In this document: in pieces, positions 1-64,000 of the stretch
Numbering within the stretch: the stretch's first letter is position 1
Layout: every line of letters begins with the position of its first letter
Source: a virus
DNA length: 64,000 bases
Reading direction: 5' to 3' (one strand)
IMG/VR virus record: IMGVR_UViG_3300042922_000923
Span: 67,111-131,110 of that record
Made by a program: the position numbers and the translations under genes
Notes under the pieces: generated by a model
What the model saw: the letters and a program-made list of their open reading frames with translations, nothing else
Database searches by the model: none
Told to the model about the DNA's origin: nothing

Positions 1-293
1 ATAAAAAAACCTTAAAAGCAGTTAAGAACTTTCTGCAAAATAGGGAAGGCTGGGATCTAGATGAAGTAAAGGATGATATAGTAGCAGAATTACAATTATT
101 AAAATCTAAAGAAATGAAAGATGCATCATTAGCTACAGATGAATGCAGTATTAACTGGGGAGAAGAGGAAGTATGTGTATTATGCAACTTTATAGATGCT
201 TACACAGACAAATTATTAGAAAAGATGTGTAACGTGTTAGATTCATTTGTTGGTGAAGATATATCTTGTTATTTAGAAGAGGATGAAGAGTGA
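1..293 (+). CDS. 5'-truncated hypothetical acidic protein
   Basis: Open frame 3 from the window edge (KKTLKAVKNFLQNREGWDLDE...) to TGA at 291-293. Confidence 0.6.
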   Translation, partial: KKTLKAVKNFLQNREGWDLDEVKDDIVAELQLLKSKEMKDASLATDECSINWGEEEVCVLCNFIDAYTDKLLEKMCNVLDSFVGEDISCYLEEDEE

Positions 294-297
294 TAGC

Positions 298-501
298 ATG
301 AAAGATAAGAAAAAGCTAGTAGATTTTGTTGTAGATGCTCTTATCATATTGGGACTAACTTCTCTAGTTGTAATGGGATGGTATTTTTTAGAAATGCTTA
401 TGCTAGGTGATATAAATCCTAACTCAGTAGATAGTATTATTGCATTAATATTAATAATTTCATTGTATGCAAATCTAGAACATTGGATTAAGAAATATTA
501 A
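298..501 (+). CDS. Small two-TM membrane protein
   Basis: Two hydrophobic stretches; likely start at ATG 298. Confidence 0.6.
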   Translation: MKDKKKLVDFVVDALIILGLTSLVVMGWYFLEMLMLGDINPNSVDSIIALILIISLYANLEHWIKKY

Positions 502-541
502 TGTAGTTATAAATATATAAATTTAGAAAGAAGGAATAATA

Positions 542-1042
542 ATGAAAGAAGAAAAAGTAGAATATTTAGGAGAAGGATCAGCTCTTTGTACTGGAGTAAT
601 GTTATTTGATATGACTGTAAAAGTAAAAAAATTGGTGGATAACGCAGTAATTCCTAATTATGCGCATGATGGAGATGCTGGATTAGACTTATATGCCGTA
701 GGAAGTTATACTCTAGCTCCAGGAGAAAGAGTTTTAGTAAAGACTGGTATAGCAATAGAGTTACCTGTACATGCTGAAGCTCAAATAAGGCCAAGAAGTG
801 GCCTAGCACTTAAGCATGGGATAACTGTACTAAATGCTCCTGGAACTGTAGATGCAGGTTATAGAGGTGAAGTTGGAGTAATATTAATTAATCATGGAAA
901 TGAAACATTTAATATTGCTGAAGGAGATAAAATTGCTCAAATGGTTGTAAAGCCAGTGTATAAAATAAATATGGAAGTTGTAGATGAATTAATTTCTGCT
1001 GAGAGAGCTGAAAAAGGATTTGGATCATCAGGAAATAAATAG
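542..1042 (+). CDS. dut: Trimeric dUTPase
   Basis: Motifs [28 protein letters not shown] and [10 protein letters not shown]. Confidence 0.97.
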
Positions 1043-1058
1043 AAAAGAGGAATGCAGC

Positions 1059-1424
1059 ATGGATGCAACAAAAAATATGATTAATAATCAAAAGAAACAC
1101 CAAATACCTGAGAAAAGTAAAGAACAGATGGAACAAGAAGCTTTTATGAATAGTCCTATTACACGACAAGAAACAATGGAATACGTACAACAGACTGTAG
1201 CAAGTGTAACAATATCTTTTAACACTATATTTAGCATATTTCAAAAGACTTTAATAACTAAGGGCCTTGTGACTTTAGAAGACCTTGAAAAAGTAAGTGA
1301 AGAAGTATTAAAAAAACAAGGAATTATACAGGATGAAGCAAAGGATGACACTGAACCTGAAAAATCAGATATAACTGAAGACTCACCTAAGCCTAGTAAG
1401 GATAATCATAAAAAGCATAAATAA
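1059..1424 (+). CDS. Hypothetical protein
   Basis: ORF with RBS (GAGG) before ATG 1059. Confidence 0.65.
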   Translation: MDATKNMINNQKKHQIPEKSKEQMEQEAFMNSPITRQETMEYVQQTVASVTISFNTIFSIFQKTLITKGLVTLEDLEKVSEEVLKKQGIIQDEAKDDTEPEKSDITEDSPKPSKDNHKKHK

Positions 1425-1429
1425 AGTAT

Positions 1430-1456
1430 AAAAGAGCGATATTACTCGCTCTTTTT
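1430..1456. terminator. Bidirectional intrinsic terminator
   Basis: aaaagagcga-tattac-tcgctcttttt between convergent genes. Confidence 0.85.
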
Positions 1457-1458
1457 GT

Positions 1459-2490
1459 TTATAACTTTGTTGCATGTCCTTTGGTATCAAAATGATAACC
1501 ATAAATATCTGTGCCTACTATTAATTCACCTGTAGAATAAGTTAGATAATCATACCCCTCTACACTAAACCATCCAGTAACCATTGAACCATCTGGATTA
1601 AAATAGTACCAATTATTGTTTATAAATTGCCAGCCGGTCTTCATAGATCCATCATTAGAATCTCCAAGATAATACCATTTACTATCTTTAAGTAACCATC
1701 CTGACTTCATTGAACCATCACCAGAGTCACCTAGATAATACCAGCTATTACCATATTTTTTCCAATCATAAAGCATCCATCCATCTTTATCAAAGAAGTA
1801 CCATTTTTCATTTATAAACTCCCATCCATTGGAAGTATAACTTCCATCATCGTGTTTATACCACCATCTGTTATCTTTGATAATCCATTGTCCTGGTTTA
1901 ATAGTATACTTAAGTGCAACACCCTCAGTAAATACATTAACATCACATTTGTCAGATACACCATTTACTATACCAGTTTCAGTATATTGATGACCTACTC
2001 TATTTGTGAAAAAATTTGATGGTAGATTCCAAGGATCATTGTTATAGTTAGCCTCCCATAAAGGAATATCCTTAATCATATCATAAGCATCATATATTAA
2101 ATCAATGAAACTTGTATAAGAGTAAATTCCTAGAGTTAAAGGACTTAACTTTCTAAATTCTATTATAAATCTTTCTAGGTAATTAGGAAGTCCATCAAAA
2201 GATGTTTCAACATCTACCATAGGGATTAGATCCCACTCGTAATCTTTTATCATTGAATAAAAATTTCTAGCTTGATCCTCAGGTAAAGAAGTTCCAACAA
2301 GAAAATGATATGCTCCTACCTTTAGATTATTATCCTTGCATTTAGAATAGAAAGGCTGCATAGAAGCATCTTGAAATGAAGTTCCTTCTGTGGCTTTTAA
2401 ATAAACATATTGAACTCCATCAGCTGCCACTGAAGAGAAGTCTATATAACTATTATTATTTGAAATATCAATACCTTTTATGTTTCCCAT
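1459..2490 (-). CDS. Endolysin, GH25 muramidase with C-terminal cell-wall/choline-binding-type repeats
   Basis: KGIDIS, YLKATEG, GAYHF, DVE and DVN motifs followed by GW...WYY repeats; start after AGGAGG at 2490. Confidence 0.93.
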   Translation of the reverse strand: MGNIKGIDISNNNSYIDFSSVAADGVQYVYLKATEGTSFQDASMQPFYSKCKDNNLKVGAYHFLVGTSLPEDQARNFYSMIKDYEWDLIPMVDVETSFDGLPNYLERFIIEFRKLSPLTLGIYSYTSFIDLIYDAYDMIKDIPLWEANYNNDPWNLPSNFFTNRVGHQYTETGIVNGVSDKCDVNVFTEGVALKYTIKPGQWIIKDNRWWYKHDDGSYTSNGWEFINEKWYFFDKDGWMLYDWKKYGNSWYYLGDSGDGSMKSGWLLKDSKWYYLGDSNDGSMKTGWQFINNNWYYFNPDGSMVTGWFSVEGYDYLTYSTGELIVGTDIYGYHFDTKGHATKL

Positions 2491-2506
2491 AGAAAATTCC
2501 TCCTTA

Positions 2507-3700
2507 TTAGTTAATACATGCACCATTTGAATCAAAGGTATATTGAACTCCATCAATTAAAATTGTACAGTCAGTATAACAATAACCTTTATCAATATCT
2601 AAATAATATTTTTTAGCAGGACTTTCATAGAACCAACCAGTTAGCATAGCTCCATCAGAACCTACTCTATACCATTTTTCTTTCCAGAGTATCCATTTAT
2701 CTGTTGCCATTGCACAAGTTTGTGCTTCAAAGTAATACCATTTATCTTTCCAAATTACCCAGTCTCCATCTACAGCATAGATATCATTAAAATAGTACCA
2801 AAGATATTTTATTTGTTTCCAGCAATCCTTAGCTAATGTTACACCATCCTCAGAGTATATCCATTTTCCTGTAGAATCAGTATCCCATCCTACTCTATAG
2901 TTTACTATTACAGGTTTATTTATAGGCTTATCTGTAATCATATAATAGTCATTAATTATACTAGAATTTTCATCTAGCCAAAGATTATGATCCCATGCAC
3001 CACTCCATGAATTAAAAAGTTCATATTTTCCTGATTGAGTTCCTAATTGATATCCAATAATAAGCATTTCATGATTTCCTAGTTTTGTTCCTTCAGGATC
3101 TGTAGGAATTTCGTAGTTATTATTTATTGCTTGATAGAAATTAGAATAAACTTTAACACTTATAAGAACAGGAATACCTTGTGCTAATAATCCGTAAACT
3201 TCACTAGCATCTACTTTTACATATCCATTAATTTTATTAGTAGCTGCATTTTCAAATATTTCATCTTTATTTGGATTATTCATTAATTCATCACGAATGG
3301 CAGGGTACTCTTCTGCAATGTTGAAAAGGTCTAGCAAAGGTATACCTTCTTTTCTTGCATGGTCTAGAACTTGCCTTTCATAGCATCCTATACCTTGAAA
3401 GTCAGAATCATCTCTGTCAGCATATAAAAACCACCATGACAAAGCTTTTTTAGAACCTTTTAGATACATTATACTAGAAGCAGTGGCACAACACGTACAG
3501 GCCCCTATAGAGCCTTGGTCAACCTTAATAGGTAAGTTTATAGGCAAATGAATATTATTACGCTCTGTGGAGTCAATAGAGGCTATTCCTGACACCATAT
3601 CAAGAGTATAGTCACGTAAGTCAATAGGCTGGTCTTCAGGAATTAAAGGATGCTTTTTTAACATATCTTGGATATACTTATCATTAATTACAGTATTCAT
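2507..3700 (-). CDS. Papain-like (C1A) cysteine peptidase with cell-wall-binding repeats
   Basis: DQGSIGAC (catalytic Cys), GNHEMLIIGY (His) and NSW (Asn), then WYY repeats. Confidence 0.85.
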   Translation of the reverse strand: MNTVINDKYIQDMLKKHPLIPEDQPIDLRDYTLDMVSGIASIDSTERNNIHLPINLPIKVDQGSIGACTCCATASSIMYLKGSKKALSWWFLYADRDDSDFQGIGCYERQVLDHARKEGIPLLDLFNIAEEYPAIRDELMNNPNKDEIFENAATNKINGYVKVDASEVYGLLAQGIPVLISVKVYSNFYQAINNNYEIPTDPEGTKLGNHEMLIIGYQLGTQSGKYELFNSWSGAWDHNLWLDENSSIINDYYMITDKPINKPVIVNYRVGWDTDSTGKWIYSEDGVTLAKDCWKQIKYLWYYFNDIYAVDGDWVIWKDKWYYFEAQTCAMATDKWILWKEKWYRVGSDGAMLTGWFYESPAKKYYLDIDKGYCYTDCTILIDGVQYTFDSNGACIN

Positions 3701-3757
3701 ATAATCATACCTTTCTTTTTATGTTTAAAAAAGTAACCCATGAGGTTACTTTTATTG

Positions 3758-4336
3758 CTATTGAGCAGCTGTTGAATTTTCAGTTGTATTAGCAAGTATA
3801 GACTGAGTATCTGTAGCTTCTACTTTAGGTGTAGTAAAAGCTGCTTGTACATTATCTGGAATTGAACTAAGCTTACCCTCAAGATCTTCAGCTTTTGATG
3901 TTAAAGTAGCTATTGTAGCTTGCATTGTAGCTGCTTCAGCTTGAAGCTGTTTAATTATGCTTGATTGGTCAATTACAGAAGATTTTCCCTGATTTACTTC
4001 ACCAGCTATAGCTTGCCTTAACGATGTTAATTCATCTTGAGTCAATCCAGGTATCTTTTTAAGCATCAACTTATCAAATTCATCAGCTTTAGATCCTAGT
4101 GCTGTAGCAATGCTGTCAGTTATTCTAAACTTTTCATCTATTTCATAGAATGATTCCCATGCAGTCTTAACAACTTCTTCTTTACCAGCATCTTTAATCT
4201 GAGCTTCAGCTAGTTCCCTCTTTTTAACTAAATAAGCAGTAACATTTTTTCCAACCTCTTTAATTATAAGAACCAGTGCACCAACGATTGCAGTATCTAA
4301 ATATGGAACAAGTTGACCGAAAAAAAACTCTTTCAT
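3758..4336 (-). CDS. Putative holin-like protein (N-terminal TM, coiled-coil tail)
   Basis: N-terminal hydrophobic segment; lies directly upstream of the lysis enzymes. Confidence 0.55.
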   Translation of the reverse strand: MKEFFFGQLVPYLDTAIVGALVLIIKEVGKNVTAYLVKKRELAEAQIKDAGKEEVVKTAWESFYEIDEKFRITDSIATALGSKADEFDKLMLKKIPGLTQDELTSLRQAIAGEVNQGKSSVIDQSSIIKQLQAEAATMQATIATLTSKAEDLEGKLSSIPDNVQAAFTTPKVEATDTQSILANTTENSTAAQ

Positions 4337-4418
4337 TTTAAATTCCCTCCTGTATTTTACTTAAAGGCTTCTTGCCTTTCTAGTAATAATATTAGTTCAG
4401 TAACAAGAGAGTTTTATG

Positions 4419-5102
4419 TTAAAGTGAATAATTTTTGAACTTAAGACCATTTAAATCTCCATTCAGAGAGTTTAGAGTATGTTGAGCATCATTAAGCAAG
4501 TCAGAATACACAGAACAATAAGTATCGAAAATAGATACAGCCTTAGAATAAGCATCCTTATAAAAAAGAGAAGCACAGCATACTGTATAGATTGTTTCCA
4601 TGACGTACTGGATTCTAGGATAATGCCAACATTCAAATTTTTTACTCACTATTTTTAGGCACTCACGCTCTTCAGCTGTATAGCTATCATCTTTTAAGAA
4701 GAATATCTCCATTTCAGATAAACTTTGTTCTATATTATTTTTGAACATAGTGTATATCTCAGTGGAGGATATATCCTGATTGGTGTCAAGTCTTTCATCT
4801 ATTTCTTCAGCTAGAGCTAATAATGTGTCATATCCTATTTTTATTTTTGCTAATAAAAGACAACGGAATACTGCTTCTTTTCCTTTATTTGGAATAGAAA
4901 AAGTAGTTTCTACTTGATTTGTATACATGGTTAGTCTGTTAAAAAGAATATGTGTAGCTAACTTTGGCTTTTCTGCTGCCGCCTTTTTTTGCTTTAAACA
5001 GTATTCAAGCTTCACTTTTCTAAAATCAAAGTACGCTTTAAGTCCTATTCCAAGCAAGCTTCCTGCTAAACTTACTAGCGCAACTATTATTTCTATCTGC
5101 AT
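4419..5102 (-). CDS. Membrane-anchored hypothetical protein
   Basis: N-terminal TM (IIVALVSLAGSLLGIGL); RBS AGGAG before ATG 5102. Confidence 0.65.
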   Translation of the reverse strand: MQIEIIVALVSLAGSLLGIGLKAYFDFRKVKLEYCLKQKKAAAEKPKLATHILFNRLTMYTNQVETTFSIPNKGKEAVFRCLLLAKIKIGYDTLLALAEEIDERLDTNQDISSTEIYTMFKNNIEQSLSEMEIFFLKDDSYTAEERECLKIVSKKFECWHYPRIQYVMETIYTVCCASLFYKDAYSKAVSIFDTYCSVYSDLLNDAQHTLNSLNGDLNGLKFKNYSL

Positions 5103-5342
5103 AATTATCAGCTCCTTTACTAGTAATATCAAAACACTACATAGTATTATTTCTGAGGTATAAAAAAAGAGCGATTTACGCTCTTTAAGGAATATACTAT
5201 ATATGTTGTTTACTACTCAATTTTTTCCTATTGTAGTTTTGCTTATAATTTTTAAATATGCAGTTCCAAAGTTTATTTCTTTCCCACAAAAATTTTTACT
5301 TGTGTTTATTTGTAAAGCCATAACATTAACCTTCTTTCTAAT

Positions 5343-6848
5343 TTATTGGGTATCATACTCAACATTTATCATGTAATAATAAAACTTTCCTGTATCGGCT
5401 GTGCTTGATTTTATTTTTAAAGTTGTACCATCTATATAACCATATCCTATGCCATCAATCTCATAGCCAGATATTCCCATGCCAACCGCGAAATACTTTG
5501 CAACAGCGTGGCCTAGATAGTAAGGGAATGTACCTACCGTTGTATCACTAGATGTTAAGGCGGAGGTGGTTTTGCAATAAAGTTCTAATATAACTCTTTT
5601 ATTTTTCTTTGTTATAACATTTCTAGTTCCTATTTGTGTGAAGCCACTTGCTAATGTAACTGATGATTTTATAATATTTATGTCATCCGAATATCCAAAA
5701 TAGGTGTTGTTATCTATATAACCCATGAATTTTGTTTTATCAATATTACTAAATTGTCCACTACCCGTAATTCCAGTAGTATCATAGTTAACTGTTGTTA
5801 AATATGAATTAGTGAGAGAAAAATATTTAGCTGAATTTTCACTGTCTGTGTCAAAATAAAAAAGATATGGATTAGTCGAAACGTTGGGTGCTTTATATAC
5901 TAATATATTATAAGAAGGGTATAATTCAGTAATAACTGGTCTATGGAGAGTTCCTATAACATAAAAAGCATATTGATATGAATCAGGACTACTTTTTGAA
6001 ATAATTGGGCTTCCATTTAATTTGCACCATATAGAGCCTTCTAATAAAGTTGTGTCCCATATCCATAAATGTATCTCAGTAAAAATACTAGTTCCCTCAG
6101 TATACCAGCCAATGTAATTATCAACGCCGAATATTTTAGTAAAATGGCAGTCGTTTGTCGTAACTTTAAACCCCATACCGGCAGTTGTTTTTCCTTTTAT
6201 TGTCATCTCGCTGAATCTTAATTCATATCCAGATACAACATTAAATCCAATCCCTGTGTTATTTAAATATTCTATACATTCAACAATTCCCCGTCTACCG
6301 TACGTAACATGAAGCCCTTCACCAGCTAAACTATTCATATCTAGTATTATATTTTTTATGTGTAAAAAATCCGAATCAGTGTTTATATCAATCATTTTAG
6401 AAACTGCCGAAACTGCTTTTATTGTTGCATAATTTAAATTCATTTTTATAGCATCTGTGATCGATAGTGTTGAACTTATTAAGTAAATTTGAGATTCGCT
6501 AGATTCTAATCTTAAATTATTTGCAATTGCATAATCTATAGCGCTTTGTAAATTAACTGTGTCGTCTGTTATTCCATCACCAATACAACCAAACATTTCA
6601 GGGCATACCCATTTTGTTTTCTTCGCTACATCTGACAATTGTGCAGTATTTTCATTTACTGCATTAACTAAATCTTTATTAGTAGTATTTAACTTACTAG
6701 TGTCACCAACTTCATTTGTATAAATATATTCTAAAGTTTTACCATTATTTAAGATAACTGCATCTCCAGAAGTATATACATCAACGTCCTCAACATCATC
6801 TGAATCTTCAAGTATTGCGTGGATACGTGCTTTTTTTAGGTTAGACAT
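5343..6848 (-). CDS. Tailspike/fibre with pectate-lyase-like beta-helix (putative depolymerase)
   Basis: PEMFGCIGDGITDDTVNLQSAID motif typical of the start of beta-helix tailspikes; at the end of the baseplate operon. Confidence 0.75.
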   Translation of the reverse strand: MSNLKKARIHAILEDSDDVEDVDVYTSGDAVILNNGKTLEYIYTNEVGDTSKLNTTNKDLVNAVNENTAQLSDVAKKTKWVCPEMFGCIGDGITDDTVNLQSAIDYAIANNLRLESSESQIYLISSTLSITDAIKMNLNYATIKAVSAVSKMIDINTDSDFLHIKNIILDMNSLAGEGLHVTYGRRGIVECIEYLNNTGIGFNVVSGYELRFSEMTIKGKTTAGMGFKVTTNDCHFTKIFGVDNYIGWYTEGTSIFTEIHLWIWDTTLLEGSIWCKLNGSPIISKSSPDSYQYAFYVIGTLHRPVITELYPSYNILVYKAPNVSTNPYLFYFDTDSENSAKYFSLTNSYLTTVNYDTTGITGSGQFSNIDKTKFMGYIDNNTYFGYSDDINIIKSSVTLASGFTQIGTRNVITKKNKRVILELYCKTTSALTSSDTTVGTFPYYLGHAVAKYFAVGMGISGYEIDGIGYGYIDGTTLKIKSSTADTGKFYYYMINVEYDTQ

Positions 6849-6862
6849 TTTAATCGACCTCC

Positions 6863-7111
6863 TTAGTCAATGTATATTTCTAAATCTGGATCAGTTTTAG
6901 TAACAGTCCCATCTTCTAGAGTAAGTCCAATAGCATAACTCATAATACTTGCGTCCTTTATTTTGAAATAAAGCATAGCATCCTTACGTTCTGGAACTAT
7001 AGGAAGTGTTGTACCCTCATAAAGAATATCTCTATTATCTAATTCAGAAATTACGTCTACAACCTGAGTAAAAATCTCCTTCATATTGTCTTTATTTAAA
7101 TCAATATTCAT
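6863..7111 (-). CDS. Small hypothetical tail-region protein
   Basis: ORF in operon with RBS. Confidence 0.55.
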   Translation of the reverse strand: MNIDLNKDNMKEIFTQVVDVISELDNRDILYEGTTLPIVPERKDAMLYFKIKDASIMSYAIGLTLEDGTVTKTDPDLEIYID

Positions 7112-7121
7112 AAACTTTCAC

Positions 7122-7292
7122 CTACTTTGTATCTAGAGTTTGATTAGTGGAACTATTTATTTGCTCCTGGAGCTTATCAAATTTTTCAGATAAGCTTTGG
7201 TAATTTTCTTTTAAATCTATAATATCTTTTTCAGCTGGAGTTAAATCAAATATTAAAGCACCTGAATGCTTGTCTTTTCTTATATCTGGCAT
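7122..7292 (-). CDS. Small 56-aa coiled-coil tail-region protein (not in ORF track)
   Basis: MPDIRKDKHSGALIFDLTP... preceded by GAGGTG; fills the operon gap. Confidence 0.6.
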   Translation of the reverse strand: MPDIRKDKHSGALIFDLTPAEKDIIDLKENYQSLSEKFDKLQEQINSSTNQTLDTK

Positions 7293-7347
7293 AAATTATT
7301 CACCTCTTTATAAATTTTTGGGGAACTTATTTAAGCTCCCCTATTAT

Positions 7348-10300
7348 TTATTTTATTATATTCATGAAATTCTTAGCTTTTGGAATAACAGTTGGATCTG
7401 CTGTGGATAGATTAACTCTAGCTCTAAACTTAGTTGCAGTAGCACCACCAGCAAGAGTTGTCTGGAAGGTATACTTAGTATACTCTGTGTCTACTGTAGC
7501 AGTTGATACTTGAGTTGCAGTTACCCAAGAAGATTCAGTTGTTCCATTTCCATCTGTACAGAACTGAACTGTTGCTGTGCATCCTGAAGGTAACTTAAGG
7601 TCCACAACCTGTTTTACAGTTGTAAAAGGCTGAGACATTACTACATTTTTTGTAACATAAGAACCAGAAGTCTTAAATAACAATGTTTCTAGTCTTATTA
7701 AATCAGAACTTAGAACCGGGGAAACTAATTGTGTTCCAGTAAATTTAGCTCTTATTTGAACTTTAGATGTAACTGCACCTAAGTATGTGAGAACATAAGG
7801 AGTTAATGAGAACCAGTTATTAGTATTCTTTGTTATATCATTGTCAGTTCTATATTCCCATACACAATTACAGCCTATTGGTAAAATAGCATCAGTATCA
7901 AGGTATAATACATTAGCATTTACATTAATAGGATTAAATACAGCTATACCTGATGGATTAAATTTCTGTGATAAAAGTTTCATCTTAAGGTCCATGTTTT
8001 GGTTTGGAGTCCATGTTAACGCGTTACTTGATGTAAATAGAACACCACCAGCATTAATTTGACTAGATACTTTAGCACCAGTTAGAATATCTGTCTTACC
8101 TACTGTTGAAGTAAATAATTGATAATCTGTGCTATCTGATTCAATGATAATACAATATTGCTTGTCTCCATCACAATATATTGGATTATCAAAGATAACA
8201 GTAGTTTCAGAAGTACCTTTAGCACTAACATTAACCTGATTAGGAGTTAAAACCTTAGCTGCATACTGAGTAGTACTAGGGAAACCATTATCCATTCCTC
8301 TTAGCTCTATAGTTACATTAGATGAATTTGATTTGGTTAAGAAGTATAATGTAACTCCTGAAATAAAACAAGAATCGTCTAAGCTAAAGCTTTGTGCTAC
8401 TGGATCATAAGGTTTATAAATTGTATTTACATGATTTATAGTTTGATAAGTATCATATACTATTCCAGTGCTTGTAAATATTGATGAACCTGTTACAGTT
8501 GCATTAGATCCTGAAACATCAGACAACGTACCAGTAATAACTACTTTCTTTGTTCCTGTTAATACGTTAGGAGGAATTACAAAGGTTCCTTGTGTATATC
8601 CATTTACATCTGCTTTTAATGTCCCGGGTTTAGTACCTACGTATGCTGCTTGTGCAGAACATGTAACTTGTATTCCATCAAATGTTACAACTAGATTATC
8701 TTGATAAGGCATGAAATTATAACCAGTAACAGTTATAGTATCTTGAGGAATGTATAAATATAATCTTGATTTAATACTTGTAGTAACTGTTATGTTATTA
8801 GTTTCTGATGCCTGAAGTGTTTCATAGTAGTATTGGTTTCTATAGTATTTTGAAGCAACAATATTATTTGTTATATTTTGATAAGTATCTGTAGTATATA
8901 CATTTCCTACTTGAGATGTAGCTGAAGGTGAAAGTGAAACTACAGCTGACTTAGTATATATAGCATAAGGATTGACCGATAAGGTTTCAGTAGCATTACT
9001 TTGATTTAATAGTACATTTGTAGCACTTACAGATTTTGAAAATATATTTGAACCTATTTTATTTACAGATGAATTTACTGTATCTAAAGTCAAATAAGTA
9101 GATGCTCTTGTAAAATCAGGAAGCAACACTCTCTCAGTAACATCTAGTGAAGATTTAAATAAACTATGAGTTAAGTCACATTTATCAAAGTTTACAAAAG
9201 AGTCTGTAAGAATACCTTTTAAACTTGATGCTGATTCACCTTGCATAGCTGTAGAATCTAAGTTGCTTATAGCATCGTTATATTCCAAATCTTCAATACG
9301 CTGCATCATCGCCCACAATTTTTCAATAGTGAATCTTTGAATTGCGTTATTGTTAATTTCAATGTTATCTGAATTTGCGGAAATAGTAACTATTCCAAGT
9401 CTAAAATAATCAATATTATTAAAGTCAGGGCAAGCTACTCTATCATAAATATCTGATTCACCTTTAAGAACATATATGTTTCCTTCTTTATCCATAACAA
9501 CAACATCTTGTCTACTTAAATAGAAAGTATAAGTTATAGTGAAAGAAGTAGTATCTACAGGAAGATCACCAGTCATACCTGTAAAATCTATATAGTCTCC
9601 AGTAGTATCACTTGTTAGCTTGTAATCAAAATCTTTAGCAAGAGTTTTGTTGTATCTCCAAATACAAGTATAAGTTGACCCTATTGCAGGTTCTGCACCA
9701 GATAAACTCCAATCTATAGAATTTCCTGTAAGTTGATAATCAGTACCTTTTACATAAGTAGTACTACCTGCTGTTATGCTAGTTATATCTACAACTGGTG
9801 TTGCAGGTAAAAGGTCTGAGCCTCCAGCAGTATTACCTCTTGTTATTGTTTGAGTTCTTGAAACTTGAGCTATTATCTCTTCAACAGCACAAGCTGGAGA
9901 ATTATTTAATTTATATTTACTAGTACCAGTATGATATATTTTAGGTTCTCCAATAACTTCTCTAGTATCTTTTGCTTTGTCTGCATAGATAATAGTTGCA
10001 GCTTGCTTTGTTATAGCATATCCTTTTACATAAGCTTTTCCTGCATTTACAGAAAGTTTTAATTGTGTACCATCTCCACTTTCTTCCTTCTTATCTATTA
10101 TTTCTAATCCAAATACTTTGTAGTTTCCTACTTCATCATAAGTTCTACTTGCTAGAGCTTCATTTACTACTGCAAGGTCAGTAACAGTATTACTATTAAT
10201 TAATGATCCATCTTGAAGCTTATAAATAACTTGAGCAGTACTATTGTTAGCAACTATAGCAATAGTTTCTTGTAACCTATGTGCTCCAGGCAAACCATAA

Positions 10301-10701
10301 TTTTCTTCATTTTCAGCAGGATCTAGTAAACTGTTATCTTCAGATTCTGTAATTATAGTTTGATTAATTAGAGCACCTATAGTTTCCTCTCCAATACCTG
10401 TAATTGTAACGTGAGACTCATGTACGTCTCTAACTAAACCAGACATATAAATTTTTCCAGGACTGATTGTAACGTTAGTTCCTGATATTATAATTTCACA
10501 ACCAGAAATTATGGTACCTTCAGTTACAAGGGTATCTGATATTCTTTTTAAGTATTCTCTTTGAATAGCTTGAGTTTCATTTACTTCTTGTGCCTGTTCT
10601 ACGTATCCAGCTCTGTAGAGTACAGCTGTGTAATTTTTGCTTGCATCATATCTATTGTAATAAGGATCTCCATTGGTAATTACTGAACTCATGCAATGCA
10701 C
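7348..10701 (-). CDS. Large baseplate/adsorption-associated tail protein (DUF4815-like)
   Basis: N-terminal DPYYNRYD...VLYRAGY..QAQEVNE.Q; RTYDEVGNY; LKGILTDSF; position typical of SPO1/Twort-like phages. Confidence 0.8.
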   Translation of the reverse strand: MHCMSSVITNGDPYYNRYDASKNYTAVLYRAGYVEQAQEVNETQAIQREYLKRISDTLVTEGTIISGCEIIISGTNVTISPGKIYMSGLVRDVHESHVTITGIGEETIGALINQTIITESEDNSLLDPAENEENYGLPGAHRLQETIAIVANNSTAQVIYKLQDGSLINSNTVTDLAVVNEALASRTYDEVGNYKVFGLEIIDKKEESGDGTQLKLSVNAGKAYVKGYAITKQAATIIYADKAKDTREVIGEPKIYHTGTSKYKLNNSPACAVEEIIAQVSRTQTITRGNTAGGSDLLPATPVVDITSITAGSTTYVKGTDYQLTGNSIDWSLSGAEPAIGSTYTCIWRYNKTLAKDFDYKLTSDTTGDYIDFTGMTGDLPVDTTSFTITYTFYLSRQDVVVMDKEGNIYVLKGESDIYDRVACPDFNNIDYFRLGIVTISANSDNIEINNNAIQRFTIEKLWAMMQRIEDLEYNDAISNLDSTAMQGESASSLKGILTDSFVNFDKCDLTHSLFKSSLDVTERVLLPDFTRASTYLTLDTVNSSVNKIGSNIFSKSVSATNVLLNQSNATETLSVNPYAIYTKSAVVSLSPSATSQVGNVYTTDTYQNITNNIVASKYYRNQYYYETLQASETNNITVTTSIKSRLYLYIPQDTITVTGYNFMPYQDNLVVTFDGIQVTCSAQAAYVGTKPGTLKADVNGYTQGTFVIPPNVLTGTKKVVITGTLSDVSGSNATVTGSSIFTSTGIVYDTYQTINHVNTIYKPYDPVAQSFSLDDSCFISGVTLYFLTKSNSSNVTIELRGMDNGFPSTTQYAAKVLTPNQVNVSAKGTSETTVIFDNPIYCDGDKQYCIIIESDSTDYQLFTSTVGKTDILTGAKVSSQINAGGVLFTSSNALTWTPNQNMDLKMKLLSQKFNPSGIAVFNPINVNANVLYLDTDAILPIGCNCVWEYRTDNDITKNTNNWFSLTPYVLTYLGAVTSKVQIRAKFTGTQLVSPVLSSDLIRLETLLFKTSGSYVTKNVVMSQPFTTVKQVVDLKLPSGCTATVQFCTDGNGTTESSWVTATQVSTATVDTEYTKYTFQTTLAGGATATKFRARVNLSTADPTVIPKAKNFMNIIK

Positions 10702-10704
10702 CTC

Positions 10705-11211
10705 CTAAAATTCGATTATAAACGATAGTTTTTCTTTTTGGTCTTTTTGCCTTGTAGTTAGCTTTCTGTTATCTATTAAAAATAAAGTTCCTTGAGAACT
10801 GACCTCTTCAGGAAGCAACGCTGCTTTAGCATCATCAACACCAGCTGCACGTACTAAATCTAAAAGGAGGCCTACCTGTCCGTATTTATCTAATGGAAGT
10901 TCACCGTAATTGATATAACATTCAACATATACCCATTTAGCACCTTGAGTATATATTTGGTTAGCAGGTGTAATTGTCCACCTGGTATCTCGATATATAA
11001 TACTTCCTTCTGGATCAGGAATTACTAAATATTTACTTTCACATTTTTTAAAACCTAAAGGTTCGATAACTTCTTTTTGATTAACATTTGGGGGATCTGG
11101 AATATCAGGATTAGACCAATCAGTTTGCTTTCCTAGTCCAAAATAAATATTTGTATTATTAAAAAAAGCTAAAGCTTTTGAACAGTGTCCATATAGCGTA
11201 GTTACAGCCAT
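10705..11211 (-). CDS. Baseplate structural protein
   Basis: YFGLGKQTDW...PDPP pattern; position in baseplate module. Confidence 0.65.
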   Translation of the reverse strand: MAVTTLYGHCSKALAFFNNTNIYFGLGKQTDWSNPDIPDPPNVNQKEVIEPLGFKKCESKYLVIPDPEGSIIYRDTRWTITPANQIYTQGAKWVYVECYINYGELPLDKYGQVGLLLDLVRAAGVDDAKAALLPEEVSSQGTLFLIDNRKLTTRQKDQKEKLSFIIEF

Positions 11212-11419
11212 AAGTATTCCTCCTTCTATTGTTCTTTTTAACTACTAATAATATAAAACCCTTGGCACTATAGAGTTTAAGAAATACCTAGATTAATAGA
11301 AAAATTTGGCTTCTATATGGAAAAAATTTAATATTTTTAAATTAATTCACTTTTTTATTTATATAAGGATGCATTCATTTTTTAGCATTCTAATTAAAAT
11401 AAGAGAAAGAAGGACTTTT

Positions 11420-12436
11420 ATGAGGTATATAAAAGATATAAACATAAATGAAGTTATTGTTCATGTTTTAAACAAGCAATCGGAGGAACCACTTTTAAAT
11501 GACTTAGAATTGGAACTAGATGAATCAACATACAATTATATTGAAAATTTGATTGTTAAGAGCCTAAATAATCAAAAGCTCTACTATGCTACATTTTTGA
11601 ATAAAGAGGCAGAGACTGAAGTAGAAACATTAGCTGGTCTATATTTTACTGGAAAAGCTGGAGATATAATAGATATATCAAAATCTCTTGCTACAAGAAT
11701 GTTCTCATTACTAAGAGGAAATTCTGGTATATCCTCTTGTGATTTGTTAGTTGCTTCTTTAACTACTGATTTAGGACCTCTTTTAGCAATATTAGTTATG
11801 GATTATGATAGAACCTTTAAGCATAACATAGAAAAGTTAGATGAAAATACTGTTATAACGCTTGTAAAGGATAAAGAAGGTCTTCCTAAGACTGCTGGAA
11901 AAGTTCAAAAAGCTGCATTTATACTTCCTCATGGTATGGATACTTTTGATTTAATGGTACTAGATAAAGATCCTAAAAATAATTATTTTTCAAGTGAATT
12001 TTTAAAAGCTAAGTATGTTGCAAATGAAAGAGACTTGACTAAGAGGTTCATTTCATTAACAGAAGCTTGGATTGTAAAAAAACATGCATGTGATGCAGTA
12101 AAGGCAGAAGATGCTAGAAGTACTATAAGGAAGGCTTGTTTATTAGACGATGAAATAGTTCTAGAGGATCTAGCAGATGAACTTTATACTTCAGAAAGTG
12201 ACCATGAAGAATTTTTAGATTATTATAAGCAAGCACAGCTGCCTGAAAAACTAGTTTTAGATAGGACCTGGCTTGATGAATCTACAAGTAAAATAAAATT
12301 AAACTTAGAGAATCTTATTAAAGTTGAAATGTATTCTAGCTTATATAACGATCCTAATAGATTTGAAATTCAAGCAAATTCAGATAAAAGTATAAATATT
12401 GTTATAAAGAATATTATGAATTATAGAGAAAACTAG
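11420..12436 (+). CDS. Nucleoid-associated protein (NdpA/YejK-like)
   Basis: ININEVIVHVL, SSCDLLV, LAILVMDY, LP...KVQKAAFI and YFSSEFL patterns; RBS AAGGA before ATG 11420. Confidence 0.7.
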   Translation: MRYIKDININEVIVHVLNKQSEEPLLNDLELELDESTYNYIENLIVKSLNNQKLYYATFLNKEAETEVETLAGLYFTGKAGDIIDISKSLATRMFSLLRGNSGISSCDLLVASLTTDLGPLLAILVMDYDRTFKHNIEKLDENTVITLVKDKEGLPKTAGKVQKAAFILPHGMDTFDLMVLDKDPKNNYFSSEFLKAKYVANERDLTKRFISLTEAWIVKKHACDAVKAEDARSTIRKACLLDDEIVLEDLADELYTSESDHEEFLDYYKQAQLPEKLVLDRTWLDESTSKIKLNLENLIKVEMYSSLYNDPNRFEIQANSDKSINIVIKNIMNYREN

Positions 12437-13171
12437 GTGGTTACTGTGAAGGAGACAGACCTATTTATGTATTTGAGGGATTACTTTGAAACTAATCCCC
12501 ACAATGTTATATATACAGAGGTCGTAGGAGTAGGATATGGAAGACCAGATATTGTTGTTTTAAACAATGGTATTGTTACTGTAGTTGAAATGAAAACTAC
12601 TTTAAGCATGAAACTTATTGAACAGGCCTTTAACTGGAGATATGTTGCTAATTATGTTTATATAGCTATTCCTAAAGGAAGTAAGCCTTTAAATACATTT
12701 GTTACAAAGATATTAAGAGACTATGGAATAGGCATACTGCAAATAGATATACAAGGTTCCAGTACTTTAAAATGGTATCAAGAACACAATGAAAAACTTA
12801 ATTTTTGTGTTAGGGAAAGCCTAAGGCCTAAACTATTTAGGAATAAATCTAGAATTGATTGGAAGTCAAAACTTAAGGACATGTTTAAGTATGAGAATAA
12901 TGTTAGTGGTGGTAATGTAGGTGGAGGATATAATACTCCATACAAAGCTATGATAACGGAAGTAAAATGGTACCTGAAAACGCATCAAGATAAACCTGTA
13001 GCTATAAAAGAACTAATTGAGTATCTAGACATTGTTAGAAGTCATTATAGTAATCCTAAAGCTGGCTTATATAATGCGCTAACAACTATAGAAAGTAAGG
13101 ATATTGTATGTGAAACTATTGGTAATAAGATTTATTTCTCATTAACTAAAGAGGCTTCTGAGAAATATTAA
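12437..13171 (+). CDS. PD-(D/E)xK nuclease-fold protein (MmcB-like)
   Basis: E....GRPDIV......VEMK...QA....ANYVYIAIP...GIGIL. Confidence 0.6.
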   Translation: MVTVKETDLFMYLRDYFETNPHNVIYTEVVGVGYGRPDIVVLNNGIVTVVEMKTTLSMKLIEQAFNWRYVANYVYIAIPKGSKPLNTFVTKILRDYGIGILQIDIQGSSTLKWYQEHNEKLNFCVRESLRPKLFRNKSRIDWKSKLKDMFKYENNVSGGNVGGGYNTPYKAMITEVKWYLKTHQDKPVAIKELIEYLDIVRSHYSNPKAGLYNALTTIESKDIVCETIGNKIYFSLTKEASEKY

Positions 13172-13180
13172 GACTTATTA

Positions 13181-13213
13181 AAATAAGGAGCAAATTAATG
13201 CTCCTTATTTTTT
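13181..13213. terminator. Bidirectional intrinsic terminator
   Basis: aaataaggagca-aattaa-tgctccttattttttt between convergent genes. Confidence 0.85.
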
Positions 13214-14544
13214 TATTCAGCTATAATTTCAACATTCGCGTTTGGTTGGAACTCAATAAGGTCAGCTTGATCTAGTGTATAGATAGAAGCATAATCTACG
13301 TCTATTAATGTAAGTACTGGAGAATTTGGACTTATATTGTGTAAAAGTGGATAAGAACATTCATTTTCTATATAGTAGTCATCCCAAATTACCTGTTTTC
13401 CAGATAAAAGTGACTTAGTATTATATTCTCTACTATACTCAGAGGTAATTACTTCATAATCACTAAAAATAGTACCCTCTTCATCTGCAACAAATACATC
13501 TGCAATCATTTCTGGAGTATTGTGTCTCCAACCACCACCTGTAATTCCAGATAATGGACCACTTCCAGATAATTTAGAATACGTATCAGAAAGCATCTTA
13601 GGTCTATAACCTACATGAAATTCTTGACAAGGCATTTGTATGTCTATAGGTTCATCATCTTTTACAATAGGTACTGCATCATAGATCCATTTATCAGTCT
13701 CTAAAATTTTGTTACCAAATGAATTTGTATAATTATTTTTCTTAATATTAGCTAATACATTGTAAATGTAGCTATCATAAGCAAGTCTATCATAGGCCAT
13801 GTTACCTTCTATTATTATAGTTATTTCACAGAACATATTGTGCTTACCTGAAAGATATCTCTCAGCCTTAGATACATTTCCAGAAAGAGTATTTCCTTGT
13901 ATTCTTTGAGCTGCATAGAGGTCATATTCTAAAGAATAATCAGAAAGTATATTATCTACAACTGAATCTGTATCATCGACTATTATTCCAGAGTTCTGAG
14001 TTTGAGTATAATATACTTTTATACCTGCTGCCTTTATTTGAGTAATTAAATTACGCAAATTTGTATCAGCATCATAAGGAAGATAAATGTCTATAACATT
14101 TCTTCTCCAGTATGTTCCATTTGGGAACCTACAGTCTCCAGAAAGAGTTCCTTTCCTACTTAGAACTTTTATTTTAGTGTAAGGTTCAAAAATAGTAATA
14201 TCACTTTCATTTAGAGTAACATTATACTTTTGAGATAAATATGCTGCAACATTTCCTTTTAATGCAGATAAAGTTACCTTAGGATTTTGAATGGAAGATA
14301 TTATTCTAGCTCTATATAAGTCATCAGGTTCATCAACTGTTCTTATTACACCAAACCAGCTACCCCACTCATTTAACCAAGTGTCTGTAGCTGTGGTTAT
14401 ACATAATTCTAGTACTAAAAGGGCAGTGTCTTCTTCAGCTATGCTTAGTATGTTATATATAGATCCTAAGATAGCTTTATGAATTTCTTGTGATAAGTTT
14501 AAACTGTTTAGGAATCTTTGAGGAAAAAACTTAAAAAAATTCAT
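13213..14544 (-). CDS. Baseplate wedge protein (tail protein I-like)
   Basis: TATDTWLNEWGSWFGVIR..DEPDDLYRARI motif; follows baseplate J. Confidence 0.75.
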   Translation of the reverse strand: MNFFKFFPQRFLNSLNLSQEIHKAILGSIYNILSIAEEDTALLVLELCITTATDTWLNEWGSWFGVIRTVDEPDDLYRARIISSIQNPKVTLSALKGNVAAYLSQKYNVTLNESDITIFEPYTKIKVLSRKGTLSGDCRFPNGTYWRRNVIDIYLPYDADTNLRNLITQIKAAGIKVYYTQTQNSGIIVDDTDSVVDNILSDYSLEYDLYAAQRIQGNTLSGNVSKAERYLSGKHNMFCEITIIIEGNMAYDRLAYDSYIYNVLANIKKNNYTNSFGNKILETDKWIYDAVPIVKDDEPIDIQMPCQEFHVGYRPKMLSDTYSKLSGSGPLSGITGGGWRHNTPEMIADVFVADEEGTIFSDYEVITSEYSREYNTKSLLSGKQVIWDDYYIENECSYPLLHNISPNSPVLTLIDVDYASIYTLDQADLIEFQPNANVEIIAE

Positions 14545-14557
14545 TTTCGTGTTCCCC

Positions 14558-15625
14558 CTAATTTCCTACAGTTTCTGTAGTTACTTTAATTGTTCCTGGT
14601 CTTAATAGTACCTGAGTAGATGCTGGTATTTTAGTAGCCGGTTCAATAACCTCAACATCTACTACTGCTAAATCATCTAGATTCATTAAGTACTTTATTA
14701 AACTAGTTATATAAAAAGCTTGATTTACTTGAAATTCATACATGTATGTTGATATAGCAGTTGATATTGTAGTCTTATAAAGTTCTGGATCATAATCTTG
14801 ATTAAGAATAACATTTACTTCTACATCTATAAGACTCTTGATTACAGGTAATATTTCAACTTCTACACCAGCTGACCTATATTCATCAACAGCTGCTTTA
14901 ACAGCCTGCTTTAGTGTATCTGAAAGATCTCCATTGGTATCATGACAGTATACTTTTACTAAACCAATATTACTATCATCAACGTAAACTCCTGTTATCC
15001 CTGATACTGTTGAAGCGGCGTATTCTATAGATCCTGCTGTGCCTCTAACTAGATTACTTATAAATTTTTTAAATCTAGCTTTACGTTCAGCCTTTGTTTC
15101 TGCTGCTCTACCATTAGTAAAAGGTAGTTCATTGTACACTTTTGATACTAAAGTATTAGCTGTTACCATTATGTTTATACTGTTCTCAGTAGTGTTTCCA
15201 GTAACACCAGCAACCGTACATATTACAGGTAGAATAATTTTACTCGAACCTATTGGTGCTATTACGTCTTTTGCTAATCTATAGTACTTTACAGCACCAA
15301 TACTTGAAGAGGTACAGAATGTTAATCCTGCTGGAAAATTTATTTCAGAAGTTAGTACATTTTTAAATTCAAGGGTTACATCTCCGCTTGCATATTCTTC
15401 AGGTATTATAGAAAATCCAAATGCATTAAATATGCTGTTTTCAATAGCATAAGAAATTGCATCATACATTTTAAAGTAAAGTTCCTCAAGTTGTAGGGAA
15501 ACTGACTCTAATAAAGTTCTTACAACTGAACCAACTGAAAAATCAGTTATTTTTTTAGTTGTATGTGTAACATACGTAATTGCATTTTTTAATATTTCGC
15601 TTGCATTTTTTATTTTTAGTCCCAT
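14558..15625 (-). CDS. Baseplate J-like protein
   Basis: TDFSVGSVVRTLLES, C...G..GN, NG..AET...RKARF and RSAGV motifs. Confidence 0.88.
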   Translation of the reverse strand: MGLKIKNASEILKNAITYVTHTTKKITDFSVGSVVRTLLESVSLQLEELYFKMYDAISYAIENSIFNAFGFSIIPEEYASGDVTLEFKNVLTSEINFPAGLTFCTSSSIGAVKYYRLAKDVIAPIGSSKIILPVICTVAGVTGNTTENSINIMVTANTLVSKVYNELPFTNGRAAETKAERKARFKKFISNLVRGTAGSIEYAASTVSGITGVYVDDSNIGLVKVYCHDTNGDLSDTLKQAVKAAVDEYRSAGVEVEILPVIKSLIDVEVNVILNQDYDPELYKTTISTAISTYMYEFQVNQAFYITSLIKYLMNLDDLAVVDVEVIEPATKIPASTQVLLRPGTIKVTTETVGN

Positions 15626-15641
15626 TATACTTTTCACCACC

Positions 15642-16307
15642 TTACACTGTTACGAAAGTTTCACTGAATGTAAACTTTTCATTAGGAGTGACAAGAATAA
15701 TATCACATGTTATGGTAACACCATTAGGCACTGATTTTACAATGCAATTTCTAACATTTGATACTCTTGTATCCTTCTTAAAAGTAGATATTACTTCAAG
15801 TTTCATTTTTGTTAAATTTGATAGAGTTTTTGGCTTGCCTATCATTGTCATAAAATCAGATCCATAGTCTAAATGCATAGGAAGCTCACCATAGTTCGTA
15901 GAAAGTCTCGTTAATAATGCTTGCCTAATATTCTCTATGCCTATAGCTTGCTTTATGTCTCCAGAAGAATCATCGGTTAGTTCTCCTTGTTTTTCAAAAT
16001 TTTGAATACCATTAGTATCAGTTTCAAAGTCTAAAAACATATCAACACCATAAGTTCTCTTTTGAAGCTCTGCATCAGATACATAGTCTATAGTAGAGAC
16101 ATTTTCTACAGGTATTAATAAATTGTCACCTATATATTTGATATTAGGAAGTCTCTGTGTAGAAGGTAAGGCTATTTCATCTATAATAAAAGGATATTGT
16201 AATCCATTTATATATACTATGTCTTCCCAAGAGGTGACGTTATACCTTGATGCGAGTCTTTGTAAGGTATCTCCAAGTACTATTTTATGAGAAATACAAG
16301 TACTCAT
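15642..16307 (-). CDS. LysM-containing baseplate protein (gp25-like C-terminus)
   Basis: GDTLQRLASRY LysM-like start; GIENIRQALLTRLST..GELPMHLDYGS; DTRV. Confidence 0.78.
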   Translation of the reverse strand: MSTCISHKIVLGDTLQRLASRYNVTSWEDIVYINGLQYPFIIDEIALPSTQRLPNIKYIGDNLLIPVENVSTIDYVSDAELQKRTYGVDMFLDFETDTNGIQNFEKQGELTDDSSGDIKQAIGIENIRQALLTRLSTNYGELPMHLDYGSDFMTMIGKPKTLSNLTKMKLEVISTFKKDTRVSNVRNCIVKSVPNGVTITCDIILVTPNEKFTFSETFVTV

Positions 16308-17113
16308 TATGATTTTACCTCCCTGCTATAGTTATCAAATAACTCTATTGTTCCTCTTATGTTCTGAATTGCTATATGAAGCTTTCGTACTTCTTTTATA
16401 AGAAGAATAGGTCTGATACTTAAATCATATAGCTCTAAAGCACAAGAAACATACTTAATGTTATTTAGTAACACATCTAGTTCTAGAAGTGAAATAGATA
16501 TTTTTACTGGATTACTAATAAAATTTGCTAGTATAGAATATATTCTTACAGCAGATACTAATATGTGCTTAGTCATTAATAAATAATTGTTATTTAGATT
16601 ATATAATTTTAGTACACTAACAAAATTACTATCTTGAATATTATCTCCTTGTGCTAGTAATAGAGCTAGTATAGTGCTATAGCTAATACCTGTATTCTTA
16701 GATGTTACCGAATTTCTAGGAAGATACACAGAAATATATTTATAGTAGCTTTCAGTTTCTATTAAGTCTTCAGAATAATTTTTTAATTTATCAAATATTG
16801 ATAAGTTGTCATTAGACCACTCATTTTTAAAGGCTATATCTTGAACTCCATCATTCATAAGAACAGAACAGTGTATATTAGTAAAGGTTCCAGAGCTAAG
16901 TACTGATATTCCAGATGTTATATATTTAGCCACAACTGGCGAAATTTTACCATTTGAACCTCCTAATATATCTGTAAAATTATTTAGTAGCGTTTTCATA
17001 GAATCTATAGTGCTGCTTGTTATTTCCTGATTATATTCATACTGCACACCAACCTCTAAAGGAGCGTATACTTCTATTATTTTAGAAATTGAATTATCTG
17101 GCACATTAATCAT
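16307..17113 (-). CDS. Hypothetical baseplate-region protein
   Basis: Long ORF translationally coupled within the operon. Confidence 0.6.
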   Translation of the reverse strand: MINVPDNSISKIIEVYAPLEVGVQYEYNQEITSSTIDSMKTLLNNFTDILGGSNGKISPVVAKYITSGISVLSSGTFTNIHCSVLMNDGVQDIAFKNEWSNDNLSIFDKLKNYSEDLIETESYYKYISVYLPRNSVTSKNTGISYSTILALLLAQGDNIQDSNFVSVLKLYNLNNNYLLMTKHILVSAVRIYSILANFISNPVKISISLLELDVLLNNIKYVSCALELYDLSIRPILLIKEVRKLHIAIQNIRGTIELFDNYSREVKS

Positions 17114-17148
17114 CTCCTTTATTAATAAAATAAGGTGCAGTACATATA

Positions 17149-17763
17149 TTATTTGTTTTCAGATGAATTTGTTGGCTGATGTTCTGCTAAATAATTTTCA
17201 TAAGCTTCATTGGTATCTGTAGTCTCAATAGAAGTTGATGAAATTAAGTTTGGACTTATTGGAACAATGTCTTTAAATACTGTATCTGCTGTAGTTGGAT
17301 TTAAAGGATCATAATCACCAATCATAGCAAGTCCAATTAGACTAATATCATAAACATAAAGTAAGCTTCTAGACTTATCTCTATCTAGTAAGAATTTATC
17401 AGGGTATACATACCAGTAGTCTTCATCAGTGTAATTATAGAATTTTAGAAGATTACTTATTTTTTCACCTGGCTTAACATCTTTATATATTTTTCTTATG
17501 AAGTCTCTAAGCTCAACAAATTTTTTAAAACCATTTGTAGCATCACCTGTCCCATTTTTAAAACCTGTAGTCCCTTTTATTTCAATAGATACTAAGGCTG
17601 CACCCCAAGCATCAATGTATGCACCACCTTTTGTTTGGACAACTGTAGCACGACTAGGTTCTGATTGAGTGTACTGCTCAGGGTTCAATGCAAATTTATA
17701 TGAGGAATCCCCATATTCAAATTCTATTCTCTTTAATGAAGTTACTCCATTACTTTGTGGCAT
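17149..17763 (-). CDS. Tail/baseplate structural protein (tube-initiator-like)
   Basis: YKFALNPEQY...R.TVVQTKGG...GTTGF; position. Confidence 0.65.
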   Translation of the reverse strand: MPQSNGVTSLKRIEFEYGDSSYKFALNPEQYTQSEPSRATVVQTKGGAYIDAWGAALVSIEIKGTTGFKNGTGDATNGFKKFVELRDFIRKIYKDVKPGEKISNLLKFYNYTDEDYWYVYPDKFLLDRDKSRSLLYVYDISLIGLAMIGDYDPLNPTTADTVFKDIVPISPNLISSTSIETTDTNEAYENYLAEHQPTNSSENK

Positions 17764-17774
17764 AAAAATCACCT

Positions 17775-18782
17775 CTATTCAGACTTTGTTACAACTTCCT
17801 TACCATTTACTAATACATTTCCAGTAAAGTTAATGGTATCACCATCTATAGTAAATGTAGCTCCTTTTGAATTAGATATAGTAACCTTTCCTAATTCATC
17901 AACACAGAACTCAGTAAAAGTATTAGCTTCATCTCTTTTGTTAGAATCAAGCTGTCTCTTAATTTTAATTGCTCCATTAGCTGACATTTGAACATAACTT
18001 AAGGTATTATCATTATTATCTCTTGATAACCTTAAGGTACCCTTATCATTTGTCATATCCACAAATACCTTAGTTTTAGTACTTGTAGAATCATCAATAT
18101 TATCTCTAAATACTGCTAAAAAACTTTTAGGATTAGTATAAAAATTATATCCATTTCCATATTCATCTTGAAAATTAGAAGGTAATTGAAGAGTTTTATT
18201 TGATACTTTTGATTTTTGAGATAAATCTTCAAAGTCAGTTGTATCGTCATTAATATCCTCAGACCAAGATATAAATGACTTTGAATGCATTGCAAATTCT
18301 AAATTTCCTAGTCCATCAATTTTAAAGTAATCCTGAAGAGGAAATACTCTTAGGTATTTTCTATAGTCTTTTAAGTCTCTAAAGCTATTAACAGGATCTA
18401 AAGGATAAGTAGCTGGAAATATATTATTTAAGTTATCTACATTATGCATAGTTCCAATAATAACTGGTTCATCTTTAAGTCCATCTAAGAAAGTTAGAGC
18501 AACTGTTTGTCCTTTCATAAGAGGTTCTTGAACTCCATAAGAAATTTGGTTGGCAGAGTCATATCCTGAGTTAGATGATAGCACTCTACATGCAAATCTT
18601 CCTTCATTATTAGCAGATCCTATGATTCTATTATTATTTCTGATTAATTTTACATCTACAGTATTGTGTTTTTCATGAACCTTTATTACTTCAGCAAGTA
18701 CAATGTATCCAAACATATTTTGGTCTTGCCTAAAGGTTCCTTTTAGTCTTCCTAAGCTACTTTGAAATATTGGACCTTCCAT
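17775..18782 (-). CDS. Baseplate central spike-like protein (gp5/GpV OB-fold N-terminus)
   Basis: LAEVIKVH....TVDV ... GQTVALTFLDG..DEPVIIG. Confidence 0.7.
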   Translation of the reverse strand: MEGPIFQSSLGRLKGTFRQDQNMFGYIVLAEVIKVHEKHNTVDVKLIRNNNRIIGSANNEGRFACRVLSSNSGYDSANQISYGVQEPLMKGQTVALTFLDGLKDEPVIIGTMHNVDNLNNIFPATYPLDPVNSFRDLKDYRKYLRVFPLQDYFKIDGLGNLEFAMHSKSFISWSEDINDDTTDFEDLSQKSKVSNKTLQLPSNFQDEYGNGYNFYTNPKSFLAVFRDNIDDSTSTKTKVFVDMTNDKGTLRLSRDNNDNTLSYVQMSANGAIKIKRQLDSNKRDEANTFTEFCVDELGKVTISNSKGATFTIDGDTINFTGNVLVNGKEVVTKSE

Positions 18783-18793
18783 TTAATCATCTC

Positions 18794-20590
18794 CTATAAA
18801 ACTCTTCTTACTGCACATAGTGATGGTACTGGAGCTATTTTAACTTTATCATTTTTATGTGGAGCTTCTATCATTTTTCCATCACCTATATACATCATTA
18901 CATGACCTGGACCACCTGAACCCGGTTCAGAAAATAATAAGTCTCCAGCTTGCCATTTAGACTGATCGTTTATGTCAATATCCTTTCCACAGTTAGATTG
19001 TTCTTGTGACGTTCTAGGTAAATTGATACCAAAGTGTTTATAAACATATTGTACAAATCCAGAACAATCAAAGCTACTAGGTCCTGTAGCACCATATTCA
19101 TAAGGTACTCCTAAGAAAGTTTTAGAGTAAGCTACCACTTCAGCTCCTGTTCCAGTTGCAGTACCAAGATCTCCAGATGAATCTGATGATGATGACACAG
19201 TTTTTGTTTTTATTCCAAAAATAGAAGGATCAAAAGTTTCATACTGGTCATAGGGTTCATTGAATCTATCATCAGGTGGTAAGCCTCTTGTAAGTGCTAA
19301 TTGAACTTGATATGTTCCAAATATGTTAAAAATGCATGTTACACCTTCTACATAAAGTTCTAAACCTTCAGACTTTAATTTAACCCTTGAACCTAATTTA
19401 AATCTATTACTACCACGAACAAGTAATGGACCATTATACATAGAATTATTTTTTATGTTCCAGTTAAATAGATCCTGAGTGCACTGCATACTTCTTGTAT
19501 TAGCAGCATCCTTATCATCAGCTCCTGCAAACATTGAATACATTGTTGTAACGTCTAAACGTCTGACACCATACTTTTTAAAATAAGGAGGATACCATAA
19601 AGGTACATATCCAAATGAACTTGAAGCATTCATTGAAGATAGCATTGTAGAACAATTTACTGAATACAAAGTATAAGTTTCTAAGTCTGACCTTCCTAAA
19701 CCATCTGTAATAATTTCTTCATCAAGAATATCAGTAGTACTTAGTTGCTCCCAAAGGTCCTTTGAAAATGGTGTTGGCCTAAGACAGAGTGTTGGAATAT
19801 CGTCTATTACTTCCCAAAATAATTCATTAAATGGAGCATTTTGTATTTCCTTCATTAACTGCCATAAAGAGCCTTGATAGTTTAAAAGACTACTCACATC
19901 TAATAGCGTGTAGTCTGGCCTAGCACTTAATTTTAATTGAATCTTTTTTAATAAAGAAGAATTATCTGAAAAATTATAGTCAATATAAGCTCCTGCATAA
20001 GCATTAATTAACTTATCTATAGCTTCATTAGCAGCACAACCTTCTAATGAAACTTCTTGGCCTAAATATCCTAAAAAGTTTTCAGAGACTTCAACTTCAT
20101 TAACAATACCTATGTTAAAAGATAAAAAAGCTTTATTTAATCCTCTTCCTGAAATAGTGAGTACTCTAGTTGGTTTATCTTGATTGTATACAAAGTTTCT
20201 TCTACAATCATCGACTAGGCCAACAAAGGTAACTTGTAATTTTTCAGGAGGTCTACACATCTTTATAACAACTAAATCATTTGATGCTATAGAATAAAAC
20301 CATTCATCTCTATACACTAAATTTAAAGAAAAAACAGGAGCATCATTATGCAGTAGTCTAGATGTAGTTATAGACACTATATCATAGCCAAATTCTGTAA
20401 CATTAGGCTTTATTTCTCCTTTTACTACTATATTTGAAGTTTCAGTATATATAGTAACTTCAGCAGCAGGATAATAAATGCTAGTTCTATTTCCAGATGA
20501 AGTATTTCCCGATTGTGATGTTCCTGTAGAAGAAGAGGACAATCCTGTAGTTAATGAAGAACCTGCGAGATTAGTAGTATCATCTGCCAC
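18794..20590 (-). CDS. Baseplate hub/tail lysin with C-terminal NlpC/P60 peptidase
   Basis: GVPYEYGA...FDCSGFVQYVY...LPRTS.EQ...GDLLF...HVMMYIGDGKMIEA. Confidence 0.9.
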   Translation of the reverse strand: MADDTTNLAGSSLTTGLSSSSTGTSQSGNTSSGNRTSIYYPAAEVTIYTETSNIVVKGEIKPNVTEFGYDIVSITTSRLLHNDAPVFSLNLVYRDEWFYSIASNDLVVIKMCRPPEKLQVTFVGLVDDCRRNFVYNQDKPTRVLTISGRGLNKAFLSFNIGIVNEVEVSENFLGYLGQEVSLEGCAANEAIDKLINAYAGAYIDYNFSDNSSLLKKIQLKLSARPDYTLLDVSSLLNYQGSLWQLMKEIQNAPFNELFWEVIDDIPTLCLRPTPFSKDLWEQLSTTDILDEEIITDGLGRSDLETYTLYSVNCSTMLSSMNASSSFGYVPLWYPPYFKKYGVRRLDVTTMYSMFAGADDKDAANTRSMQCTQDLFNWNIKNNSMYNGPLLVRGSNRFKLGSRVKLKSEGLELYVEGVTCIFNIFGTYQVQLALTRGLPPDDRFNEPYDQYETFDPSIFGIKTKTVSSSSDSSGDLGTATGTGAEVVAYSKTFLGVPYEYGATGPSSFDCSGFVQYVYKHFGINLPRTSQEQSNCGKDIDINDQSKWQAGDLLFSEPGSGGPGHVMMYIGDGKMIEAPHKNDKVKIAPVPSLCAVRRVL

Positions 20591-20591
20591 T

Positions 20592-23500
20592 TTAATTCAC
20601 CTCTCTTGTCATACCATTTGATAGTAGATTTAATAATTGTGGTTGATTATTATTTATAACTTGAATAGCAGCATTTGCTACATTTCCTTGTTGCTCTTTG
20701 CTAAATCCGGTACCATTAACTGTTATAGTTAAATTAAGGCTTCCAGAAATATTAGAACTTCTAGAAGTTACATTGGAACCTCCTGAAATATCTCCTAATA
20801 ACGATGCAGTAGATACGTTAGCAGGATTATCAGGATTTTCGTTAGCTGGAACAACTTTTTCACCCTTATGCGCATAAATTAATCCATCATTGCTTAAACT
20901 TTTAGCACCTATAGCATATTTTGAAGCACTATTTTGCAATTCTTCATAGTACTTTGGAACTTTTTGAATATAGTCCATTGTTTCTTTATACCCTAAGTAC
21001 TTTCCAGTATTAACAGCACCTTGTCCAGCATTGTATGCAGCTAGTGCTAATTTTATATCACCATTATTTGCTTTTAAGTCTCTTGCAAGTTCAGAAGCAC
21101 CTGCATTAATATTTGCTTGTGGATCATTTTTTACTTGATTCCAGTTCATTCCACTAGTTTCTGCTGAGTCACTTGTTATTTGCATTAAACCATATGCCCC
21201 AGCAGAACTAACTGAATCTTTATTTCCACCAGACTCTTGCATCATTACAGCTTTTATTAAATTAGGATCAACACCATATTCCTTAGCAGATTTTTGTACC
21301 ATTTTATCCCACTGATTTACATTGCTCCATCCAGAGCCACCACTACCTAATTTACTGTTACCATTCATCCCACCATTGATACTCTTTGTACTTGTGCCAG
21401 AATCTGAGTCGCTTCCACCACCAAATAAATTTGAGAACCAGTCTCCTATTTCATCTAGTAGACTCTTTTCTTTTTTAGGTTGAAATTGTTGTGTTATATT
21501 ATTAGCACTACTAGAATTATTCCAGAAGCTAGAAGTTCCATCAGCATTTGCTGATTTTTGGGAATCTTTATTTAAGTCTTCTCTTCTCTTTACAACATCT
21601 GACTCAGTTTGAAGAATATCCTTCCATTGTTTCTGCTGATCTATTCGTTCTGAAACAACACTTCCTGTAGAAGATGAAGAGGAACCAGAACCTTCTAGTT
21701 TAGATACATCATTGTATAAGTTTCCAGATACAGATGAACCTATGTGACTTCCTCCAAAAGCTCCAGCTATTCCTCCAATAATTCCACCAATACCAGCTCC
21801 AATAGGTCCACCAAACGCACCAATAGCTGCACCAGCTTCAGCGCCTCCCCATGCTCCAAGGCCTCCACCAATACCAGCTCCAGCACCTTTAGCCACAGCT
21901 TCTCCATCAGAACCTCCATTTGCTTTAGTGCTAGAATATTCATCATATGCGCTAAATAAACCTGAAACTATTGGAGCGCCTTTTCCTATTATTTTACCTG
22001 CTTTAGATAAAACGTCTCCAAATCCTCCTGCTGCTTCAGCTCCTACGCTTGCATCTCCCATAAATCCTAAACCTTTAGTAGTGAATGACTCAGCTTCAGC
22101 TGCTTCTGATGCTGCACCACCAGCACCTCCAAAAGGGTTCTTAAATTTACCTTTAAAAAGTCCACTAAGAAGTTTTGAACCAATAGAATACATTCCTATT
22201 CCAGCTGCACCTGACAATGCATTCATAGCTATTTGTCCACCTACACTAGAATTGTTATAAGTGTTTTGCCAAGGTGTAACAATAGAGTCTTCTATATCTC
22301 CAACAGCCTTTGAAGAATTTTCTTTATTAGCTCTATAAGCATCTCTTCTTCTAACACCAGAGTTATTATAAGTATCATATTTGCTATCTAAGTCTCCATT
22401 AGATGAAGTTATTTTTTCAATTTCTGATTGAGCTTTTTTTCCTGATTTTAGGTCATCATAGTTAGAATCACTTAGAAGCTGGTCTGCAACTGATGAAGAT
22501 ATTCCTAGCTTATCCATCAAAATCATTTCTTGATAAGACTTATTTCCTCCAGCCAATTTTTCAGAATTTTGAAGTATTCTTGCTAAATTCTGAGGATCAG
22601 AAATACCTTTTTCCATTTGTCTTCTCAAAGAAAGCATACCCTCAGGACCAGTAAATTCTGAATTTCTTCCTAAAAGAATTTGCATACCATTATCAGCGTT
22701 TTGAATATTGCTGTTCATGCTAGAAAGTACATTAGCGCCTTGTGAACCTCTTAATTGAGGTGACATTTCACCAAACATATTTTGCATAGCCATTATTCCG
22801 GTTAAATCTGAGTTATTTACAGTAGTCTTAGCACTAGCAACACTTTGAGCAAGCTGATTTGTAGATTCAATAAGTTCAGATTCTCTACCAGACATATTCT
22901 GTTGCTTAATACTTTCAGCAATCATGCCAGCAAACTTTTGCTGTTCACCTTCATTTGTAGCTCCAATTTTATTCATGTTCCCAGCTACACTAGCAAGCTG
23001 ATTAGCATCTACAGCATATGCTCTTCCAAATTTTTGAAATGCATCAACGTCTGCTAAACTATTTTTAGTATTAGTAACTCCACCTATTGTTTCATATGTA
23101 GAAGCTACTTGAGCACTTTCACTCATAGTATGACTTGTATTTCTAGCTAGTTGTTCAATATCTTTTCTAGCTTGCTTGTAGTCAGAACCATAGTCACCTG
23201 TTTTTTGAACAGTGTTATACGCTAATCTTTCATCACGATCCATTAAGTCATAACCAGAATTTAGTGCACCAAAAATATGTCTTGTTGCACTAATACCCAT
23301 GTAGCCACCAAATAGATCTCCTATGCTTAAGCCACCAGAACCACCAGAGCCTCCACCAGGACTATTAGGATTTGTGTTATCTTGAGAAGGTGGTGGAGTA
23401 TAAGGAACCGGAAGATTCCTATTGCCTCCACCAAAATCAGTAGTATTTGTACCTCCAGTGTTGCCTCCACCACCAAAGCCTCCAGATCCTCCAGAGCCAC

Positions 23501-23918
23501 TAGTATTATGCATGTTATTAAATAAATCTTGTTGCTTTCTATACATATCATCAGCAACTCGCATAGTTTCCTGAAGTTGTTGTCTTTGAGTCTCTAAAGC
23601 ATTTATTTGACCTTGTATACTTTGAGAAGTTTTATTGTCAGAAGCTCTTTGAGATTGCTCAAGTTGCCTGTCATATTCTTCAATAGTACCTTTTAAGTTA
23701 TCAATGCTGCTTTGCATTGAGTTAACTAAAGAATTATATGCATCTTGAAATTTTCTTGTAGCATCATCTATTTCTCTTGAACTTCCTGATATCGAGTCTC
23801 CAGAGGAAAATCCACTAGCTTTTTGAAGCTTATCAAATTCTTCTTCTAATCTTTTTAATTCTGATTCAGCTTCCCTAACATCAGCTGATACATTCAACCT
23901 AATATCGTTACTAGCCAC
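20592..23918 (-). CDS. Tape measure protein with C-terminal lytic transglycosylase (SLT)
   Basis: Long helical, Gly/Ala-rich protein; AVMMQESGG, GAYGLMQI and ALAAYNAG. Confidence 0.9.
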   Translation of the reverse strand: MASNDIRLNVSADVREAESELKRLEEEFDKLQKASGFSSGDSISGSSREIDDATRKFQDAYNSLVNSMQSSIDNLKGTIEEYDRQLEQSQRASDNKTSQSIQGQINALETQRQQLQETMRVADDMYRKQQDLFNNMHNTSGSGGSGGFGGGGNTGGTNTTDFGGGNRNLPVPYTPPPSQDNTNPNSPGGGSGGSGGLSIGDLFGGYMGISATRHIFGALNSGYDLMDRDERLAYNTVQKTGDYGSDYKQARKDIEQLARNTSHTMSESAQVASTYETIGGVTNTKNSLADVDAFQKFGRAYAVDANQLASVAGNMNKIGATNEGEQQKFAGMIAESIKQQNMSGRESELIESTNQLAQSVASAKTTVNNSDLTGIMAMQNMFGEMSPQLRGSQGANVLSSMNSNIQNADNGMQILLGRNSEFTGPEGMLSLRRQMEKGISDPQNLARILQNSEKLAGGNKSYQEMILMDKLGISSSVADQLLSDSNYDDLKSGKKAQSEIEKITSSNGDLDSKYDTYNNSGVRRRDAYRANKENSSKAVGDIEDSIVTPWQNTYNNSSVGGQIAMNALSGAAGIGMYSIGSKLLSGLFKGKFKNPFGGAGGAASEAAEAESFTTKGLGFMGDASVGAEAAGGFGDVLSKAGKIIGKGAPIVSGLFSAYDEYSSTKANGGSDGEAVAKGAGAGIGGGLGAWGGAEAGAAIGAFGGPIGAGIGGIIGGIAGAFGGSHIGSSVSGNLYNDVSKLEGSGSSSSSTGSVVSERIDQQKQWKDILQTESDVVKRREDLNKDSQKSANADGTSSFWNNSSSANNITQQFQPKKEKSLLDEIGDWFSNLFGGGSDSDSGTSTKSINGGMNGNSKLGSGGSGWSNVNQWDKMVQKSAKEYGVDPNLIKAVMMQESGGNKDSVSSAGAYGLMQITSDSAETSGMNWNQVKNDPQANINAGASELARDLKANNGDIKLALAAYNAGQGAVNTGKYLGYKETMDYIQKVPKYYEELQNSASKYAIGAKSLSNDGLIYAHKGEKVVPANENPDNPANVSTASLLGDISGGSNVTSRSSNISGSLNLTITVNGTGFSKEQQGNVANAAIQVINNNQPQLLNLLSNGMTREVN

Positions 23919-23921
23919 TTT

Positions 23922-24287
23922 TTACACCTCCATAAAGTCATCATCAAAGAAATTATCATCATCAAGCTCTTGGGTAGTTTTATCAGATGATACTACTTGA
24001 GCACTAGGTTTAAACTTAAATCCTAGTTCATCCATTTTTTCAGAGTTATCTTGTTTATCTACTTTATCAAATTCTTCATCAAATTCAGGATCGTAGAAAT
24101 AATTTTCTAGTTTGCTTAACTTTTCTGGATCATCAGCTATATCAGCATATAGCATAAAATCAATTTGTTCTCTAGTTAAGCTTTGTATCCTTTCATCATT
24201 TATCGGTATTTGAAACATCTTCATGATTCTCCACAGATCTTTCATCTGAGGAAGTTTTACTATCTCCAGCATTGGTACTTGTTGCAT
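23922..24287 (-). CDS. Tail assembly chaperone, second (probably frameshift-accessed) ORF
   Basis: Overlaps the upstream chaperone in the +1 frame; immediately before the tape measure gene. Confidence 0.65.
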   Translation of the reverse strand: MQQVPMLEIVKLPQMKDLWRIMKMFQIPINDERIQSLTREQIDFMLYADIADDPEKLSKLENYFYDPEFDEEFDKVDKQDNSEKMDELGFKFKPSAQVVSSDKTTQELDDDNFFDDDFMEV

Positions 24288-24648
24288 TTGTTCTACGAAA
24301 GGTATTGTTCCAAGCTTTATAATTATTGTAGATAGCTAAAAGCACTTCATAGGAATCTAGAGTAGCTATATTAAACCATTCAGGAGCCTCCTTTACTACA
24401 ACTGATAATGTTGCTGTAATGTATGATATATTATCTGTTATTGTATCTAATGAAGCTATAGCAGCACCATTTAAATATTTAGCTCTACGTACACCAATTT
24501 CCATTTCATCAAGTAATGAAGGGTGTTTAACCTTGAAGTGACCTTTAAATTCAAACATATCTATGTCAAATTCAAATTCCTTTTTATTAGAATTTTTTAC
24601 TGCTGTTGCAGCAGCTACGGTTTTTAAAATTTCATCTCTTTCATTCAT
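24196..24648 (-). CDS. Tail assembly chaperone
   Basis: Position between tail tube and tape measure genes. Confidence 0.7.
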   Translation of the reverse strand: MNERDEILKTVAAATAVKNSNKKEFEFDIDMFEFKGHFKVKHPSLLDEMEIGVRRAKYLNGAAIASLDTITDNISYITATLSVVVKEAPEWFNIATLDSYEVLLAIYNNYKAWNNTFRRTNATSTNAGDSKTSSDERSVENHEDVSNTDK

Positions 24649-24748
24649 TATTAATTCCTCCTAATAAAATAAGCATTCTTTTCAGAATGCTTACTGTTTT
24701 CTTTATAAATAATATCTAATTGACTAACACATTGATTTCTTCATGACT

Positions 24749-25246
24749 TTATGCATATAAAGTTACTGAGTCTGTATCATAGGTTCCATCACCACGAACA
24801 CCATTAACAATACTTGAATCAGTGTCTGTATTATCAGAACAAGTTAAGTATTGGAATGTAGCATTTTCACCACAGATAGCATTAACTTTAAATACTTCAG
24901 AGTAGTCAGAAATTGTACAGCCTCTATATACTCTTACTATATTTCCAGTTGTTTTATCAAAAACCTCAATGTCAATTACATCTTTTCTTAGAACCTCTTC
25001 TCCAAGTGGTGCAACTCCAATATCATTTAAAGATTGTTTTTTAACTAAAAATCTATCTAAAGTTGCAGTACCTTCATATCTTAAATTGATGTGTTCTTGG
25101 GGCATTATAGATCCAATTTCATATACACCTTGTGTTCCAAAGCTTCTACGACCATTTAAACCTTGTGCTCTACCTACTATAACTCCACCAATTTTAATAT
25201 AAATTGTTTGTCCAGAATGAACCTTTTGATTTAAGACAGTAGCCAT
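24749..25246 (-). CDS. Tail tube protein
   Basis: VGRAQG...RSFGTQGVYEIGSIMPQEH, typical of SPO1/Twort-like tube proteins; follows the sheath gene. Confidence 0.88.
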   Translation of the reverse strand: MATVLNQKVHSGQTIYIKIGGVIVGRAQGLNGRRSFGTQGVYEIGSIMPQEHINLRYEGTATLDRFLVKKQSLNDIGVAPLGEEVLRKDVIDIEVFDKTTGNIVRVYRGCTISDYSEVFKVNAICGENATFQYLTCSDNTDTDSSIVNGVRGDGTYDTDSVTLYA

Positions 25247-25283
25247 TGACTTTCACATCCTTTCTAGCATCAAAAAATTAGAA

Positions 25284-27329
25284 TTACGCTGTAATTTGAT
25301 CTGCTGTATAGAAATGTCCAGATATTAACGCAAAGTTAACTGGTTCAACTGGAGCAGCACCATAATCAACATAAATTACTCTGTTCTCATATTTAACACT
25401 GACATTCTTATAAGCAACGATTACGTTGTCTCTAATCTTTTGTTGTAAAAAGCTTATAGTTAGGTTTTTGATGGATTCTACGTTAGTAACAACACCTTTT
25501 TTACCTATTATTTCATCTTCTATTTTTGTTCTTAATTCTTTATTTAAACTGTCAGCTAAGTCTCTTACAGAGCGTTCAGTATATAACGAAATAGTGTCAT
25601 TGGTATAAGTTGTGATATCTTGAGCTAGTCTATATCCTTTATTAATTACGTATTCAAATGTGGCAACACCTGAAGTAAGTAAAGAATTTACTTCTGTCGG
25701 ATTTAAGTTCTTTTCAAGGCTTACAACGTTAAAGTAATCAAATGTTGCAGCTTCTCCAATAGGAAGGTAAGCTTGTCTTCCAGCCAACATTGCAGCTGAT
25801 ATAAATGGTGGATATAACTCTTGTTCTCCGTATTCATTAGTATCATAGAATCCTGGGTAAGCAAGTTGAACTCTATCAGAAGAGTAATTTAATGCTCTAG
25901 CTTGAGTTTGCTCAACACTTTCTCCAGCATTTCCACCTACCTTTAAGGATCTTTCTCTTCCCATACTTGAACTTACATAATTAACATGCTCTTTAGCTTC
26001 AGCTATTATTGCTTCATCCCCAGTTAAAGGAACAATATAGTTAACATCATAAGTGCTTAATAAGTCAAAATAAGAAAGCCAGCTTGAAGGAGTTATACCA
26101 TCACTACCCCCACTTAGATTTATATAATCAAAGTTTTTAGGTGGTCCTGATACATAAGTAGTACGATTAAATCTAACTAGTTTAGATAAACTGTTTAACT
26201 GGATTTCTAAGTCCTTCCAGATAGAACATAATAAAAATTCATCTTTTGTAATATCCTTAGAATCTACAACATCTAAGTCAGTTGCTTTTATTCCTGAACT
26301 AACAACTGCATAGGATCTACAAGAATAATTTTCATACTGTGAAATATAATCAACTAAGTCTCTTATACCTGAAAATCTAGAATCAGTTAAGTCAATTTGT
26401 AAATCTTCAATAGAATGACTTTCATCAACTCCTATTTTTGTAGTTAGCGAAATAGCTTTACCAGCATCATCGTGTTCTACATTTACAATTGCATAAGGTT
26501 GAGTTCCTGTGTATCTTAGATAGAAACAAGCTCCCATATTATCAAGAACTTCTATTGTAGAGTCTTCATAATAATTAGTTGTAAACATCTTAGTACCAGG
26601 TTTTGTACCATCTTCCATTTTGCACTGTATCTTTTTAGTCCAAGCACCATAGTCTTCAGAAACAATAGTTCCTACAACTGTATTATCCTTTTTACTCTTA
26701 GCTGTTATTTTCCAAACACTGTTTTGGTTATAAGATCCAGCTCCAAAAGTTACTTTAATACCATTTTCAATATCAACTGCTGAACTATCAGAAGGAACAG
26801 TTATCTTTTCTGCTTTCCAGTTTTCTCCACTATATCTCCATCCAAAAGTAACATTACTCAAACTAGCTGAATCAGCTGAGTCAATTATAATTTCTATAGT
26901 TACATCAGATGTTCCAGTATAGGTACCACTTGAAGTAACAGTGCCAGTACTAGTATTAGTCTCGGCCTTTACAGCAGGTCCAATACTTGCTACTACAGGT
27001 ATTTCATCACCTATTGGTAATGATGATTGGATAGCTTGATTTGCTCTAATACATGCTATTGTATAAGCACCTTCAGAACTAGAAGTAGGTCCCCAAGCCT
27101 TTTGAGCAGCTTTTAATAAGTATCCACCCTTTAGAGTCTTCTTTGCAGCAGTTGGATCAGTAAACCACATAACTTCACCAGGTATTCCACCCTTTGAAGT
27201 TCCAATTAATGCAACAATTTTTTGACTTCCTGTAGACATTGAACTCATGGAACTTGCATCTATTCCTCCATATGCACCTGGATGAATAACCCATCTTCCG
27301 TTAAAATATATTCCATTAGTAGTAGCCAT
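25284..27329 (-). CDS. Contractile tail sheath protein
   Basis: ALIGTSKGG.PG, LSGGSDG..P.SW, QDITTY and PVEPVNF; 681 aa. Confidence 0.92.
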   Translation of the reverse strand: MATTNGIYFNGRWVIHPGAYGGIDASSMSSMSTGSQKIVALIGTSKGGIPGEVMWFTDPTAAKKTLKGGYLLKAAQKAWGPTSSSEGAYTIACIRANQAIQSSLPIGDEIPVVASIGPAVKAETNTSTGTVTSSGTYTGTSDVTIEIIIDSADSASLSNVTFGWRYSGENWKAEKITVPSDSSAVDIENGIKVTFGAGSYNQNSVWKITAKSKKDNTVVGTIVSEDYGAWTKKIQCKMEDGTKPGTKMFTTNYYEDSTIEVLDNMGACFYLRYTGTQPYAIVNVEHDDAGKAISLTTKIGVDESHSIEDLQIDLTDSRFSGIRDLVDYISQYENYSCRSYAVVSSGIKATDLDVVDSKDITKDEFLLCSIWKDLEIQLNSLSKLVRFNRTTYVSGPPKNFDYINLSGGSDGITPSSWLSYFDLLSTYDVNYIVPLTGDEAIIAEAKEHVNYVSSSMGRERSLKVGGNAGESVEQTQARALNYSSDRVQLAYPGFYDTNEYGEQELYPPFISAAMLAGRQAYLPIGEAATFDYFNVVSLEKNLNPTEVNSLLTSGVATFEYVINKGYRLAQDITTYTNDTISLYTERSVRDLADSLNKELRTKIEDEIIGKKGVVTNVESIKNLTISFLQQKIRDNVIVAYKNVSVKYENRVIYVDYGAAPVEPVNFALISGHFYTADQITA

Positions 27330-27332
27330 GTA

Positions 27333-27539
27333 TTATCCCTCCTTTAAATCTCTATTTTTATATTCAAAAAGCTTTTGGTTCCAATTATCTCTGGATAGAT
27401 ATTTATGCTTTCGTGTGTATGCTCTAAAGCCAGCAATTTCTTCGACTCTTAGATTCTTGCTTTTAACGAACTCGTCTAGACTTATCAATCTTTTACTTTT
27501 TTCTATGACTATATCTTGATCTTGCTTTTTAGTTCCCAT
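27333..27539 (-). CDS. Small hypothetical neck/tail protein
   Basis: ORF with RBS just upstream of the sheath gene. Confidence 0.6.
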   Translation of the reverse strand: MGTKKQDQDIVIEKSKRLISLDEFVKSKNLRVEEIAGFRAYTRKHKYLSRDNWNQKLFEYKNRDLKEG

Positions 27540-27566
27540 AGATAATCAATCTCCTTCCATATAACC

Positions 27567-28418
27567 CTAATCTCCTTTGCTTACTATGCTTTTGTCATTC
27601 TCATACAGATGCTGAGTAACAACAATCTTATCAATTTCATAGAAAATATTCTTAATTTCCTCGTTATCATAGTAATTTTCTATTGATCCAGTTAATAAGA
27701 GAGATCTTCTAAAAATAAACGTTGGCATGTAATCTGGAATAGGTTCTAAGTCTGAACCTCTTATGATAGGATTAAGTAATCCGTTTTCTATTAATAACTG
27801 TCGCTTGTACAACATAATAAACTTTAAGAGATGGTACATATACACTACTAAATTACTATTGTCGGCCCAGCATTCAATTCTATAGCTAAACTCCATGAGA
27901 GTACCTGATTTGCATATATTATCTTGTGTGTATCCTATAGTGGCTTCAACTGTATCATCAACATCTGAGTACTCGTTGAGTATGATTCTACCTTTTACAT
28001 TTGGATCATAAGCACATTCCTGTATTTCTTTTCCATTAGTAAGATTAGTTATAACGTCAACGCTCACAATGTCCTCTAAATTGGTATCTATATATAAATT
28101 TCCTGAGTCATCTTTTTTAACTTGATACTCATTGGTTATAGATACAACGTCTGAGCTATTTTCTAAAAATTCTCCTAGTGACTCAGGATTTTCATTTTCT
28201 TCACCTAGCATAATGCAGTAACAAGGGAATTTTTGAGATGTTCTAGGAAAATTTTTTATAACATCAATATCATTATTTTCAATAAATTCCCTCAAGTCTT
28301 TGCTATAAGTAGTGTTAGAATAACTAAAGATTTTTTCTATTATCTGTGGATTTGCTTTAAGTAAAGCAAGGGTAGTTACTATCGTATTTTCTAGTAATTC
28401 CTCTACTATAGGAATCAT
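27567..28418 (-). CDS. Tail completion/terminator-like protein
   Basis: Position before the sheath; FPCYCIMLGEE and IFRRSL. Confidence 0.6.
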   Translation of the reverse strand: MIPIVEELLENTIVTTLALLKANPQIIEKIFSYSNTTYSKDLREFIENNDIDVIKNFPRTSQKFPCYCIMLGEENENPESLGEFLENSSDVVSITNEYQVKKDDSGNLYIDTNLEDIVSVDVITNLTNGKEIQECAYDPNVKGRIILNEYSDVDDTVEATIGYTQDNICKSGTLMEFSYRIECWADNSNLVVYMYHLLKFIMLYKRQLLIENGLLNPIIRGSDLEPIPDYMPTFIFRRSLLLTGSIENYYDNEEIKNIFYEIDKIVVTQHLYENDKSIVSKGD

Positions 28419-28428
28419 AATTATCACC

Positions 28429-29133
28429 TCAAAAACCAAATACTTGGTTTATATATTTTTTAACAGTAGATTCTAGTATTGAACTTGCTGAGGGTTCCAT
28501 CTGGTCTAATAAATGAACTCCTGTGAATCCAGGATGAATCCATGATGTTGGATCAGATTTATCTGAAACTCTTCTCCACGTCATGTAAGAATTTTTTCCT
28601 GAAGAGGTACTAACTTTAGTTAGATAATCAAAGGTTGAAGCAGAGTATTGATATCCTGTCCATGATTCAGTTGAACCTTGATTAGTTCTAAGGACTCCCC
28701 ATGCAGGCAACTTTTTAGCTTGAGTATATACAGAATTGCTAAGAGATGAACTGAAATTTGTTGAGTTTGGAGTACCTTGTCGCATAGGAATATCAATATA
28801 CCAGCCTCCAGATTTTGAAAACTTAACTTTAGCACTTTGAGAAAATAGAATTTTCAAATCATAAGGTGGACTTCCTTTTTCAAGCTTAGTTGGAAAATCT
28901 CCTTCAAGCCTTACAGATCCTGATAGTCCATCCTTATTAATTTGAACAGATAAACCTTGAACATATGCTGCCTTACCTGACCTTAGATTCGTCTTAGCCA
29001 GATTTTCCCACTGTTTTTTTATTTGAAACATAGAATCTACAAATGCACTCTGAACTGTCTCTTTTAAACATGGTGACATATCTACTATACGATCATAAGA
29101 ATCTGAATTAAGTTTGAGTTGCAATCTGCGCAT
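28429..29133 (-). CDS. Neck/head-tail joining protein
   Basis: PYDLK...KVK..K.GGWYIDIP and YMTWRRVSDKS.P.SWIHPG, resembling Twort-like neck proteins. Confidence 0.65.
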   Translation of the reverse strand: MRRLQLKLNSDSYDRIVDMSPCLKETVQSAFVDSMFQIKKQWENLAKTNLRSGKAAYVQGLSVQINKDGLSGSVRLEGDFPTKLEKGSPPYDLKILFSQSAKVKFSKSGGWYIDIPMRQGTPNSTNFSSSLSNSVYTQAKKLPAWGVLRTNQGSTESWTGYQYSASTFDYLTKVSTSSGKNSYMTWRRVSDKSDPTSWIHPGFTGVHLLDQMEPSASSILESTVKKYINQVFGF

Positions 29134-29803
29134 ATGTGTAATCCTCTCTTTTTATAAGATATTGCTTTGATAACTCTGTAAAGTTATTAGAATTTCCAAC
29201 TTGAGTTCCCCTTAGTTCATGAGGAATATCTATTACTGAATAAATAGGTGAAGTTTTATATAGCATTGCAAGGAAAAAGTCGTTACCAGCCTTTTTCTTT
29301 TCATCATTTACATAGGTGTTAATGATATCTGGATCAATTTTTATATTCCATCCATCATTAATAATTTCAATCTTATCAATATCTATTTTTAGATCCTCAT
29401 ATTGTGCCACAAGTATACTTTTTACTTGATGCTTTAATTTAACTGACTTTCCAAACTTAACACTTACTACCTCTGAATATTTACTGCGTAGGTCAGAAAA
29501 AGTTAATCTATCGTGGAATCCCATAAGAACATCAGAAGTTGGTGTTAAATAAGCATCTCCAACGTTTCTATTACCTATAGGTTCAAAATTTTGATCTCCA
29601 CCTAGCTTAGTTACTAGAGCTATAATTTTTTTAGGGGGACTATATAAGTATCCTGAACCATTACAGTATTTACAATTAAACAGTGGCTGGCCTTTACCTT
29701 GACCTAGACAGGAGCAAAGCATCGCCTCTTCCCAAAGTACATTAAGTCCCTTTTCTGAGATAGCCTTATCAAATTTTTGAACTTTTAGATCAACTCTATC
29801 CAT
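29108..29803 (-). CDS. Head closure/neck protein with Cys motif
   Basis: VLWEEAMLCSC...CKYCNGSGY; position. Confidence 0.65.
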   Translation of the reverse strand: MDRVDLKVQKFDKAISEKGLNVLWEEAMLCSCLGQGKGQPLFNCKYCNGSGYLYSPPKKIIALVTKLGGDQNFEPIGNRNVGDAYLTPTSDVLMGFHDRLTFSDLRSKYSEVVSVKFGKSVKLKHQVKSILVAQYEDLKIDIDKIEIINDGWNIKIDPDIINTYVNDEKKKAGNDFFLAMLYKTSPIYSVIDIPHELRGTQVGNSNNFTELSKQYLIKREDYTYAQIATQT

Positions 29804-29814
29804 ATCTGCACCTT

Positions 29815-30141
29815 CTATTCAAAGTTAAATTCATCTATATCATCATTATTCTTAAAAAATTCTTTCATTTCAGGAGTTCTCATAAGAGTATATAAAGGCT
29901 TTCCATCACTTTTCATGTTAAGTCTAAAAGCTCCATCTCCATCTACATATACCTTAAAGCTTGTAGAATGACCAACATCTCCCAACCATTGCATATAACC
30001 TAGCATCTTTTCTATATTTTCAATGTATCTAGGAGAACCTTCTAAAGTAATAATTTTCTTTGTAGGTTTATTATTGTTAAAGCTAACTGACTTTTTTAAA
30101 AAATTAACAGTAGCTTCATCACTTCCATTATTTACAAACAT
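29815..30141 (-). CDS. Hypothetical protein
   Basis: ORF with AGGAGG before MFVNN. Confidence 0.6.
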   Translation of the reverse strand: MFVNNGSDEATVNFLKKSVSFNNNKPTKKIITLEGSPRYIENIEKMLGYMQWLGDVGHSTSFKVYVDGDGAFRLNMKSDGKPLYTLMRTPEMKEFFKNNDDIDEFNFE

Positions 30142-30151
30142 ATTACACCTC

Positions 30152-30916
30152 CTAAACAACCGTAAAGCGAATACCATCGTACCTACTCTTAAGTGTAGAT
30201 AAAGCATCTTGTAACTCAGCGTTGTATTGGTTATATAATTGAAGAGGTGGCTTAGTAACGGATTGACTTAATCCATCTATACCAATAGATTCACTTGCAC
30301 CATGTCCAATATAGAACATGTTGTACCAAACCTGAATTACATTAATAGCAGCCTTTTTATAAACATAGTCATATATGTCGTATGGAATAGTTTCAAAACC
30401 GGCTGTATAAGTAACTTTCCACATTTGAGGATAGTGATTACTACCAAAAAAGGGTTGTACAAGGGAACCATCAGCTGAAATAATAAGCGAATTAACAGAT
30501 CCCATATTTGGTACTAATCGTAGTAATGAAGTTGCCTTTGTAAGCATTATCCAAGATAATGGAAAATTTGTTACTTGAGTATCTGCAAACATAATCTCCA
30601 TATTACTAACTTTTAGAGCTGGCTTCTTAAATAACTTTAAAAATCCCCAGTTTTGAAAGTCATCCGCGTAATAGTCATGTTCTTCTACAAATTCTGTTGG
30701 AACTAAAACTATATCTAGAAGACCTGATACATTCTGAATAGCTGCATTCAAATGATGGTAGTATAAATTTTCAGGAAATGGATTTCCATCAGAGTCTTCA
30801 AGTTTTAATCCAAATAGAAAGGTATCTTTTAATGTCTGAACGTCAAATCTAGAATCTATTAATAATTTTCCTCCTGGAGTGATATCAGAAGCATTGTTTA
30901 CTGTAGAATCATCCAT
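30152..30916 (-). CDS. Head-tail adaptor
   Basis: PQMWKVTYTAGF and SIGIDGLSQS; downstream of the capsid gene. Confidence 0.72.
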   Translation of the reverse strand: MDDSTVNNASDITPGGKLLIDSRFDVQTLKDTFLFGLKLEDSDGNPFPENLYYHHLNAAIQNVSGLLDIVLVPTEFVEEHDYYADDFQNWGFLKLFKKPALKVSNMEIMFADTQVTNFPLSWIMLTKATSLLRLVPNMGSVNSLIISADGSLVQPFFGSNHYPQMWKVTYTAGFETIPYDIYDYVYKKAAINVIQVWYNMFYIGHGASESIGIDGLSQSVTKPPLQLYNQYNAELQDALSTLKSRYDGIRFTVV

Positions 30917-30931
30917 AGATTACACCTTCTC

Positions 30932-31261
30932 TTAGCTTTCTTGCTTTGCTTGAAGTATTACATTCAAAATATCTTCTCTTTTACTTGCAGAACCTAAATC
31001 TATATTCTCTTTAGCTGCATATCTTATTAATTGTTTAACTGTCATAGAATTTATGTCTTCAGAATTACTATTGTCATCAGTTGTATCTTCAACATATTCA
31101 GAACCATCTTCATTAACAAGAATGTATCCGTTTAGTTCTACTATGGTATCTGCGTGTTCCTCTTGAATTTCAGCTATAGAGTTTTCATTGAAGTGTAATT
31201 GATTACCTCTGTAAGTAACTTCATGATTTTTAAATCTTATATTTTTAACAAACTTTGACAT
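30932..31261 (-). CDS. Small protein with C-terminal Rho-N/HeH-like helix pair
   Basis: MTVKQLIRYAAKENIDL...KREDILNVI; follows the capsid gene. Confidence 0.6.
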   Translation of the reverse strand: MSKFVKNIRFKNHEVTYRGNQLHFNENSIAEIQEEHADTIVELNGYILVNEDGSEYVEDTTDDNSNSEDINSMTVKQLIRYAAKENIDLGSASKREDILNVILQAKQES

Positions 31262-31339
31262 GCCAATCTTCCTTTCATATATAAAATAAAAGGGCATAAA
31301 AGGGTAAAAACCCAAGTACACCCTTAAGAGTATTTAATA

Positions 31340-32785
31340 TTAGTGAATTAATCCAAAGCTAGGAGATGCCTTGATATTCTTGAATTTCATCCACTTTTTA
31401 GGAGCAAATAATTGAGGTACACCATATATTAGAATCATCCATCTGTATGAAGGAGAAAGAGTTGCCAAATTCATCTTCATCATTGGAGCTAGTTGCTTAA
31501 ATTGAATAACATCTGGAGTAAGTTGTCCCATAAATGAAGTATAAGTGTTAGGCATTGTTTCATTCTTATCATAGCAAGTGATTGAAGTTCCAGCATCGTT
31601 TTGAGAAGCAGGTACTTCTAACACACAGTAAGCTTGAGTACCATCCTTTTCAGTTCTATAAACTCTAAACCATTCAGGAGCTACAGCCATAGATGCAGCA
31701 TTCTTTATAGTTAAAGTAACTGATTTATTTAATCCAGTTGAGTCAATAGCTACAGTAGTAGCTGCTGTAGGTAGAGATTCACCATGTCTACTACAAGCTG
31801 TGACATAATAAGTGTAAGTACCTACACCTGAAGGATTAAAGTCACCAGCATCATTTACTCCTGTTCCTGTTGATACAGCAGCAGTAATGCTTGCAGGAAT
31901 TGTAGGACATTGTTGACCACCAGTAGCCTTTGTAGGAAGTGGAGCAGTCTTTTGAAGGAATAAATCTGAACTAAAGTCGATTGGTCCTCCAATAGATTGG
32001 AATTTGTTTATTGTTAAGCCTGCTTGATATGTGCTTGCAGTAGGCATAATAACTCTTTCCTTAGGGAAGAATGTCTCAGAGAATTTTGCTAATGTTTCAA
32101 ATGGTAGGAATAAATCGGTAGGAACACCGTAATTTTCGATTATCATTTGAGCACCACGATTTATATCAGTATCTTGAAGATCATTACCTCTTAGGTCAAT
32201 TACATTGTCAGGATCTATCAAGTTATTTAATCCATCAAATTGAACACCTTCATTACCATTAGCAGCTAATCTTGAGTTACCCCAGAATAATCCTGTTTCT
32301 AACTTCTTCATTAACCAAAGAATACCATTTCTGTTTTCAAGAGAAATAACGTCTCCATGAGCACTATTTACAAGTGTCATAGGGTGAGTTACGCTTCTAG
32401 TAGTTCCTAAGAACTTAACAAAGCTTGCCTTTCTTTGGTAACTAGAATCTTCTTCATCCGGTAAAATACCTTCACCAACGAATCCTCCACCTTCTGAACC
32501 ATAGCTAGTTAATTGATTGTACTCTTCAACAGTAGAGTAAGCAGGAGCTTTATATATCTTTTTCCAGAATACAATTTGTTTTTCATTGTAAGTTAATACC
32601 TTCAATGAGTTTTCTAATGATTCGACTTGTAAAGCTGCACCATTAACTTGTCCAGATACACCATCTGCATATCCATAGTTTCCTGTGTTTAAGGCTTTAC
32701 TTAATTGAGCTAATGATTGTGAGCTTCCCATACCAAACCCACTACCAAAATTTACATAATCGCTTATTGATACTACACCATTCAT
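31340..32785 (-). CDS. Major capsid protein
   Basis: AALQVESLE, STVEEY, EGILP...DSSYQRK, FDGL and LAPMMK; SPO1/Twort-like major capsid. Confidence 0.92.
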   Translation of the reverse strand: MNGVVSISDYVNFGSGFGMGSSQSLAQLSKALNTGNYGYADGVSGQVNGAALQVESLENSLKVLTYNEKQIVFWKKIYKAPAYSTVEEYNQLTSYGSEGGGFVGEGILPDEEDSSYQRKASFVKFLGTTRSVTHPMTLVNSAHGDVISLENRNGILWLMKKLETGLFWGNSRLAANGNEGVQFDGLNNLIDPDNVIDLRGNDLQDTDINRGAQMIIENYGVPTDLFLPFETLAKFSETFFPKERVIMPTASTYQAGLTINKFQSIGGPIDFSSDLFLQKTAPLPTKATGGQQCPTIPASITAAVSTGTGVNDAGDFNPSGVGTYTYYVTACSRHGESLPTAATTVAIDSTGLNKSVTLTIKNAASMAVAPEWFRVYRTEKDGTQAYCVLEVPASQNDAGTSITCYDKNETMPNTYTSFMGQLTPDVIQFKQLAPMMKMNLATLSPSYRWMILIYGVPQLFAPKKWMKFKNIKASPSFGLIH

Positions 32786-32800
32786 AACTACACCTCCAAA

Positions 32801-33661
32801 TTATTGTCTTGATGAAGCAATTTGATTTATTCTAGTTTCTACTTCAGGTCTTAAAGGAGAACCAGACTCTAAATTAAGAATATCCATAGGCATTACGGTA
32901 TCTCCTTTTTCAAAGAGTTCCATAGCTATAGTTGTTTTTTCGGATTTACTAAGAGGTTGGTTTTCTTCTCCGATACTCTTAGTAAAGTTTTTATTGTGAA
33001 CAGATAAGTCTCTTACTGACTTTCTCATGGTTGGTTGACCTTCCATTTCTTCAATTCTTGTAGACATATCTTCCATTTTTTCAGAAATTGATTTAACTAA
33101 GCTAGTTAATTGCACGTTTTGTTGCATAGTAGCTTCTTGAGCTTTAAACAATGCTCCAAATGATTTTGCAAAAGCACCAACTACATTTTCATCTGGTCCT
33201 TTTTGTTCTAGAGCATTTTTAACTCCTTCTAAAGACTTAGAAAGCTCTACAGTAACTCTACTTAAGAAAGGACTAACATCTAGAACATTTCCTTCAGGAG
33301 AATTTTGTACTGATTTTTCTAATGATTCAGGATCAGTAGATTTCTTGCAGTCATCTTTGTCTTTATCTCCTTTTTTATCATCAGAAGTATCTCCATTTTT
33401 AGGATCTGAAATGTCGGCAGCATTAACGTCACCTTCTGATTTTTGAATAGTACCTGAAAAAGCACCTTCATCTTCATCAAGTTTCTTACCTGTTTTACCT
33501 GCTGCATCTGACAAAGAACCATTTGCAGTAGCTGCATCAGAATCTGCCTTTGCTATTGAAGCTGTAACTTGAGATTGAGCACCTTGAAAATTCTCAGATT
33601 TTACTACTAAATTTTCAGCTTCTTGTGTCATATTTAATAATGATTTAATTAAATCGCTCAT
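32801..33661 (-). CDS. Scaffold-like protein
   Basis: Acidic/coiled-coil with repeated KS motifs; between protease and capsid genes. Confidence 0.65.
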   Translation of the reverse strand: MSDLIKSLLNMTQEAENLVVKSENFQGAQSQVTASIAKADSDAATANGSLSDAAGKTGKKLDEDEGAFSGTIQKSEGDVNAADISDPKNGDTSDDKKGDKDKDDCKKSTDPESLEKSVQNSPEGNVLDVSPFLSRVTVELSKSLEGVKNALEQKGPDENVVGAFAKSFGALFKAQEATMQQNVQLTSLVKSISEKMEDMSTRIEEMEGQPTMRKSVRDLSVHNKNFTKSIGEENQPLSKSEKTTIAMELFEKGDTVMPMDILNLESGSPLRPEVETRINQIASSRQ

Positions 33662-33677
33662 TAAACTTACCTCCTAC

Positions 33678-34472
33678 TTATTTTTCATTTTCATATTTAA
33701 AAACTATATTTTGAGCATCTTGTCTAGAGACTCCAGTAGATACTTGTAAAAATAATATAGCTTCATTAACACTTAGAGATTTATTAACTAGCAACTGGTC
33801 TTTCAGCAAATTACGTTTTTCCTTTGCTTCATCTGAATCATCACAAAGAGTAGATAGATTTTTTAAAGATGTATCCAAGGATTCTCTCTTTAAACAACTT
33901 CCATTATTCTCTTCATCTAGATTAAATTCATAGCCAGCATCACATGCTTTTGATATGTCATAATTATCTTCAGTAAAGCTCTTTATTACTGCTTCCCATG
34001 TAGCAGTAGGGTTAACTGGATTAGCTGTAATTGCACAGTTGTATATAAGTGCTTTTAAAATTTTGCCTGTTTCAGACTTCTTTAGAATCTTACCTTCTAC
34101 AGAAAATCCAAGTCTTCTAGGAGCATTCGATTTCTGAAGAGCTACAGCTGTTTCCCACATACGATCAGCAATATCTACACCTCTAAGAAGTGTACCTTCT
34201 ACATATAAACCTTTTGAATCAATCTTTGTTTTTGACTTATCTGGATAACCTAATATGATTGAATTATCATGGTCATAATTGAACCAGCCATGATTAACAA
34301 AGTTTGAAATGTCTAGTCCAGATTGTAGAATACTTTCATCTTGCCTATCTTTAAATGAGTTTGAAGCATAACCTCTAATTCTACGTTCACCTTTATCAGA
34401 AGAATCTGACTTCTCAATATCTATTTCAAAAGGTACAAAGAACGCAAAGTCACTTTTTGATCTAGCTTTCAC
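33678..34472 (-). CDS. Prohead protease
   Basis: IRGYAS...DRQDE, FNYDH, LGFSVEG and CAITANPVNPTATW. Confidence 0.9.
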   Translation of the reverse strand: MKARSKSDFAFFVPFEIDIEKSDSSDKGERRIRGYASNSFKDRQDESILQSGLDISNFVNHGWFNYDHDNSIILGYPDKSKTKIDSKGLYVEGTLLRGVDIADRMWETAVALQKSNAPRRLGFSVEGKILKKSETGKILKALIYNCAITANPVNPTATWEAVIKSFTEDNYDISKACDAGYEFNLDEENNGSCLKRESLDTSLKNLSTLCDDSDEAKEKRNLLKDQLLVNKSLSVNEAILFLQVSTGVSRQDAQNIVFKYENEK

Positions 34473-34598
34473 CTTTATTCACCTCCTGCTCTTTTCAGTA
34501 ATAATATTCTTAAGCGTACACATAGCAGTTTTATGAGCAAATAAAATTTAAATATAAATACTTGGAAAAAATAAATAGAATACTATTTTCAACAATAA

Positions 34599-34628
34599 TT
34601 TACAAAGTATTCAAAAATAAGGTATAAT
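34599..34628 (+). promoter_or_regulatory. Sigma-A-like promoter
   Basis: TTTACA-N18-TATAAT upstream of ORF 34669. Confidence 0.55.
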
Positions 34629-34668
34629 AAATTTGTACAATATACAGAGTGCTTTATAAAGAGAGGCA

Positions 34669-35631
34669 ATGGTGAATATGTATGACAAAGACAATGATAT
34701 TAATAGCATTTTCTTAGAAGATTCAAGAACTAAAAAAAGAATAGCAATAGGAATTCATTCTAGAGCTAGTAGAAGAGGTTATATTAAAGGTGGTGTAAGA
34801 ACTCAAAGTGACTATTTAAGTAAAAAAGAAAAGAATAAACTAAATGGAGAGGTGCGAATATATAATATGTACGATGATTATAAGAACTTAGAAAATTGTG
34901 ATTTGACTGAAATATTTAAAAAGGAACCTAATGAAATTAAAGCTATTTTGACTATGATGAAAGAAAATAATACTGCTAATGCAATATGCAAAAAATTTAA
35001 ATTTTCAAATGGGACATTATATAATTTATATAAAAAATATGGAGTTTACATAGAGAAAAAAGAACGTAGAGTACCTGCATTGAAACAGAATAATTCAACG
35101 TTACCAAACATTATTTTAACTAAAGAGAAATTTGATTTACTTGATTCCTTAGATAAAGGGAGATATATTTTACATATAAAAGAGCTTAAGAAACTAAGTT
35201 CAAGAGATCTTGCTGCTAAACTTAATGTATCTAAATCTATGCTAACTTACTATACAGATAAACTTAAAAATTCAAATAAAAAAGATGAACCTGAAAATAA
35301 AATTGTGCCTAAAGACAGTATTCCTAAAGAAGTTCTAGAAGAGGTTGCATTTACTTCTGAGGAAAAAGAAGATAACTCTGAGAGTGCATTGTTATATAAG
35401 AGGATACAGGACCTAGAAAGAGAAATTCTAGAAACCAAAAATGAAAATAAAAAATTAGTGGACCATTTAATGGAACTTTCAAAGACTGATAAAAAAGAAC
35501 AAGGCCTAAAAATAGATATTAATGGATCTTATTCTAAAGAGGAATTAAGTGATAGACTGCTTTCACTAGATCATATAACTCTAGAAAATAAGACATATAG
35601 AATAGCATTGCACTTAGAAGAAGAGCTTTAA
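34669..35631 (+). CDS. Hypothetical DNA-binding protein (two HTH-like segments plus coiled coil)
   Basis: TANAICKKFKFSNGTLYNL and SSRDLAAKLNVSKSMLTYY. Confidence 0.6.
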   Translation: MVNMYDKDNDINSIFLEDSRTKKRIAIGIHSRASRRGYIKGGVRTQSDYLSKKEKNKLNGEVRIYNMYDDYKNLENCDLTEIFKKEPNEIKAILTMMKENNTANAICKKFKFSNGTLYNLYKKYGVYIEKKERRVPALKQNNSTLPNIILTKEKFDLLDSLDKGRYILHIKELKKLSSRDLAAKLNVSKSMLTYYTDKLKNSNKKDEPENKIVPKDSIPKEVLEEVAFTSEEKEDNSESALLYKRIQDLEREILETKNENKKLVDHLMELSKTDKKEQGLKIDINGSYSKEELSDRLLSLDHITLENKTYRIALHLEEEL

Positions 35632-35638
35632 ATATATA

Positions 35639-35663
35639 AGCCTAGCTAATAATTAGCTAGGCT
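35639..35663. terminator. Hairpin between convergent genes
   Basis: agcctagctaat-a-attagctaggct inverted repeat. Confidence 0.6.
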
Positions 35664-35672
35664 ATACTAGTG

Positions 35673-35966
35673 TTACTCAGAAGGACTATTATCACTAGAT
35701 TCATTTGGTGCATCTGTAGTAGTAGTTCCTGTTGTAGGAGCTGGTAAATATGCAAGAGTTTCATCATATTCTTGCTGATTTATCCATCCGTTTTTTAATG
35801 CTTCATCAAACTCAAATCTATAAAAGTTTAATGCCGCATACTGTTCTACTGCATCATAGTACCCATCTGCAATGCTTGGATATCCATCTCTAGGTGTTAA
35901 TCTGTATGTCCCAAACCTATAAATGTTTAGAGCATAAGTTGAAGTTCTAAAAGGTAATAATGCCAT
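35673..35966 (-). CDS. Small fibre-associated protein (XkdX-like end)
   Basis: GWINQQEYDE motif; downstream of the fibre gene. Confidence 0.5.
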   Translation of the reverse strand: MALLPFRTSTYALNIYRFGTYRLTPRDGYPSIADGYYDAVEQYAALNFYRFEFDEALKNGWINQQEYDETLAYLPAPTTGTTTTDAPNESSDNSPSE

Positions 35967-36023
35967 AAGTAAACCCTCTTTTCATCTTTAATTTTTATTA
36001 AAATAACTACAATTAAGTAATTA

Positions 36024-36293
36024 TTATAAGCTTGTTATAAAGTCTATCATTTGTGATAAATTAGTGTTTGTTGTAGCCAAACTTTGTTTTAAAACATCAA
36101 TTTCACTTGGAACAGGTGTTGAAGGAACTACTATTGGATCTGGCTTACCATTTGGATAAGCTTTTTCAAATTCATCAAATAGTTCTAATTCCTCTTTTGT
36201 TGCTCCATCTCTTGGTATACATTTAATAAAGCCATCATCATTAGTTATTATTAGAACATTATCTATTAAATTAGTTTTATTTAAATCTAACAT
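36024..36293 (-). CDS. Small fibre assembly-like protein
   Basis: Pro-rich linker plus coiled coil directly after the fibre gene. Confidence 0.5.
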   Translation of the reverse strand: MLDLNKTNLIDNVLIITNDDGFIKCIPRDGATKEELELFDEFEKAYPNGKPDPIVVPSTPVPSEIDVLKQSLATTNTNLSQMIDFITSL

Positions 36294-36303
36294 AATCTGC
36301 CTC

Positions 36304-39168
36304 CTATATTCTTCCTCTACAGTCTGAAATTAATTTTAATCCGATATTACAACCATAATTTTTTATATCAGTTATAGTAGAACCATCTGAAGTATACCAG
36401 CGTATAAAAACACTTGACTTAGATGGAACAACTGCATTTAAATTAAACTTATTTGTAACATCTATAGAATCTGCTGTACCTTGTCCTTTCCAAATACTAA
36501 AACTCGATATGGATACTATAGGCATAACTTTTTTTATCACTCCAAAATGTAATAGTATTGATACATACAAATTACCTCCAGTGTGGTAATAAGAAATATT
36601 TGGTCTAAAAGAATATGGGTTAGTAAAGTCTATAGTCTCATATAAACTCAAGTCAACAATAGAATCTAAGATACTATCGTGTTGTTGCCTATTGTTGACT
36701 TCTTCCTGAATATTTTCTATGGTTCCTACGATATCCTGACCATATGAACAACTTATAACACCAATCTGTGGTGCTTGAGTTGCTAATATTTTATAATCTA
36801 CAGTATAAGTTGAATTAATATCAAAATTAGCTACCGTCCATGCTAAAAATTCTCTTCCGTATCCCCTACCAGTATCATATCCACTTCTATTATATTTAGA
36901 GTCAAAAATTAAATTTCTATAAGCATTACTTATTGATTCAACTTTATACTTTAAAGGAGAATTAAAAGTTGTATCATTCAAATAATAATTATTGCTACCT
37001 CCACCTAATACTGGATTGGCGACTTCCTCTAGTATAATTCCAGAGTCTAAATACAAATAATTATCTCCTACATCAAATTTAGGAATATCCCCCTTAACAT
37101 TACAGTTAAGATCTGTAGTAGGTTCTGGATTCTGCAATTTATAATGTAACTGATATCCTGGGTACCCAGGTGCCACATTGTTTTTACAGTAATTAAGTAA
37201 TGGAGTACTAGCTATTCCATCATCTTCTTTCACAACTACAGTGCCGATAGAAGCACTATGAGTTATTGCAGATATAGTTAAAGTATTTGAGGATATCGCA
37301 GTTATAGTTCTTCCCCATACTGTACCATCGTCACACACTAGGGCTAACCCATCCCCAACTGAGAATATTGAACTATTTTCAACAACTAGTGAGGTAGAAC
37401 CACTTGTATAAGTAGATGATAATTTAGTAGATGGCCCTCCACTGGGAAGGCTACCGTCTACAATACTTATCCACGTTACATATCTACCATTGGTGCTAAA
37501 AAGAGCTTTCCAACCATTCATAAAACATTTAACTTCATCGTTGTTAGGATTTATGTTTTCTGTCCATCCTGTATCTGTGTCTGATACTTGTGGATAAATA
37601 TTAGTATATGATTTTAAGATATTTAAAGAATCTGTCTTAGTAGATGTACCAATATTCTCAATAGTCAAGATTTTACTATCATATTTTGTAAAAATAACAC
37701 TCGAAATATCACCATTATCTATAAAATTAGGTAACGAAGACTTTGCTAGTTTTATAGATTTCCAACTAGTAGCATCTGCATCAAATTGCCAGTCATAATC
37801 CTTACCAAATAGAGTTTTATGCTTCCACCATATTTGACCAGTAACTTTCCCATTACTGTAGGTAATAGAATCATCAGAAGTTAACTTAGTTTCTAATACT
37901 GTTCTTTCAATTCTACAAGGTTTGTATGCAGATGGAGCGGTTGTTCCTTCTACTAACATTATATTTCTAAATGTACATGTTGTACTTGGCGATACAATGT
38001 GCATTAATATTGCAATTTTAGAATTACTATCACTATTAAAAGTTCCACTTTCAGAAATTAATGTTACAACATCACTTGAAAAAACTCTTACTGATCCTCC
38101 ATTAGTTGTTGTTCCTTGTAAATAGTAATTTGTATTAGGTTTTACATTTAAAATTTGCTTTACCCATGTACCACTACTAGATGGTGATGTAACGCTAAAT
38201 ACTCCATTCAATACTGAAAAAGCTGTTGTTACCAAGGTATTAGGTGTCCACCATGCAGTTCCTTCTTCACCATTACCATTTCTAATTAAGTTATCATGTT
38301 TTATCTCAAGGTACGGATTTGTTAAACAGGTATAGGAATCTACGTAAGGATATTTAGATAAAAGAGTATCTACGCCTAAAGCATACTCAGAAGAAGTTAT
38401 TTCATTAATCATTATTCCATCAACATAAGCATATTGTCCACTTGTACCTGTAACATATATTGCTAATACATTTAAAGAATTAAAATCAGATGGTTGTATT
38501 ACTACTCCTACCCTATTAAACTTAGTAGTATCTGTTACTGTTGCACTTGAAATAGTAGTTCCACCACCAGTAGAATCTTTCATTACTTTTACACTTGTAG
38601 CATTTCCATTTTTCAAATATGCACTAAATAAATAATATTTAGAGGTATCTAAATTATATTTCGATATAGGATTATTTATATTGGCATTTGTACCGGTAAG
38701 ATTTATCTTAATTCCAATATTCCCATCTAAATTAGTAGTAGCAGTAACATTATTCCACTTACTTACATCTTCACAATTTCCATCTTTACCTAATAAGTTC
38801 ACTAATGTTTTGCCCTTAATACTAAACTCAGGAGATGTAGAAACCTTTCCTGAATTAGTAATAACATTATTCATACCATAACTAATAGTTGGAGTTGCTA
38901 TAACTGATGCTGAAAGATTATCAGATAAAGATTTTATTTTTGAATTAGTATCGTCTATGTTATACGTATTTTCATTTATTGCATCTACTACAGATTTATT
39001 ATCTGTATTTAAATTAGCTACATTTCCTATCTCATTCTGATATATATTTTCTAAAGTTTTATCATTATTTAAGATAACTGCATCTCCAGAAGTATATACA
39101 TCAACGTCTTCTATTATAGTTCCATCTGAATCAACAGAGTGAATACGTGCTTTTTTTAAATTAGACAT
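36304..39168 (-). CDS. Large fibre/receptor-binding-like virion protein
   Basis: IKGKTLVNLLG and carbohydrate-binding-like beta domains; N-terminus shared with ORF 5343-6848. Confidence 0.7.
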   Translation of the reverse strand: MSNLKKARIHSVDSDGTIIEDVDVYTSGDAVILNNDKTLENIYQNEIGNVANLNTDNKSVVDAINENTYNIDDTNSKIKSLSDNLSASVIATPTISYGMNNVITNSGKVSTSPEFSIKGKTLVNLLGKDGNCEDVSKWNNVTATTNLDGNIGIKINLTGTNANINNPISKYNLDTSKYYLFSAYLKNGNATSVKVMKDSTGGGTTISSATVTDTTKFNRVGVVIQPSDFNSLNVLAIYVTGTSGQYAYVDGIMINEITSSEYALGVDTLLSKYPYVDSYTCLTNPYLEIKHDNLIRNGNGEEGTAWWTPNTLVTTAFSVLNGVFSVTSPSSSGTWVKQILNVKPNTNYYLQGTTTNGGSVRVFSSDVVTLISESGTFNSDSNSKIAILMHIVSPSTTCTFRNIMLVEGTTAPSAYKPCRIERTVLETKLTSDDSITYSNGKVTGQIWWKHKTLFGKDYDWQFDADATSWKSIKLAKSSLPNFIDNGDISSVIFTKYDSKILTIENIGTSTKTDSLNILKSYTNIYPQVSDTDTGWTENINPNNDEVKCFMNGWKALFSTNGRYVTWISIVDGSLPSGGPSTKLSSTYTSGSTSLVVENSSIFSVGDGLALVCDDGTVWGRTITAISSNTLTISAITHSASIGTVVVKEDDGIASTPLLNYCKNNVAPGYPGYQLHYKLQNPEPTTDLNCNVKGDIPKFDVGDNYLYLDSGIILEEVANPVLGGGSNNYYLNDTTFNSPLKYKVESISNAYRNLIFDSKYNRSGYDTGRGYGREFLAWTVANFDINSTYTVDYKILATQAPQIGVISCSYGQDIVGTIENIQEEVNNRQQHDSILDSIVDLSLYETIDFTNPYSFRPNISYYHTGGNLYVSILLHFGVIKKVMPIVSISSFSIWKGQGTADSIDVTNKFNLNAVVPSKSSVFIRWYTSDGSTITDIKNYGCNIGLKLISDCRGRI

Positions 39169-39259
39169 AGGTAGACTTCATCTCCTTTATCTTTTTTAAT
39201 AATATACAATAAAGTACATAATTAATTTTTGATAAAAAAAAGAGCAGTGTAAACTGCTC

Positions 39260-40822
39260 TTAAACATCTATTTCTATATTTACTGATTTTTTAACATCAT
39301 CTTGTTCATTTTCAGAAGGATCTACTGGAGCTTGAGCATTTTGCTGCATCATTTGTTGTTGTTGAGCTTGTTGAAGTTGCTGCATAACAGTCATAGCTCT
39401 TTGTTGCTGTTGTTGTTGTAGATTAGACATATACTGAACAAATACACCATCTAGAATAATATCTCCATTCTCAAGTGGTTCTTGATCGTGTTCTGCACGT
39501 ATTTCATTTACAGTTTTATAAGTCTTAACTTGTGATGCATCGAGTTCAGCTTGATCCTTTTCAGAGTTTTCATTAAGACCTTTAAATATAAATATAAAAT
39601 CAGGACTAAATTGCCAGATAATATACTTATTTATTAAACTTGCTACGAAAGTCAACAAAGGCTTTAATCCTTTATCTTTAGATTGATTAAATTTTTCTTT
39701 ATGTCCACCTTCCATCATAGAAGCACCTTTTCCACCAACGCCACCGTTATTAGGAAAATTGACTTCAGCTGGATCTATTTGAAAAACTGCACATGAAATA
39801 TTAATTAGATAATTCATCCATTTCTCAAATTCCATTTCTCTATTAGACTGAGATACATTAATATATTCTAATCCATTTGGAACATTCATAATTGGAGTCT
39901 TCCATGCTCCTGTAAGTCCACTTACTTGTGCGTGCCACTGTCTTTTAAAGGACTCTAATGTTTCAAGATTTACTTCATTGGTCCCCGACTTTATATTAAT
40001 TATACCCTTTGTAGTACCACCTTGACTAAAAAATCTAGAATTATATTCTTCTGCAAATAGATGTGCAGTGACTTGATGCATAATTTGCTCAAGTTCTCCA
40101 AATCCATAAGGCTGAATATCAATATCTGTTCTAGGATTACGTACTCCAAAAGCTAAATTTCTAGAATTAAATACAGCTTCAATTTTACCATTAATAACTT
40201 GAACCCATTTAACCTTCTCTGGATCATTAGAATACTCTGCATATACTGAATCTTTGTCCTTTTCTGAAGCAGCTCTTATTGTTGCTGCATCAACTGCTAG
40301 TATTTCAGCAGGTCTTCCTTTTCTATCTGGTACAACTTCAAAAGCAACTTGATCGTAAGTAAGAGAGTCTCTGAGTATCTTTTTAACGAATGTATCAAAT
40401 GAATCCCTATCCATATCGTCATCAAATCCACAGTTCTCCAAAAACATCTCCAGGGCCAAGATAACCTTCTTTTGTTCATCCGTAGGAGAAGCTTTAGGAT
40501 CTCTCAATTTTATTTCATATCCAAGTCCATCCTCACTAAATTTTGCAGGTTTAGTAAAATTTGATACTTGATTTATTCTGGTAAGGATAATAGAACTAAT
40601 AACTGCATTCTTTGCAGCCATTTTTTTTAATATATCATAACTTAAAGAGAAAGGTCTATCCTTGTATCCTGCTGCATCTATCAAAGACATAGGATCAAAA
40701 TACACTGCTGTAGGTGATTGTGCAGGCATACTTTTTGCTAAATTAAAATTTATTGGTTGAAATTCTTTAGAGTAACTAACAGTACCCTCTGATTTCTTAA
40801 ATACACTACTAAATGGTCCCAT
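39260..40822 (-). CDS. Portal protein
   Basis: IILTRINQV, RDSLTYDQV, RNPR...YGFGELE, FFSQGG..KG and TVNEIR. Confidence 0.93.
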   Translation of the reverse strand: MGPFSSVFKKSEGTVSYSKEFQPINFNLAKSMPAQSPTAVYFDPMSLIDAAGYKDRPFSLSYDILKKMAAKNAVISSIILTRINQVSNFTKPAKFSEDGLGYEIKLRDPKASPTDEQKKVILALEMFLENCGFDDDMDRDSFDTFVKKILRDSLTYDQVAFEVVPDRKGRPAEILAVDAATIRAASEKDKDSVYAEYSNDPEKVKWVQVINGKIEAVFNSRNLAFGVRNPRTDIDIQPYGFGELEQIMHQVTAHLFAEEYNSRFFSQGGTTKGIINIKSGTNEVNLETLESFKRQWHAQVSGLTGAWKTPIMNVPNGLEYINVSQSNREMEFEKWMNYLINISCAVFQIDPAEVNFPNNGGVGGKGASMMEGGHKEKFNQSKDKGLKPLLTFVASLINKYIIWQFSPDFIFIFKGLNENSEKDQAELDASQVKTYKTVNEIRAEHDQEPLENGDIILDGVFVQYMSNLQQQQQQRAMTVMQQLQQAQQQQMMQQNAQAPVDPSENEQDDVKKSVNIEIDV

Positions 40823-40858
40823 AGAAAATTCCTCCTTTTCTATGTAGTAATATAGCAT

Positions 40859-42658
40859 TTATTCCAAAGCAGGTTTTTGTCCAGTTAATTCTCTAACTAA
40901 TTTTTTTAATATTTCCTTGGCATCTTTATCTCTTACGTTAGCAGATTGTAGCCTAATTTCATTAAAAAACCAGTCTCCACGTGAGCTATTTTTAGGATCT
41001 AATTTTAAGTCTAAAGGCACTAAAGGTATTGCAGAGGCAATGTTTGCAGTGTGTAACCATTTAGAATAAATATCGCTTAGAGTATACTTACCCTTATTGC
41101 CATAAAAAGTATTTCCTACCTGTGTAACAATACCAAGTACTTTATCTTTATTATAGTCATAAACTCCAAGTGTAGGATACATACCTCCAGTAACAGTATT
41201 TATAAGTCTAGCATAATCTCCCTCTTCATGGTGAGATGCACTTGACTGTATTGTATTAAATATCTTTTCTTGATAGTCTTTATTAGAATTTGGAGTGCTA
41301 GATACACAAAGATACTGTTCTATTTCATTCCATGCTTTATTCCATGCTTGCTCAGAATCAGAAACATCAACTTTAAATCCAGTATCCTGTAAGTATTTAA
41401 GCGCTTTTTCTCTTCCAAAAATGTATTTTAATGACAATGCTGTTCCGTAGTCAAAGCCTAATATAGCTCCAAAATACTTCTTTCTCTTATCTGGTAAGTT
41501 AGCAAGTGGAATAGTAGGCAATTCTACATCTTTATCCCCTTGAGTTACCTGAATAGTTTGTGGTTCAGTATCTTGAGTTACATTAGCTCCAGTATGTTGA
41601 TTCATTCCTGAAATGTTAGAATTACTAGAAGCCTTTCCTGGTCCAACTGCCTTTTGATTTGGTGATTTTGGATCACCCTCGTACTTTTTAGCATTTGCAT
41701 CTTTTACTTTTGCATGTTCATCTGATGGATTACTAGCAGCATTAGAATCACTATCTGATGGCCCTTGGTCATCTTTTACCCAAAATCCCTGCTCATGGAG
41801 TATACCATGATCGTTAACCATCTTTTTTTCATACCTAAGCTTAGTCTTATCAACTTTTCTAGTTGATACTGGTACTGATTTAGATAAGTCTGAAGGAGGT
41901 GATACTTCTTCTGTAGATGCTACAACTAATCTACACATACAATTTGGATGCATTGTACCTAATACAGGCTTCCATTCTCCCACTTTTTTACCATAGTTTG
42001 TTCCATTTTCTATTAGTTCTCTTAGTGTAAACTTCTTTGGATTTCCATTAGAATCTAAATAATGCTTTTTACAGTGCTTACAAGCATCTGGTTCTAGTTT
42101 CTTATACACTATAGTATCTAGTCCATCCTTAGAGTGCTCTATAATACTTTCAGCTTGACCATAAATCTTTGCATTCCATAGTTCAGTGTGTGCTATACTT
42201 CTCCAGTTTTTTGTATAATCTTTTGTTAGATCCTCAAGCTTCTTTGCAATAGTAGTAGAATCATTTGCATCTACATTTTTTATAAATATATTTTTTATAT
42301 CATTCTTTGTAACTTCATTGATAACTTGTTTTTTTATATCATTTTTAAAACTATCAATAGAGTTTAATGAGTTAATCTTTATGAATAGTAATGCCTTTTT
42401 ATCTGCATCAGATAATTCAACATTGCTAATTAATTTAAAAATTTCTTCAGCATTTTTATTTTTTATAGATATATTACTGAGCATTTCAGCTTTTCCATAT
42501 TTATAGAATAAATCTACTATTGGTTTTTTATCCTTTATTCTAAGTGATTCAAGTACACTTTCATCTGGTTTGTTTTCTCCAGTTAATACATAGTTCATTA
42601 CATTCATATACTTATTAATTACTGCTTCAATTTGTTTAACTTTATCAAGTGTAATCAT
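40859..42658 (-). CDS. Head morphogenesis protein (MuF/gp7-like) with long C-terminal extension
   Basis: W.SIAHTEL, ACKHC and MHPNCMC motifs; adjacent to the portal gene. Confidence 0.7.
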   Translation of the reverse strand: MITLDKVKQIEAVINKYMNVMNYVLTGENKPDESVLESLRIKDKKPIVDLFYKYGKAEMLSNISIKNKNAEEIFKLISNVELSDADKKALLFIKINSLNSIDSFKNDIKKQVINEVTKNDIKNIFIKNVDANDSTTIAKKLEDLTKDYTKNWRSIAHTELWNAKIYGQAESIIEHSKDGLDTIVYKKLEPDACKHCKKHYLDSNGNPKKFTLRELIENGTNYGKKVGEWKPVLGTMHPNCMCRLVVASTEEVSPPSDLSKSVPVSTRKVDKTKLRYEKKMVNDHGILHEQGFWVKDDQGPSDSDSNAASNPSDEHAKVKDANAKKYEGDPKSPNQKAVGPGKASSNSNISGMNQHTGANVTQDTEPQTIQVTQGDKDVELPTIPLANLPDKRKKYFGAILGFDYGTALSLKYIFGREKALKYLQDTGFKVDVSDSEQAWNKAWNEIEQYLCVSSTPNSNKDYQEKIFNTIQSSASHHEEGDYARLINTVTGGMYPTLGVYDYNKDKVLGIVTQVGNTFYGNKGKYTLSDIYSKWLHTANIASAIPLVPLDLKLDPKNSSRGDWFFNEIRLQSANVRDKDAKEILKKLVRELTGQKPALE

Positions 42659-42704
42659 AGTATTCCTCCTTATATAAAAAAGCTAGACATTGTGCCTAGC
42701 TTAA

Positions 42705-43037
42705 CTAATAGTCTATCATAATTCTGTCCTGTGGATCATCTGGTAGTGTGTTAGGAGGCTGCTCTGCATTATAGAACGAGAATAAGGACTCTTGACCACC
42801 ATTAGCAAACAGGTTGCAAATAACATCTTTAGCAACTTTAATTGGATCTACTGAAAAGTCTCTTCCTGGAGATAGGCTTATTGCTAAATCTATAATAGCT
42901 CTATTACCTATCTCATTTTGCAAATCTAAAAATTCCTGTTCCTCTTGAGTTTTAGCTTTAGGAATATTTAAAAATGCATTGTTATTTACAACTAATTTTG
43001 GACCTGAATCAGAATGTACGTCACGTGGATCTATCAT
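42705..43037 (-). CDS. Hypothetical protein
   Basis: ORF with AGGAGG RBS. Confidence 0.6.
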   Translation of the reverse strand: MIDPRDVHSDSGPKLVVNNNAFLNIPKAKTQEEQEFLDLQNEIGNRAIIDLAISLSPGRDFSVDPIKVAKDVICNLFANGGQESLFSFYNAEQPPNTLPDDPQDRIMIDY

Positions 43038-43052
43038 ACCCTAGTCCTCCTA

Positions 43053-43268
43053 TCATTGAATTATATTTCTGATATCCTTTATAATTTGCTTTCGTATTAT
43101 TTTAATAATATCAAGCAATTCTTCATCAGCTGTTCTAAGAATTGGTTCATCAAATTCTTTTTCTATGTTGGTATCATGTTTTAAAAATTCTAGTGCTTTT
43201 TCTAATGAAGCTTCAGCATCCACTTCATCTTCAGCACCATTAATTTGAATTTTCGCCAATGGTATCAC
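43053..43268 (-). CDS. Hypothetical protein
   Basis: ORF with RBS; GTG start. Confidence 0.55.
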   Translation of the reverse strand: MIPLAKIQINGAEDEVDAEASLEKALEFLKHDTNIEKEFDEPILRTADEELLDIIKIIRKQIIKDIRNIIQ

Positions 43269-43423
43269 CTTCCTTTTTTGGGTATAATAGATCTTTTATT
43301 CTTATTATACACTTTATTGTCAGAAAAGCAAGACTTTAGAAGATTCTCGACGATTTCTTCTTCTGGTCTATCTGTGTATTTATACAATGCTTTACGTAAA
43401 CTTTCAGGAACTTTTTTACCCAT
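43265..43423 (-). CDS. 52-aa hypothetical protein (not in ORF track)
   Basis: MGKKVPESLRKALY... after GAGGTG; its stop overlaps the next start. Confidence 0.5.
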   Translation of the reverse strand: MGKKVPESLRKALYKYTDRPEEEIVENLLKSCFSDNKVYNKNKRSIIPKKGR

Positions 43424-43440
43424 TTTGGCTTCACCTCTCA

Positions 43441-43719
43441 TTAATACAAGTTATGATTATATATTTTTATATTATGATTTTCATTCCATTCTTCATTTTG
43501 TCCAAGTAATATTTCAACTTTATGTTTAATATAACTATTACTTTTAGAAAAATCATTCTTTATTGCTTTTTGTACAATTATTTTACAGGTTTTTATACTA
43601 TCATTAATATGAACATGAGTGTTAAGTTTTTTATTAATTATGGTGTAGTAACTCTTTTTCTTTCCACCATTAATTACAACTAAGTATTCCTGTTTTTCTA
43701 ATAGAATGCAGCTACTCAT
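43441..43719 (-). CDS. Hypothetical protein
   Basis: ORF with GAGGTG RBS. Confidence 0.55.
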   Translation of the reverse strand: MSSCILLEKQEYLVVINGGKKKSYYTIINKKLNTHVHINDSIKTCKIIVQKAIKNDFSKSNSYIKHKVEILLGQNEEWNENHNIKIYNHNLY

Positions 43720-43773
43720 AAAACCACCTCTTTTAATATACTAATAATATAATGAGTAGCTACACAATTAGAT

Positions 43774-45489
43774 TTAGATAAATTCCATTCCTATATCTTT
43801 ATTAGTGTTGTAATTCAACAATTTATCTTTTCCTATTAATGTATATACTAATGCGCAAGCTAAGTGATCTGGGCCTACTCTAGTAGCAATTTGATAGACT
43901 TGTCCTCCATCTTCCATATCCATGATACGTACATTTTTTAAATGTTTAGTAAGCATTGCAATTTTTTCGTCCCACGTATATAAGTTTATTCCTTGAGACT
44001 TAATAGTATGCAACATTCTCTGAACAACTGTAGTTTTATCTACAGAAACTTCTCTAGCTGTATCATTCCACTGATTTATAAATTTAACACTAGATTGAGA
44101 GTTTTTGACTGTTAAGAACTTACAAGAATACAATGCATTCGGAAACTGTTGGTACATATAACTATTTCTATCAGAACCATATCCAGCATCAGCTACAATT
44201 AAGTTTGGTTGATATGCCTTTAATATAGCTGCCATATGCATAACCGGTTCTAATGGTTTAAAAGGATTATCAGCAAACCAATAGATGTCTAAAAGGTCTA
44301 TTTGACCATTGCCTTTTATACCTATTATAACCATCCAGTTTACAGCTCCCCAGTCTATTCCTGCAATGATTAGATTGTATTCTCTGGTTCTAGATAAAGT
44401 AGCTGAATTTAGCTTAATAGCTAATCTTACGTCCTGTTCATTTACTATTAATCCTTCAGAGGCATAAGGATATCCTAAAACGTAGTTATAGAATAATTGT
44501 TTAGATGAATAGTTTTTCTGTCTTCTCATTATATCCGTTGGAGATATCCAAGGAGCATCCAATTGAGATATAAAGTAACCCTTAATTTCAATTCTATTAG
44601 GATTTAAAGGTACCCATATACCATCTGCCTCCATTCTATTTAATGGTAATTTACAATGAGAACAAATAATATCATAGCTATCATCTGGAATATCATCTAC
44701 TAGTGGATCAAATCCAGATTTAACTTGAACAATGTTATCTTCTAAAGTTATGATTTGTCTAGTTCCACAATGTGGACATGTCCAAAACCATTGATTTTTA
44801 TCAGAAATATCATATAGCCTATTAACACCTCTTCCGGGGATAGTAGGTGTAGACCACCTGCTCATTAAATGATACTGAGAAGACTTTAAGGATTCCTGAA
44901 AGGCAAGTTCAACATTATCCTTCATTCTGTCATATTCATCAAAAGCTACAAAGTCAGCATCGACACCTTCACCCAGTGCAGATCCCCAGGCACTTCTCAT
45001 AAATAGAAAGCTGGTACCTATCTTCTTTAAAGATACACTATCTTGCTCTTTAGAAATTAAGCTCTGCATATGTTCTCCAGATTGAAGTGCCGGCTTAACT
45101 CTTGTGTTACTAAATTCTTTCATTTGCTGATCTCTAGGGAATGTGTATACTGCTTTAGTATTCTTATTAACATCTAGAAAATGAAGGACCTTACTCATAC
45201 CTGTCTCTGACAGTCCTAATTGTCTAGATTTTTGCACAACTATGTTTTCATGAGGATCATCTAATATTGCAACCTGCCAAGGCCTACGTGCGTAGGGATT
45301 ATGCTTACTGTTAAATACAGTAGGCTTATTTTTTATAGCTTTATACTTTAGCGCCCATAGACTAGCGAATCGCTTTATATACGCTTGCTCTATAACACTT
45401 AAATCACAATTTTGAAGGACAGACTGAGCTTCATTTACTTCTTGTAGAAGTCTTTGATACTGCTCTTCAGAATTAAACGAATCTACCAT
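43774..45489 (-). CDS. terL: Terminase large subunit
   Basis: Walker A-like KSRQLGLSE, Walker B FVAFDEYDR, STPT, CPHC/CSHC, nuclease GIDWG and DHLACA. Confidence 0.93.
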   Translation of the reverse strand: MVDSFNSEEQYQRLLQEVNEAQSVLQNCDLSVIEQAYIKRFASLWALKYKAIKNKPTVFNSKHNPYARRPWQVAILDDPHENIVVQKSRQLGLSETGMSKVLHFLDVNKNTKAVYTFPRDQQMKEFSNTRVKPALQSGEHMQSLISKEQDSVSLKKIGTSFLFMRSAWGSALGEGVDADFVAFDEYDRMKDNVELAFQESLKSSQYHLMSRWSTPTIPGRGVNRLYDISDKNQWFWTCPHCGTRQIITLEDNIVQVKSGFDPLVDDIPDDSYDIICSHCKLPLNRMEADGIWVPLNPNRIEIKGYFISQLDAPWISPTDIMRRQKNYSSKQLFYNYVLGYPYASEGLIVNEQDVRLAIKLNSATLSRTREYNLIIAGIDWGAVNWMVIIGIKGNGQIDLLDIYWFADNPFKPLEPVMHMAAILKAYQPNLIVADAGYGSDRNSYMYQQFPNALYSCKFLTVKNSQSSVKFINQWNDTAREVSVDKTTVVQRMLHTIKSQGINLYTWDEKIAMLTKHLKNVRIMDMEDGGQVYQIATRVGPDHLACALVYTLIGKDKLLNYNTNKDIGMEFI

Positions 45490-45635
45490 AATGTAGCCTC
45501 CTTTCATTAGTAATATAGAGAAGAGGCTACATGTACACTTTGTATATTATAGTATTCTCTATGTGGAAAGTATCTAAATAATTACTAAAAACACGCCTTT
45601 TTAATATTAAAGACATGTAATTTGGAGGATTAATA

Positions 45636-46766
45636 ATGGAAAATTCAGATGTAAATTCAAGCTTATCAAATGAAGAGCTTTTAAGATTATACAGAAGTAC
45701 AAATAATAGAAAATACTTAAATTTACTTTTTGCAAATGTAGAGAACCTAGTTTACTATGCGTGTAGTCATACTTCTTCTGGAAAAAAGCTTATGACTGTA
45801 TATAAATTATCACTAGAAGAAGTTAAAAGTATAGCTTTTTTGGGAGTAAGTAAGATAATAAATACTTATTCTTTTGAGAGAAACATAAAATTTTCTACTG
45901 CTATGTATAGTTATATAATTCGTGAATTTCATAAAAGTTTCGATTATTACAATAGAAAAAATAGGGAACTTAATTTAGACAGTTTACAAGGTTCCTGTTC
46001 TCAAAGGGATGATTTTGCTACACCTGTAGCAATGTCTGAACAATTAAAGGATGAAACTATTGATATAGAAGAACATGTATTAGACGAAATAGAATACTCT
46101 GAATATTCTTTAAAATTAAATAATGCTCTAGAAGTTATGTCTGAACGCTCTAAATTTATAATACATGAATATTTTTATAATAATAAAACCAATGCAGACA
46201 TAGCTAAAGTACTAAACTTTAATGCAAACTCAGTCAGTAGGTTAAAGATTGAAATACTAAAGGAATTAAAAAAGATGATTATAGATCCAGAGTATATAGA
46301 GATAGCTAAGACACACGAAAAGGATAAATCACGTGGAGTACTAAGAAATCTTCCAAAAGATTATAAAAAGTATACTAAGCTACTAAGTGACAAAGAAAAA
46401 AAGGCTTTAAATATGAGACTTAATGGAAAGACATATGAAGAAATTGGAAAGAAACTTAGTATACATCAAGGTACAGTTGGTTCTATTCTTACTAGAGTAG
46501 TAAATAAACTCGGTGAAGCAACGATAAGAGATGCTGGTAAATGTAAAACTAAAGAATTTTATGAGACTCTATATAAGAAGTATCCAAAGTATCTAAATGA
46601 AATAAGCTTAACAGACCAGAGGCTATTAGAGTTTAAGTATAAAGAAAATAAAAAATATTCTGAAATAGCAAAAATGTTAGATAAAAAGGAAACTGCTGTT
46701 TGCGTTTTAATTCGTAACGCTGAGTATAGATTTGGGAACGTTATTATGAGATATGAAGAAATATAG
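45636..46766 (+). CDS. Phage sigma-70-family factor with three tandem region-4-like HTHs
   Basis: Region 2 (AFLGVSKIINTYSFERNIKFSTAMY) plus three HTH segments: TNADIAKVL, TYEEIGKKL and KYSEIAKML. Confidence 0.8.
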   Translation: MENSDVNSSLSNEELLRLYRSTNNRKYLNLLFANVENLVYYACSHTSSGKKLMTVYKLSLEEVKSIAFLGVSKIINTYSFERNIKFSTAMYSYIIREFHKSFDYYNRKNRELNLDSLQGSCSQRDDFATPVAMSEQLKDETIDIEEHVLDEIEYSEYSLKLNNALEVMSERSKFIIHEYFYNNKTNADIAKVLNFNANSVSRLKIEILKELKKMIIDPEYIEIAKTHEKDKSRGVLRNLPKDYKKYTKLLSDKEKKALNMRLNGKTYEEIGKKLSIHQGTVGSILTRVVNKLGEATIRDAGKCKTKEFYETLYKKYPKYLNEISLTDQRLLEFKYKENKKYSEIAKMLDKKETAVCVLIRNAEYRFGNVIMRYEEI

Positions 46767-46852
46767 AGTTTCTATGTGGCAATTATCTAATATTTTTGAA
46801 AAATAGAGCTTTTATATTTATATAGTGATTAATAAAAAGAGGTGAAAAAGAT

Positions 46853-47083
46853 ATGATTAAAATGTATAAAGGTAACTTTTGTAATAATTGTGACATGGTA
46901 TCTCAATACTTAAAATCAAATGATGTTAAGTTTGAAGAAATAGAAATAACACCTGAAATTCAAAAAGAGCTAGTAGCTAAAGGACTTAAAACTTTACCTG
47001 TACTAGATGTAAATGGTGAATTAAAATCAGGCCTTTCTAAAAAAGATTTAGATGAATTAATAAAATTTGAAAAAGGTATGTAG
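46853..47083 (+). CDS. Glutaredoxin/NrdH-like redoxin
   Basis: CNNC active site and TLPVL cis-Pro motif; 76 aa. Confidence 0.85.
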   Translation: MIKMYKGNFCNNCDMVSQYLKSNDVKFEEIEITPEIQKELVAKGLKTLPVLDVNGELKSGLSKKDLDELIKFEKGM

Positions 47084-47096
47084 AAAAGGAGTACAC

Positions 47097-47597
47097 ATGG
47101 AACAAATAATAGAACAACCTAATGGACAATTATGTATATATTCACCTAAGGATAACAAAATGCTTTTAAAAAATGCATCAGCTGGAGAGGTTATAAATTT
47201 TATTGTAACTTTAGAGCTTAAAGAAGCTAAGGAGAACATAATAGCAAGAACAAAAGATTTAATAGCTGCTGCAAGGCATAATAAGGAACCACTACATGAG
47301 TTTGCTTATTCTTATAAAGAAGCTACTGAAAGAATAACAGATAGTTATATACAGGAAGCCTCTGAAAGAGGTAAAAGCTTAGGATGCGAGTTAAATCCAA
47401 ATAAAGAAACAGTAAATAAAATTGTTACTGCACTAAATAATACTAAAGAGCTTTTAGGAAAGTCATATTGTCCATGTTCTTTAATAAAAGATGAATCTAC
47501 AATTTGCTGTTGCGATGAATGGAAAAAATCTATGACTGATAATTCAAATGAATTTTGTCACTGTAAATTGTATTATAATCCTAATTTCCGTAAATAA
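47097..47597 (+). CDS. Protein with ferredoxin-thioredoxin reductase catalytic-chain-like C-terminal domain
   Basis: YCPC...ICCC...FCHCKLY compared with the FTR consensus CPC/CPC/CHC. Confidence 0.72.
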   Translation: MEQIIEQPNGQLCIYSPKDNKMLLKNASAGEVINFIVTLELKEAKENIIARTKDLIAAARHNKEPLHEFAYSYKEATERITDSYIQEASERGKSLGCELNPNKETVNKIVTALNNTKELLGKSYCPCSLIKDESTICCCDEWKKSMTDNSNEFCHCKLYYNPNFRK

Positions 47598-47632
47598 TAA
47601 TTGTATCTAATTTGAAAGAGGGTAATGATTTT

Positions 47633-48085
47633 ATGTTTCATTTTTTTAATTTATTTAATAAACCAAAGCAAACTATCGAAAATTCAGATAATACTATACA
47701 GGCTTTAAGTGATGGTAATGTGTGCAAAATAACTGTAAATGGAGTCACAAAAACAGTACTAGGATCTATTTCTTCTGTTATTGGAAAGAGGATTTATGTA
47801 GATGGTAAAGCTGTTTCTATGGAAGGACTTAATGATGATGCGTATAGCAACTCTGAAGTTGTAAATATAATCATAGAAGGATCAGCACAAGATATAACTT
47901 GTACTGGAAATGTAACGGTACATGGTAATGTAGTTGGCAAGATAGCTTCTGATGAAGATGTGTGCATCTGTGGAGATATGTCAGGCACAATCATAGCTGA
48001 AGGTGATGTAAGTATTGAAGGAGCATATGAAGGACCTGTCAGGTCTAATACGCTTACTGTACAGAAAATGTCTACAAGCTGTTAA
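47633..48085 (+). CDS. Beta-helical repeat (bactofilin/polymer-forming-like) protein
   Basis: Repeats of GNVTVHGNV.G.I...DV...GD..G.I..EGDV. Confidence 0.5.
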   Translation: MFHFFNLFNKPKQTIENSDNTIQALSDGNVCKITVNGVTKTVLGSISSVIGKRIYVDGKAVSMEGLNDDAYSNSEVVNIIIEGSAQDITCTGNVTVHGNVVGKIASDEDVCICGDMSGTIIAEGDVSIEGAYEGPVRSNTLTVQKMSTSC

Positions 48086-48227
48086 GGAGGTTTATTATGG
48101 AATTAGGAAAGATAGTTAAAATACATGGAACCTCTTTTAAATTAATACTTGAATTTAAAAATTTTTATTTAGGATTAAATTTAGAAACTCATAAGTGTAA
48201 AGAAATTCCAATATTGGAGAGGATAAA

Positions 48228-48569
48228 ATGATAAGTACAGGAACCGAAAGATATATACGTGGGTACAATTTCATAAATAATAAAAGTGTTTGGACAGAGG
48301 CCAGAAAGGGAGAGAAAGTAGTAATAAGACTATATGATGTAACTCCAGCTGAAGATGGTAAAGGTGAAATACTATCACGTGGCAACAAAGTTATATCAGG
48401 AGTAATAATGGATATAGGAACTAAATTTCTTACTTTAGAAACTGGCCCTCGGCTTATCTGCAAAAGGAGCACATATTTATCCTGGAAAAAAATAAGAATA
48501 GATATTGTGCATTCTTTTCACAAGTATCCAAGCAATCATCAAGAATATAAAGATTATAAATTATATTAA
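48228..48569 (+). CDS. Hypothetical protein
   Basis: ORF with RBS. Confidence 0.6.
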   Translation: MISTGTERYIRGYNFINNKSVWTEARKGEKVVIRLYDVTPAEDGKGEILSRGNKVISGVIMDIGTKFLTLETGPRLICKRSTYLSWKKIRIDIVHSFHKYPSNHQEYKDYKLY

Positions 48570-48585
48570 ATAGGGGGATGGTATT

Positions 48586-49092
48586 ATGCCAGAAGAAAGT
48601 AATAGAATTATTTCAGCTAAACCATTTAGAATTAACAATAAATTTATATTAGAGCCTTTAGAAGATAAAGCAGCTGAGGTTGCATTAAGAGCATATGCAG
48701 ATGCACTAGATGATACTGCACCACACAATTTAAAAAATGTAGTACAAGAGTTTTTATCAAATCTTCAAAAGCTAAGAGATCTAGAAAAACTTTTTAGTGA
48801 AAATGGGTATACTCCTGAAAAAATATCAGAAATTAAGTGCTCAGATGCTATAGCTGTGGAAGAATATTTAGAAAATCTAGAAGCTGAAAAGAAAATAGCT
48901 CCTATATTTAAGGTAATAATGACAGATAACTATGATAGAGAGCTTTATGATGACAAGCTTGTACAGGATAACCTAGTGCTTGCTGAGGCTGAAGAAATGG
49001 CTAGTAAGCTAAATAGTAAATTAGGTGATTATTCTAATTGGTGGTATAAGGTAGTACCAAATAGCTATGAACTTTTTGTATATGAACCTTAA
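48586..49092 (+). CDS. Hypothetical protein
   Basis: ORF with RBS. Confidence 0.65.
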   Translation: MPEESNRIISAKPFRINNKFILEPLEDKAAEVALRAYADALDDTAPHNLKNVVQEFLSNLQKLRDLEKLFSENGYTPEKISEIKCSDAIAVEEYLENLEAEKKIAPIFKVIMTDNYDRELYDDKLVQDNLVLAEAEEMASKLNSKLGDYSNWWYKVVPNSYELFVYEP

Positions 49093-49117
49093 AAATTAAT
49101 AGTAGGAAGGGAATTTT

Positions 49118-49393
49118 ATGGGAAAGAATAAAATAAAAACAATGATTGATCTAGAAAAACTATTCAATACAGCAAAACAGTTTGGAATGAATTATATTGC
49201 TATAAAAATAAAGATGCCAGGTCTAGATAATCCTGAAATAACTATTACTCCTAAGAGCAATTTTGATTCTAGGTTGGAATATTGCAAAATGGTCTATGAT
49301 GACAATCTTCACTTGAAAGCTAATCCAGACATTAAGATAATATCAGCATGTGCTGAATATAAAGCTAAAAATATTATTGATAACTTTTTATAG
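49118..49393 (+). CDS. Hypothetical protein
   Basis: ORF with RBS. Confidence 0.65.
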   Translation: MGKNKIKTMIDLEKLFNTAKQFGMNYIAIKIKMPGLDNPEITITPKSNFDSRLEYCKMVYDDNLHLKANPDIKIISACAEYKAKNIIDNFL

Positions 49394-49404
49394 GGAGGTG
49401 AAGG

Positions 49405-49722
49405 ATGCATACATTACTTGATACAATAAGAGATATTAAAGATAATAAAAAGCCAGATTATGAAGATTTACGTTATGCAGTACTTGCTCTATTAAAATTA
49501 AATGCAGTTACTCAAAGTATATTAGAGGACGTAAGCTCTGATACTCCTGTAGGTAGCCTTGCATCCAAAAAGAGAAAGATAAAATTACTATTTTCACAGG
49601 CTTTAATTACTTCACCAAAAGAATTTGTAGGTTGGAAAGATGATCCAGAAAATCCTGAGTATCAAAGGTATAGACAAGTTTCAAAGAGGATACTCAATAG
49701 ATTCAGGCAAAAACTAAAGTAA
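49405..49722 (+). CDS. Hypothetical protein
   Basis: ORF with GGAGG; followed by a terminator hairpin at about 49731-49757. Confidence 0.65.
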   Translation: MHTLLDTIRDIKDNKKPDYEDLRYAVLALLKLNAVTQSILEDVSSDTPVGSLASKKRKIKLLFSQALITSPKEFVGWKDDPENPEYQRYRQVSKRILNRFRQKLK

Positions 49723-49836
49723 CTTATATTGCTGCATGAAAGTGCAGCTTATTTTTTATAAAATTTCAATAAATTTGCACAAATTTCAGTAAAAAACATA
49801 TCTTAATATTATAAATAACATCAAGGAGATTTTTAT

Positions 49837-50412
49837 ATGTTAACACCTGAAATTAGAACTATGGACATGAAAGAAGTTATAGAACTTTGGAATACTGATA
49901 ATAAAAAATTAAAGATTAAATTATTGGATGATTATCATGATTTAGCTAAAGAGTATAGAAATCAAATTAAAATTTACAATCAAGAAGGACATAAAACAAG
50001 TAAACTGTGGCTAGAACGTCATAGCTGTACACCTATTAATTATCAAGCTGAACTAGGAATAGAAGAATATATAAGAGACAAAATTATATTCTCAGAGGAC
50101 TTTACTGAGAATATAAAAATAGGTTTAGAAATATTCCATTCTATGCTAAGTAACAGGCGCGAAATTCAGGCCTATGTATTAGCAGAGACAATAAGATTAA
50201 AGGCAAGAGAAATTGAAGATGTATTGCAGCTTTTAAATATTAAGGTTCCATATGTTAAAGATTTTGAAAAACAAAATAACTGGTTACATGAGGATCTAGA
50301 TGAATTAAGACTACAAGAATTTAAAGAGGCTGAGGAAAAGCAAAAGGAAATTAAGGAACGTGCTAAATACCTTTGTGAAAGTATTGATGAAGAGGGAGCT
50401 TCAGCCTTATGA
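49837..50412 (+). CDS. Hypothetical protein
   Basis: ORF with AGGAG. Confidence 0.65.
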   Translation: MLTPEIRTMDMKEVIELWNTDNKKLKIKLLDDYHDLAKEYRNQIKIYNQEGHKTSKLWLERHSCTPINYQAELGIEEYIRDKIIFSEDFTENIKIGLEIFHSMLSNRREIQAYVLAETIRLKAREIEDVLQLLNIKVPYVKDFEKQNNWLHEDLDELRLQEFKEAEEKQKEIKERAKYLCESIDEEGASAL

Positions 50413-50684
50413 ATATAAATGAAAAATGTGATTTATTAAAGAATAAATGTATTAAGCTTCTACAGGAAAGTAATAATAAGCAAGTTAAGATTCAGGAAGA
50501 ATATGATTCCTTATGTATTAAAAGGAGAAAAAAGAGAACTGAAGAAGTTGAAGCAGCTATTGATGAAAATATAACAACTTCAGCTAAGAATTTTAATAAC
50601 AGATTTATGTATGAGGACATTGTATCTCTAATTGAATTTCTTCAGGATGAAACAGCTTCTTCTTATAAAGAAATTGAAATTTAA
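50409..50684 (+). CDS. Hypothetical protein
   Basis: Coupled ORF (ATGA overlap). Confidence 0.6.
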   Translation: MNINEKCDLLKNKCIKLLQESNNKQVKIQEEYDSLCIKRRKKRTEEVEAAIDENITTSAKNFNNRFMYEDIVSLIEFLQDETASSYKEIEI

Positions 50685-50696
50685 AATAAGCAAGGT

Positions 50697-51155
50697 GTGA
50701 TAAAATTGGATACAAAAACTCATGTTGCAGCTGGAGTTTTGGTAGCATTACCTTTTATTTCAATAACAGATCCCATAAGTACCTTAGGAATAATAGGAAG
50801 CATAGCTCCTGACTGGGACAAAATACTGAAGATAAAACATAGGACATTTACCCACTGTTTAATTTCTTTGTGTGGAAGTTGTGTCTATATGAATTGTATC
50901 AATAATAAATTAGGAATTGTCTGGTTTGTAACTTATTCGAGTCATTTGTTTCTTGATAGCCTTACGGTGCGTGGAGTGCCTTTGTTATATCCATTTAAAA
51001 AGGACACGTATGGACTGAAGCTATTTACTACTGGAAAAAGGTTCGATAAGTGCCTTGAGCTTGCATGTAACTTTGGAAGTGCCTTATATATCATTAGTAA
51101 ACTTGAAGGGACTGCAACTCATATTATAAATAAACTTGCGACAATTATTAAATAG
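50697..51155 (+). CDS. Membrane metal-dependent hydrolase (YdjM-like)
   Basis: TH, APDWD, HRTFTH, SHLFLD and GVPLLYPF motifs. Confidence 0.82.
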   Translation: MIKLDTKTHVAAGVLVALPFISITDPISTLGIIGSIAPDWDKILKIKHRTFTHCLISLCGSCVYMNCINNKLGIVWFVTYSSHLFLDSLTVRGVPLLYPFKKDTYGLKLFTTGKRFDKCLELACNFGSALYIISKLEGTATHIINKLATIIK

Positions 51156-51178
51156 GTGCCTAAACGGTGCCTATTTTT
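51151..51178 (+). terminator. Intrinsic terminator
   Basis: aaataggtgcc-taaac-ggtgcctattttt. Confidence 0.7.
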
Positions 51179-51940
51179 ATTTAGGAAAAATAACGAAAAT
51201 AAAAGAATGCTTTTTCCTATAAGGTGCCTTAGTTTTTTTAATGGAATTTAAAAGGCCAGGGGGGGGAGTATCGGTGCTTAGTGGGTTCGTGGGACTTAAG
51301 AAAATTTATAAACTAATCTAAGAAGCGAAGAAAATCGAGAAGTGAGTAAATAACTAGAGGCGCGGTAGGAATACAAGCACGCTGCATGGGACCCAAAAAT
51401 ATTGTCGAATTTTAGGCCAGGGTGGGTACTTCTTTAAATGGTATAAAGTACTATATAATATAGTTATTGCATTAGTTCAAAATATAAACAGTTATTGAAT
51501 AACTTTTACAGTGTTCAAATAATAAACTAGTATACATTACTTTATAAAGATATATTAAAAAATTAATAAGTAGTATTGTATACTATATTCTTTCATAGAT
51601 CCCGGTAGAAACATTAAGAGTTATTATATACTACATTGTACAATAAACAATACTATTATAATTAAAATATAGCCTATTTAAGGCCAGTAAATATTCTTTT
51701 AGTAGAATATACGTTAAATTAATTTTAACGCGTTGTGGAGTCTATAGGATATATTCTATTTAATTCTGTATAGGGTTATATATAGTTTATAGAATTAATT
51801 ATATTGCCTCTCTCGTCCTTCTCCTGCCCTTCTATATAGTTTGTCGTGTGTTATATCCTTTTTAATATTGTCTCCGTAAACGGTCTGTATAATGCATAGA
51901 AAATAATATAAAAATTTCTAATATTTTTTTAAAAAAGGTA

Positions 51941-51969
51941 TTGACTACGTGTATTATTGGTAGTATACT
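51941..51969 (+). promoter_or_regulatory. Sigma-A early promoter P1
   Basis: TTGACT-N17-TATACT with upstream A/T tracts. Confidence 0.8.
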
Positions 51970-52061
51970 TAGTTCATAAGCAAGGGACAAACACAAAATA
52001 CAAATTACTTAATAACTTGTTTATGACAGTTTTACACCAAAAAATATTTTTAAAAAAGATA

Positions 52062-52090
52062 TTGACAACGTGTAAGATTGGGATTATAAT
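52062..52090 (+). promoter_or_regulatory. Sigma-A early promoter P2 (perfect consensus)
   Basis: TTGACA-N17-TATAAT with upstream A/T tracts. Confidence 0.9.
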
Positions 52091-52139
52091 AATAACATAG
52101 ACAACAAGGGAGCGACAAAATGTATTAGCGATAGTAAGC

Positions 52140-52152
52140 AGTTCTTTGACAA
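52140..52152 (+). promoter_or_regulatory. Putative rrn-type boxA antitermination element
   Basis: AGTTCTTTGACAA about 45 nt after the P2 start region; resembles Firmicute rrn boxA (GTTCTTTGAAAA). Confidence 0.55.
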
Positions 52153-52267
52153 TTGAATTAAGATTTTAGAAATAGAAATTTTGCGTTTCTATTAAGTTTA
52201 AATTGAAACTAAAATCTTTTAAATTAAATTAAATTCTTTATAGATTCATTATACAGTATATTCTGTA

Positions 52268-52587
52268 TAGTGAGTTTATATAAGGGTATTCAAAATTTAA
52301 ATTATTGGAGTTGATTTTATGAATAAATTACAATTTTTAGATAGAGAATACATAAAAAATGAGGTTATAAGACTTTTTAAAAATTCTATATATAAGCCTT
52401 TTAAATTTTCAGTTAATTTATTTAATAATACAGTGTGGGTATATTGTAACATACTAGAAACAAATAAATTCAGCGAAAAAATGATTAATATAGAATTACA
52501 GTTTACTAATTCAAATGAATTAAAGTTTGGAAAAGTAATTGAAAGTGCATTTTAATACCTATTGAATACCCTTATACAAACTCACTA
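52268..52587. repeat. 26-bp inverted repeat pair flanking ORF 52319-52555
   Basis: 52268-52293 tagtgagtttatataagggtattcaa versus 52562-52587 ttgaatacccttatacaaactcacta; 25/26 complementary. Confidence 0.9.
52319..52555 (+). CDS. Early hypothetical protein
   Basis: ORF with GGAG RBS. Confidence 0.65.
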   Translation: MNKLQFLDREYIKNEVIRLFKNSIYKPFKFSVNLFNNTVWVYCNILETNKFSEKMINIELQFTNSNELKFGKVIESAF

Positions 52588-52619
52588 GTGAGTAAATAAG
52601 AATAAAAGGAGATGCATGT

Positions 52620-52885
52620 ATATGTTATATGTTACAATGACTGATAAATTTATGAGTGGTTGGGGGCCTTGTGAAAATAAGATTAATAAATTAATATTTG
52701 AGTGTGAAAATAGAGAAGAGGCAGACATAGTTATGACTAATGCAGAAAATAGAGGCGATATGAAAAACATAAATTTAGCAACTAAAAAGCCTTATTACTC
52801 AACCTCTAGATACTACGCTCAAACTAAAAATAAAGAGGAATACCCTTCATGGTATAAACAAGGGTTTTTCAAAAAAGATAACTAG
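52620..52885 (+). CDS. Early hypothetical protein (start approximate)
   Basis: YVTMTDKFMSGWG; AAGGAG RBS; stop codon lies in hammerhead stem I. Confidence 0.65.
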
Positions 52886-52941
52886 CCTGACGAGTCTTTG
52901 AAAATTAAGACGAAACTGGAGAAGCTTCTCCAGTCGCTAGT
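52881..52941 (+). ncRNA. Hammerhead ribozyme, type I (HH1)
   Basis: ACUAGC-CUGACGA-GUCUU/AAGAC-GAAA-CUGGAGA/UCUCCAG-UC^GCUAGU; GUC cleavage triplet, predicted cut after 52935. Confidence 0.93.
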
Positions 52942-52976
52942 AATAGCAAGAATTTAATTTAAGGAGATGCATTAAC

Positions 52977-53339
52977 ATGAGTTTAAAAGAAAGATTTGAG
53001 GAAGTTCAAGAAAATATTAATAATTATGACAGAACAGAGGCTGTTGAAAACTTAAAGAGTATTGCTTCAGATTATGGACAAGAAAGAGAAGTTGATAGCT
53101 TTATTCATACCGATGACGTTGACGATTTTGTGGAAAGGCGTTTTCAGTCAGGAGGTTGGCAAGGTGTAGCATGTTGTTTAACTGACTTAATTCATAATCA
53201 AAGTGATGACTATTATAATATAGATGGTTACGAAAATTTAGAGTTAGTTACAGTCGATTTGCTACAAAATACTCTAGATGATTTAAAAAGAGCTTTATCT
53301 GATGAACTTGAAGAAGAAGAGGAAGAAGAACTCGACTAG
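52977..53339 (+). CDS. Highly acidic early protein
   Basis: D/E-rich, ends in EEEEEELD. Confidence 0.75.
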   Translation: MSLKERFEEVQENINNYDRTEAVENLKSIASDYGQEREVDSFIHTDDVDDFVERRFQSGGWQGVACCLTDLIHNQSDDYYNIDGYENLELVTVDLLQNTLDDLKRALSDELEEEEEEELD

Positions 53340-53401
53340 ACGAGTATAAACAGTGTTTAGGTCTAGTGCGTTGTAGAGGCTATAAAGCTTCTACAGGTAC
53401 A
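53330..53401 (+). ncRNA. Pistol ribozyme 1
   Basis: P1 ACUCG/CGAGU, pseudoknot ACUAGA/UCUAGU, AUAAACAG, P2 UGU/ACA, GCGUU, P3 hairpin, AGG^U (cut 53397/53398). Confidence 0.9.
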
Positions 53402-53430
53402 AAGAATTTAATTTAAAAGGAGATGTTTTT

Positions 53431-54060
53431 ATGAATATGACAGCTGAAACAACTAAATATATAAACTTTGGTGATGAAAACCCACTTAGCTATTATGGTA
53501 TCTGGTTAAGAAAAGATTCTGATAACGAAAAGTGTTTTGATATTGTAAAAGTAGATAATTTAGAGTGGTGCAGTGGTTCGACTGAAAATAGATATAGGCT
53601 TGAAGAAGGTTCTATTGACATTACTGATGATTGGATTAACTGGTCTGAGGTCTATAATTGTTATGACTTAAATGATGAATCTAGTGATGAAGAAAAGGCA
53701 ATTTCAGCAGTTCAAAATTATACTATTCTTGAATTTGGTTCTACAAAAGACGTAAAAACAACAAGAGAAGCTTTGAAGTTCCTAGAGGAACATGAAATAG
53801 TCCTTGGTGAAACTGTAGAAGATTATGAAAAGAGAATTGCTTCTGAGGTATTTGACATTTTAAACGATGCAGTAATGACTCTAGGAACTAATACAAATGA
53901 TTCCTTTATAGAAGATGAAGAGGAACTAAAGGAAGCTCAAAAGTTATTAAAACAACTTGAAGAGGAAGAAGAGAATCAAGAAGAATTATGTGATAAATAC
54001 AATTATGAACTTGATGACATTAAAGAGTATATAAGCGATACTTATGGAATGAAATATTAA
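53431..54060 (+). CDS. Acidic early protein
   Basis: 209-aa D/E-rich ORF with the conserved leader. Confidence 0.75.
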   Translation: MNMTAETTKYINFGDENPLSYYGIWLRKDSDNEKCFDIVKVDNLEWCSGSTENRYRLEEGSIDITDDWINWSEVYNCYDLNDESSDEEKAISAVQNYTILEFGSTKDVKTTREALKFLEEHEIVLGETVEDYEKRIASEVFDILNDAVMTLGTNTNDSFIEDEEELKEAQKLLKQLEEEEENQEELCDKYNYELDDIKEYISDTYGMKY

Positions 54061-54061
54061 A

Positions 54062-54131
54062 ACTCGACTATGCGAGTATAAATAGACCTTAAGCATAGTG
54101 CGTTATGGAGAATAACTTCTCCATAGGTGGT
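54062..54131 (+). ncRNA. Pistol ribozyme 2
   Basis: P1 ACUCG/CGAGU, pseudoknot ACUAUG/CAUAGU, P2 ACC/GGU, P3 AUGGAGAA/UUCUCCAU; cut 54127/54128. Confidence 0.9.
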
Positions 54132-54170
54132 AGTAATACCAAAAAGAATTTAATTTAAGGAGACGATATT

Positions 54171-54551
54171 ATGAAACTTGAAAAAGCTTTGGAAAATTTT
54201 AAAAATGAAAATAAGGAAAATTGGTTAATTACTTGTGTTGTTTGTGACATAGAGGATAAAGAACCAGAAGACCAACAAAGTTATATACATGACGTAATTA
54301 ATAATGGTTGTGAAAGTGGTATAGTGGGGTATCTTATATACTACACAGATACAGACGAATTTTTTGCTAAACATTATAAAGATATTCTTGAATTGATAAA
54401 CAATTATAGAGAGGAAACTGGAGAAGTACCAAACCTTTCTGAGTGGAATGCAGAAAAATTATCATGGTTTGCATATGAAAGAGCTATGTATCTATTAAAT
54501 GAATACTTAGAAGGATACGATATATCAGACGAAGATGAAGAACTCGACTAG
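54171..54551 (+). CDS. Acidic early protein
   Basis: GCESGIVGYLIYYTDT motif; acidic C-terminus ending EELD. Confidence 0.75.
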   Translation: MKLEKALENFKNENKENWLITCVVCDIEDKEPEDQQSYIHDVINNGCESGIVGYLIYYTDTDEFFAKHYKDILELINNYREETGEVPNLSEWNAEKLSWFAYERAMYLLNEYLEGYDISDEDEELD

Positions 54552-54614
54552 GCGAGTATAAATAGAACTTAAGCCTAGTGCGTTGGGGATAAGTGCGTAT
54601 AGATCCCCAGGTGT
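54542..54614 (+). ncRNA. Pistol ribozyme 3
   Basis: Pseudoknot ACUAGG/CCUAGU, P3 GGGGAU/AUCCCC; cut 54611/54612. Confidence 0.9.
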
Positions 54615-54644
54615 AAGAATTTAATTTAAAAGGAGAAGATTATC

Positions 54645-54983
54645 ATGAGTCAAAATTCAGTAGTAGAAGGAACAGTAATTAACTTATATGTGTTTGATTC
54701 AGCAGGAATACATGAAAAGCTTGCTAAAAAGTATAATGCATTAGTTAGATTCAGAAATAAGAAAACAATCCTTGAAAATGGTTGTTTAAATGCTGAAATA
54801 GAGTGCATTAGATACGTGAGAAAAGCAATAGAAAAGTCTTTTTGGGACACTAGAGATAGCATAGAGATAGTTACTAAGAACTATGGAACTTTTACAACTA
54901 GTAAGCCTGAGGAAATAAAAATTGATAGAAAGTATAATACTATAGAGTTTGGGAACTACTTCAATATACTTGATTGTAACTAG
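54645..54983 (+). CDS. Early hypothetical protein
   Basis: ORF with the conserved leader; stop codon in hammerhead stem I. Confidence 0.7.
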   Translation: MSQNSVVEGTVINLYVFDSAGIHEKLAKKYNALVRFRNKKTILENGCLNAEIECIRYVRKAIEKSFWDTRDSIEIVTKNYGTFTTSKPEEIKIDRKYNTIEFGNYFNILDCN

Positions 54984-55040
54984 CCTGACGAGTCTTTGAA
55001 AATTAAGACGAAACTGGAGAAGTCATTCTCTAGTCGCTAG
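54980..55040 (+). ncRNA. Hammerhead ribozyme, type I (HH2)
   Basis: CUAGC-CUGACGA-GUCUU/AAGAC-GAAA-CUGGAGAA/UUCUCUAG-UC^GCUAG; predicted cut after 55035. Confidence 0.93.
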
Positions 55041-55078
55041 AAGATAGCAGAGAATTTAATTTAAAAGGAGAAGATAAT

Positions 55079-55624
55079 ATGTTAAAAATTAATGTAAAAG
55101 GTATTGAAATAGCAATAGACTATAGTAAAGGTATAGAAGAAACTATGCTAATTACAGCTAATGGAAAATATATTCATAACTTAGAGTTAATTATTCAAGA
55201 AGATTACATTCTCTTTACATGGACATGTAGACAACATAAAGAGACAGTAATAAATATTAATAATGGACAACACATTGATAAAAACCTAGCTAGTTTTAAT
55301 GATTTCTTAGCTGATTATTTTACTATTACAAAAGAGAATAGTCTAGATGCAGATTGTGTTATGAACAGTCATAGGGTTGCACTAAAAGAAATTATTGTAA
55401 TTATGGAACAAGTTTTTATGCTTATAACTAAGGATTTATGCAAAAAAGAAGAACAGTTTATGCTAGAACTTAAAGACGATACTGCTAAAAATTCACTTCT
55501 AGAAGCAATAAGAATGTATCAACATTGGTTAAGTGAAGCGAATATGTCAGCTGATGAAGAAGAAGAGACAGAGGGTTATGCTGATTCACTAGAAGATATA
55601 GAAAAACAATTAACACACGACTAG
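55079..55624 (+). CDS. Early hypothetical protein with acidic C-terminus
   Basis: ORF with the conserved leader. Confidence 0.72.
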   Translation: MLKINVKGIEIAIDYSKGIEETMLITANGKYIHNLELIIQEDYILFTWTCRQHKETVININNGQHIDKNLASFNDFLADYFTITKENSLDADCVMNSHRVALKEIIVIMEQVFMLITKDLCKKEEQFMLELKDDTAKNSLLEAIRMYQHWLSEANMSADEEEETEGYADSLEDIEKQLTHD

Positions 55625-55683
55625 GCGTGTATAAATAGAGTTTAAGCCTAGTGCGTTATGGAGAATAACTTCTCCATAGGTAC
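55615..55683 (+). ncRNA. Pistol ribozyme 4
   Basis: P1 ACACG/CGUGU (compensatory), pseudoknot ACUAGG/CCUAGU; cut 55680/55681. Confidence 0.9.
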
Positions 55684-55714
55684 AAAGAATTTAATTTAAA
55701 AGGAGAAGATTATT

Positions 55715-56338
55715 ATGAAAAATTATATGCAAACTGAGACTTATATGGAACATTGTATAGAGGAATTTTATGACATATTAGAACAAGAAAGAGAATCTAA
55801 ATTACAGGACTTTCTAGACGTTGAATTTAATAAAAGTACTGAATTAGATATACTTTTAACTTTTGATGCTTTAATAGTACTATGTCGTGATAAGTATAAA
55901 GACTTCTTTGAAAAAACAAAAAAAGAATATGTTCATAGTTTATGTACTACTCTATCTGATGAAAATTGTGCAGAAATATTTAATGCTTATCGTGAGTACG
56001 AAACCGTTGAGTATACTAAGTATGAAGATGGAACAGACGTAACTTATTGTAATTATTGTGGAAAGCCTCTACTTAGAGATTCTGACATAAGATTTATAGA
56101 AGGTGATGGTTCTTATTGCTACGAACAAATAAAAGAAGTAAAAGATATATCAATAACTTGTATTGGTAAAGAATTATTGAACTGTGGTTATTCAGAGAAG
56201 GATATAATGTTTATGATAGGACCAGATTACAATGAATATTCAGAGGCTATATCTAGTGAAGAAGGTTTTGATAGTTATAACTTCTTATGTGAAAATGGTT
56301 ATGCAATGCCAGAAATATTCTGTACAACTGCTGAATAA
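55715..56338 (+). CDS. Acidic early protein with CxxC
   Basis: 207 aa; CNYCG motif. Confidence 0.72.
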   Translation: MKNYMQTETYMEHCIEEFYDILEQERESKLQDFLDVEFNKSTELDILLTFDALIVLCRDKYKDFFEKTKKEYVHSLCTTLSDENCAEIFNAYREYETVEYTKYEDGTDVTYCNYCGKPLLRDSDIRFIEGDGSYCYEQIKEVKDISITCIGKELLNCGYSEKDIMFMIGPDYNEYSEAISSEEGFDSYNFLCENGYAMPEIFCTTAE

Positions 56339-56346
56339 TATAAGAA

Positions 56347-56415
56347 ACACGACTAGGCGTGTATAAATAGAGTTTAGGCCTAGTGCGTTATGGAGAATAG
56401 CTTCTCCATAGGTAC
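56347..56415 (+). ncRNA. Pistol ribozyme 5
   Basis: Near-identical to pistol 4; cut 56412/56413. Confidence 0.9.
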
Positions 56416-56446
56416 AAAGAATTTAATTTAAAAGGAGAAGATTATT

Positions 56447-56872
56447 ATGAATACTGTTGTAGTAAATAGCTATGAATCTAATTTTACAGTGGAGTTTGAA
56501 AACTTACAAAAGGTTATAAAAAAAGAAGGTTGGCAGAGTGTAAAATACTTCTTAGACAATTACACTTATGACGATGGAGAAGACATTTATAATATATGTA
56601 GGTCTAATGGTTATGTTATAGATGAAAGTTTGACTAACGAGTGTCTAAGAAAATTAATTAAAGAAGATTATATTGTTAGAAATGAAAATCCTTGTTTTTT
56701 AAAACATGATTATCTTATAACAATATATAGCTATAAAGATGGAATGTATATAACTGATTGTAGTATTGATGCAGGAGAATTTTCAAGTACTATTGAGGAA
56801 GTTGAAAATATGCTACTTAGTGCTGGATTCAAAAGCATAGGATTACAAACTCGACTAGGCGAGGATAAATAG
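56447..56872 (+). CDS. Early hypothetical protein
   Basis: ORF reads into pistol 6 (…QTRLGEDK*). Confidence 0.7.
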   Translation: MNTVVVNSYESNFTVEFENLQKVIKKEGWQSVKYFLDNYTYDDGEDIYNICRSNGYVIDESLTNECLRKLIKEDYIVRNENPCFLKHDYLITIYSYKDGMYITDCSIDAGEFSSTIEEVENMLLSAGFKSIGLQTRLGEDK

Positions 56873-56922
56873 GACTTAAGCCTAGTGCGTTAGATAGGAT
56901 CTATATGGTTCTATCTAGGTGT
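56849..56922 (+). ncRNA. Pistol ribozyme 6
   Basis: P1 CUCG/CGAG, pseudoknot ACUAGG/CCUAGU, P3 AGAUAGGAUC/GGUUCUAUCU; cut 56919/56920. Confidence 0.85.
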
Positions 56923-56953
56923 AAGAATTTAATTTAAAAGGAGATGTATTAAT

Positions 56954-57415
56954 ATGAGTAAAGTTTATGTTGTAGAATGTCCAGAATTTAATGATTTTTT
57001 AGGTATGTTTGAAGAGGAAGAACTACGAGAAGAGACTTGTAGTATTTGTGGTAGTTCTTTATTTGTAAGAGATACTTGCACTGGTGATGAATATATTTGT
57101 GCTGATTGTGGTGATAAGATTGTAAAAAATCATATGGAAGCAAAGGAGCTTGATAGTGTTACAGGATACCCAGAGTGGATACTAGCAATATTAAGAGAGT
57201 CTGTTAACATTGATAGATATGATACGCAACATGATGAAGAATTTAATACTAAGTGGTCTAAAGACGAAGTGTTTGATTCTGTTATGAGGTATGAAGCAAC
57301 GTATAATCCTACTAAAATTAAGGAATTTATAAGAGATATATATGGCGTAGATTTATTTACTAAAAATCCAAAAGATGACACTAAATTATGTCTTGACACT
57401 TATAAACTACGTTAA
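56954..57415 (+). CDS. Early protein with zinc-ribbon-like motif
   Basis: CSICG...CADCG. Confidence 0.72.
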   Translation: MSKVYVVECPEFNDFLGMFEEEELREETCSICGSSLFVRDTCTGDEYICADCGDKIVKNHMEAKELDSVTGYPEWILAILRESVNIDRYDTQHDEEFNTKWSKDEVFDSVMRYEATYNPTKIKEFIRDIYGVDLFTKNPKDDTKLCLDTYKLR

Positions 57416-57425
57416 AAGTGTGAAG

Positions 57426-57493
57426 AGTCGTTGCAACGACTATAAACAGACCTTAGGTTGCAAGCGTTGAAGAGGTTAACCTCTTCAGGTGGT
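57426..57493 (+). ncRNA. Pistol ribozyme 7 (most divergent copy)
   Basis: P1 AGUCG/CGACU, pseudoknot UUGCAA/UUGCAA, P2 ACC/GGU, P3 GAAGAGG/CCUCUUC; cut 57489/57490. Confidence 0.9.
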
Positions 57494-57523
57494 AAGAATT
57501 TAATTTAAAAGGAGAAGATAAAT

Positions 57524-57787
57524 ATGAAGGAAATAAAGACGTTGATAAGAATTGCTAAGGACTGGGAATATGACTTCAAAGGTGACTTATTAGAAGGTAT
57601 TTTAGATAATGAGAGTATTAAATCATTTTTAGACACTCTAATTGATGAATGGATACCTGAATGGAAAGAAGAAAATCCTGAAAATGAAGAGATGTATGAT
57701 AGATATAGTTGCAGACTAGAAGCTTTAAATAAAGAAGTAATAGAAGAAGAATATGCAGTTATTCAAGAACTTATAGCATTATCTTAG
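57524..57787 (+). CDS. Small acidic early protein
   Basis: D/E-rich ORF with the conserved leader. Confidence 0.72.
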   Translation: MKEIKTLIRIAKDWEYDFKGDLLEGILDNESIKSFLDTLIDEWIPEWKEENPENEEMYDRYSCRLEALNKEVIEEEYAVIQELIALS

Positions 57788-57795
57788 ATGTAGAG

Positions 57796-58014
57796 GTGAG
57801 TATTATGAATAAGTCTAATTGGTTAATTGAAGGTCTAGAGTATGCTAAAAGGAATAAAATAGTTAGTTTTGTTATTGTAGGCTGCAAGTTAAAATATGCA
57901 ACAACTTATCCAGTAGAAGGAAGTTTTAAGCACATAATCGACTTAGAAAACAATAGCGAAACTGTAATTCCATTAAAGGGAATAATAAAGAGTGGAATTT
58001 ATAACATTGGATAA
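57796..58014 (+). CDS. Small hypothetical protein
   Basis: ORF with GAGGTG; start at 57796 or 57805. Confidence 0.6.
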   Translation: MSIMNKSNWLIEGLEYAKRNKIVSFVIVGCKLKYATTYPVEGSFKHIIDLENNSETVIPLKGIIKSGIYNIG

Positions 58015-58032
58015 ATAAATATTTTTTTACCA

Positions 58033-58061
58033 TTGACTACGTGTAAAAATGGGAGTATAAT
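58033..58061 (+). promoter_or_regulatory. Internal sigma-A early promoter P3
   Basis: TTGACT-N17-TATAAT; spacer begins ACGTGTA as in P1 and P2. Confidence 0.85.
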
Positions 58062-58094
58062 AAAAGCATATTAAGAGATTGGAGATGTTGATAA

Positions 58095-58472
58095 ATGAGT
58101 AATATAACAGAAATTTTAGAAAGAGAATATAAAAAGGCTACATGTGACAAGAAAGTGCTAGTGGAAAAAGCTACAGCAAGACTAAGAACTCTTAGCATCA
58201 ATTTCAAATCATTTTTAAGAACTAAACAGTTACCAGCAAGAGAGTTTCCTAAAAGCTTATTCCATTATCAAGGTGTACAACATAGCTTTAATTTTAAAAT
58301 AAAGGATTCAGGAAATACTATTGAGGTTTGTATGTATACTATCGACATTGATAATTCAAATAATAATAGTACACAAACGTATAAAATAAGTAGTTTAAGT
58401 GATATTGATAACGAAAAATTTGATTCATGGGTATTATCTAATGCAATGGAACAATTCTTTAGAGAAAATTAA
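58095..58472 (+). CDS. Early hypothetical protein
   Basis: ORF with GGAG after P3. Confidence 0.7.
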   Translation: MSNITEILEREYKKATCDKKVLVEKATARLRTLSINFKSFLRTKQLPAREFPKSLFHYQGVQHSFNFKIKDSGNTIEVCMYTIDIDNSNNNSTQTYKISSLSDIDNEKFDSWVLSNAMEQFFREN

Positions 58473-58543
58473 ACTCAACTAAGTGAGTATAAATAGTGGT
58501 TAGGCTTAGTGCGTTGGAGAGGTATAGTGCTTCTCCAGGTCCA
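58473..58543 (+). ncRNA. Pistol ribozyme 8
   Basis: P1 ACUCA/UGAGU, pseudoknot ACUAAG/CUUAGU, P2 UGG/CCA, P3 GGAGAGGUA/UGCUUCUCC; cut 58539/58540. Confidence 0.9.
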
Positions 58544-58576
58544 AAATAAAATTTAATTTAGAAGGAGAAGATTATT

Positions 58577-59134
58577 ATGGGTACTTTAACAAAAAAACAA
58601 GAAGGAATAATTTCTAAGGTGGTTAATTCAGAGACTATAGCTAAAGACTGGTTAAAGACTCCTTTTAAGACTACTAATGGAATTTTAGCTTGCGATGGAT
58701 ACAGAGTATTATCAAAATCTATTAATGCTAGTGAAGTTTCTGGAGACTACAAGTATGTTACTAGGTTTCTAGAACAGGATGACAAATTAAAAGTTGTTGA
58801 TATTAAATTAAAAAGAACTGAGGTTATAAAGGCGATAACAGGTACTAAAAATGATGTAATAGTACTTACTTCTACAGGTTCAAAATTTGAGATTATAAAT
58901 ATAGTACAAAATAAAGTACTCTATGAAACTGAGTTTAAAGGTAAAAAGTGTTATATAGGTATAAATGCTAAATATCTTAGGGATGCATTAAACTTTATAA
59001 GCAGCAAGGAAGTAGAAATATCTTTTGGAAACAAAATATCACAAATCACATTTCTAGCTCCTGAGTATAATTGCATGGTGTTACCAATAAGATTATGTAA
59101 TAAAGAATGGATAGCTAATGTAGAGAACAGATAA
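58577..59134 (+). CDS. DNA polymerase III beta-clamp-like protein (partial, C-terminal domains)
   Basis: ACDGYRV (cf. ATDGHRL), IGINAKYLRDAL (cf. IGFNxxYLxDAL) and MVLPIRL (cf. LVMPxR). Confidence 0.65.
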   Translation: MGTLTKKQEGIISKVVNSETIAKDWLKTPFKTTNGILACDGYRVLSKSINASEVSGDYKYVTRFLEQDDKLKVVDIKLKRTEVIKAITGTKNDVIVLTSTGSKFEIINIVQNKVLYETEFKGKKCYIGINAKYLRDALNFISSKEVEISFGNKISQITFLAPEYNCMVLPIRLCNKEWIANVENR

Positions 59135-59203
59135 GTTTCTAAGGGATTTTACTTAAAAGTCCCTCTCCATATAATAATTAAAATAATGAAAGGAATGATT
59201 AAC

Positions 59204-59410
59204 ATGTTTAAAAAGTATAAAACATATGAAAGTTTGGAAGGAAAGGTATCAAAGGCATTAAATAAGTCTTTAGGTATGATGAAAGGACTTAATTTAGCTT
59301 CTGCTATGATAGCTGTAGAGGTTTGGGATAATGCAAAACAAGAGCAAAGAGTCCCAACTGATAGAGATATTTCAAGAGGGATCTATGAGTTTTTTGGTAG
59401 TGTTAGATAA
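59204..59410 (+). CDS. Small hypothetical protein
   Basis: ORF after AAGGA; followed by a hairpin and U-run at about 59428-59471. Confidence 0.6.
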   Translation: MFKKYKTYESLEGKVSKALNKSLGMMKGLNLASAMIAVEVWDNAKQEQRVPTDRDISRGIYEFFGSVR

Positions 59411-59564
59411 TAAATATTTGTACTTCTAAGTGGATAATAGCTTAAATAATTAGAGCTTTGTCCACTTTTTTATATCTATAGGGACAAAACTGTGCAATTT
59501 GCTAATAGTGTGACATATAATACTATAAGGTAATTAATACTGTATTAAAATTGGAGTGTGTTAT

Positions 59565-59777
59565 ATGTCAAAAGAAAATTTAATTAAGTGGGTTATTGGA
59601 GTACTAGGAGTTTTCTTTATACCTCCAGTAGTATCCTTTATACTTGGTATACTTTTAATAATAGCCTCTACAGAAGAACTAAATATTAAGTTTGGAAATC
59701 TTAAGCTATATGGAAGTTACTGTATACTTGCTGGTTTGTGTTCCTGTGTTCTTACACTATTTTCAGGTAGAATTTAG
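59565..59777 (+). CDS. Small membrane protein
   Basis: Hydrophobic segments; GGAG RBS. Confidence 0.6.
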   Translation: MSKENLIKWVIGVLGVFFIPPVVSFILGILLIIASTEELNIKFGNLKLYGSYCILAGLCSCVLTLFSGRI

Positions 59778-59966
59778 AATACAATGTGGAGATGATTAGT
59801 GATGATAGCAAGAGAAGCGCATGATAAAAATGTAATTAATTTAAATTTATATAAGCTGCAACTAGCTTATGAAGAGTTACAAGATAGTAAAATTAAAGAC
59901 TCTAAAGAAGTACACCAGATGAAAAATATAAAAAGTTTATAATAGAAAGAAGGATGTACTAAGCTT

Positions 59967-61538
59967 ATGAATACAAATGATTTTATGTATGCTACTAGAA
60001 ATAATGATAAAGAATTGTATAGAAAAAGTAAGAAAAAACCTTCTCCAGTATGGGAAAAATACATTCCTAACAAGTGTTCATGGGAAGTTACTAATGTATC
60101 GCTGCTTAAAGAATGTAAACTTATAAACATAGACCAAATGCTTGAAGCAAAATATAAACTTGATCAAAATTCTCACCCTGAAAATGGTGCTGATTACTTT
60201 GGAAGATATGTTTACTTTGAAAATTCTAATAATCTATACAAAGTAGTAAACTCTGACCTTGAATGTGATAAGTATATTGGAAATGGTAACTGGAAGAGTA
60301 AAGCTACTAAGATTACTCTAATAGGTGCAGTAAATAATGTTGTTAATGACAACACAGCTAAAAATATTATTATACCTAAACTTGACTTAGAATTTAATGG
60401 TATTCCACAGACAAAGACACCTAAGAAGACAGCTAGTGTTACTATTACTGAAAGAGAGTACCCTGACTTAACTGGAAAGTTCTTTATGCATGATGGTAGA
60501 TTATTCAAAGCTGTAGAGTTTAACAAGGCCAGAAACTTTAAAGATAGATATCGCTGTTTAGTTTTTGTAGAAAGTTCTAGTCTCTGGAAACATGCAGGAT
60601 TCTTTTTACCTGATACAATAGGGGATACAATAATATCAGAAGAAGAAGCTGCTAAGTTTATAGAAAAGATTAAGGATGCTAACGTAGTAAATGGCTTGAA
60701 GGTTAAATTTAATGTAACAAGTGCAGAGGCTGAAAAAATGAAAGATAATATGGAAGCAGCTAAAAAAGATATTGAAGATGTAGCTAGAAAGGAAATTGAA
60801 AAGCTTAAAGATAGTACTTCTCAAGATGATATCCTTAAACAGTTAGGTATAACAGCTGGAATACCTTTTGTATATTCAGGACAGTTATACAAAGTTGCTG
60901 AAAATCCTTATTTAGATTCTCCTGGTGCAGTAAATGTTTATATGTGGAATGATAAACATGGAGTATGGGTGGATGACCATGTATGTGGGGCACTTACAGT
61001 AAGTGATAATAAAATTACAGAAAATGCAGCAATTAAAATAATTCAAGGAAGCTGTGAAAAGTTACTTAAGAGTAGTGTACCTTATGAAGAAGCAACTGAG
61101 TACTTTGAAGGAAAATCGCATGTTAATATGGATAGTACAGCTTCTCCAAAACCTAATCTTGAAGCTAAAGAAGCTGATACTGAAGAAGAACTATTTAAAA
61201 AGTCTATTAGTATTAAGGTACCTGTAACATTATCTGAAGGATCTATGATTAGAGCTAATATAGATGGTATTAATACAAGATGTATTATTAATAATATTAT
61301 TGGACCTGAAGATAGTAATATTACTGTAGAAGTTTTTAGAGCAGAGTCTATAGCAGACTTATTTGAGGAAATAAAAGTAGTAAAATTAAGTAAAGATAGA
61401 GTAACTCAGTTAATTCAGGGTAAGCTTGAAGAGGTTTATGTTTCACTTAAGTATGCTGATGTTGAAAATGAAAAGGCTAAGTATGTTTATATGCCAGTAT
61501 CTCAGCTTGAAAAAAATATTTGTGCAGATTGGAGGTAG
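59967..61538 (+). CDS. Large hypothetical protein
   Basis: 523-aa ORF with AAGGA RBS; no recognised motif. Confidence 0.7.
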   Translation: MNTNDFMYATRNNDKELYRKSKKKPSPVWEKYIPNKCSWEVTNVSLLKECKLINIDQMLEAKYKLDQNSHPENGADYFGRYVYFENSNNLYKVVNSDLECDKYIGNGNWKSKATKITLIGAVNNVVNDNTAKNIIIPKLDLEFNGIPQTKTPKKTASVTITEREYPDLTGKFFMHDGRLFKAVEFNKARNFKDRYRCLVFVESSSLWKHAGFFLPDTIGDTIISEEEAAKFIEKIKDANVVNGLKVKFNVTSAEAEKMKDNMEAAKKDIEDVARKEIEKLKDSTSQDDILKQLGITAGIPFVYSGQLYKVAENPYLDSPGAVNVYMWNDKHGVWVDDHVCGALTVSDNKITENAAIKIIQGSCEKLLKSSVPYEEATEYFEGKSHVNMDSTASPKPNLEAKEADTEEELFKKSISIKVPVTLSEGSMIRANIDGINTRCIINNIIGPEDSNITVEVFRAESIADLFEEIKVVKLSKDRVTQLIQGKLEEVYVSLKYADVENEKAKYVYMPVSQLEKNICADWR

Positions 61539-61547
61539 GACAGCAGC

Positions 61548-61649
61548 ATGACTAAGCCTGAACGTTTTGCAATAGGAATGATTATTAGTGGAATTTTAAT
61601 GATGGCAGCTGGAATAACTTTGCTCATAGCAACCATAGAGAAATTTTAA
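61548..61649 (+). CDS. 33-aa single-TM peptide (not in ORF track)
   Basis: MTKPERFAIGMIISGILMMAAGITLLIATIEKF after GGAGGTAGGA. Confidence 0.5.
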   Translation: MTKPERFAIGMIISGILMMAAGITLLIATIEKF

Positions 61650-61668
61650 ACATAGAAGGTGCAGGAAT

Positions 61669-61773
61669 ATGAGAAAACAACTTAGTACCAAGGCACTAGG
61701 AACAATATTGATCGTTGAGGGAATACTGATGGTAGTAGCTCAGTTGTTTATAGTACCTCTGCTAATGAAATGA
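61669..61773 (+). CDS. 34-aa single-TM peptide (not in ORF track)
   Basis: MRKQLSTKALGTILIVEGILMVVAQLFIVPLLMK after AAGGTG. Confidence 0.45.
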   Translation: MRKQLSTKALGTILIVEGILMVVAQLFIVPLLMK

Positions 61774-61779
61774 TGTATA

Positions 61780-61804
61780 GGGAGCGCGCTGTCGCTCCTT
61801 TTTT
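61780..61804 (+). terminator. Intrinsic terminator
   Basis: gggagcg-cgctgt-cgctcctttttt. Confidence 0.8.
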
Positions 61805-62002
61805 GTTAGCTGGAACGATTTTGCGAAATTTTTAAAACTTTTATTTTCTTTTTAAAGTAGAAGGAATTATTCTATTCTAAAAAAATATTTTAAAAAATTA
61901 TGAAAAAATTTTAATTTTTTATATAAGTGTTTCTATATTATTATGGTTTCTATATTCTTTTCCGACTACTTAAGGGTGTTATTTTGCCCCAAATCAGTCT
62001 AG

Positions 62003-62168
62003 GACTAGGGTAATTAGGGGACCCTATTTTAAAGTAGGTCCCCAGATTGGTCTACCCCCAAACCCACATAGAAACTCCTAAGAACCCAGTATTTACTGGA
62101 AAAGTCATTTTTGGAAAAATGCAAAAAGGGGTGGTCGGGCAATTTTACTCCGACTAGGGTAATTAGGG
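62003..62168 (+). repeat. 17-bp direct repeat GACTAGGGTAATTAGGG
   Basis: Exact copies at 62003-62019 and 62152-62168. Confidence 0.85.
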
Positions 62169-62259
62169 TACTCATATAGTCCCTAGTTTTACACACGTAT
62201 AAAATATTTATGTACTAAAAAGGTATCTTATTATTAAAGAAGAATAAGAGCAAGAAGAG

Positions 62260-63105
62260 GTGAAACTAATGCTGCCTACACATAAGATAGTACCTTTTAT
62301 TAAGCTACCAAATAAACTTGTCTGGGCCAGGCATAAAAACAACAATGAAAAAACATTAATTCAGGATGCACTTGAAATAATAGGTGATGCTTCCACAGCT
62401 TCTATGCTTCCTGAAATACTAGCACAACTAAATTGGAGAGTAACAAGACTATCTACTTGCAACTTTACCATAGCGGGCCTAGTAAAATCATGTGGCTATG
62501 TACCTAAGACAGGAAACAATAAGTCTATTAACAAGTTTAGAGAAATACTTATGCTTCTACAGGAATGGAAATATTTAATTAATGTGCAGCTTGAAGAAGG
62601 AGAGACAATGGAAACAATATCTGCCTCTTCAGAAATAACATGCGAAATAGATAATAGATTTTTAAAAAAAGGTGAAGAGGACATAGAATTTTTTACTGTA
62701 GATCTCAGTGTGTATAATACTCTATCAAAGTTAAATATTTCATCAGCTTCTAAAAGAAATGCAATTAATATATATTTCTATATTTCGGCCAGAATATTAT
62801 CAGCTTCTCCAGTATCAGAAAATCATTCAAAAGATTCTATTAGGAACTATTGTTATTTTGGACAGACAGAAATAGCTACCAGTCTACAGATAAGTAAAAG
62901 CACAGTAGTATCATGTTTAAAAGTTTTAGGAGATTCAAAGTTAGTGTACTATGGTAACATAGGATCTATATCAGGAAAGAATAGCAAAGGTGAACAGGGT
63001 GCAGTATACGCTACTAACATATATGCAAAAACACCAGAAGGATTAAAACAGGGATTAAGTTATAGTAAAAGCTTTCATGAGAAACGTAAAGGAGGTAAGG
63101 ACTAA
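62260..63105 (+). CDS. Winged-HTH DNA-binding protein (replication-initiator-like)
   Basis: YCYFGQTEIATSLQISKSTVVSCLKVL..SKLV...ATNIY. Confidence 0.55.
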   Translation: MKLMLPTHKIVPFIKLPNKLVWARHKNNNEKTLIQDALEIIGDASTASMLPEILAQLNWRVTRLSTCNFTIAGLVKSCGYVPKTGNNKSINKFREILMLLQEWKYLINVQLEEGETMETISASSEITCEIDNRFLKKGEEDIEFFTVDLSVYNTLSKLNISSASKRNAINIYFYISARILSASPVSENHSKDSIRNYCYFGQTEIATSLQISKSTVVSCLKVLGDSKLVYYGNIGSISGKNSKGEQGAVYATNIYAKTPEGLKQGLSYSKSFHEKRKGGKD

Positions 63106-63356
63106 TGAAGCCAGCGACAGTAAAGTATATTCTATTTGAATATTTATATAGAGTTATAGATGACGAATACATTTTTGAATACGACTGGACAAATGATACT
63201 TGGTGGTTCTGCAAAGGTAGTACCATGTTAGTCTTACTTCCTGGAGAAGAAATATCAGAAGAGGATGCTATAGTAAAAGCTGAGGAATTTAGAAAGAATT
63301 TAAAAGATGAACCATACGTAAGAAAATATGCTTTGAGTAAGTATTTTCAAATATAA
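63105..63356 (+). CDS. Hypothetical protein
   Basis: Coupled ORF with GGAGG; followed by terminator gagagg-aaatta-cctctctttttt. Confidence 0.6.
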   Translation: MKPATVKYILFEYLYRVIDDEYIFEYDWTNDTWWFCKGSTMLVLLPGEEISEEDAIVKAEEFRKNLKDEPYVRKYALSKYFQI

Positions 63357-63963
63357 CATGGAGAGGAAATTACCTCTCTTTTTTGTTTTTATATCCAAAG
63401 TTATTTCGCTAAATAATAATTTAGCGAAATAGAAGCCAAAGCGTTAGTAGGTTCTCATTGATTCTGATGAAATTTTGGATTTGAAAATTATCTTAGGCAT
63501 ACATTTCTACCTGTAGAGGCTGTTCAAATTCAAACTTTTTCAGAAATACTTGGTGTTCTACTGCATAATTTTTGAGCTACAGGACACACTATTATTATAA
63601 AAGTATTAGCTTGGTTACTTTTTACTTGCATATGTATGAAAAATTTACTTGACAAATAGAAAAAATTTGGGTTGCATGAGAAGATAATTTTGTCGAATAG
63701 CACATTTGCATACATATGCATTTTATATGTACAATTATACATGAACTTCTAATATGGTATACTAAACCGTTTTTCATGTATCTTAACCAACATATAGGTG
63801 TATACAACACATTTTATGTGGTATCCAATACGAGATGCGAGTTGGAACGCTCCCTTTTTATCACGATGTGATAGTATGGAGCTAACATACTCCTTTTTGA
63901 AAACTTATGTTCCTCTATAAATGCTATACTCCTTAAAAAATCCCCTGCACTCCTATTGCTCCT

Positions 63964-63995
63964 ACTAGATACTTACTAGGTACTTACTAGGTACT
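63964..63995 (+). repeat. 11-bp tandem repeat ACTAGRTACTT (about 3 copies)
   Basis: actagatactt-actaggtactt-actaggtact near the window end. Confidence 0.7.
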
Positions 63996-64000
63996 GGTTC

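What the first reader, a model, noticed from the sequence alone, without database searches (positions are those of the whole stretch)
52881..58576. Ribozyme-punctuated phage early operon: 10 self-cleaving ribozymes (8 pistol + 2 hammerhead) at gene junctions
Seen: ten gene junctions between 52.9 and 58.6 kb contain, on the coding strand, either a pistol-like element (53330, 54062, 54542, 55615, 56347, 56849, 57426, 58473) or a type-I hammerhead (52881, 54980). I saw no intrinsic terminator between them. Established: pistol ribozymes have P1, a pseudoknot, a UAAA linker, P2, GCGUU and P3, and cut at GG^U; hammerheads have CUGAnGA/GAAA cores and cut after GUC. Seen: the predicted cuts fall 33, 43, 33, 34, 34, 34, 34 and 37 nt (pistols) and 41 and 43 nt (hammerheads) before the next ATG. 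Inference: the phage uses two unrelated ribozyme classes interchangeably to cut one long early transcript into mostly single-gene mRNAs with standardised 5' ends, without host RNases. This would be a protein-free analogue of RNase III processing of T7/SPO1 early mRNA. I do not recall a dense mixed-class array of this kind being described as a phage expression system, but I could not check the literature.
Basis: partly seen in the sequence, partly recalled or inferred. Interest (0 to 1): 0.97.

Follow-up and report, generated by a model that had tools for sequence, protein, structure and literature searches.

The report
Ten-ribozyme array punctuating phage operon
A soil phage related to Bacillus phage SPO1 places a self-cutting RNA plus a standard short leader in front of ten neighbouring small genes, probably to chop its transcripts into single-gene messages; this is a very dense example of an arrangement already described in phages in 2011.

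Summary
Rfam finds eight pistol ribozymes at the stated coordinates (53.8-68.3 bits, cut-off 34.5). The two hammerheads miss Rfam's cut-off. However, they are the only two matches in the 131-kb genome to a strict type I hammerhead descriptor, against 0 matches in 100 simulated genomes. The cut-to-ATG distances are exactly those reported.

Ten of 14 gene junctions carry a ribozyme followed by one conserved leader, which occurs nowhere else in the genome. The pistol copies covary in all four helices. A distant relative has seven pistols in the syntenic place, with shuffled gene order and pistols where this phage has hammerheads. An unrelated phage mixes hammerheads and pistols in front of a different uniform leader.

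Self-cleavage into mostly single-gene mRNAs is the best reading, but I found no RNA data. Three promoters, one of them internal, argue against a single transcript. Clustered ribozymes flanking single phage genes, with this same hypothesis, were published in 2011 (PMC3088659), and this scan has noted similar arrays in other genomes. I rate it a new variant of a known kind.

The parts
51941..51969 (+). Promoter copy 1 (TTGACT-17-TATACT) with an upstream A/T tract
   Evidence: 10 of 12 consensus positions. (families D6, D7): one of only 3 copies in the genome of the motif TTGACWACGTGTA.
52062..52090 (+). Promoter copy 2 (TTGACA-17-TATAAT, 12 of 12), the likely main start of the array transcript
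52257..52598 (+). 37-nt inverted repeat (84% complementary) bracketing the first small ORF (52319-52555). This junction has no ribozyme.
   Evidence: I1. Function not tested.
52881..52941 (+). Type I hammerhead. Predicted cut after 52935, then a 41-nt leader to the ATG at 52977. The upstream ORF's stop codon (ends 52885) lies in stem I.
53330..53402 (+). Pistol. Cut after 53397, 33-nt leader to the ATG at 53431. The upstream stop codon lies in the P1 loop.
54062..54132 (+). Pistol. Cut after 54127, 43-nt leader to the ATG at 54171.
54542..54616 (+). Pistol. Cut after 54611, 33-nt leader to the ATG at 54645. The upstream stop codon lies in the P1 loop.
54980..55040 (+). Type I hammerhead. Cut after 55035, 43-nt leader to the ATG at 55079. 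The upstream stop codon lies in stem I.
   Evidence: Its first 46 nt (with 3 nt of flank) are identical to the 52881 copy (D8).
55615..55685 (+). Pistol. Cut after 55680, 34-nt leader to the ATG at 55715. The upstream stop codon lies in the P1 loop.
56347..56417 (+). Pistol, 97% identical to the 55615 copy. Cut after 56412, 34-nt leader to the ATG at 56447.
56849..56924 (+). Pistol. Cut after 56919, 34-nt leader to the ATG at 56954. The upstream ORF ends 24 nt inside the ribozyme.
57426..57494 (+). Pistol with a different P1 and pseudoknot sequence. Cut after 57489, 34-nt leader to the ATG at 57524.
   Evidence: Reciprocal best match to the pistol that precedes the orthologous gene in L011.
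58033..58061 (+). Promoter copy 3 (TTGACT-17-TATAAT) inside the array, before ORF 58095-58472
58473..58544 (+). Pistol. Cut after 58539, 37-nt leader to the ATG at 58577.
52319..59410 (+). Fifteen small ORFs (72-209 aa) served by the array. Most have no known function.
   Evidence: One ORF is DUF7222 (54171-54551). One has a weak beta-clamp C-terminal domain match (58577-59134). ORF 53431-54060 resembles the protein annotated 'OCR-like antirestriction protein' in Bacillus phage Anthos.
59428..59473 (+). Hairpin followed by a U-rich tract; the probable terminator that ends the unit
   Evidence: z = -3.0. The simple terminator scan missed it because it only accepts loops of 3-8 nt.

Best explanation
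The block is an expression device built from repeated modules of the form [self-cleaving ribozyme]-[standard 33-43-nt leader with AAGGAGA]-[small ORF].

Inferred mechanism: host RNA polymerase starts at the phage's three dedicated consensus promoters and reads through to the hairpin at about 59.45 kb. Each pistol or type I hammerhead folds and cuts itself as it is made. This would give eight single-gene fragments of 424-732 nt and a 1050-nt fragment carrying three genes. The last pistol cut leaves two more genes up to the hairpin.

Both classes cut near their own 3' end. The whole folded ribozyme (with a 2',3'-cyclic phosphate) therefore stays as a structured 3' cap on the upstream message. 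The downstream message starts with a 5'-OH and only 5-6 ribozyme nucleotides, followed by an unstructured leader whose Shine-Dalgarno sequence lies 20-31 nt from the new end. The effect would be to insulate each gene's translation and stability from its neighbours, much like engineered ribozyme insulators.

Shown here: the motifs, their placement, covariation, leader uniformity, recurrence in relatives and class swapping. Inferred: cleavage in vivo, co-transcriptional timing, and any effect on stability or translation.
For: 1. Eight full-length pistol matches well above Rfam's cut-off. Two canonical-core type I hammerheads are unique in the genome, with 0 hits in 100 simulated genomes, and fold as predicted.
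2. Ten of 14 junctions between 52319 and 59410 carry a ribozyme.
3. The leader motif GAATTTAATTTAAAAGGAGA (up to 3 mismatches) occurs 8 times in 131 kb, all behind ribozymes. The other two junctions carry a variant 2 nt shorter.
4. Across 14 pistols (8 from this window, 6 from L011), 95.5% of cells pair and 19 of 22 pairs have changes on both sides. 0 of 500 shuffles reach the observed covariation score, and slid controls pair at 33-43%. All 6 pseudoknot pairs covary.
5. In centroid folds, seven of ten predicted 3' products leave the Shine-Dalgarno sequence and start codon unpaired (53398, 55681, 56413 and 57490 have no pairs at all). 56920 and 55036 have one 3' hairpin each that pairs the start codon (56920) or its last base (55036). 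58540 has weak pairs (-3.7 kcal/mol) flanking the Shine-Dalgarno sequence and over the start codon. The three longer leaders (41-43 nt: 52936, 54128, 55036) form a small hairpin at the very 5' end that uses the released ribozyme strand.
6. Relative G001 has 7 pistols within 4.3 kb, upstream of a protein that is 25% identical to the window's 523-aa ORF.
7. Unrelated complete phage G062 has 4 descriptor hammerheads (a fifth seen by eye) and 3 pistols in 3.3 kb, and all 8 are followed by a different uniform leader.
8. No convincing terminator lies inside the array.
9. Perreault 2011 showed that arrays of three hammerheads cut completely in vitro (PMC3088659).
Against: - There is no RNA evidence: no RNA run holds the stretch (reported only as a blank).
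- The hammerheads fall below Rfam's gathering scores. Their stem I is only 5-6 bp with no identified tertiary contact, and I found no conserved pseudoknot partner for loop II. By my recall, such minimal forms are slow at physiological Mg2+.
- In 6 of 10 modules the upstream stop codon lies inside the ribozyme's 5' part, so terminating ribosomes could unfold it.
- By my recall, the 5'-OH product of the glmS ribozyme is degraded by RNase J1 in Bacillus subtilis, so a 5'-OH end is not automatically protective.
- The internal promoter shows that cleavage is not the only way these genes obtain their own 5' ends.
- In cultured phages Anthos and C30-1, the single pistol is followed by a promoter-like site before the gene (by eye). 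That points to 3'-end formation rather than leader standardisation.
- Cassette order rests on the original assembly.
Confidence: 0.7

Rival explanations
1. The modules persist mainly as DNA-level joints. Under this reading, the repeated ~100-bp ribozyme-plus-leader sequences are sites of homologous recombination (or a selfish repeat) that shuffle, duplicate and exchange small accessory genes, as PeSL cassettes do in T4-type phages. RNA cleavage would be secondary.
For: - Five array genes have 43-55% identical orthologues in L011 but in another order (window A, B, E, I, J; L011 J, I, B, E, A). Three genes downstream of the array keep their order.
- One gene has its own pistol in L011, but in the window it follows its neighbour after an 8-nt gap with no ribozyme.
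- Neighbouring copies within one genome are 97% and 99% identical, which suggests duplication or gene conversion.
- The PeSL precedent comes from PMC2839356 (abstract read).
Against: - Recombination needs only sequence identity. It does not explain compensatory changes that keep four helices and a pseudoknot paired in diverged copies.
- It does not explain why two unrelated ribozyme folds occupy equivalent places.
- It does not explain the fixed strand and fixed distance to the ATG.
- Gene order in both assemblies could be affected by the repeats.
- This reading is compatible with the main explanation rather than exclusive of it.
Confidence: 0.15
2. Cleavage is conditional rather than constitutive. 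Because the upstream stop codon sits in P1 or stem I, translation of the upstream gene (or Mg2+ level, or a factor binding the leader) would decide whether each ribozyme folds. The array would then tune relative expression instead of simply chopping the transcript.
For: - In 6 of 10 modules the upstream ORF ends inside the ribozyme, and in two more it ends 0-1 nt before it.
- Perreault 2011 discusses regulated cleavage for slow phage hammerhead variants (PMC3088659).
Against: - Four modules have the stop codon outside the ribozyme but otherwise look the same.
- No ligand-binding or switch element is visible, and the leaders are mostly unstructured.
- By my recall, pistols cut fast in vitro and transcription outruns ribosomes in Bacillus. 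I tested neither here.
Confidence: 0.1
3. The gene-length fragments are re-ligated into circular or spliced RNAs, either by reversal of the ribozyme reaction or by an RtcB-type ligase acting on the 5'-OH and 2',3'-cyclic phosphate ends.
For: - Cleavage would give exactly the ends that such ligases join (general knowledge).
- One fragment, between the pistols at 55615 and 56347, would carry matching P2 halves at its two ends (alignment).
Against: - P2 halves of successive ribozymes mostly do not match.
- The longer leaders fold their released strand into a local 5' hairpin, which would work against re-association.
- Perreault 2011 looked for spliced or circular products from hammerhead arrays and found none (PMC3088659).
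Confidence: 0.03

Closest known systems
Clustered hammerhead ribozymes flanking single genes or short gene blocks in prophages (Perreault et al. 2011, PMC3088659)
   Same: Several self-cleaving ribozymes lie on the coding strand between small phage genes of varying identity. The authors proposed processing of long phage transcripts into single-gene mRNAs and showed complete in vitro cleavage of three-ribozyme arrays (passages read).
   Different: In this window there are ten elements in 5.7 kb rather than about three. Eight of them are pistols. Every one is fused to a single conserved leader with a Shine-Dalgarno sequence. The ribozyme class is swapped at orthologous positions in a relative, and the array has its own promoter family. 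I could not see that paper's figures or supplements, so denser examples may be shown there.
Pistol ribozyme class (Rfam RF02679; Harris et al. 2015, PMC4604425; Weinberg et al. 2015, not held)
   Same: Full-length matches to the model with P1, pseudoknot, AUAAA linker, P2, P3 and the G-U cut site. The Firmicutes-phage context matches what is reported for the class.
   Different: The census started from 90 IMG/VR stretches that match a pattern for this pistol subtype. Of those, 77 records were searched: 67 have one pistol, 5 have two, 4 have three and 1 has four. This record has 8 and its relative G001 has 7. Of five cultured Herelleviridae-like phages, two have one pistol and three have none.
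RNase III processing of T7 and SPO1 early transcripts (recalled, not checked here)
   Same: A long early transcript from strong host-type promoters would be cut between genes into defined mRNAs with structured 3' ends. This phage's major capsid protein is about 60% identical to those of Spounavirinae.
   Different: The cutter here would be the RNA itself, giving 5'-OH and 2',3'-cyclic phosphate ends rather than 5'-phosphate and 3'-OH ends. This is a resemblance in how it works, not family membership.
PeSL regulatory cassettes of T4-type phages (Arbiol et al. 2010, PMC2839356; Comeau et al. 2014, PMC4122927)
   Same: A short conserved regulatory cassette is repeated between small non-essential genes of a plastic region, and gene order is shuffled between relatives (abstract read).
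   Different: PeSLs consist of a promoter plus a terminator stem-loop and act on transcription. The modules here consist of a ribozyme plus a leader and act after transcription. Mini-circles were not tested.
Engineered ribozyme insulators placed before genes in synthetic operons (recalled, not checked here)
   Same: A self-cleaving ribozyme placed just upstream of the ribosome-binding site removes variable upstream RNA and gives every gene the same 5' end.
   Different: This is a natural system, with two ribozyme classes, in a phage. The effect on expression has not been measured.

Membership tests
Pistol ribozyme (RF02679) | Covariance-model score above the curated gathering score over the full model | tested here: met
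   8 of 8 sites score 53.8-68.3 bits against 34.5, over model positions 1-68.
Pistol ribozyme (RF02679) | P1, P2 and P3 helices plus a pseudoknot between the P1 loop and the P2-P3 junction, supported by covariation | tested here: met
   Paired cells: P1 98.6%, pseudoknot 97.6%, P2 76.2%, P3 99.1%. 19 of 22 pairs changed on both sides; 0 of 500 shuffles reach the observed score. P2 is the weakest helix: its outermost pair fails in 8 of 14 copies.
Pistol ribozyme (RF02679) | Conserved linker (AUAAA), GCGU and the G-U cut site | tested here: met
   In the 14-sequence alignment, TAAA, A-G, TTA and GCGTT are invariant. All 8 window copies have GGT at the cut site. Among the relative's copies, one (r306) has A in place of the cut-site G, and one (r1884) has T in place of the preceding G that closes P3 but keeps G-T at the cut site.
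Pistol ribozyme (RF02679) | Mg2+-dependent self-cleavage at the G-U linkage | not testable with these tools
   Needs in vitro transcription. No RNA run is available.
Hammerhead ribozyme, type I | Core C3 U4 G5 A6 N7 G8 A9 / G12 A13 A14 / A15.1-U16.1, H17, with no mispair next to the core (criteria quoted from PMC3088659) | tested here: met
   Both sites read CUGACGA...GAAA...UC, with G-C, A-U and C-G pairs adjoining the core. Stem I is open, stems II and III are closed.
Hammerhead ribozyme, type I | Rfam gathering score | tested here: not met
   Hammerhead_1 21.1 bits against 34; Hammerhead_3 24.7 against 48.5; RAGATH-1 hammerhead 20.9 against 56.3. I file these sites as hammerheads on the descriptor, fold and context evidence, not on Rfam.
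Hammerhead ribozyme, type I | Tertiary contact between stem I and loop II that gives fast cleavage at physiological Mg2+ | tested here: inconclusive
   Stem I is 5-6 bp with no bulge. The stem II and loop II segment is nearly identical in hammerheads from 5 other IMG/VR loci whose stems I and III differ, which hints at a function. I found no conserved pairing partner in the flanks.
Clustered phage ribozyme arrangement (Perreault 2011) | Several ribozymes on one strand, flanking single genes of a phage | tested here: met
   Ten ribozymes at 10 of 14 junctions, all on the + strand. The phage is a myovirus with sheath, portal, major head and terminase genes.
Clustered phage ribozyme arrangement (Perreault 2011) | All members of the array cleave within the native polycistronic RNA | not testable with these tools
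   Needs transcription of fragments from the 52.1-59.5 kb region.
PeSL-type shuffling cassette | Cassette made of an early promoter plus a terminator stem-loop | tested here: not met
   The modules hold a ribozyme and a leader. Promoters occur at only 3 places, and there is no terminator between genes. This is a resemblance in evolutionary behaviour only.

The most novel reading that the evidence does not exclude
The ribozyme-plus-leader module is a portable, class-agnostic 'gene socket'. It supplies stop codons in all three frames (9 of 10 modules), a self-made 3' cap for the gene before it, and a uniform translation start for the gene after it. At the DNA level it would be the joint at which anti-defence and host-takeover genes are swapped, duplicated and reordered between phages. 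That would make it a post-transcriptional counterpart of integron or PeSL cassettes. It appears to have arisen independently with different leaders in unrelated phages (G000/G001 and G062).
Probability: 0.3. Interest if true: 0.75.

Novelty: new variant of a known kind. Interest (0 to 1): 0.55.

Why it matters
The biological role of most bacterial and phage self-cleaving ribozymes is still described as open (review PMC6765202). This array gives that question an unusually clean test bed.

- It has ten elements of two classes in one unit.
- Every element has the same leader.
- The predicted product sizes are exact.
- Natural class swaps exist at orthologous genes.
- Cultured Bacillus phages carry a single homologous pistol before an Ocr-like gene.

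If cleavage proves necessary for expression, this would be a natural equivalent of the ribozyme insulators used in synthetic operons, and a source of ready-made orthogonal parts. If the modules also mediate cassette exchange, they would help explain how phages diversify their accessory genes.

Tried and rejected
- **RNA evidence.** No RNA holder is listed for window:52000-59500. Only two DNA runs from soil metagenomes hold it, and they may be its source.
- **Laying contigs of X1 and X2.** The pieces are identical to the window, but they break at the repeated modules and no piece spans the array. The low-depth 'joints' at 85% likeness probably come from other pistol copies or other phages. I draw nothing from them.
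- **Close relatives among 50,697 phage records.** Megablast of the 7.5-kb array found no match. blastn of one 116-nt module found one 42-nt match, in a Cellulosimicrobium phage.
- **Relatives through the 523-aa protein in IMG/VR.** None found. Relative G001 came from the leader motif instead.
- **Other ribozyme classes.** Rfam at E up to 10 on 51.5-60.5 kb gave only the pistols, the two weak hammerhead matches and chance-level hits such as caiA and snoRNAs.
- **Mixed classes in other pistol loci by Rfam.** Seven loci gave only pistols and one tRNA at gathering score. My descriptor then showed that Rfam misses short type I hammerheads there.
- **Pistol relic at junction 52556-52615.** I rejected this idea. 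The hairpin there is part of a 37-nt inverted repeat around the first ORF, and its fold is not better than shuffles.
- **Pseudoknot partner for hammerhead loop II.** No conserved partner found.
- **Promoter scan.** Overall the count is not above chance (75 found, 66.6 +/- 8.5 expected). I rely only on the three repeated consensus copies.
- **Literature.** Searches found no paper describing a dense pistol array with a uniform leader. This covers only the held library. Weinberg 2015 and Lihanova & Weinberg 2021 are not held, and supplements are closed, so such a description may exist.
- **Earlier scan notes.** Notes on other genomes report similar arrays. Look-ups for relatives of this stretch returned nothing.

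Full report
**1. The observation**

Rfam finds eight pistol ribozymes (RF02679) in the 64-kb window. Scores are 53.8-68.3 bits against a gathering score of 34.5 (repeated on the sub-region). The window is the last 64 kb of a 131,110-bp IMG/VR virus record. A search of the whole record finds the same eight pistols and no more. The other 67 kb has no Rfam match at gathering score.

The two proposed hammerheads do not reach Rfam's cut-offs. Hammerhead_1 scores 21.1 bits (cut-off 34) at 52881-52941, and Hammerhead_3 scores 24.7 bits (cut-off 48.5) at 54959-55019. I therefore wrote a strict type I descriptor: open stem I, CUGANGA, closed stem II, GAAA, closed stem III beginning A-U, then UH, with at least 4 bp per stem. 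It finds exactly two sites in both strands of the genome, 52881-52941 and 54980-55040. It finds none in 100 simulated genomes of the same length and dinucleotide tendencies. Both sites adopt the three-way junction as their minimum-energy fold (z = -4.5 and -3.2). They meet the core criteria quoted by Perreault et al..

The predicted cuts lie 41, 33, 43, 33, 43, 34, 34, 34, 34 and 37 nt before the next ATG. My first script took the wrong GGT at two sites, and one search corrects it.

**2. Anatomy of the block**

Between 52319 and 59410 there are 15 small + strand ORFs and 14 junctions, and 10 junctions carry a ribozyme. The four junctions without one are as follows.
- The first junction, where a 37-nt inverted repeat brackets the first ORF.
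- An 8-nt gap between 57787 and 57796.
- The junction 58014-58095, which holds a promoter.
- The junction 59134-59186.

Each ribozyme is followed by one leader, (A)GAATTTAATTTAA(AA)GGAGA. GGAG ends 8-10 nt before the ATG and begins 20-31 nt from the predicted new 5' end. With up to 3 mismatches, the 20-mer occurs 8 times in 131 kb, always behind a ribozyme of this array. The other two junctions carry a variant 2 nt shorter (families D3 and D4).

In 6 of 10 modules the upstream ORF's stop codon lies inside the ribozyme's 5' part, either the P1 loop or hammerhead stem I. In 9 of 10 the ribozyme contains stop codons in all three frames.

Both ribozyme classes would leave only 5-6 of their own nucleotides on the downstream product. 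Folding the predicted 3' products gives centroid structures that leave the Shine-Dalgarno sequence and start codon unpaired in seven of ten; four of these have no pairs at all. In 56920 and 55036 a 3' hairpin pairs the start codon (56920) or its last base (55036). In 58540 weak pairs flank the Shine-Dalgarno sequence and cover the start codon. The three longer leaders (41-43 nt) form a 4-5-bp hairpin at the extreme 5' end that uses the released ribozyme strand. That hairpin accounts for their extra length. It may also make cleavage irreversible or protect the end; this last point is my inference.

**3. Transcription**

A promoter family found nowhere else in the genome (TTGACWACGTGTA ... TATAAT or TATACT, with an upstream A/T tract) occurs three times, at 51941, 52062 and 58033, all on the + strand (families D6 and D7). 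The only + strand terminator-like site between them is a weak match inside a gene. A strong hairpin followed by a U-rich tract lies at 59428-59473.

The array is therefore probably covered by read-through from the two upstream promoters plus an internal start before the last genes. It is not one single transcript. 'Early' is inferred from the consensus host-type promoters, the small genes of unknown function, and the position next to a 1.2-kb non-coding region opposite the structural genes.

**4. What the phage is**

The rest of the window encodes tail sheath, portal, major head protein, large terminase and tail lysins on the - strand, and a sigma-factor-like protein on the + strand. The major head protein is about 60% identical to those of Bacillus and Lysinibacillus phages of Herelleviridae, subfamily Spounavirinae. 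GC content is 30.8%. The two DNA runs that hold the sequence are soil metagenomes.

The array genes are mostly without known function. The N-terminal half of ORF 53431-54060 resembles proteins of Bacillus phages, one of which is annotated 'OCR-like antirestriction protein'.

**5. Evidence for selection on the RNAs**

I aligned the 8 window pistols with 6 from relative L011 and counted pairs for a structure of P1, pseudoknot, P2 and P3.
- 95.5% of cells pair.
- 19 of 22 pairs have changes on both sides.
- 0 of 500 shuffles reach the covariation score.
- Sliding the partners by 1-3 columns drops pairing to 33-43%.
- All six pseudoknot pairs covary.
- P2 is the weakest helix, at 76% paired.

The copies are therefore not just repeated DNA; each keeps the fold. 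However, neighbouring copies within one genome can be 97-99% identical, which points to duplication or gene conversion within arrays.

**6. Relatives and recurrence**

The leader motif led to L011, part of G001, a 39-kb fragment. G001 carries 7 pistols within 4.3 kb. They lie upstream of a 517-aa ORF that is 25% identical (E = 4e-27) to the window's 523-aa ORF.

Five array genes have 43-55% identical orthologues in L011, but in a different order, while three downstream genes keep their order. The orthologues of the two genes that follow hammerheads here (52977 and 55079) follow pistols in L011, and I found no hammerhead in L011. One gene that has its own pistol in L011 follows its neighbour in the window after an 8-nt gap with no ribozyme. 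The pistol before the 87-aa gene is the reciprocal best match of the pistol before its orthologue. At least that ribozyme therefore travels with the gene downstream of it.

For a census, I scanned IMG/VR with a pattern for this pistol subtype, which hit 90 stretches. Of those, 77 records were then searched with RF02679. 67 have one pistol, 5 have two, 4 have three and 1 has four (L019 was not held). This record (8 pistols) and G001 (7) are therefore the extremes of that sample.

My hammerhead descriptor, run on 89 loci (830 kb), hit 6 loci. One is L077, part of G062, a complete 60-kb phage with terminal repeats. It has 4 descriptor hammerheads, a fifth imperfect one that I saw by eye, and 3 pistols in 3.3 kb. 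All 8 are followed by a different uniform leader containing AACCCTAAA and no Shine-Dalgarno sequence. The mixed-class design with a per-phage standard leader therefore recurs in an unrelated phage.

A hammerhead core pattern hits at least 120 IMG/VR stretches, some with three copies about 400 nt apart.

Of five cultured relatives, Anthos and C30-1 have one pistol each and the other three have none. In both, the pistol lies upstream of the homologue of ORF 53431-54060, and a promoter-like site lies between the pistol and the gene (by eye).

**7. Mechanism**

The best reading is co-transcriptional self-cleavage that turns the transcripts into eight single-gene fragments of 424-732 nt, one 1050-nt fragment with three genes, and a final two-gene piece. 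Each upstream product would be capped at its 3' end by a compact ribozyme. Each downstream product would begin with a short open leader and a strong ribosome-binding site.

The motifs, their placement, the covariation and the recurrence are shown. Cleavage, its timing and its effects on stability and translation are inferred.

Points against:
- There is no RNA evidence.
- The hammerheads are minimal-looking and fall below Rfam's cut-offs.
- Stop codons inside the ribozymes could let ribosomes interfere with folding.
- By my recall, RNase J1 attacks the 5'-OH product of the glmS ribozyme.
- The Anthos layout suggests that forming the 3' end of the upstream message may matter as much as standardising the 5' end of the next one.

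Rivals are: modules acting mainly as recombination joints, like PeSLs (PMC2839356, abstract read); conditional cleavage; and circularisation.

**8. Comparison with what is known, and novelty**

Perreault et al. 2011 (PMC3088659; passages read) reported multiple hammerheads flanking single genes in prophages. They proposed processing of long transcripts into single-gene mRNAs, showed complete cleavage of three-hammerhead arrays in vitro, and looked for circular or spliced products without finding any.

Harris et al. 2015 (PMC4604425) state that pistols lie near phage genes in Firmicutes and were found by searching near ribozyme-associated genes. A 2019 review still calls the function open (PMC6765202).

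Earlier notes of this scan describe a six-pistol array and a 15-kb mixed array in other genomes and reached the same placement. I did not test those notes.

I found none of the following in the held literature:
- the density (10 ribozymes in 5.7 kb);
- the uniform leader;
- the class swap at orthologous genes;
- the cassette reordering;
- the dedicated promoter family.

Weinberg 2015 is not held and supplements are closed, so this absence is provisional.

**Verdict.** This is a real and striking array, and a new variant of a known kind rather than a new system.

Noticed in passing
window 52257-52598: A 37-nt inverted repeat (84% complementary, arms 268 nt apart) brackets the first small ORF of the unit (52319-52555). 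In RNA it would form a long duplex around the whole gene. It could be an RNase III-type site or the ends of an inserted element.
   Followed up: partly
L011 3535-3652: In the relative's array, one junction has the usual leader but no known ribozyme. Instead it has two strong hairpins (a bulged stem of about 9 bp and a perfect 10-bp stem), and Rfam finds nothing at E up to 5. It is a candidate for a different processing element.
   Followed up: no
L077 3400-7100 (record G062): An unrelated complete 60-kb phage carries 4-5 type I hammerheads followed by 3 pistols in 3.3 kb. Each precedes a uniform leader that contains AACCCTAAA and has no Shine-Dalgarno sequence.
   Followed up: partly
L228 (Bacillus phage Anthos MW281503.1, 154732-154799) and L224 (Bacillus phage C30-1): Two cultured Bacillus phages each carry one pistol just upstream of the homologue of window ORF 53431-54060, which is annotated 'OCR-like antirestriction protein' in Anthos. 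A promoter-like site lies between the ribozyme and the gene.
   Followed up: partly
window 51160-52300: A stretch of about 1.2 kb has no ORF of 60 aa or more and lies between the hydrolase-like gene's terminator (51150-51176) and the array. It is unusually G-rich at 51250-51420 and holds the two tandem promoter copies.
   Followed up: no
window 45636-46766: A 376-aa + strand ORF matches phage RNA polymerase sigma-factor families. This suggests the phage redirects transcription after the early phase.
   Followed up: no
L036, L037, L044, L058, L074: Hammerheads in five other IMG/VR loci share an almost identical stem II and loop II segment with the window's hammerheads, but their stems I and III are entirely different. 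This hints that loop II has a conserved role.
   Followed up: partly

Follow-up and report, generated by a model that had tools for sequence, protein, structure and literature searches.

Eight pistol self-cleaving ribozymes lie within 5.2 kb of a viral genome, and the matched changes in their helices support selection on the RNA fold. Counting two hammerheads, there are 10 ribozymes in 5.7 kb, and the array sits in the intergenic gaps of one co-directional block of small early genes. We put at roughly 0.7 the probability that active, fold-selected pistols and the hammerheads cut an early polycistron at its gene junctions. It is highly likely, judging from their sequences, that the eight copies are selected as active ribozymes, and all eight are very probably active; with moderate confidence, we also favor the proposal that they serve to divide the transcript into single-gene messages, each carrying a standard leader. 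The window analyzed is a stretch of 64,000 nt from IMGVR_UViG_3300042922_000923 (positions 67,111 to 131,110 of a 131,110-bp viral record), and its source is an uncultured soil phage, an SPO1-like myovirus probably of low-GC Gram-positive bacteria.

The Rfam model RF02679 (Pistol) matched all eight copies on the + strand over its full length (model positions 1-68), with scores of 53.8-68.3 bits (gathering score, 34.5), and no further pistol was found in the whole 131,110-bp record. None of the eight copies departs from the Rfam consensus at a highly conserved position, the GU junction among them, and the cut positions in the table follow from that junction as defined for the family (Harris 2015, PMC4604425). 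Every helix variant listed in an earlier sequence-only reading is present: in P1, ACUCG/CGAGU (n = 3), ACUCG/CGAGG with an A1.G16 mismatch (n = 1), ACACG/CGUGU (n = 2), AGUCG/CGACU (n = 1) and ACUCA/UGAGU (n = 1); in the pseudoknot, ACUAGG/CCUAGU (n = 4) and ACUAGA/UCUAGU, ACUAUG/CAUAGU, ACUAAG/CUUAGU and UUGCAA/UUGCAA (n = 1 each); and in P2, ACC/GGU, AC/GU and GU/AC (n = 2 each) and UGU/ACA and UGG/CCA (n = 1 each). P2 is thus 3 bp long in four copies and 2 bp in the other four. P3, described as different in most copies, has six distinct sequences among the eight, the whole P3 of copy 54062 recurring in 55615 and 56347. The core that the same reading called fixed (AUAAAYAG, UUARG, GCGUU, AGGU) is invariant in 17 of 19 columns, the two that vary being the Y and the R, as compared to 9 of 44 paired columns.

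The 22 proposed pairs (P1, pseudoknot, P2 and P3) give 176 cells over the eight copies, and 97.2% of these are paired as compared to 76.5% in shuffles; both sides have changed in 17 of the 22 pairs as compared to 7.3 in shuffles, and none of 500 shuffles, which ignore relatedness, reached either value. When the 3' partners were slid by 1-3 columns, pairing fell to only 29-41%. The outermost P2 pair accounts for four of the five unpaired cells and A1.G16 of copy 56849 for the fifth. Among 227 between-copy differences at paired sites, 191 are compensated, 10 give wobbles and 26 are broken. With no structure supplied, APC-corrected mutual information placed proposed pairs at all of ranks 1-17 among 1830 column pairs. 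The claim that paired regions change together, and that this reflects selection on RNA structure, is thus borne out: because the paired parts change in matched pairs, the copies appear to be kept as working RNA folds.

The copies are not all independent. Two of 71 positions, neither of them in a helix, distinguish copies 55615 and 56347 (97% identity, or 98% over 105 nt with the leader), so the pair is evidently a recent duplicate or conversion and its second member gives no independent evidence; most other pistol pairs share 55-87% DNA identity. All changes in pseudoknot columns 6-9 come from copy 57426, and several of the 17 pairs changed on both sides rest on one divergent copy. Because the sublineage of copy 57426 is also present in a related phage (G001) and in another locus (L021), there is no need to suppose that its variation originated here; much of the covariation reflects variation already present across the pistol family that was parcelled out among the copies. 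The earlier statement that these are functional ribozymes rather than recent DNA duplications thus survives in its first half, since compensated changes have kept the fold, but the contrast is a false one, as the near-duplicates 55615 and 56347 demonstrate.

Homologues were retrieved with a search pattern in which the core and the spacing of P2 were fixed, so that core conservation among them holds by construction, whereas the pseudoknot was left out of the search model. The 125 matches, in 94 of 95 viral loci and in the window, comprise 102 distinct pistol sequences, on contigs spanning 30-65% GC, and the same pairs covary: 96.8% of cells are paired, 21 of 22 pairs are compensatory, and none of 500 shuffles matched this. 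The pseudoknot is 95.7-96.1% paired and all six of its pairs covary. Covariation therefore persists once homologues are added, the check that the sequence-only reading had proposed. The outer P2 position is unpaired in 21 of the 102 distinct sequences and is thus commonly unpaired in the family. A same-strand frame ends at most 50 nt upstream in 72 of 93 distinct contexts (median 1 nt) as compared to 524 of 3000 random positions, and an ORF starts at most 50 nt downstream in 46 of 93 as compared to 653 of 3000. Here, the P1 loop of pistol 1 contains the upstream stop codon (TAG, ending at 53339), that of pistol 3 likewise contains the stop codon of its upstream ORF, and in pistol 6 the UAG of the conserved AUAAAUAG is the end of the upstream ORF (56872).

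Each pistol and hammerhead precedes a near-invariant AU-rich leader with a strong Shine-Dalgarno sequence; the association is complete in both directions (10 of 10 ribozymes, 10 of 10 leaders), the cassette occurs nowhere else in the 131,110-bp record, and the repeats end exactly at ribozyme plus leader (about 105 bp). From the predicted cut sites it is 20-31 nt to GGAG and 33-43 nt to AUG. Cleavage hardly changes the predicted accessibility of the Shine-Dalgarno sequence, so cutting would not be needed to unmask the ribosome-binding site. Hammerhead 1 scored 21.1 bits with RF00163, short of the 34-bit cut-off, and agrees with the model at every core position; its minimum-energy fold is a three-way junction (z = -3.45); 46 nt of hammerhead 2 (54977-55022) are 100% identical to 52879-52924 of the first copy, while stem III differs. 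The best + strand promoter matches are at 51941, 52062 and 58033, and no convincing + strand terminator was found between them. The leader and the twin promoters recur in the related phage G001, which has seven pistols; this phage shares nine homologous gene pairs with the window at 25-59% identity in a different gene order, and no ribozyme pair between the two is orthologous by gene context.

Table. Ribozymes, leaders and promoter matches of the array (window coordinates; 3' product starts are predicted)
Feature	Position	Strand	Rfam bits	3' product from	Details
Two sigma-70-type promoter matches	51941..52090	+			Upstream of array; 10/12 and 12/12 consensus positions; consensus matches only
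Type-I hammerhead-like ribozyme 1	52881..52941	+		52936	Core CUGACGAG..CGAAAC..GUC
Leader, variant copy	52949..52966	+			After hammerhead 1; …GAAUUUAAUUUAAGGAG
Pistol 1	53330..53402	+	60.5	53398	P1 ACUCG/CGAGU; pseudoknot ACUAGA/UCUAGU; P2 UGU/ACA
Leader	53404..53422	+			After pistol 1; GAAUUUAAUUUAAAAGGAG; ATG 53431
Pistol 2	54062..54132	+	68.3	54128	P1 ACUCG/CGAGU; pseudoknot ACUAUG/CAUAGU; P2 ACC/GGU; P3 identical to copies 4 and 5
Leader variant	54145..54162	+			After pistol 2; spacer 12 nt longer; ATG 54171
Pistol 3	54542..54616	+	65.1	54612	P1 ACUCG/CGAGU; pseudoknot ACUAGG/CCUAGU; P2 AC/GU (2 bp)
Leader	54617..54635	+			After pistol 3; ATG 54645
Type-I hammerhead-like ribozyme 2	54979..55041	+	14.1 (RF00163; below cut-off of 34)
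Leader	55052..55070	+			After hammerhead 2; ATG 55079
Pistol 4	55615..55685	+	64.5	55681	P1 ACACG/CGUGU; pseudoknot ACUAGG/CCUAGU; P2 GU/AC (2 bp)
Leader	55687..55705	+			After pistol 4; ATG 55715
Pistol 5	56347..56417	+	63.9	56413	Near-duplicate of copy 4
Leader	56419..56437	+			After pistol 5; ATG 56447
Pistol 6	56849..56924	+	59.1	56920	P1 ACUCG/CGAGG (terminal A.G mismatch); pseudoknot ACUAGG/CCUAGU; P2 AC/GU
Leader	56925..56943	+			After pistol 6; ATG 56954
Pistol 7	57426..57494	+	64.1	57490	Divergent sublineage; P1 AGUCG/CGACU; pseudoknot UUGCAA/UUGCAA; P2 ACC/GGU
Leader	57496..57514	+			After pistol 7; ATG 57524
Internal promoter match	58033..58061	+			Between seventh and eighth pistol; 11/12 consensus positions
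Pistol 8	58473..58544	+	53.8	58540	Downstream of internal promoter match; P1 ACUCA/UGAGU; pseudoknot ACUAAG/CUUAGU; P2 UGG/CCA
Leader variant (2 mismatches)	58549..58567	+			After pistol 8; ATG 58577

We propose that purifying selection holds the pairing of four helices (P1, the 6-bp pseudoknot, P2 and P3) that vary in sequence, while the 2-nt GU cleavage junction and the catalytic core stay fixed. The pistols and the two type-I hammerheads would most likely cut a putative early polycistron at nearly all of its gene junctions, converting it into single-gene messages. Because both classes cut near their 3' edge, the upstream message would keep the folded ribozyme at its 3' end with a 2',3'-cyclic phosphate, and the downstream message would carry a 5'-OH on 5-6 nt of residual ribozyme, with the common leader next, either immediately or after as many as 12 nt of spacer. 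The occurrence of two unrelated ribozyme classes in the same slot points to cleavage itself as the selected activity.

Recent DNA repeats free of RNA-level selection, with covariation an accident of shared ancestry, would fit the one pistol pair that is 97% identical and the 46 nt shared by the hammerheads; however, neutral decay would break pairs, yet 191 of 227 differences are compensated, the slid controls collapse, and the same pairs covary in 102 distinct sequences. We consider this extremely improbable, and recent repeats alone are contradicted by the shuffle and slid controls, the compensated differences, the mutual information and the homologues. It is unlikely, too, that the ∼105-bp repeats serve mainly as homology handles for swapping or reordering cassettes between phages, with RNA activity secondary. 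The altered gene order relative to G001 despite nine homologous pairs (25-59% identity), the lack of ribozyme pairs orthologous by context between window and G001, and repeats that stop exactly at ribozyme plus leader all fit such handles, but compensatory helix changes lower DNA identity (55-87% for most pairs) and are meaningless at the DNA level, marking instead selection that acts on RNA; the two roles are not mutually exclusive. A fold selected for a non-catalytic role, with cleavage incidental or absent, could shield the upstream message as a compact structure at its 3' end, bind a protein or couple translation. The tightest family-wide link is indeed to the upstream gene's stop codon (median 1 nt), and the upstream frame ends inside the pistol in 26 of 93 distinct contexts and in 4 of 8 copies here. 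Such a role is nonetheless very unlikely, as keeping all highly conserved positions and the GU junction in 8 of 8 copies is superfluous for a plain structural element, hammerheads of a different fold occupy the same slot, and a protective 3' structure becomes terminal only after a cut.

Active ribozymes might instead shorten the life of early messages rather than mature them, the cut exposing a 5'-OH to a host 5' exonuclease so that expression of the take-over genes terminates itself. RNase J1 attacks the 5'-OH fragment that the glmS ribozyme releases in Bacillus, and cutting could therefore destabilize the downstream message. The glmS precedent of cleavage followed by decay through cellular RNases (PMC6765202) and the small early-type genes behind consensus promoters both favor this. 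However, the invariant leader, in which a perfect and strong Shine-Dalgarno sequence lies 20-31 nt downstream of the 5' end created by the cut, looks built for efficient translation, possibly with 5' protection by a bound ribosome, and a cost of ∼100 nt per gene is more than simple instability needs; we thus allow this function a small but real chance. The suggestion that a P2 of 2 or 3 bp sets the cleavage rate for each gene and so tunes expression draws on the four-to-four split of the copies and seems doubtful. Projected pistol rates exceed 10 per minute under physiological conditions (Harris 2015, PMC4604425). Cleavage at such rates would be quick compared with the life of an mRNA, and modest differences in rate may therefore not matter. 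Moreover, 21 of the 102 distinct sequences leave the outer P2 position unpaired, a common state in the family, and the need to release the 3' product would explain a short P2 equally well.

Processing of an early transcript has a protein-based parallel in phage T7, in which RNase III cuts the polycistronic early transcript at intergenic structures to give gene-length messages. There, too, each upstream product retains a structured 3' end, but T7 relies on a host enzyme acting on hairpins, whereas here the RNA would cut itself and leave 5'-OH and cyclic-phosphate ends. The engineered ribozyme insulator RiboJ makes the 5' leader independent of upstream sequence, likewise with a self-cleaving ribozyme ahead of a standard ribosome-binding site, and the array may, by analogy, be its natural counterpart.

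The pistol self-cleaving class is reportedly the subject of a 2015 paper by Weinberg et al. Covariation is already published at the level of the family: pairing-preserving changes among 449-500 representatives were the original evidence for the class, and P1 and pseudoknot mutants of a Lysinibacillus pistol lose activity when disrupted and regain it when restored (Harris 2015, PMC4604425). As the class (RF02679) is described, our copies share its P1 hairpin, P2, P3 and 6-bp pseudoknot linking the P1 loop with the P2-P3 junction, its fixed core, its GU cleavage junction of fixed length and its bias to phages and Firmicutes; the fold is no different, and what sets the array apart is the packing of eight copies into 5.2 kb of a single operon, with the same leader joined to each. 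The glmS ribozyme, presented as the only well-understood bacterial case (PMC6765202), is similarly a self-cleaving ribozyme in a Gram-positive mRNA leader, and its 5'-OH product has a defined fate, but it is metabolite-dependent and leads to decay, and nothing in the array suggests a ligand. Clustered phage ribozymes have been described since 2011, when prophages were reported to have hammerheads flanking individual genes or short runs of genes (Perreault et al. 2011, PMC3088659). In both settings several self-cleaving ribozymes punctuate one phage transcript, whereas the present array is mostly pistols, is denser (10 ribozymes in 5.7 kb) and has after every ribozyme a near-invariant leader with a ribosome-binding site, a feature not described in the available text of that report. 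The array is thus no new kind of element but a clean, dense example of a known arrangement.

Pistol ribozymes cleave themselves in a Mg2+-dependent reaction that leaves 2',3'-cyclic phosphate and 5'-OH ends, and at Rfam gathering thresholds the window holds exactly eight matches, all of them Pistol (RF02679) and all on the + strand; the same search found no pistols in the remainder of the 131,110-bp record. The copies, named here by their start in the window (53330, 54062, 54542, 55615, 56347, 56849, 57426, and 58473), each cover model positions 1–68 of 68 and score between 53.8 and 68.3 bits against a gathering score of 34.5. P1 is a 5-bp hairpin with a 6-nt loop (97.5% of cells paired, 3 of 5 pairs compensatory), its single mismatch being A1.G16 at the end of the helix in copy 56849, and the pseudoknot is paired in 48 of 48 cells (100%) with 6 of 6 pairs compensatory. 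P2 and P3 enclose an internal loop, with P3 100% paired (5 of 8 pairs compensatory) and P2, which is 2–3 bp long, 83.3% paired (3 of 3). As judged against the upper-case positions of the Rfam consensus, the core segments AUAAAYAG, UUARG, GCGUU, and AGGU are conserved in 8 of 8 copies. Harris 2015 (PMC4604425) describes 10 highly conserved unpaired nucleotides in the pistol and places cleavage at the two-nucleotide GU junction linking P3 to P2, the length of which is strictly conserved; GGU is invariant in our eight copies, its first G closing P3. RNAfold, whose single-copy folds cannot display P1 and the pseudoknot at once, recovered P3 in all eight copies, the pseudoknot helix in seven, and P1 in one.

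The sequence-only reading had claimed that the helices of these copies change in matched fashion around a fixed core, and the covariation proved to be far beyond chance. When the published architecture (P1, 5 bp; pseudoknot from the P1 loop to the P2–P3 junction, 6 bp; P2, 3 bp; P3, 8 bp) was imposed on a 77-column alignment of the eight copies, in which every helix variant listed by that reading was found, standard pairs filled 97.2% of 176 cells as compared to 76.5% in shuffles, and 17 of 22 pairs had changed on both sides as compared to 7.3. Neither the observed pairing nor the both-side count was matched in any of 500 shuffles, and sliding the 3' partners by 1–3 columns reduced pairing to 29–41%. 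The unpaired cells number five: four at the outermost P2 pair and the A.G of copy 56849. Over all 28 copy pairs, 191 paired-site differences are compensated, 10 are wobbles, and 26 are broken. The core is indeed fixed, with invariance in 17 of 19 unpaired core columns versus 9 of 44 paired columns.

The signal survived the addition of homologues. Searching IMG/VR for the conserved core while leaving every helix position free returned 95 stretches. A covariance model built from the eight copies, using nested helices and leaving out the pseudoknot, then matched 125 pistols, distributed over the window and 94 of the 95 loci, whose contigs range from 30 to 65% GC. Among 102 distinct sequences, 96.8% of 2108 cells are paired and 21 of 22 pairs are compensatory, whereas slid controls are 31–42% paired; the outer P2 position is unpaired in 21 of the 102. 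No shuffle in 500 reached the pairing, the both-side count, or the covariation score, and one in 500 reached the count of further pair types, these being statistics that disregard relatedness and that, for the nested helices, follow a fit by the model itself. Because the pseudoknot was absent from the model, the model-based alignment did not favour it, and it is nonetheless 95.7% paired with covariation at 6 of 6 pairs. In fact, when the 1830 possible column pairs in the initial alignment of 89 sequences were ranked by APC-corrected mutual information in the absence of any proposed structure, ranks 1–17 were all proposed pairs, including all six of the pseudoknot. Conservation of the core among the homologues is by construction, because the fetch pattern fixed the core and the P2 spacing.

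The covariation shows selection on pairing rather than on sequence, as is typical of a functional RNA fold. The finding, although correct, was to be expected: the pistol fold and its covariation have been published, as have ribozyme clusters in phage operons. According to Harris et al. 2015 (PMC4604425), the helices and pseudoknot were originally inferred from extensive covariation among 449–500 representatives, and that study reported that cleavage was abolished when P1 or the pseudoknot was broken and restored when pairing was restored. Our result is thus a re-confirmation of the published fold and is not new for the pistol family, nor does covariation demonstrate that the compensatory changes originated within this genome. 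The ACUCG/ACUAGG version is common and widespread in unrelated contigs, and copy 57426 (AGUCG/UUGCAA) represents a sublineage that is also present in a related phage contig, G001, and at another homologue locus, L021.

The pistols lie in short gaps between co-directional small genes or overlap the stop codon of the upstream gene, and two comparable gaps, at 52881 and 54979, contain hammerhead-like elements (CUGANGA...GAAA...UH, three stems, stem I open). The minimum-energy fold of each is the three-way junction, with frequencies of 0.40 and 0.56 and z-scores of −3.45 and −3.30, respectively. Their RF00163 scores (21.1 and 14.1 bits, as compared to a gathering score of 34) are reduced by the long loops on stems II and III, and we therefore refer to them as hammerhead-like rather than as curated members. 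The two share 46 identical nucleotides (52879–52924 and 54977–55022), including the last codons of the upstream ORFs, and differ in stem III, which suggests that just the 5' half was recently duplicated or converted.

This bears on a further claim of the sequence-only reading, namely that the copies are maintained as functional ribozymes rather than being recent duplications. Its first half is supported, since pairing is selected; its second half does not hold throughout, given the 46 nucleotides shared by the hammerhead-like elements and the near-identity of copies 55615 and 56347, which differ at 2 of 71 positions (98% identity over 105 nt). Copy 54062 has its P3 in common with both. The array combines copies that are old and diverged with the product of one or more recent duplications or gene conversions. 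The same reading also suggested that P2 length (2–3 bp) could tune the cleavage rate for each gene, a speculation on which the present comparisons are neutral. We also considered that the helices might have diversified to avoid mispairing or recombination between neighbours, and rejected this because 55615 and 56347, which lie next to each other, have identical helices throughout; that one pseudoknot is common to four copies contradicts it as well.

A single leader, (A)GAAUUUAAUUUAAAAGGAG, follows 10 of 10 ribozymes, with the AUG ∼10 nt further on. Eight leaders match at no more than three mismatches (0.19 expected) and two are variants; the remainder of the 131,110-bp record contains none. 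A leader-only scan of viral contigs returned 115 stretches, of which, among the loci listed, all but one stretch of G001 (L047) were single-match, although the pattern is AT-rich and of low complexity, and we draw no inference from that scan. With the cut placed at the published GU junction, the downstream product would start 20–31 nt before GGAG and 33–43 nt before AUG. For both ribozyme classes the inferred cut falls at the 3' edge, so that the ribozyme body would stay with the upstream message and 5–6 nt would go downstream. Unmasking of the ribosome-binding site by cleavage was tried as an explanation and rejected as unsupported, the predicted unpaired probability of the Shine-Dalgarno region being similar at 0.40–0.91 in the precursor and 0.46–0.83 in the product. 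Strict coupling of ribozymes to one invariant leader is not described in the literature passages that we searched; this coupling, together with a density of ten ribozymes in 5.7 kb, is what is particular to this locus.

Promoter matches and hammerhead-like cores in and around the ribozyme array (window positions)
Feature	Position	Strand	Location	Remarks
Promoter match	51941	+	just upstream of array	10/12 consensus positions
Promoter match	52062	+	just upstream of array	12/12 consensus positions
Promoter match	58033	+		11/12 consensus positions
Hammerhead type-I core	52881–52941		intergenic gap	all core positions matched; below RF00163 cut-off
Hammerhead type-I core	54979–55041		intergenic gap	all core positions matched; below RF00163 cut-off

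The promoters in the table are consensus matches only, the three best on the + strand, and no convincing + strand terminator was found between them. The array genes are mostly of unknown function: five of ten match PHROGs (four to families of unknown function and one to a sliding-clamp-like family), DUF7222 alone passes the Pfam cut-off, and no pair of array genes within the window is paralogous at E ≤ 0.001. The sole gene with a functional hint follows the eighth pistol (58577–59134, +) and is weakly similar to the C-terminal domain of the DNA polymerase sliding clamp (PHROG 947, E 3.1e-9; Pfam DNA_pol3_beta_3, 26.5 bits, just below the cut-off of 27). In the operon 5' UTR, downstream of the twin promoters, an exact 14-nt complement of the leader (TTAAATTAAATTCT) occurs at 52224–52237 (+). 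There are 11 matches to it in the 64 kb (0.55 expected), nine of which are the leaders on the other strand, and 52224–52237 is the only one on the + strand; the stretch is also present in G001 and could pair with leaders in the unprocessed transcript. Nearby, an ORF at 52319–52555 is bracketed by a long inverted repeat (52268–52592); in G001 (stretch L104, ∼5930–6030) the same two arms enclose no ORF and fold into a simple hairpin. The difference points either to insertion of a gene into a hairpin loop or to processing of the first junction by a protein enzyme of the RNase III type.

The source record, of which the window is the right-hand 64 kb, has ∼30% GC and an estimated completeness of 90%. 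Its large terminase, portal, major head protein, tail sheath, and sigma factor genes (PHROGs), together with ∼50% identity of the terminase to its counterparts in Bacillus phages SP-10, Goe26, Nachito, and SPO1, identify it as an uncultured SPO1-like (Herelleviridae-type) myovirus. All four sequencing runs associated with this DNA are soil-metagenome DNA, and two of them may be its source. No close cultured relative was recovered when the array was run by megablast against the phage collection, sensitive blastn of one cassette (a ribozyme followed by the leader) gave as its sole match a 42-nt partial in a Cellulosimicrobium phage, and the junction pattern returned from metagenome contigs only a contig identical to the record of G001. 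G001 (39 kb, 26% complete) carries seven pistols and has both the leader and the twin promoters in common with the window. The two arrays share nine homologous gene pairs (25–59% identity) in different order, and no pair of pistols has common gene neighbours; ribozymes and genes therefore reassort. For the same reasons, a shuffled gene order and nearest pistols without common neighbours, no orthologous pistol pairs could be defined for a lineage substitution count. Some G001 pistols (L047 1–69, 306–374, and 1884–1960) are off consensus: one has GAGUU for GCGUU, one AGAU for AGGU, and one AUGU plus two pseudoknot mismatches. They may be weakened or dead copies, but AGAU also occurs in unrelated loci and is thus possibly a tolerated variant. 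At L104:10002–10090, after a stop codon and before the leader, a two-hairpin element (minimum energy −29.9 kcal/mol, z −6.3) without a match to any Rfam family at E up to 1 occupies the cassette slot. Because every other slot holds a self-cleaving ribozyme, this element is a candidate for an uncatalogued one.

The position relative to genes was also compared across the family. In 93 distinct contexts from the first 80 loci and the window, a same-strand open frame (at least 60 open codons before the stop, start codon not required) ended within 50 nt upstream in 72 cases, at a median of 1 nt, as compared to 524 of 3000 random positions, and an ORF started within 50 nt downstream in 46, as compared to 653 of 3000. 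By manual count, 61 of the upstream frames end between −24 and +12; of all 93, 26 have their stop within the pistol. The same is true of four of the eight upstream ORFs in the window, which terminate at a TAG in the P1 loop (53339, 54551, and 55624) or at the UAG of AUAAAUAG (56872). In five of the eight pistols, each of the three reading frames meets a stop codon in the first 24 nt, so that a ribosome at termination would be positioned over P1 and the pseudoknot.

On the best-supported reading of these arrangements, a polycistronic early transcript cleaves itself constitutively at nearly all gene junctions. Each upstream message would have its 3' end capped by a folded ribozyme with a cyclic phosphate, and each downstream message would begin with a 5'-OH leader that is uniform and unstructured and is equipped with a strong ribosome-binding site. 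The presence of two unrelated ribozyme classes in the same slot argues for selection acting on the cut itself. In a serious alternative, cleavage would serve to shorten the life of the message, following the precedent of glmS, which involves RNase J1.

Going beyond cleavage as such, the selected unit may be a fast ribozyme cutting at its 3' edge together with one invariant leader and ribosome-binding site, placed before nearly every early gene, a reading to which we assign a probability of roughly 0.4. Each gene would then yield a separate message whose 5' end is the same regardless of what lies upstream, pistols and hammerheads would be interchangeable parts, and the 14-nt leader complement in the 5' UTR could add further control. 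If so, genes could be reshuffled between phages without retuning of their expression.

A 2019 review (PMC6765202) describes the role of self-cleaving ribozymes in bacteria and phages as largely elusive and their purpose as unresolved. This locus provides a compact natural test set, in which eight pistol variants approximate a natural series of compensatory mutations, alongside two hammerheads in the same slot and an invariant downstream leader. It could thus help to tell whether cutting serves maturation, insulation, or timed decay, and whether it makes any difference which ribozyme class or helix sequence is present. Exactly such processing as we propose for this array was proposed for clustered prophage hammerheads by Perreault et al. 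2011 (PMC3088659), in which tandem arrangements cleaved in vitro, and a cassette of invariant leader and exchangeable ribozyme, if that reading is true, would be the natural counterpart of engineered ribozyme insulators.
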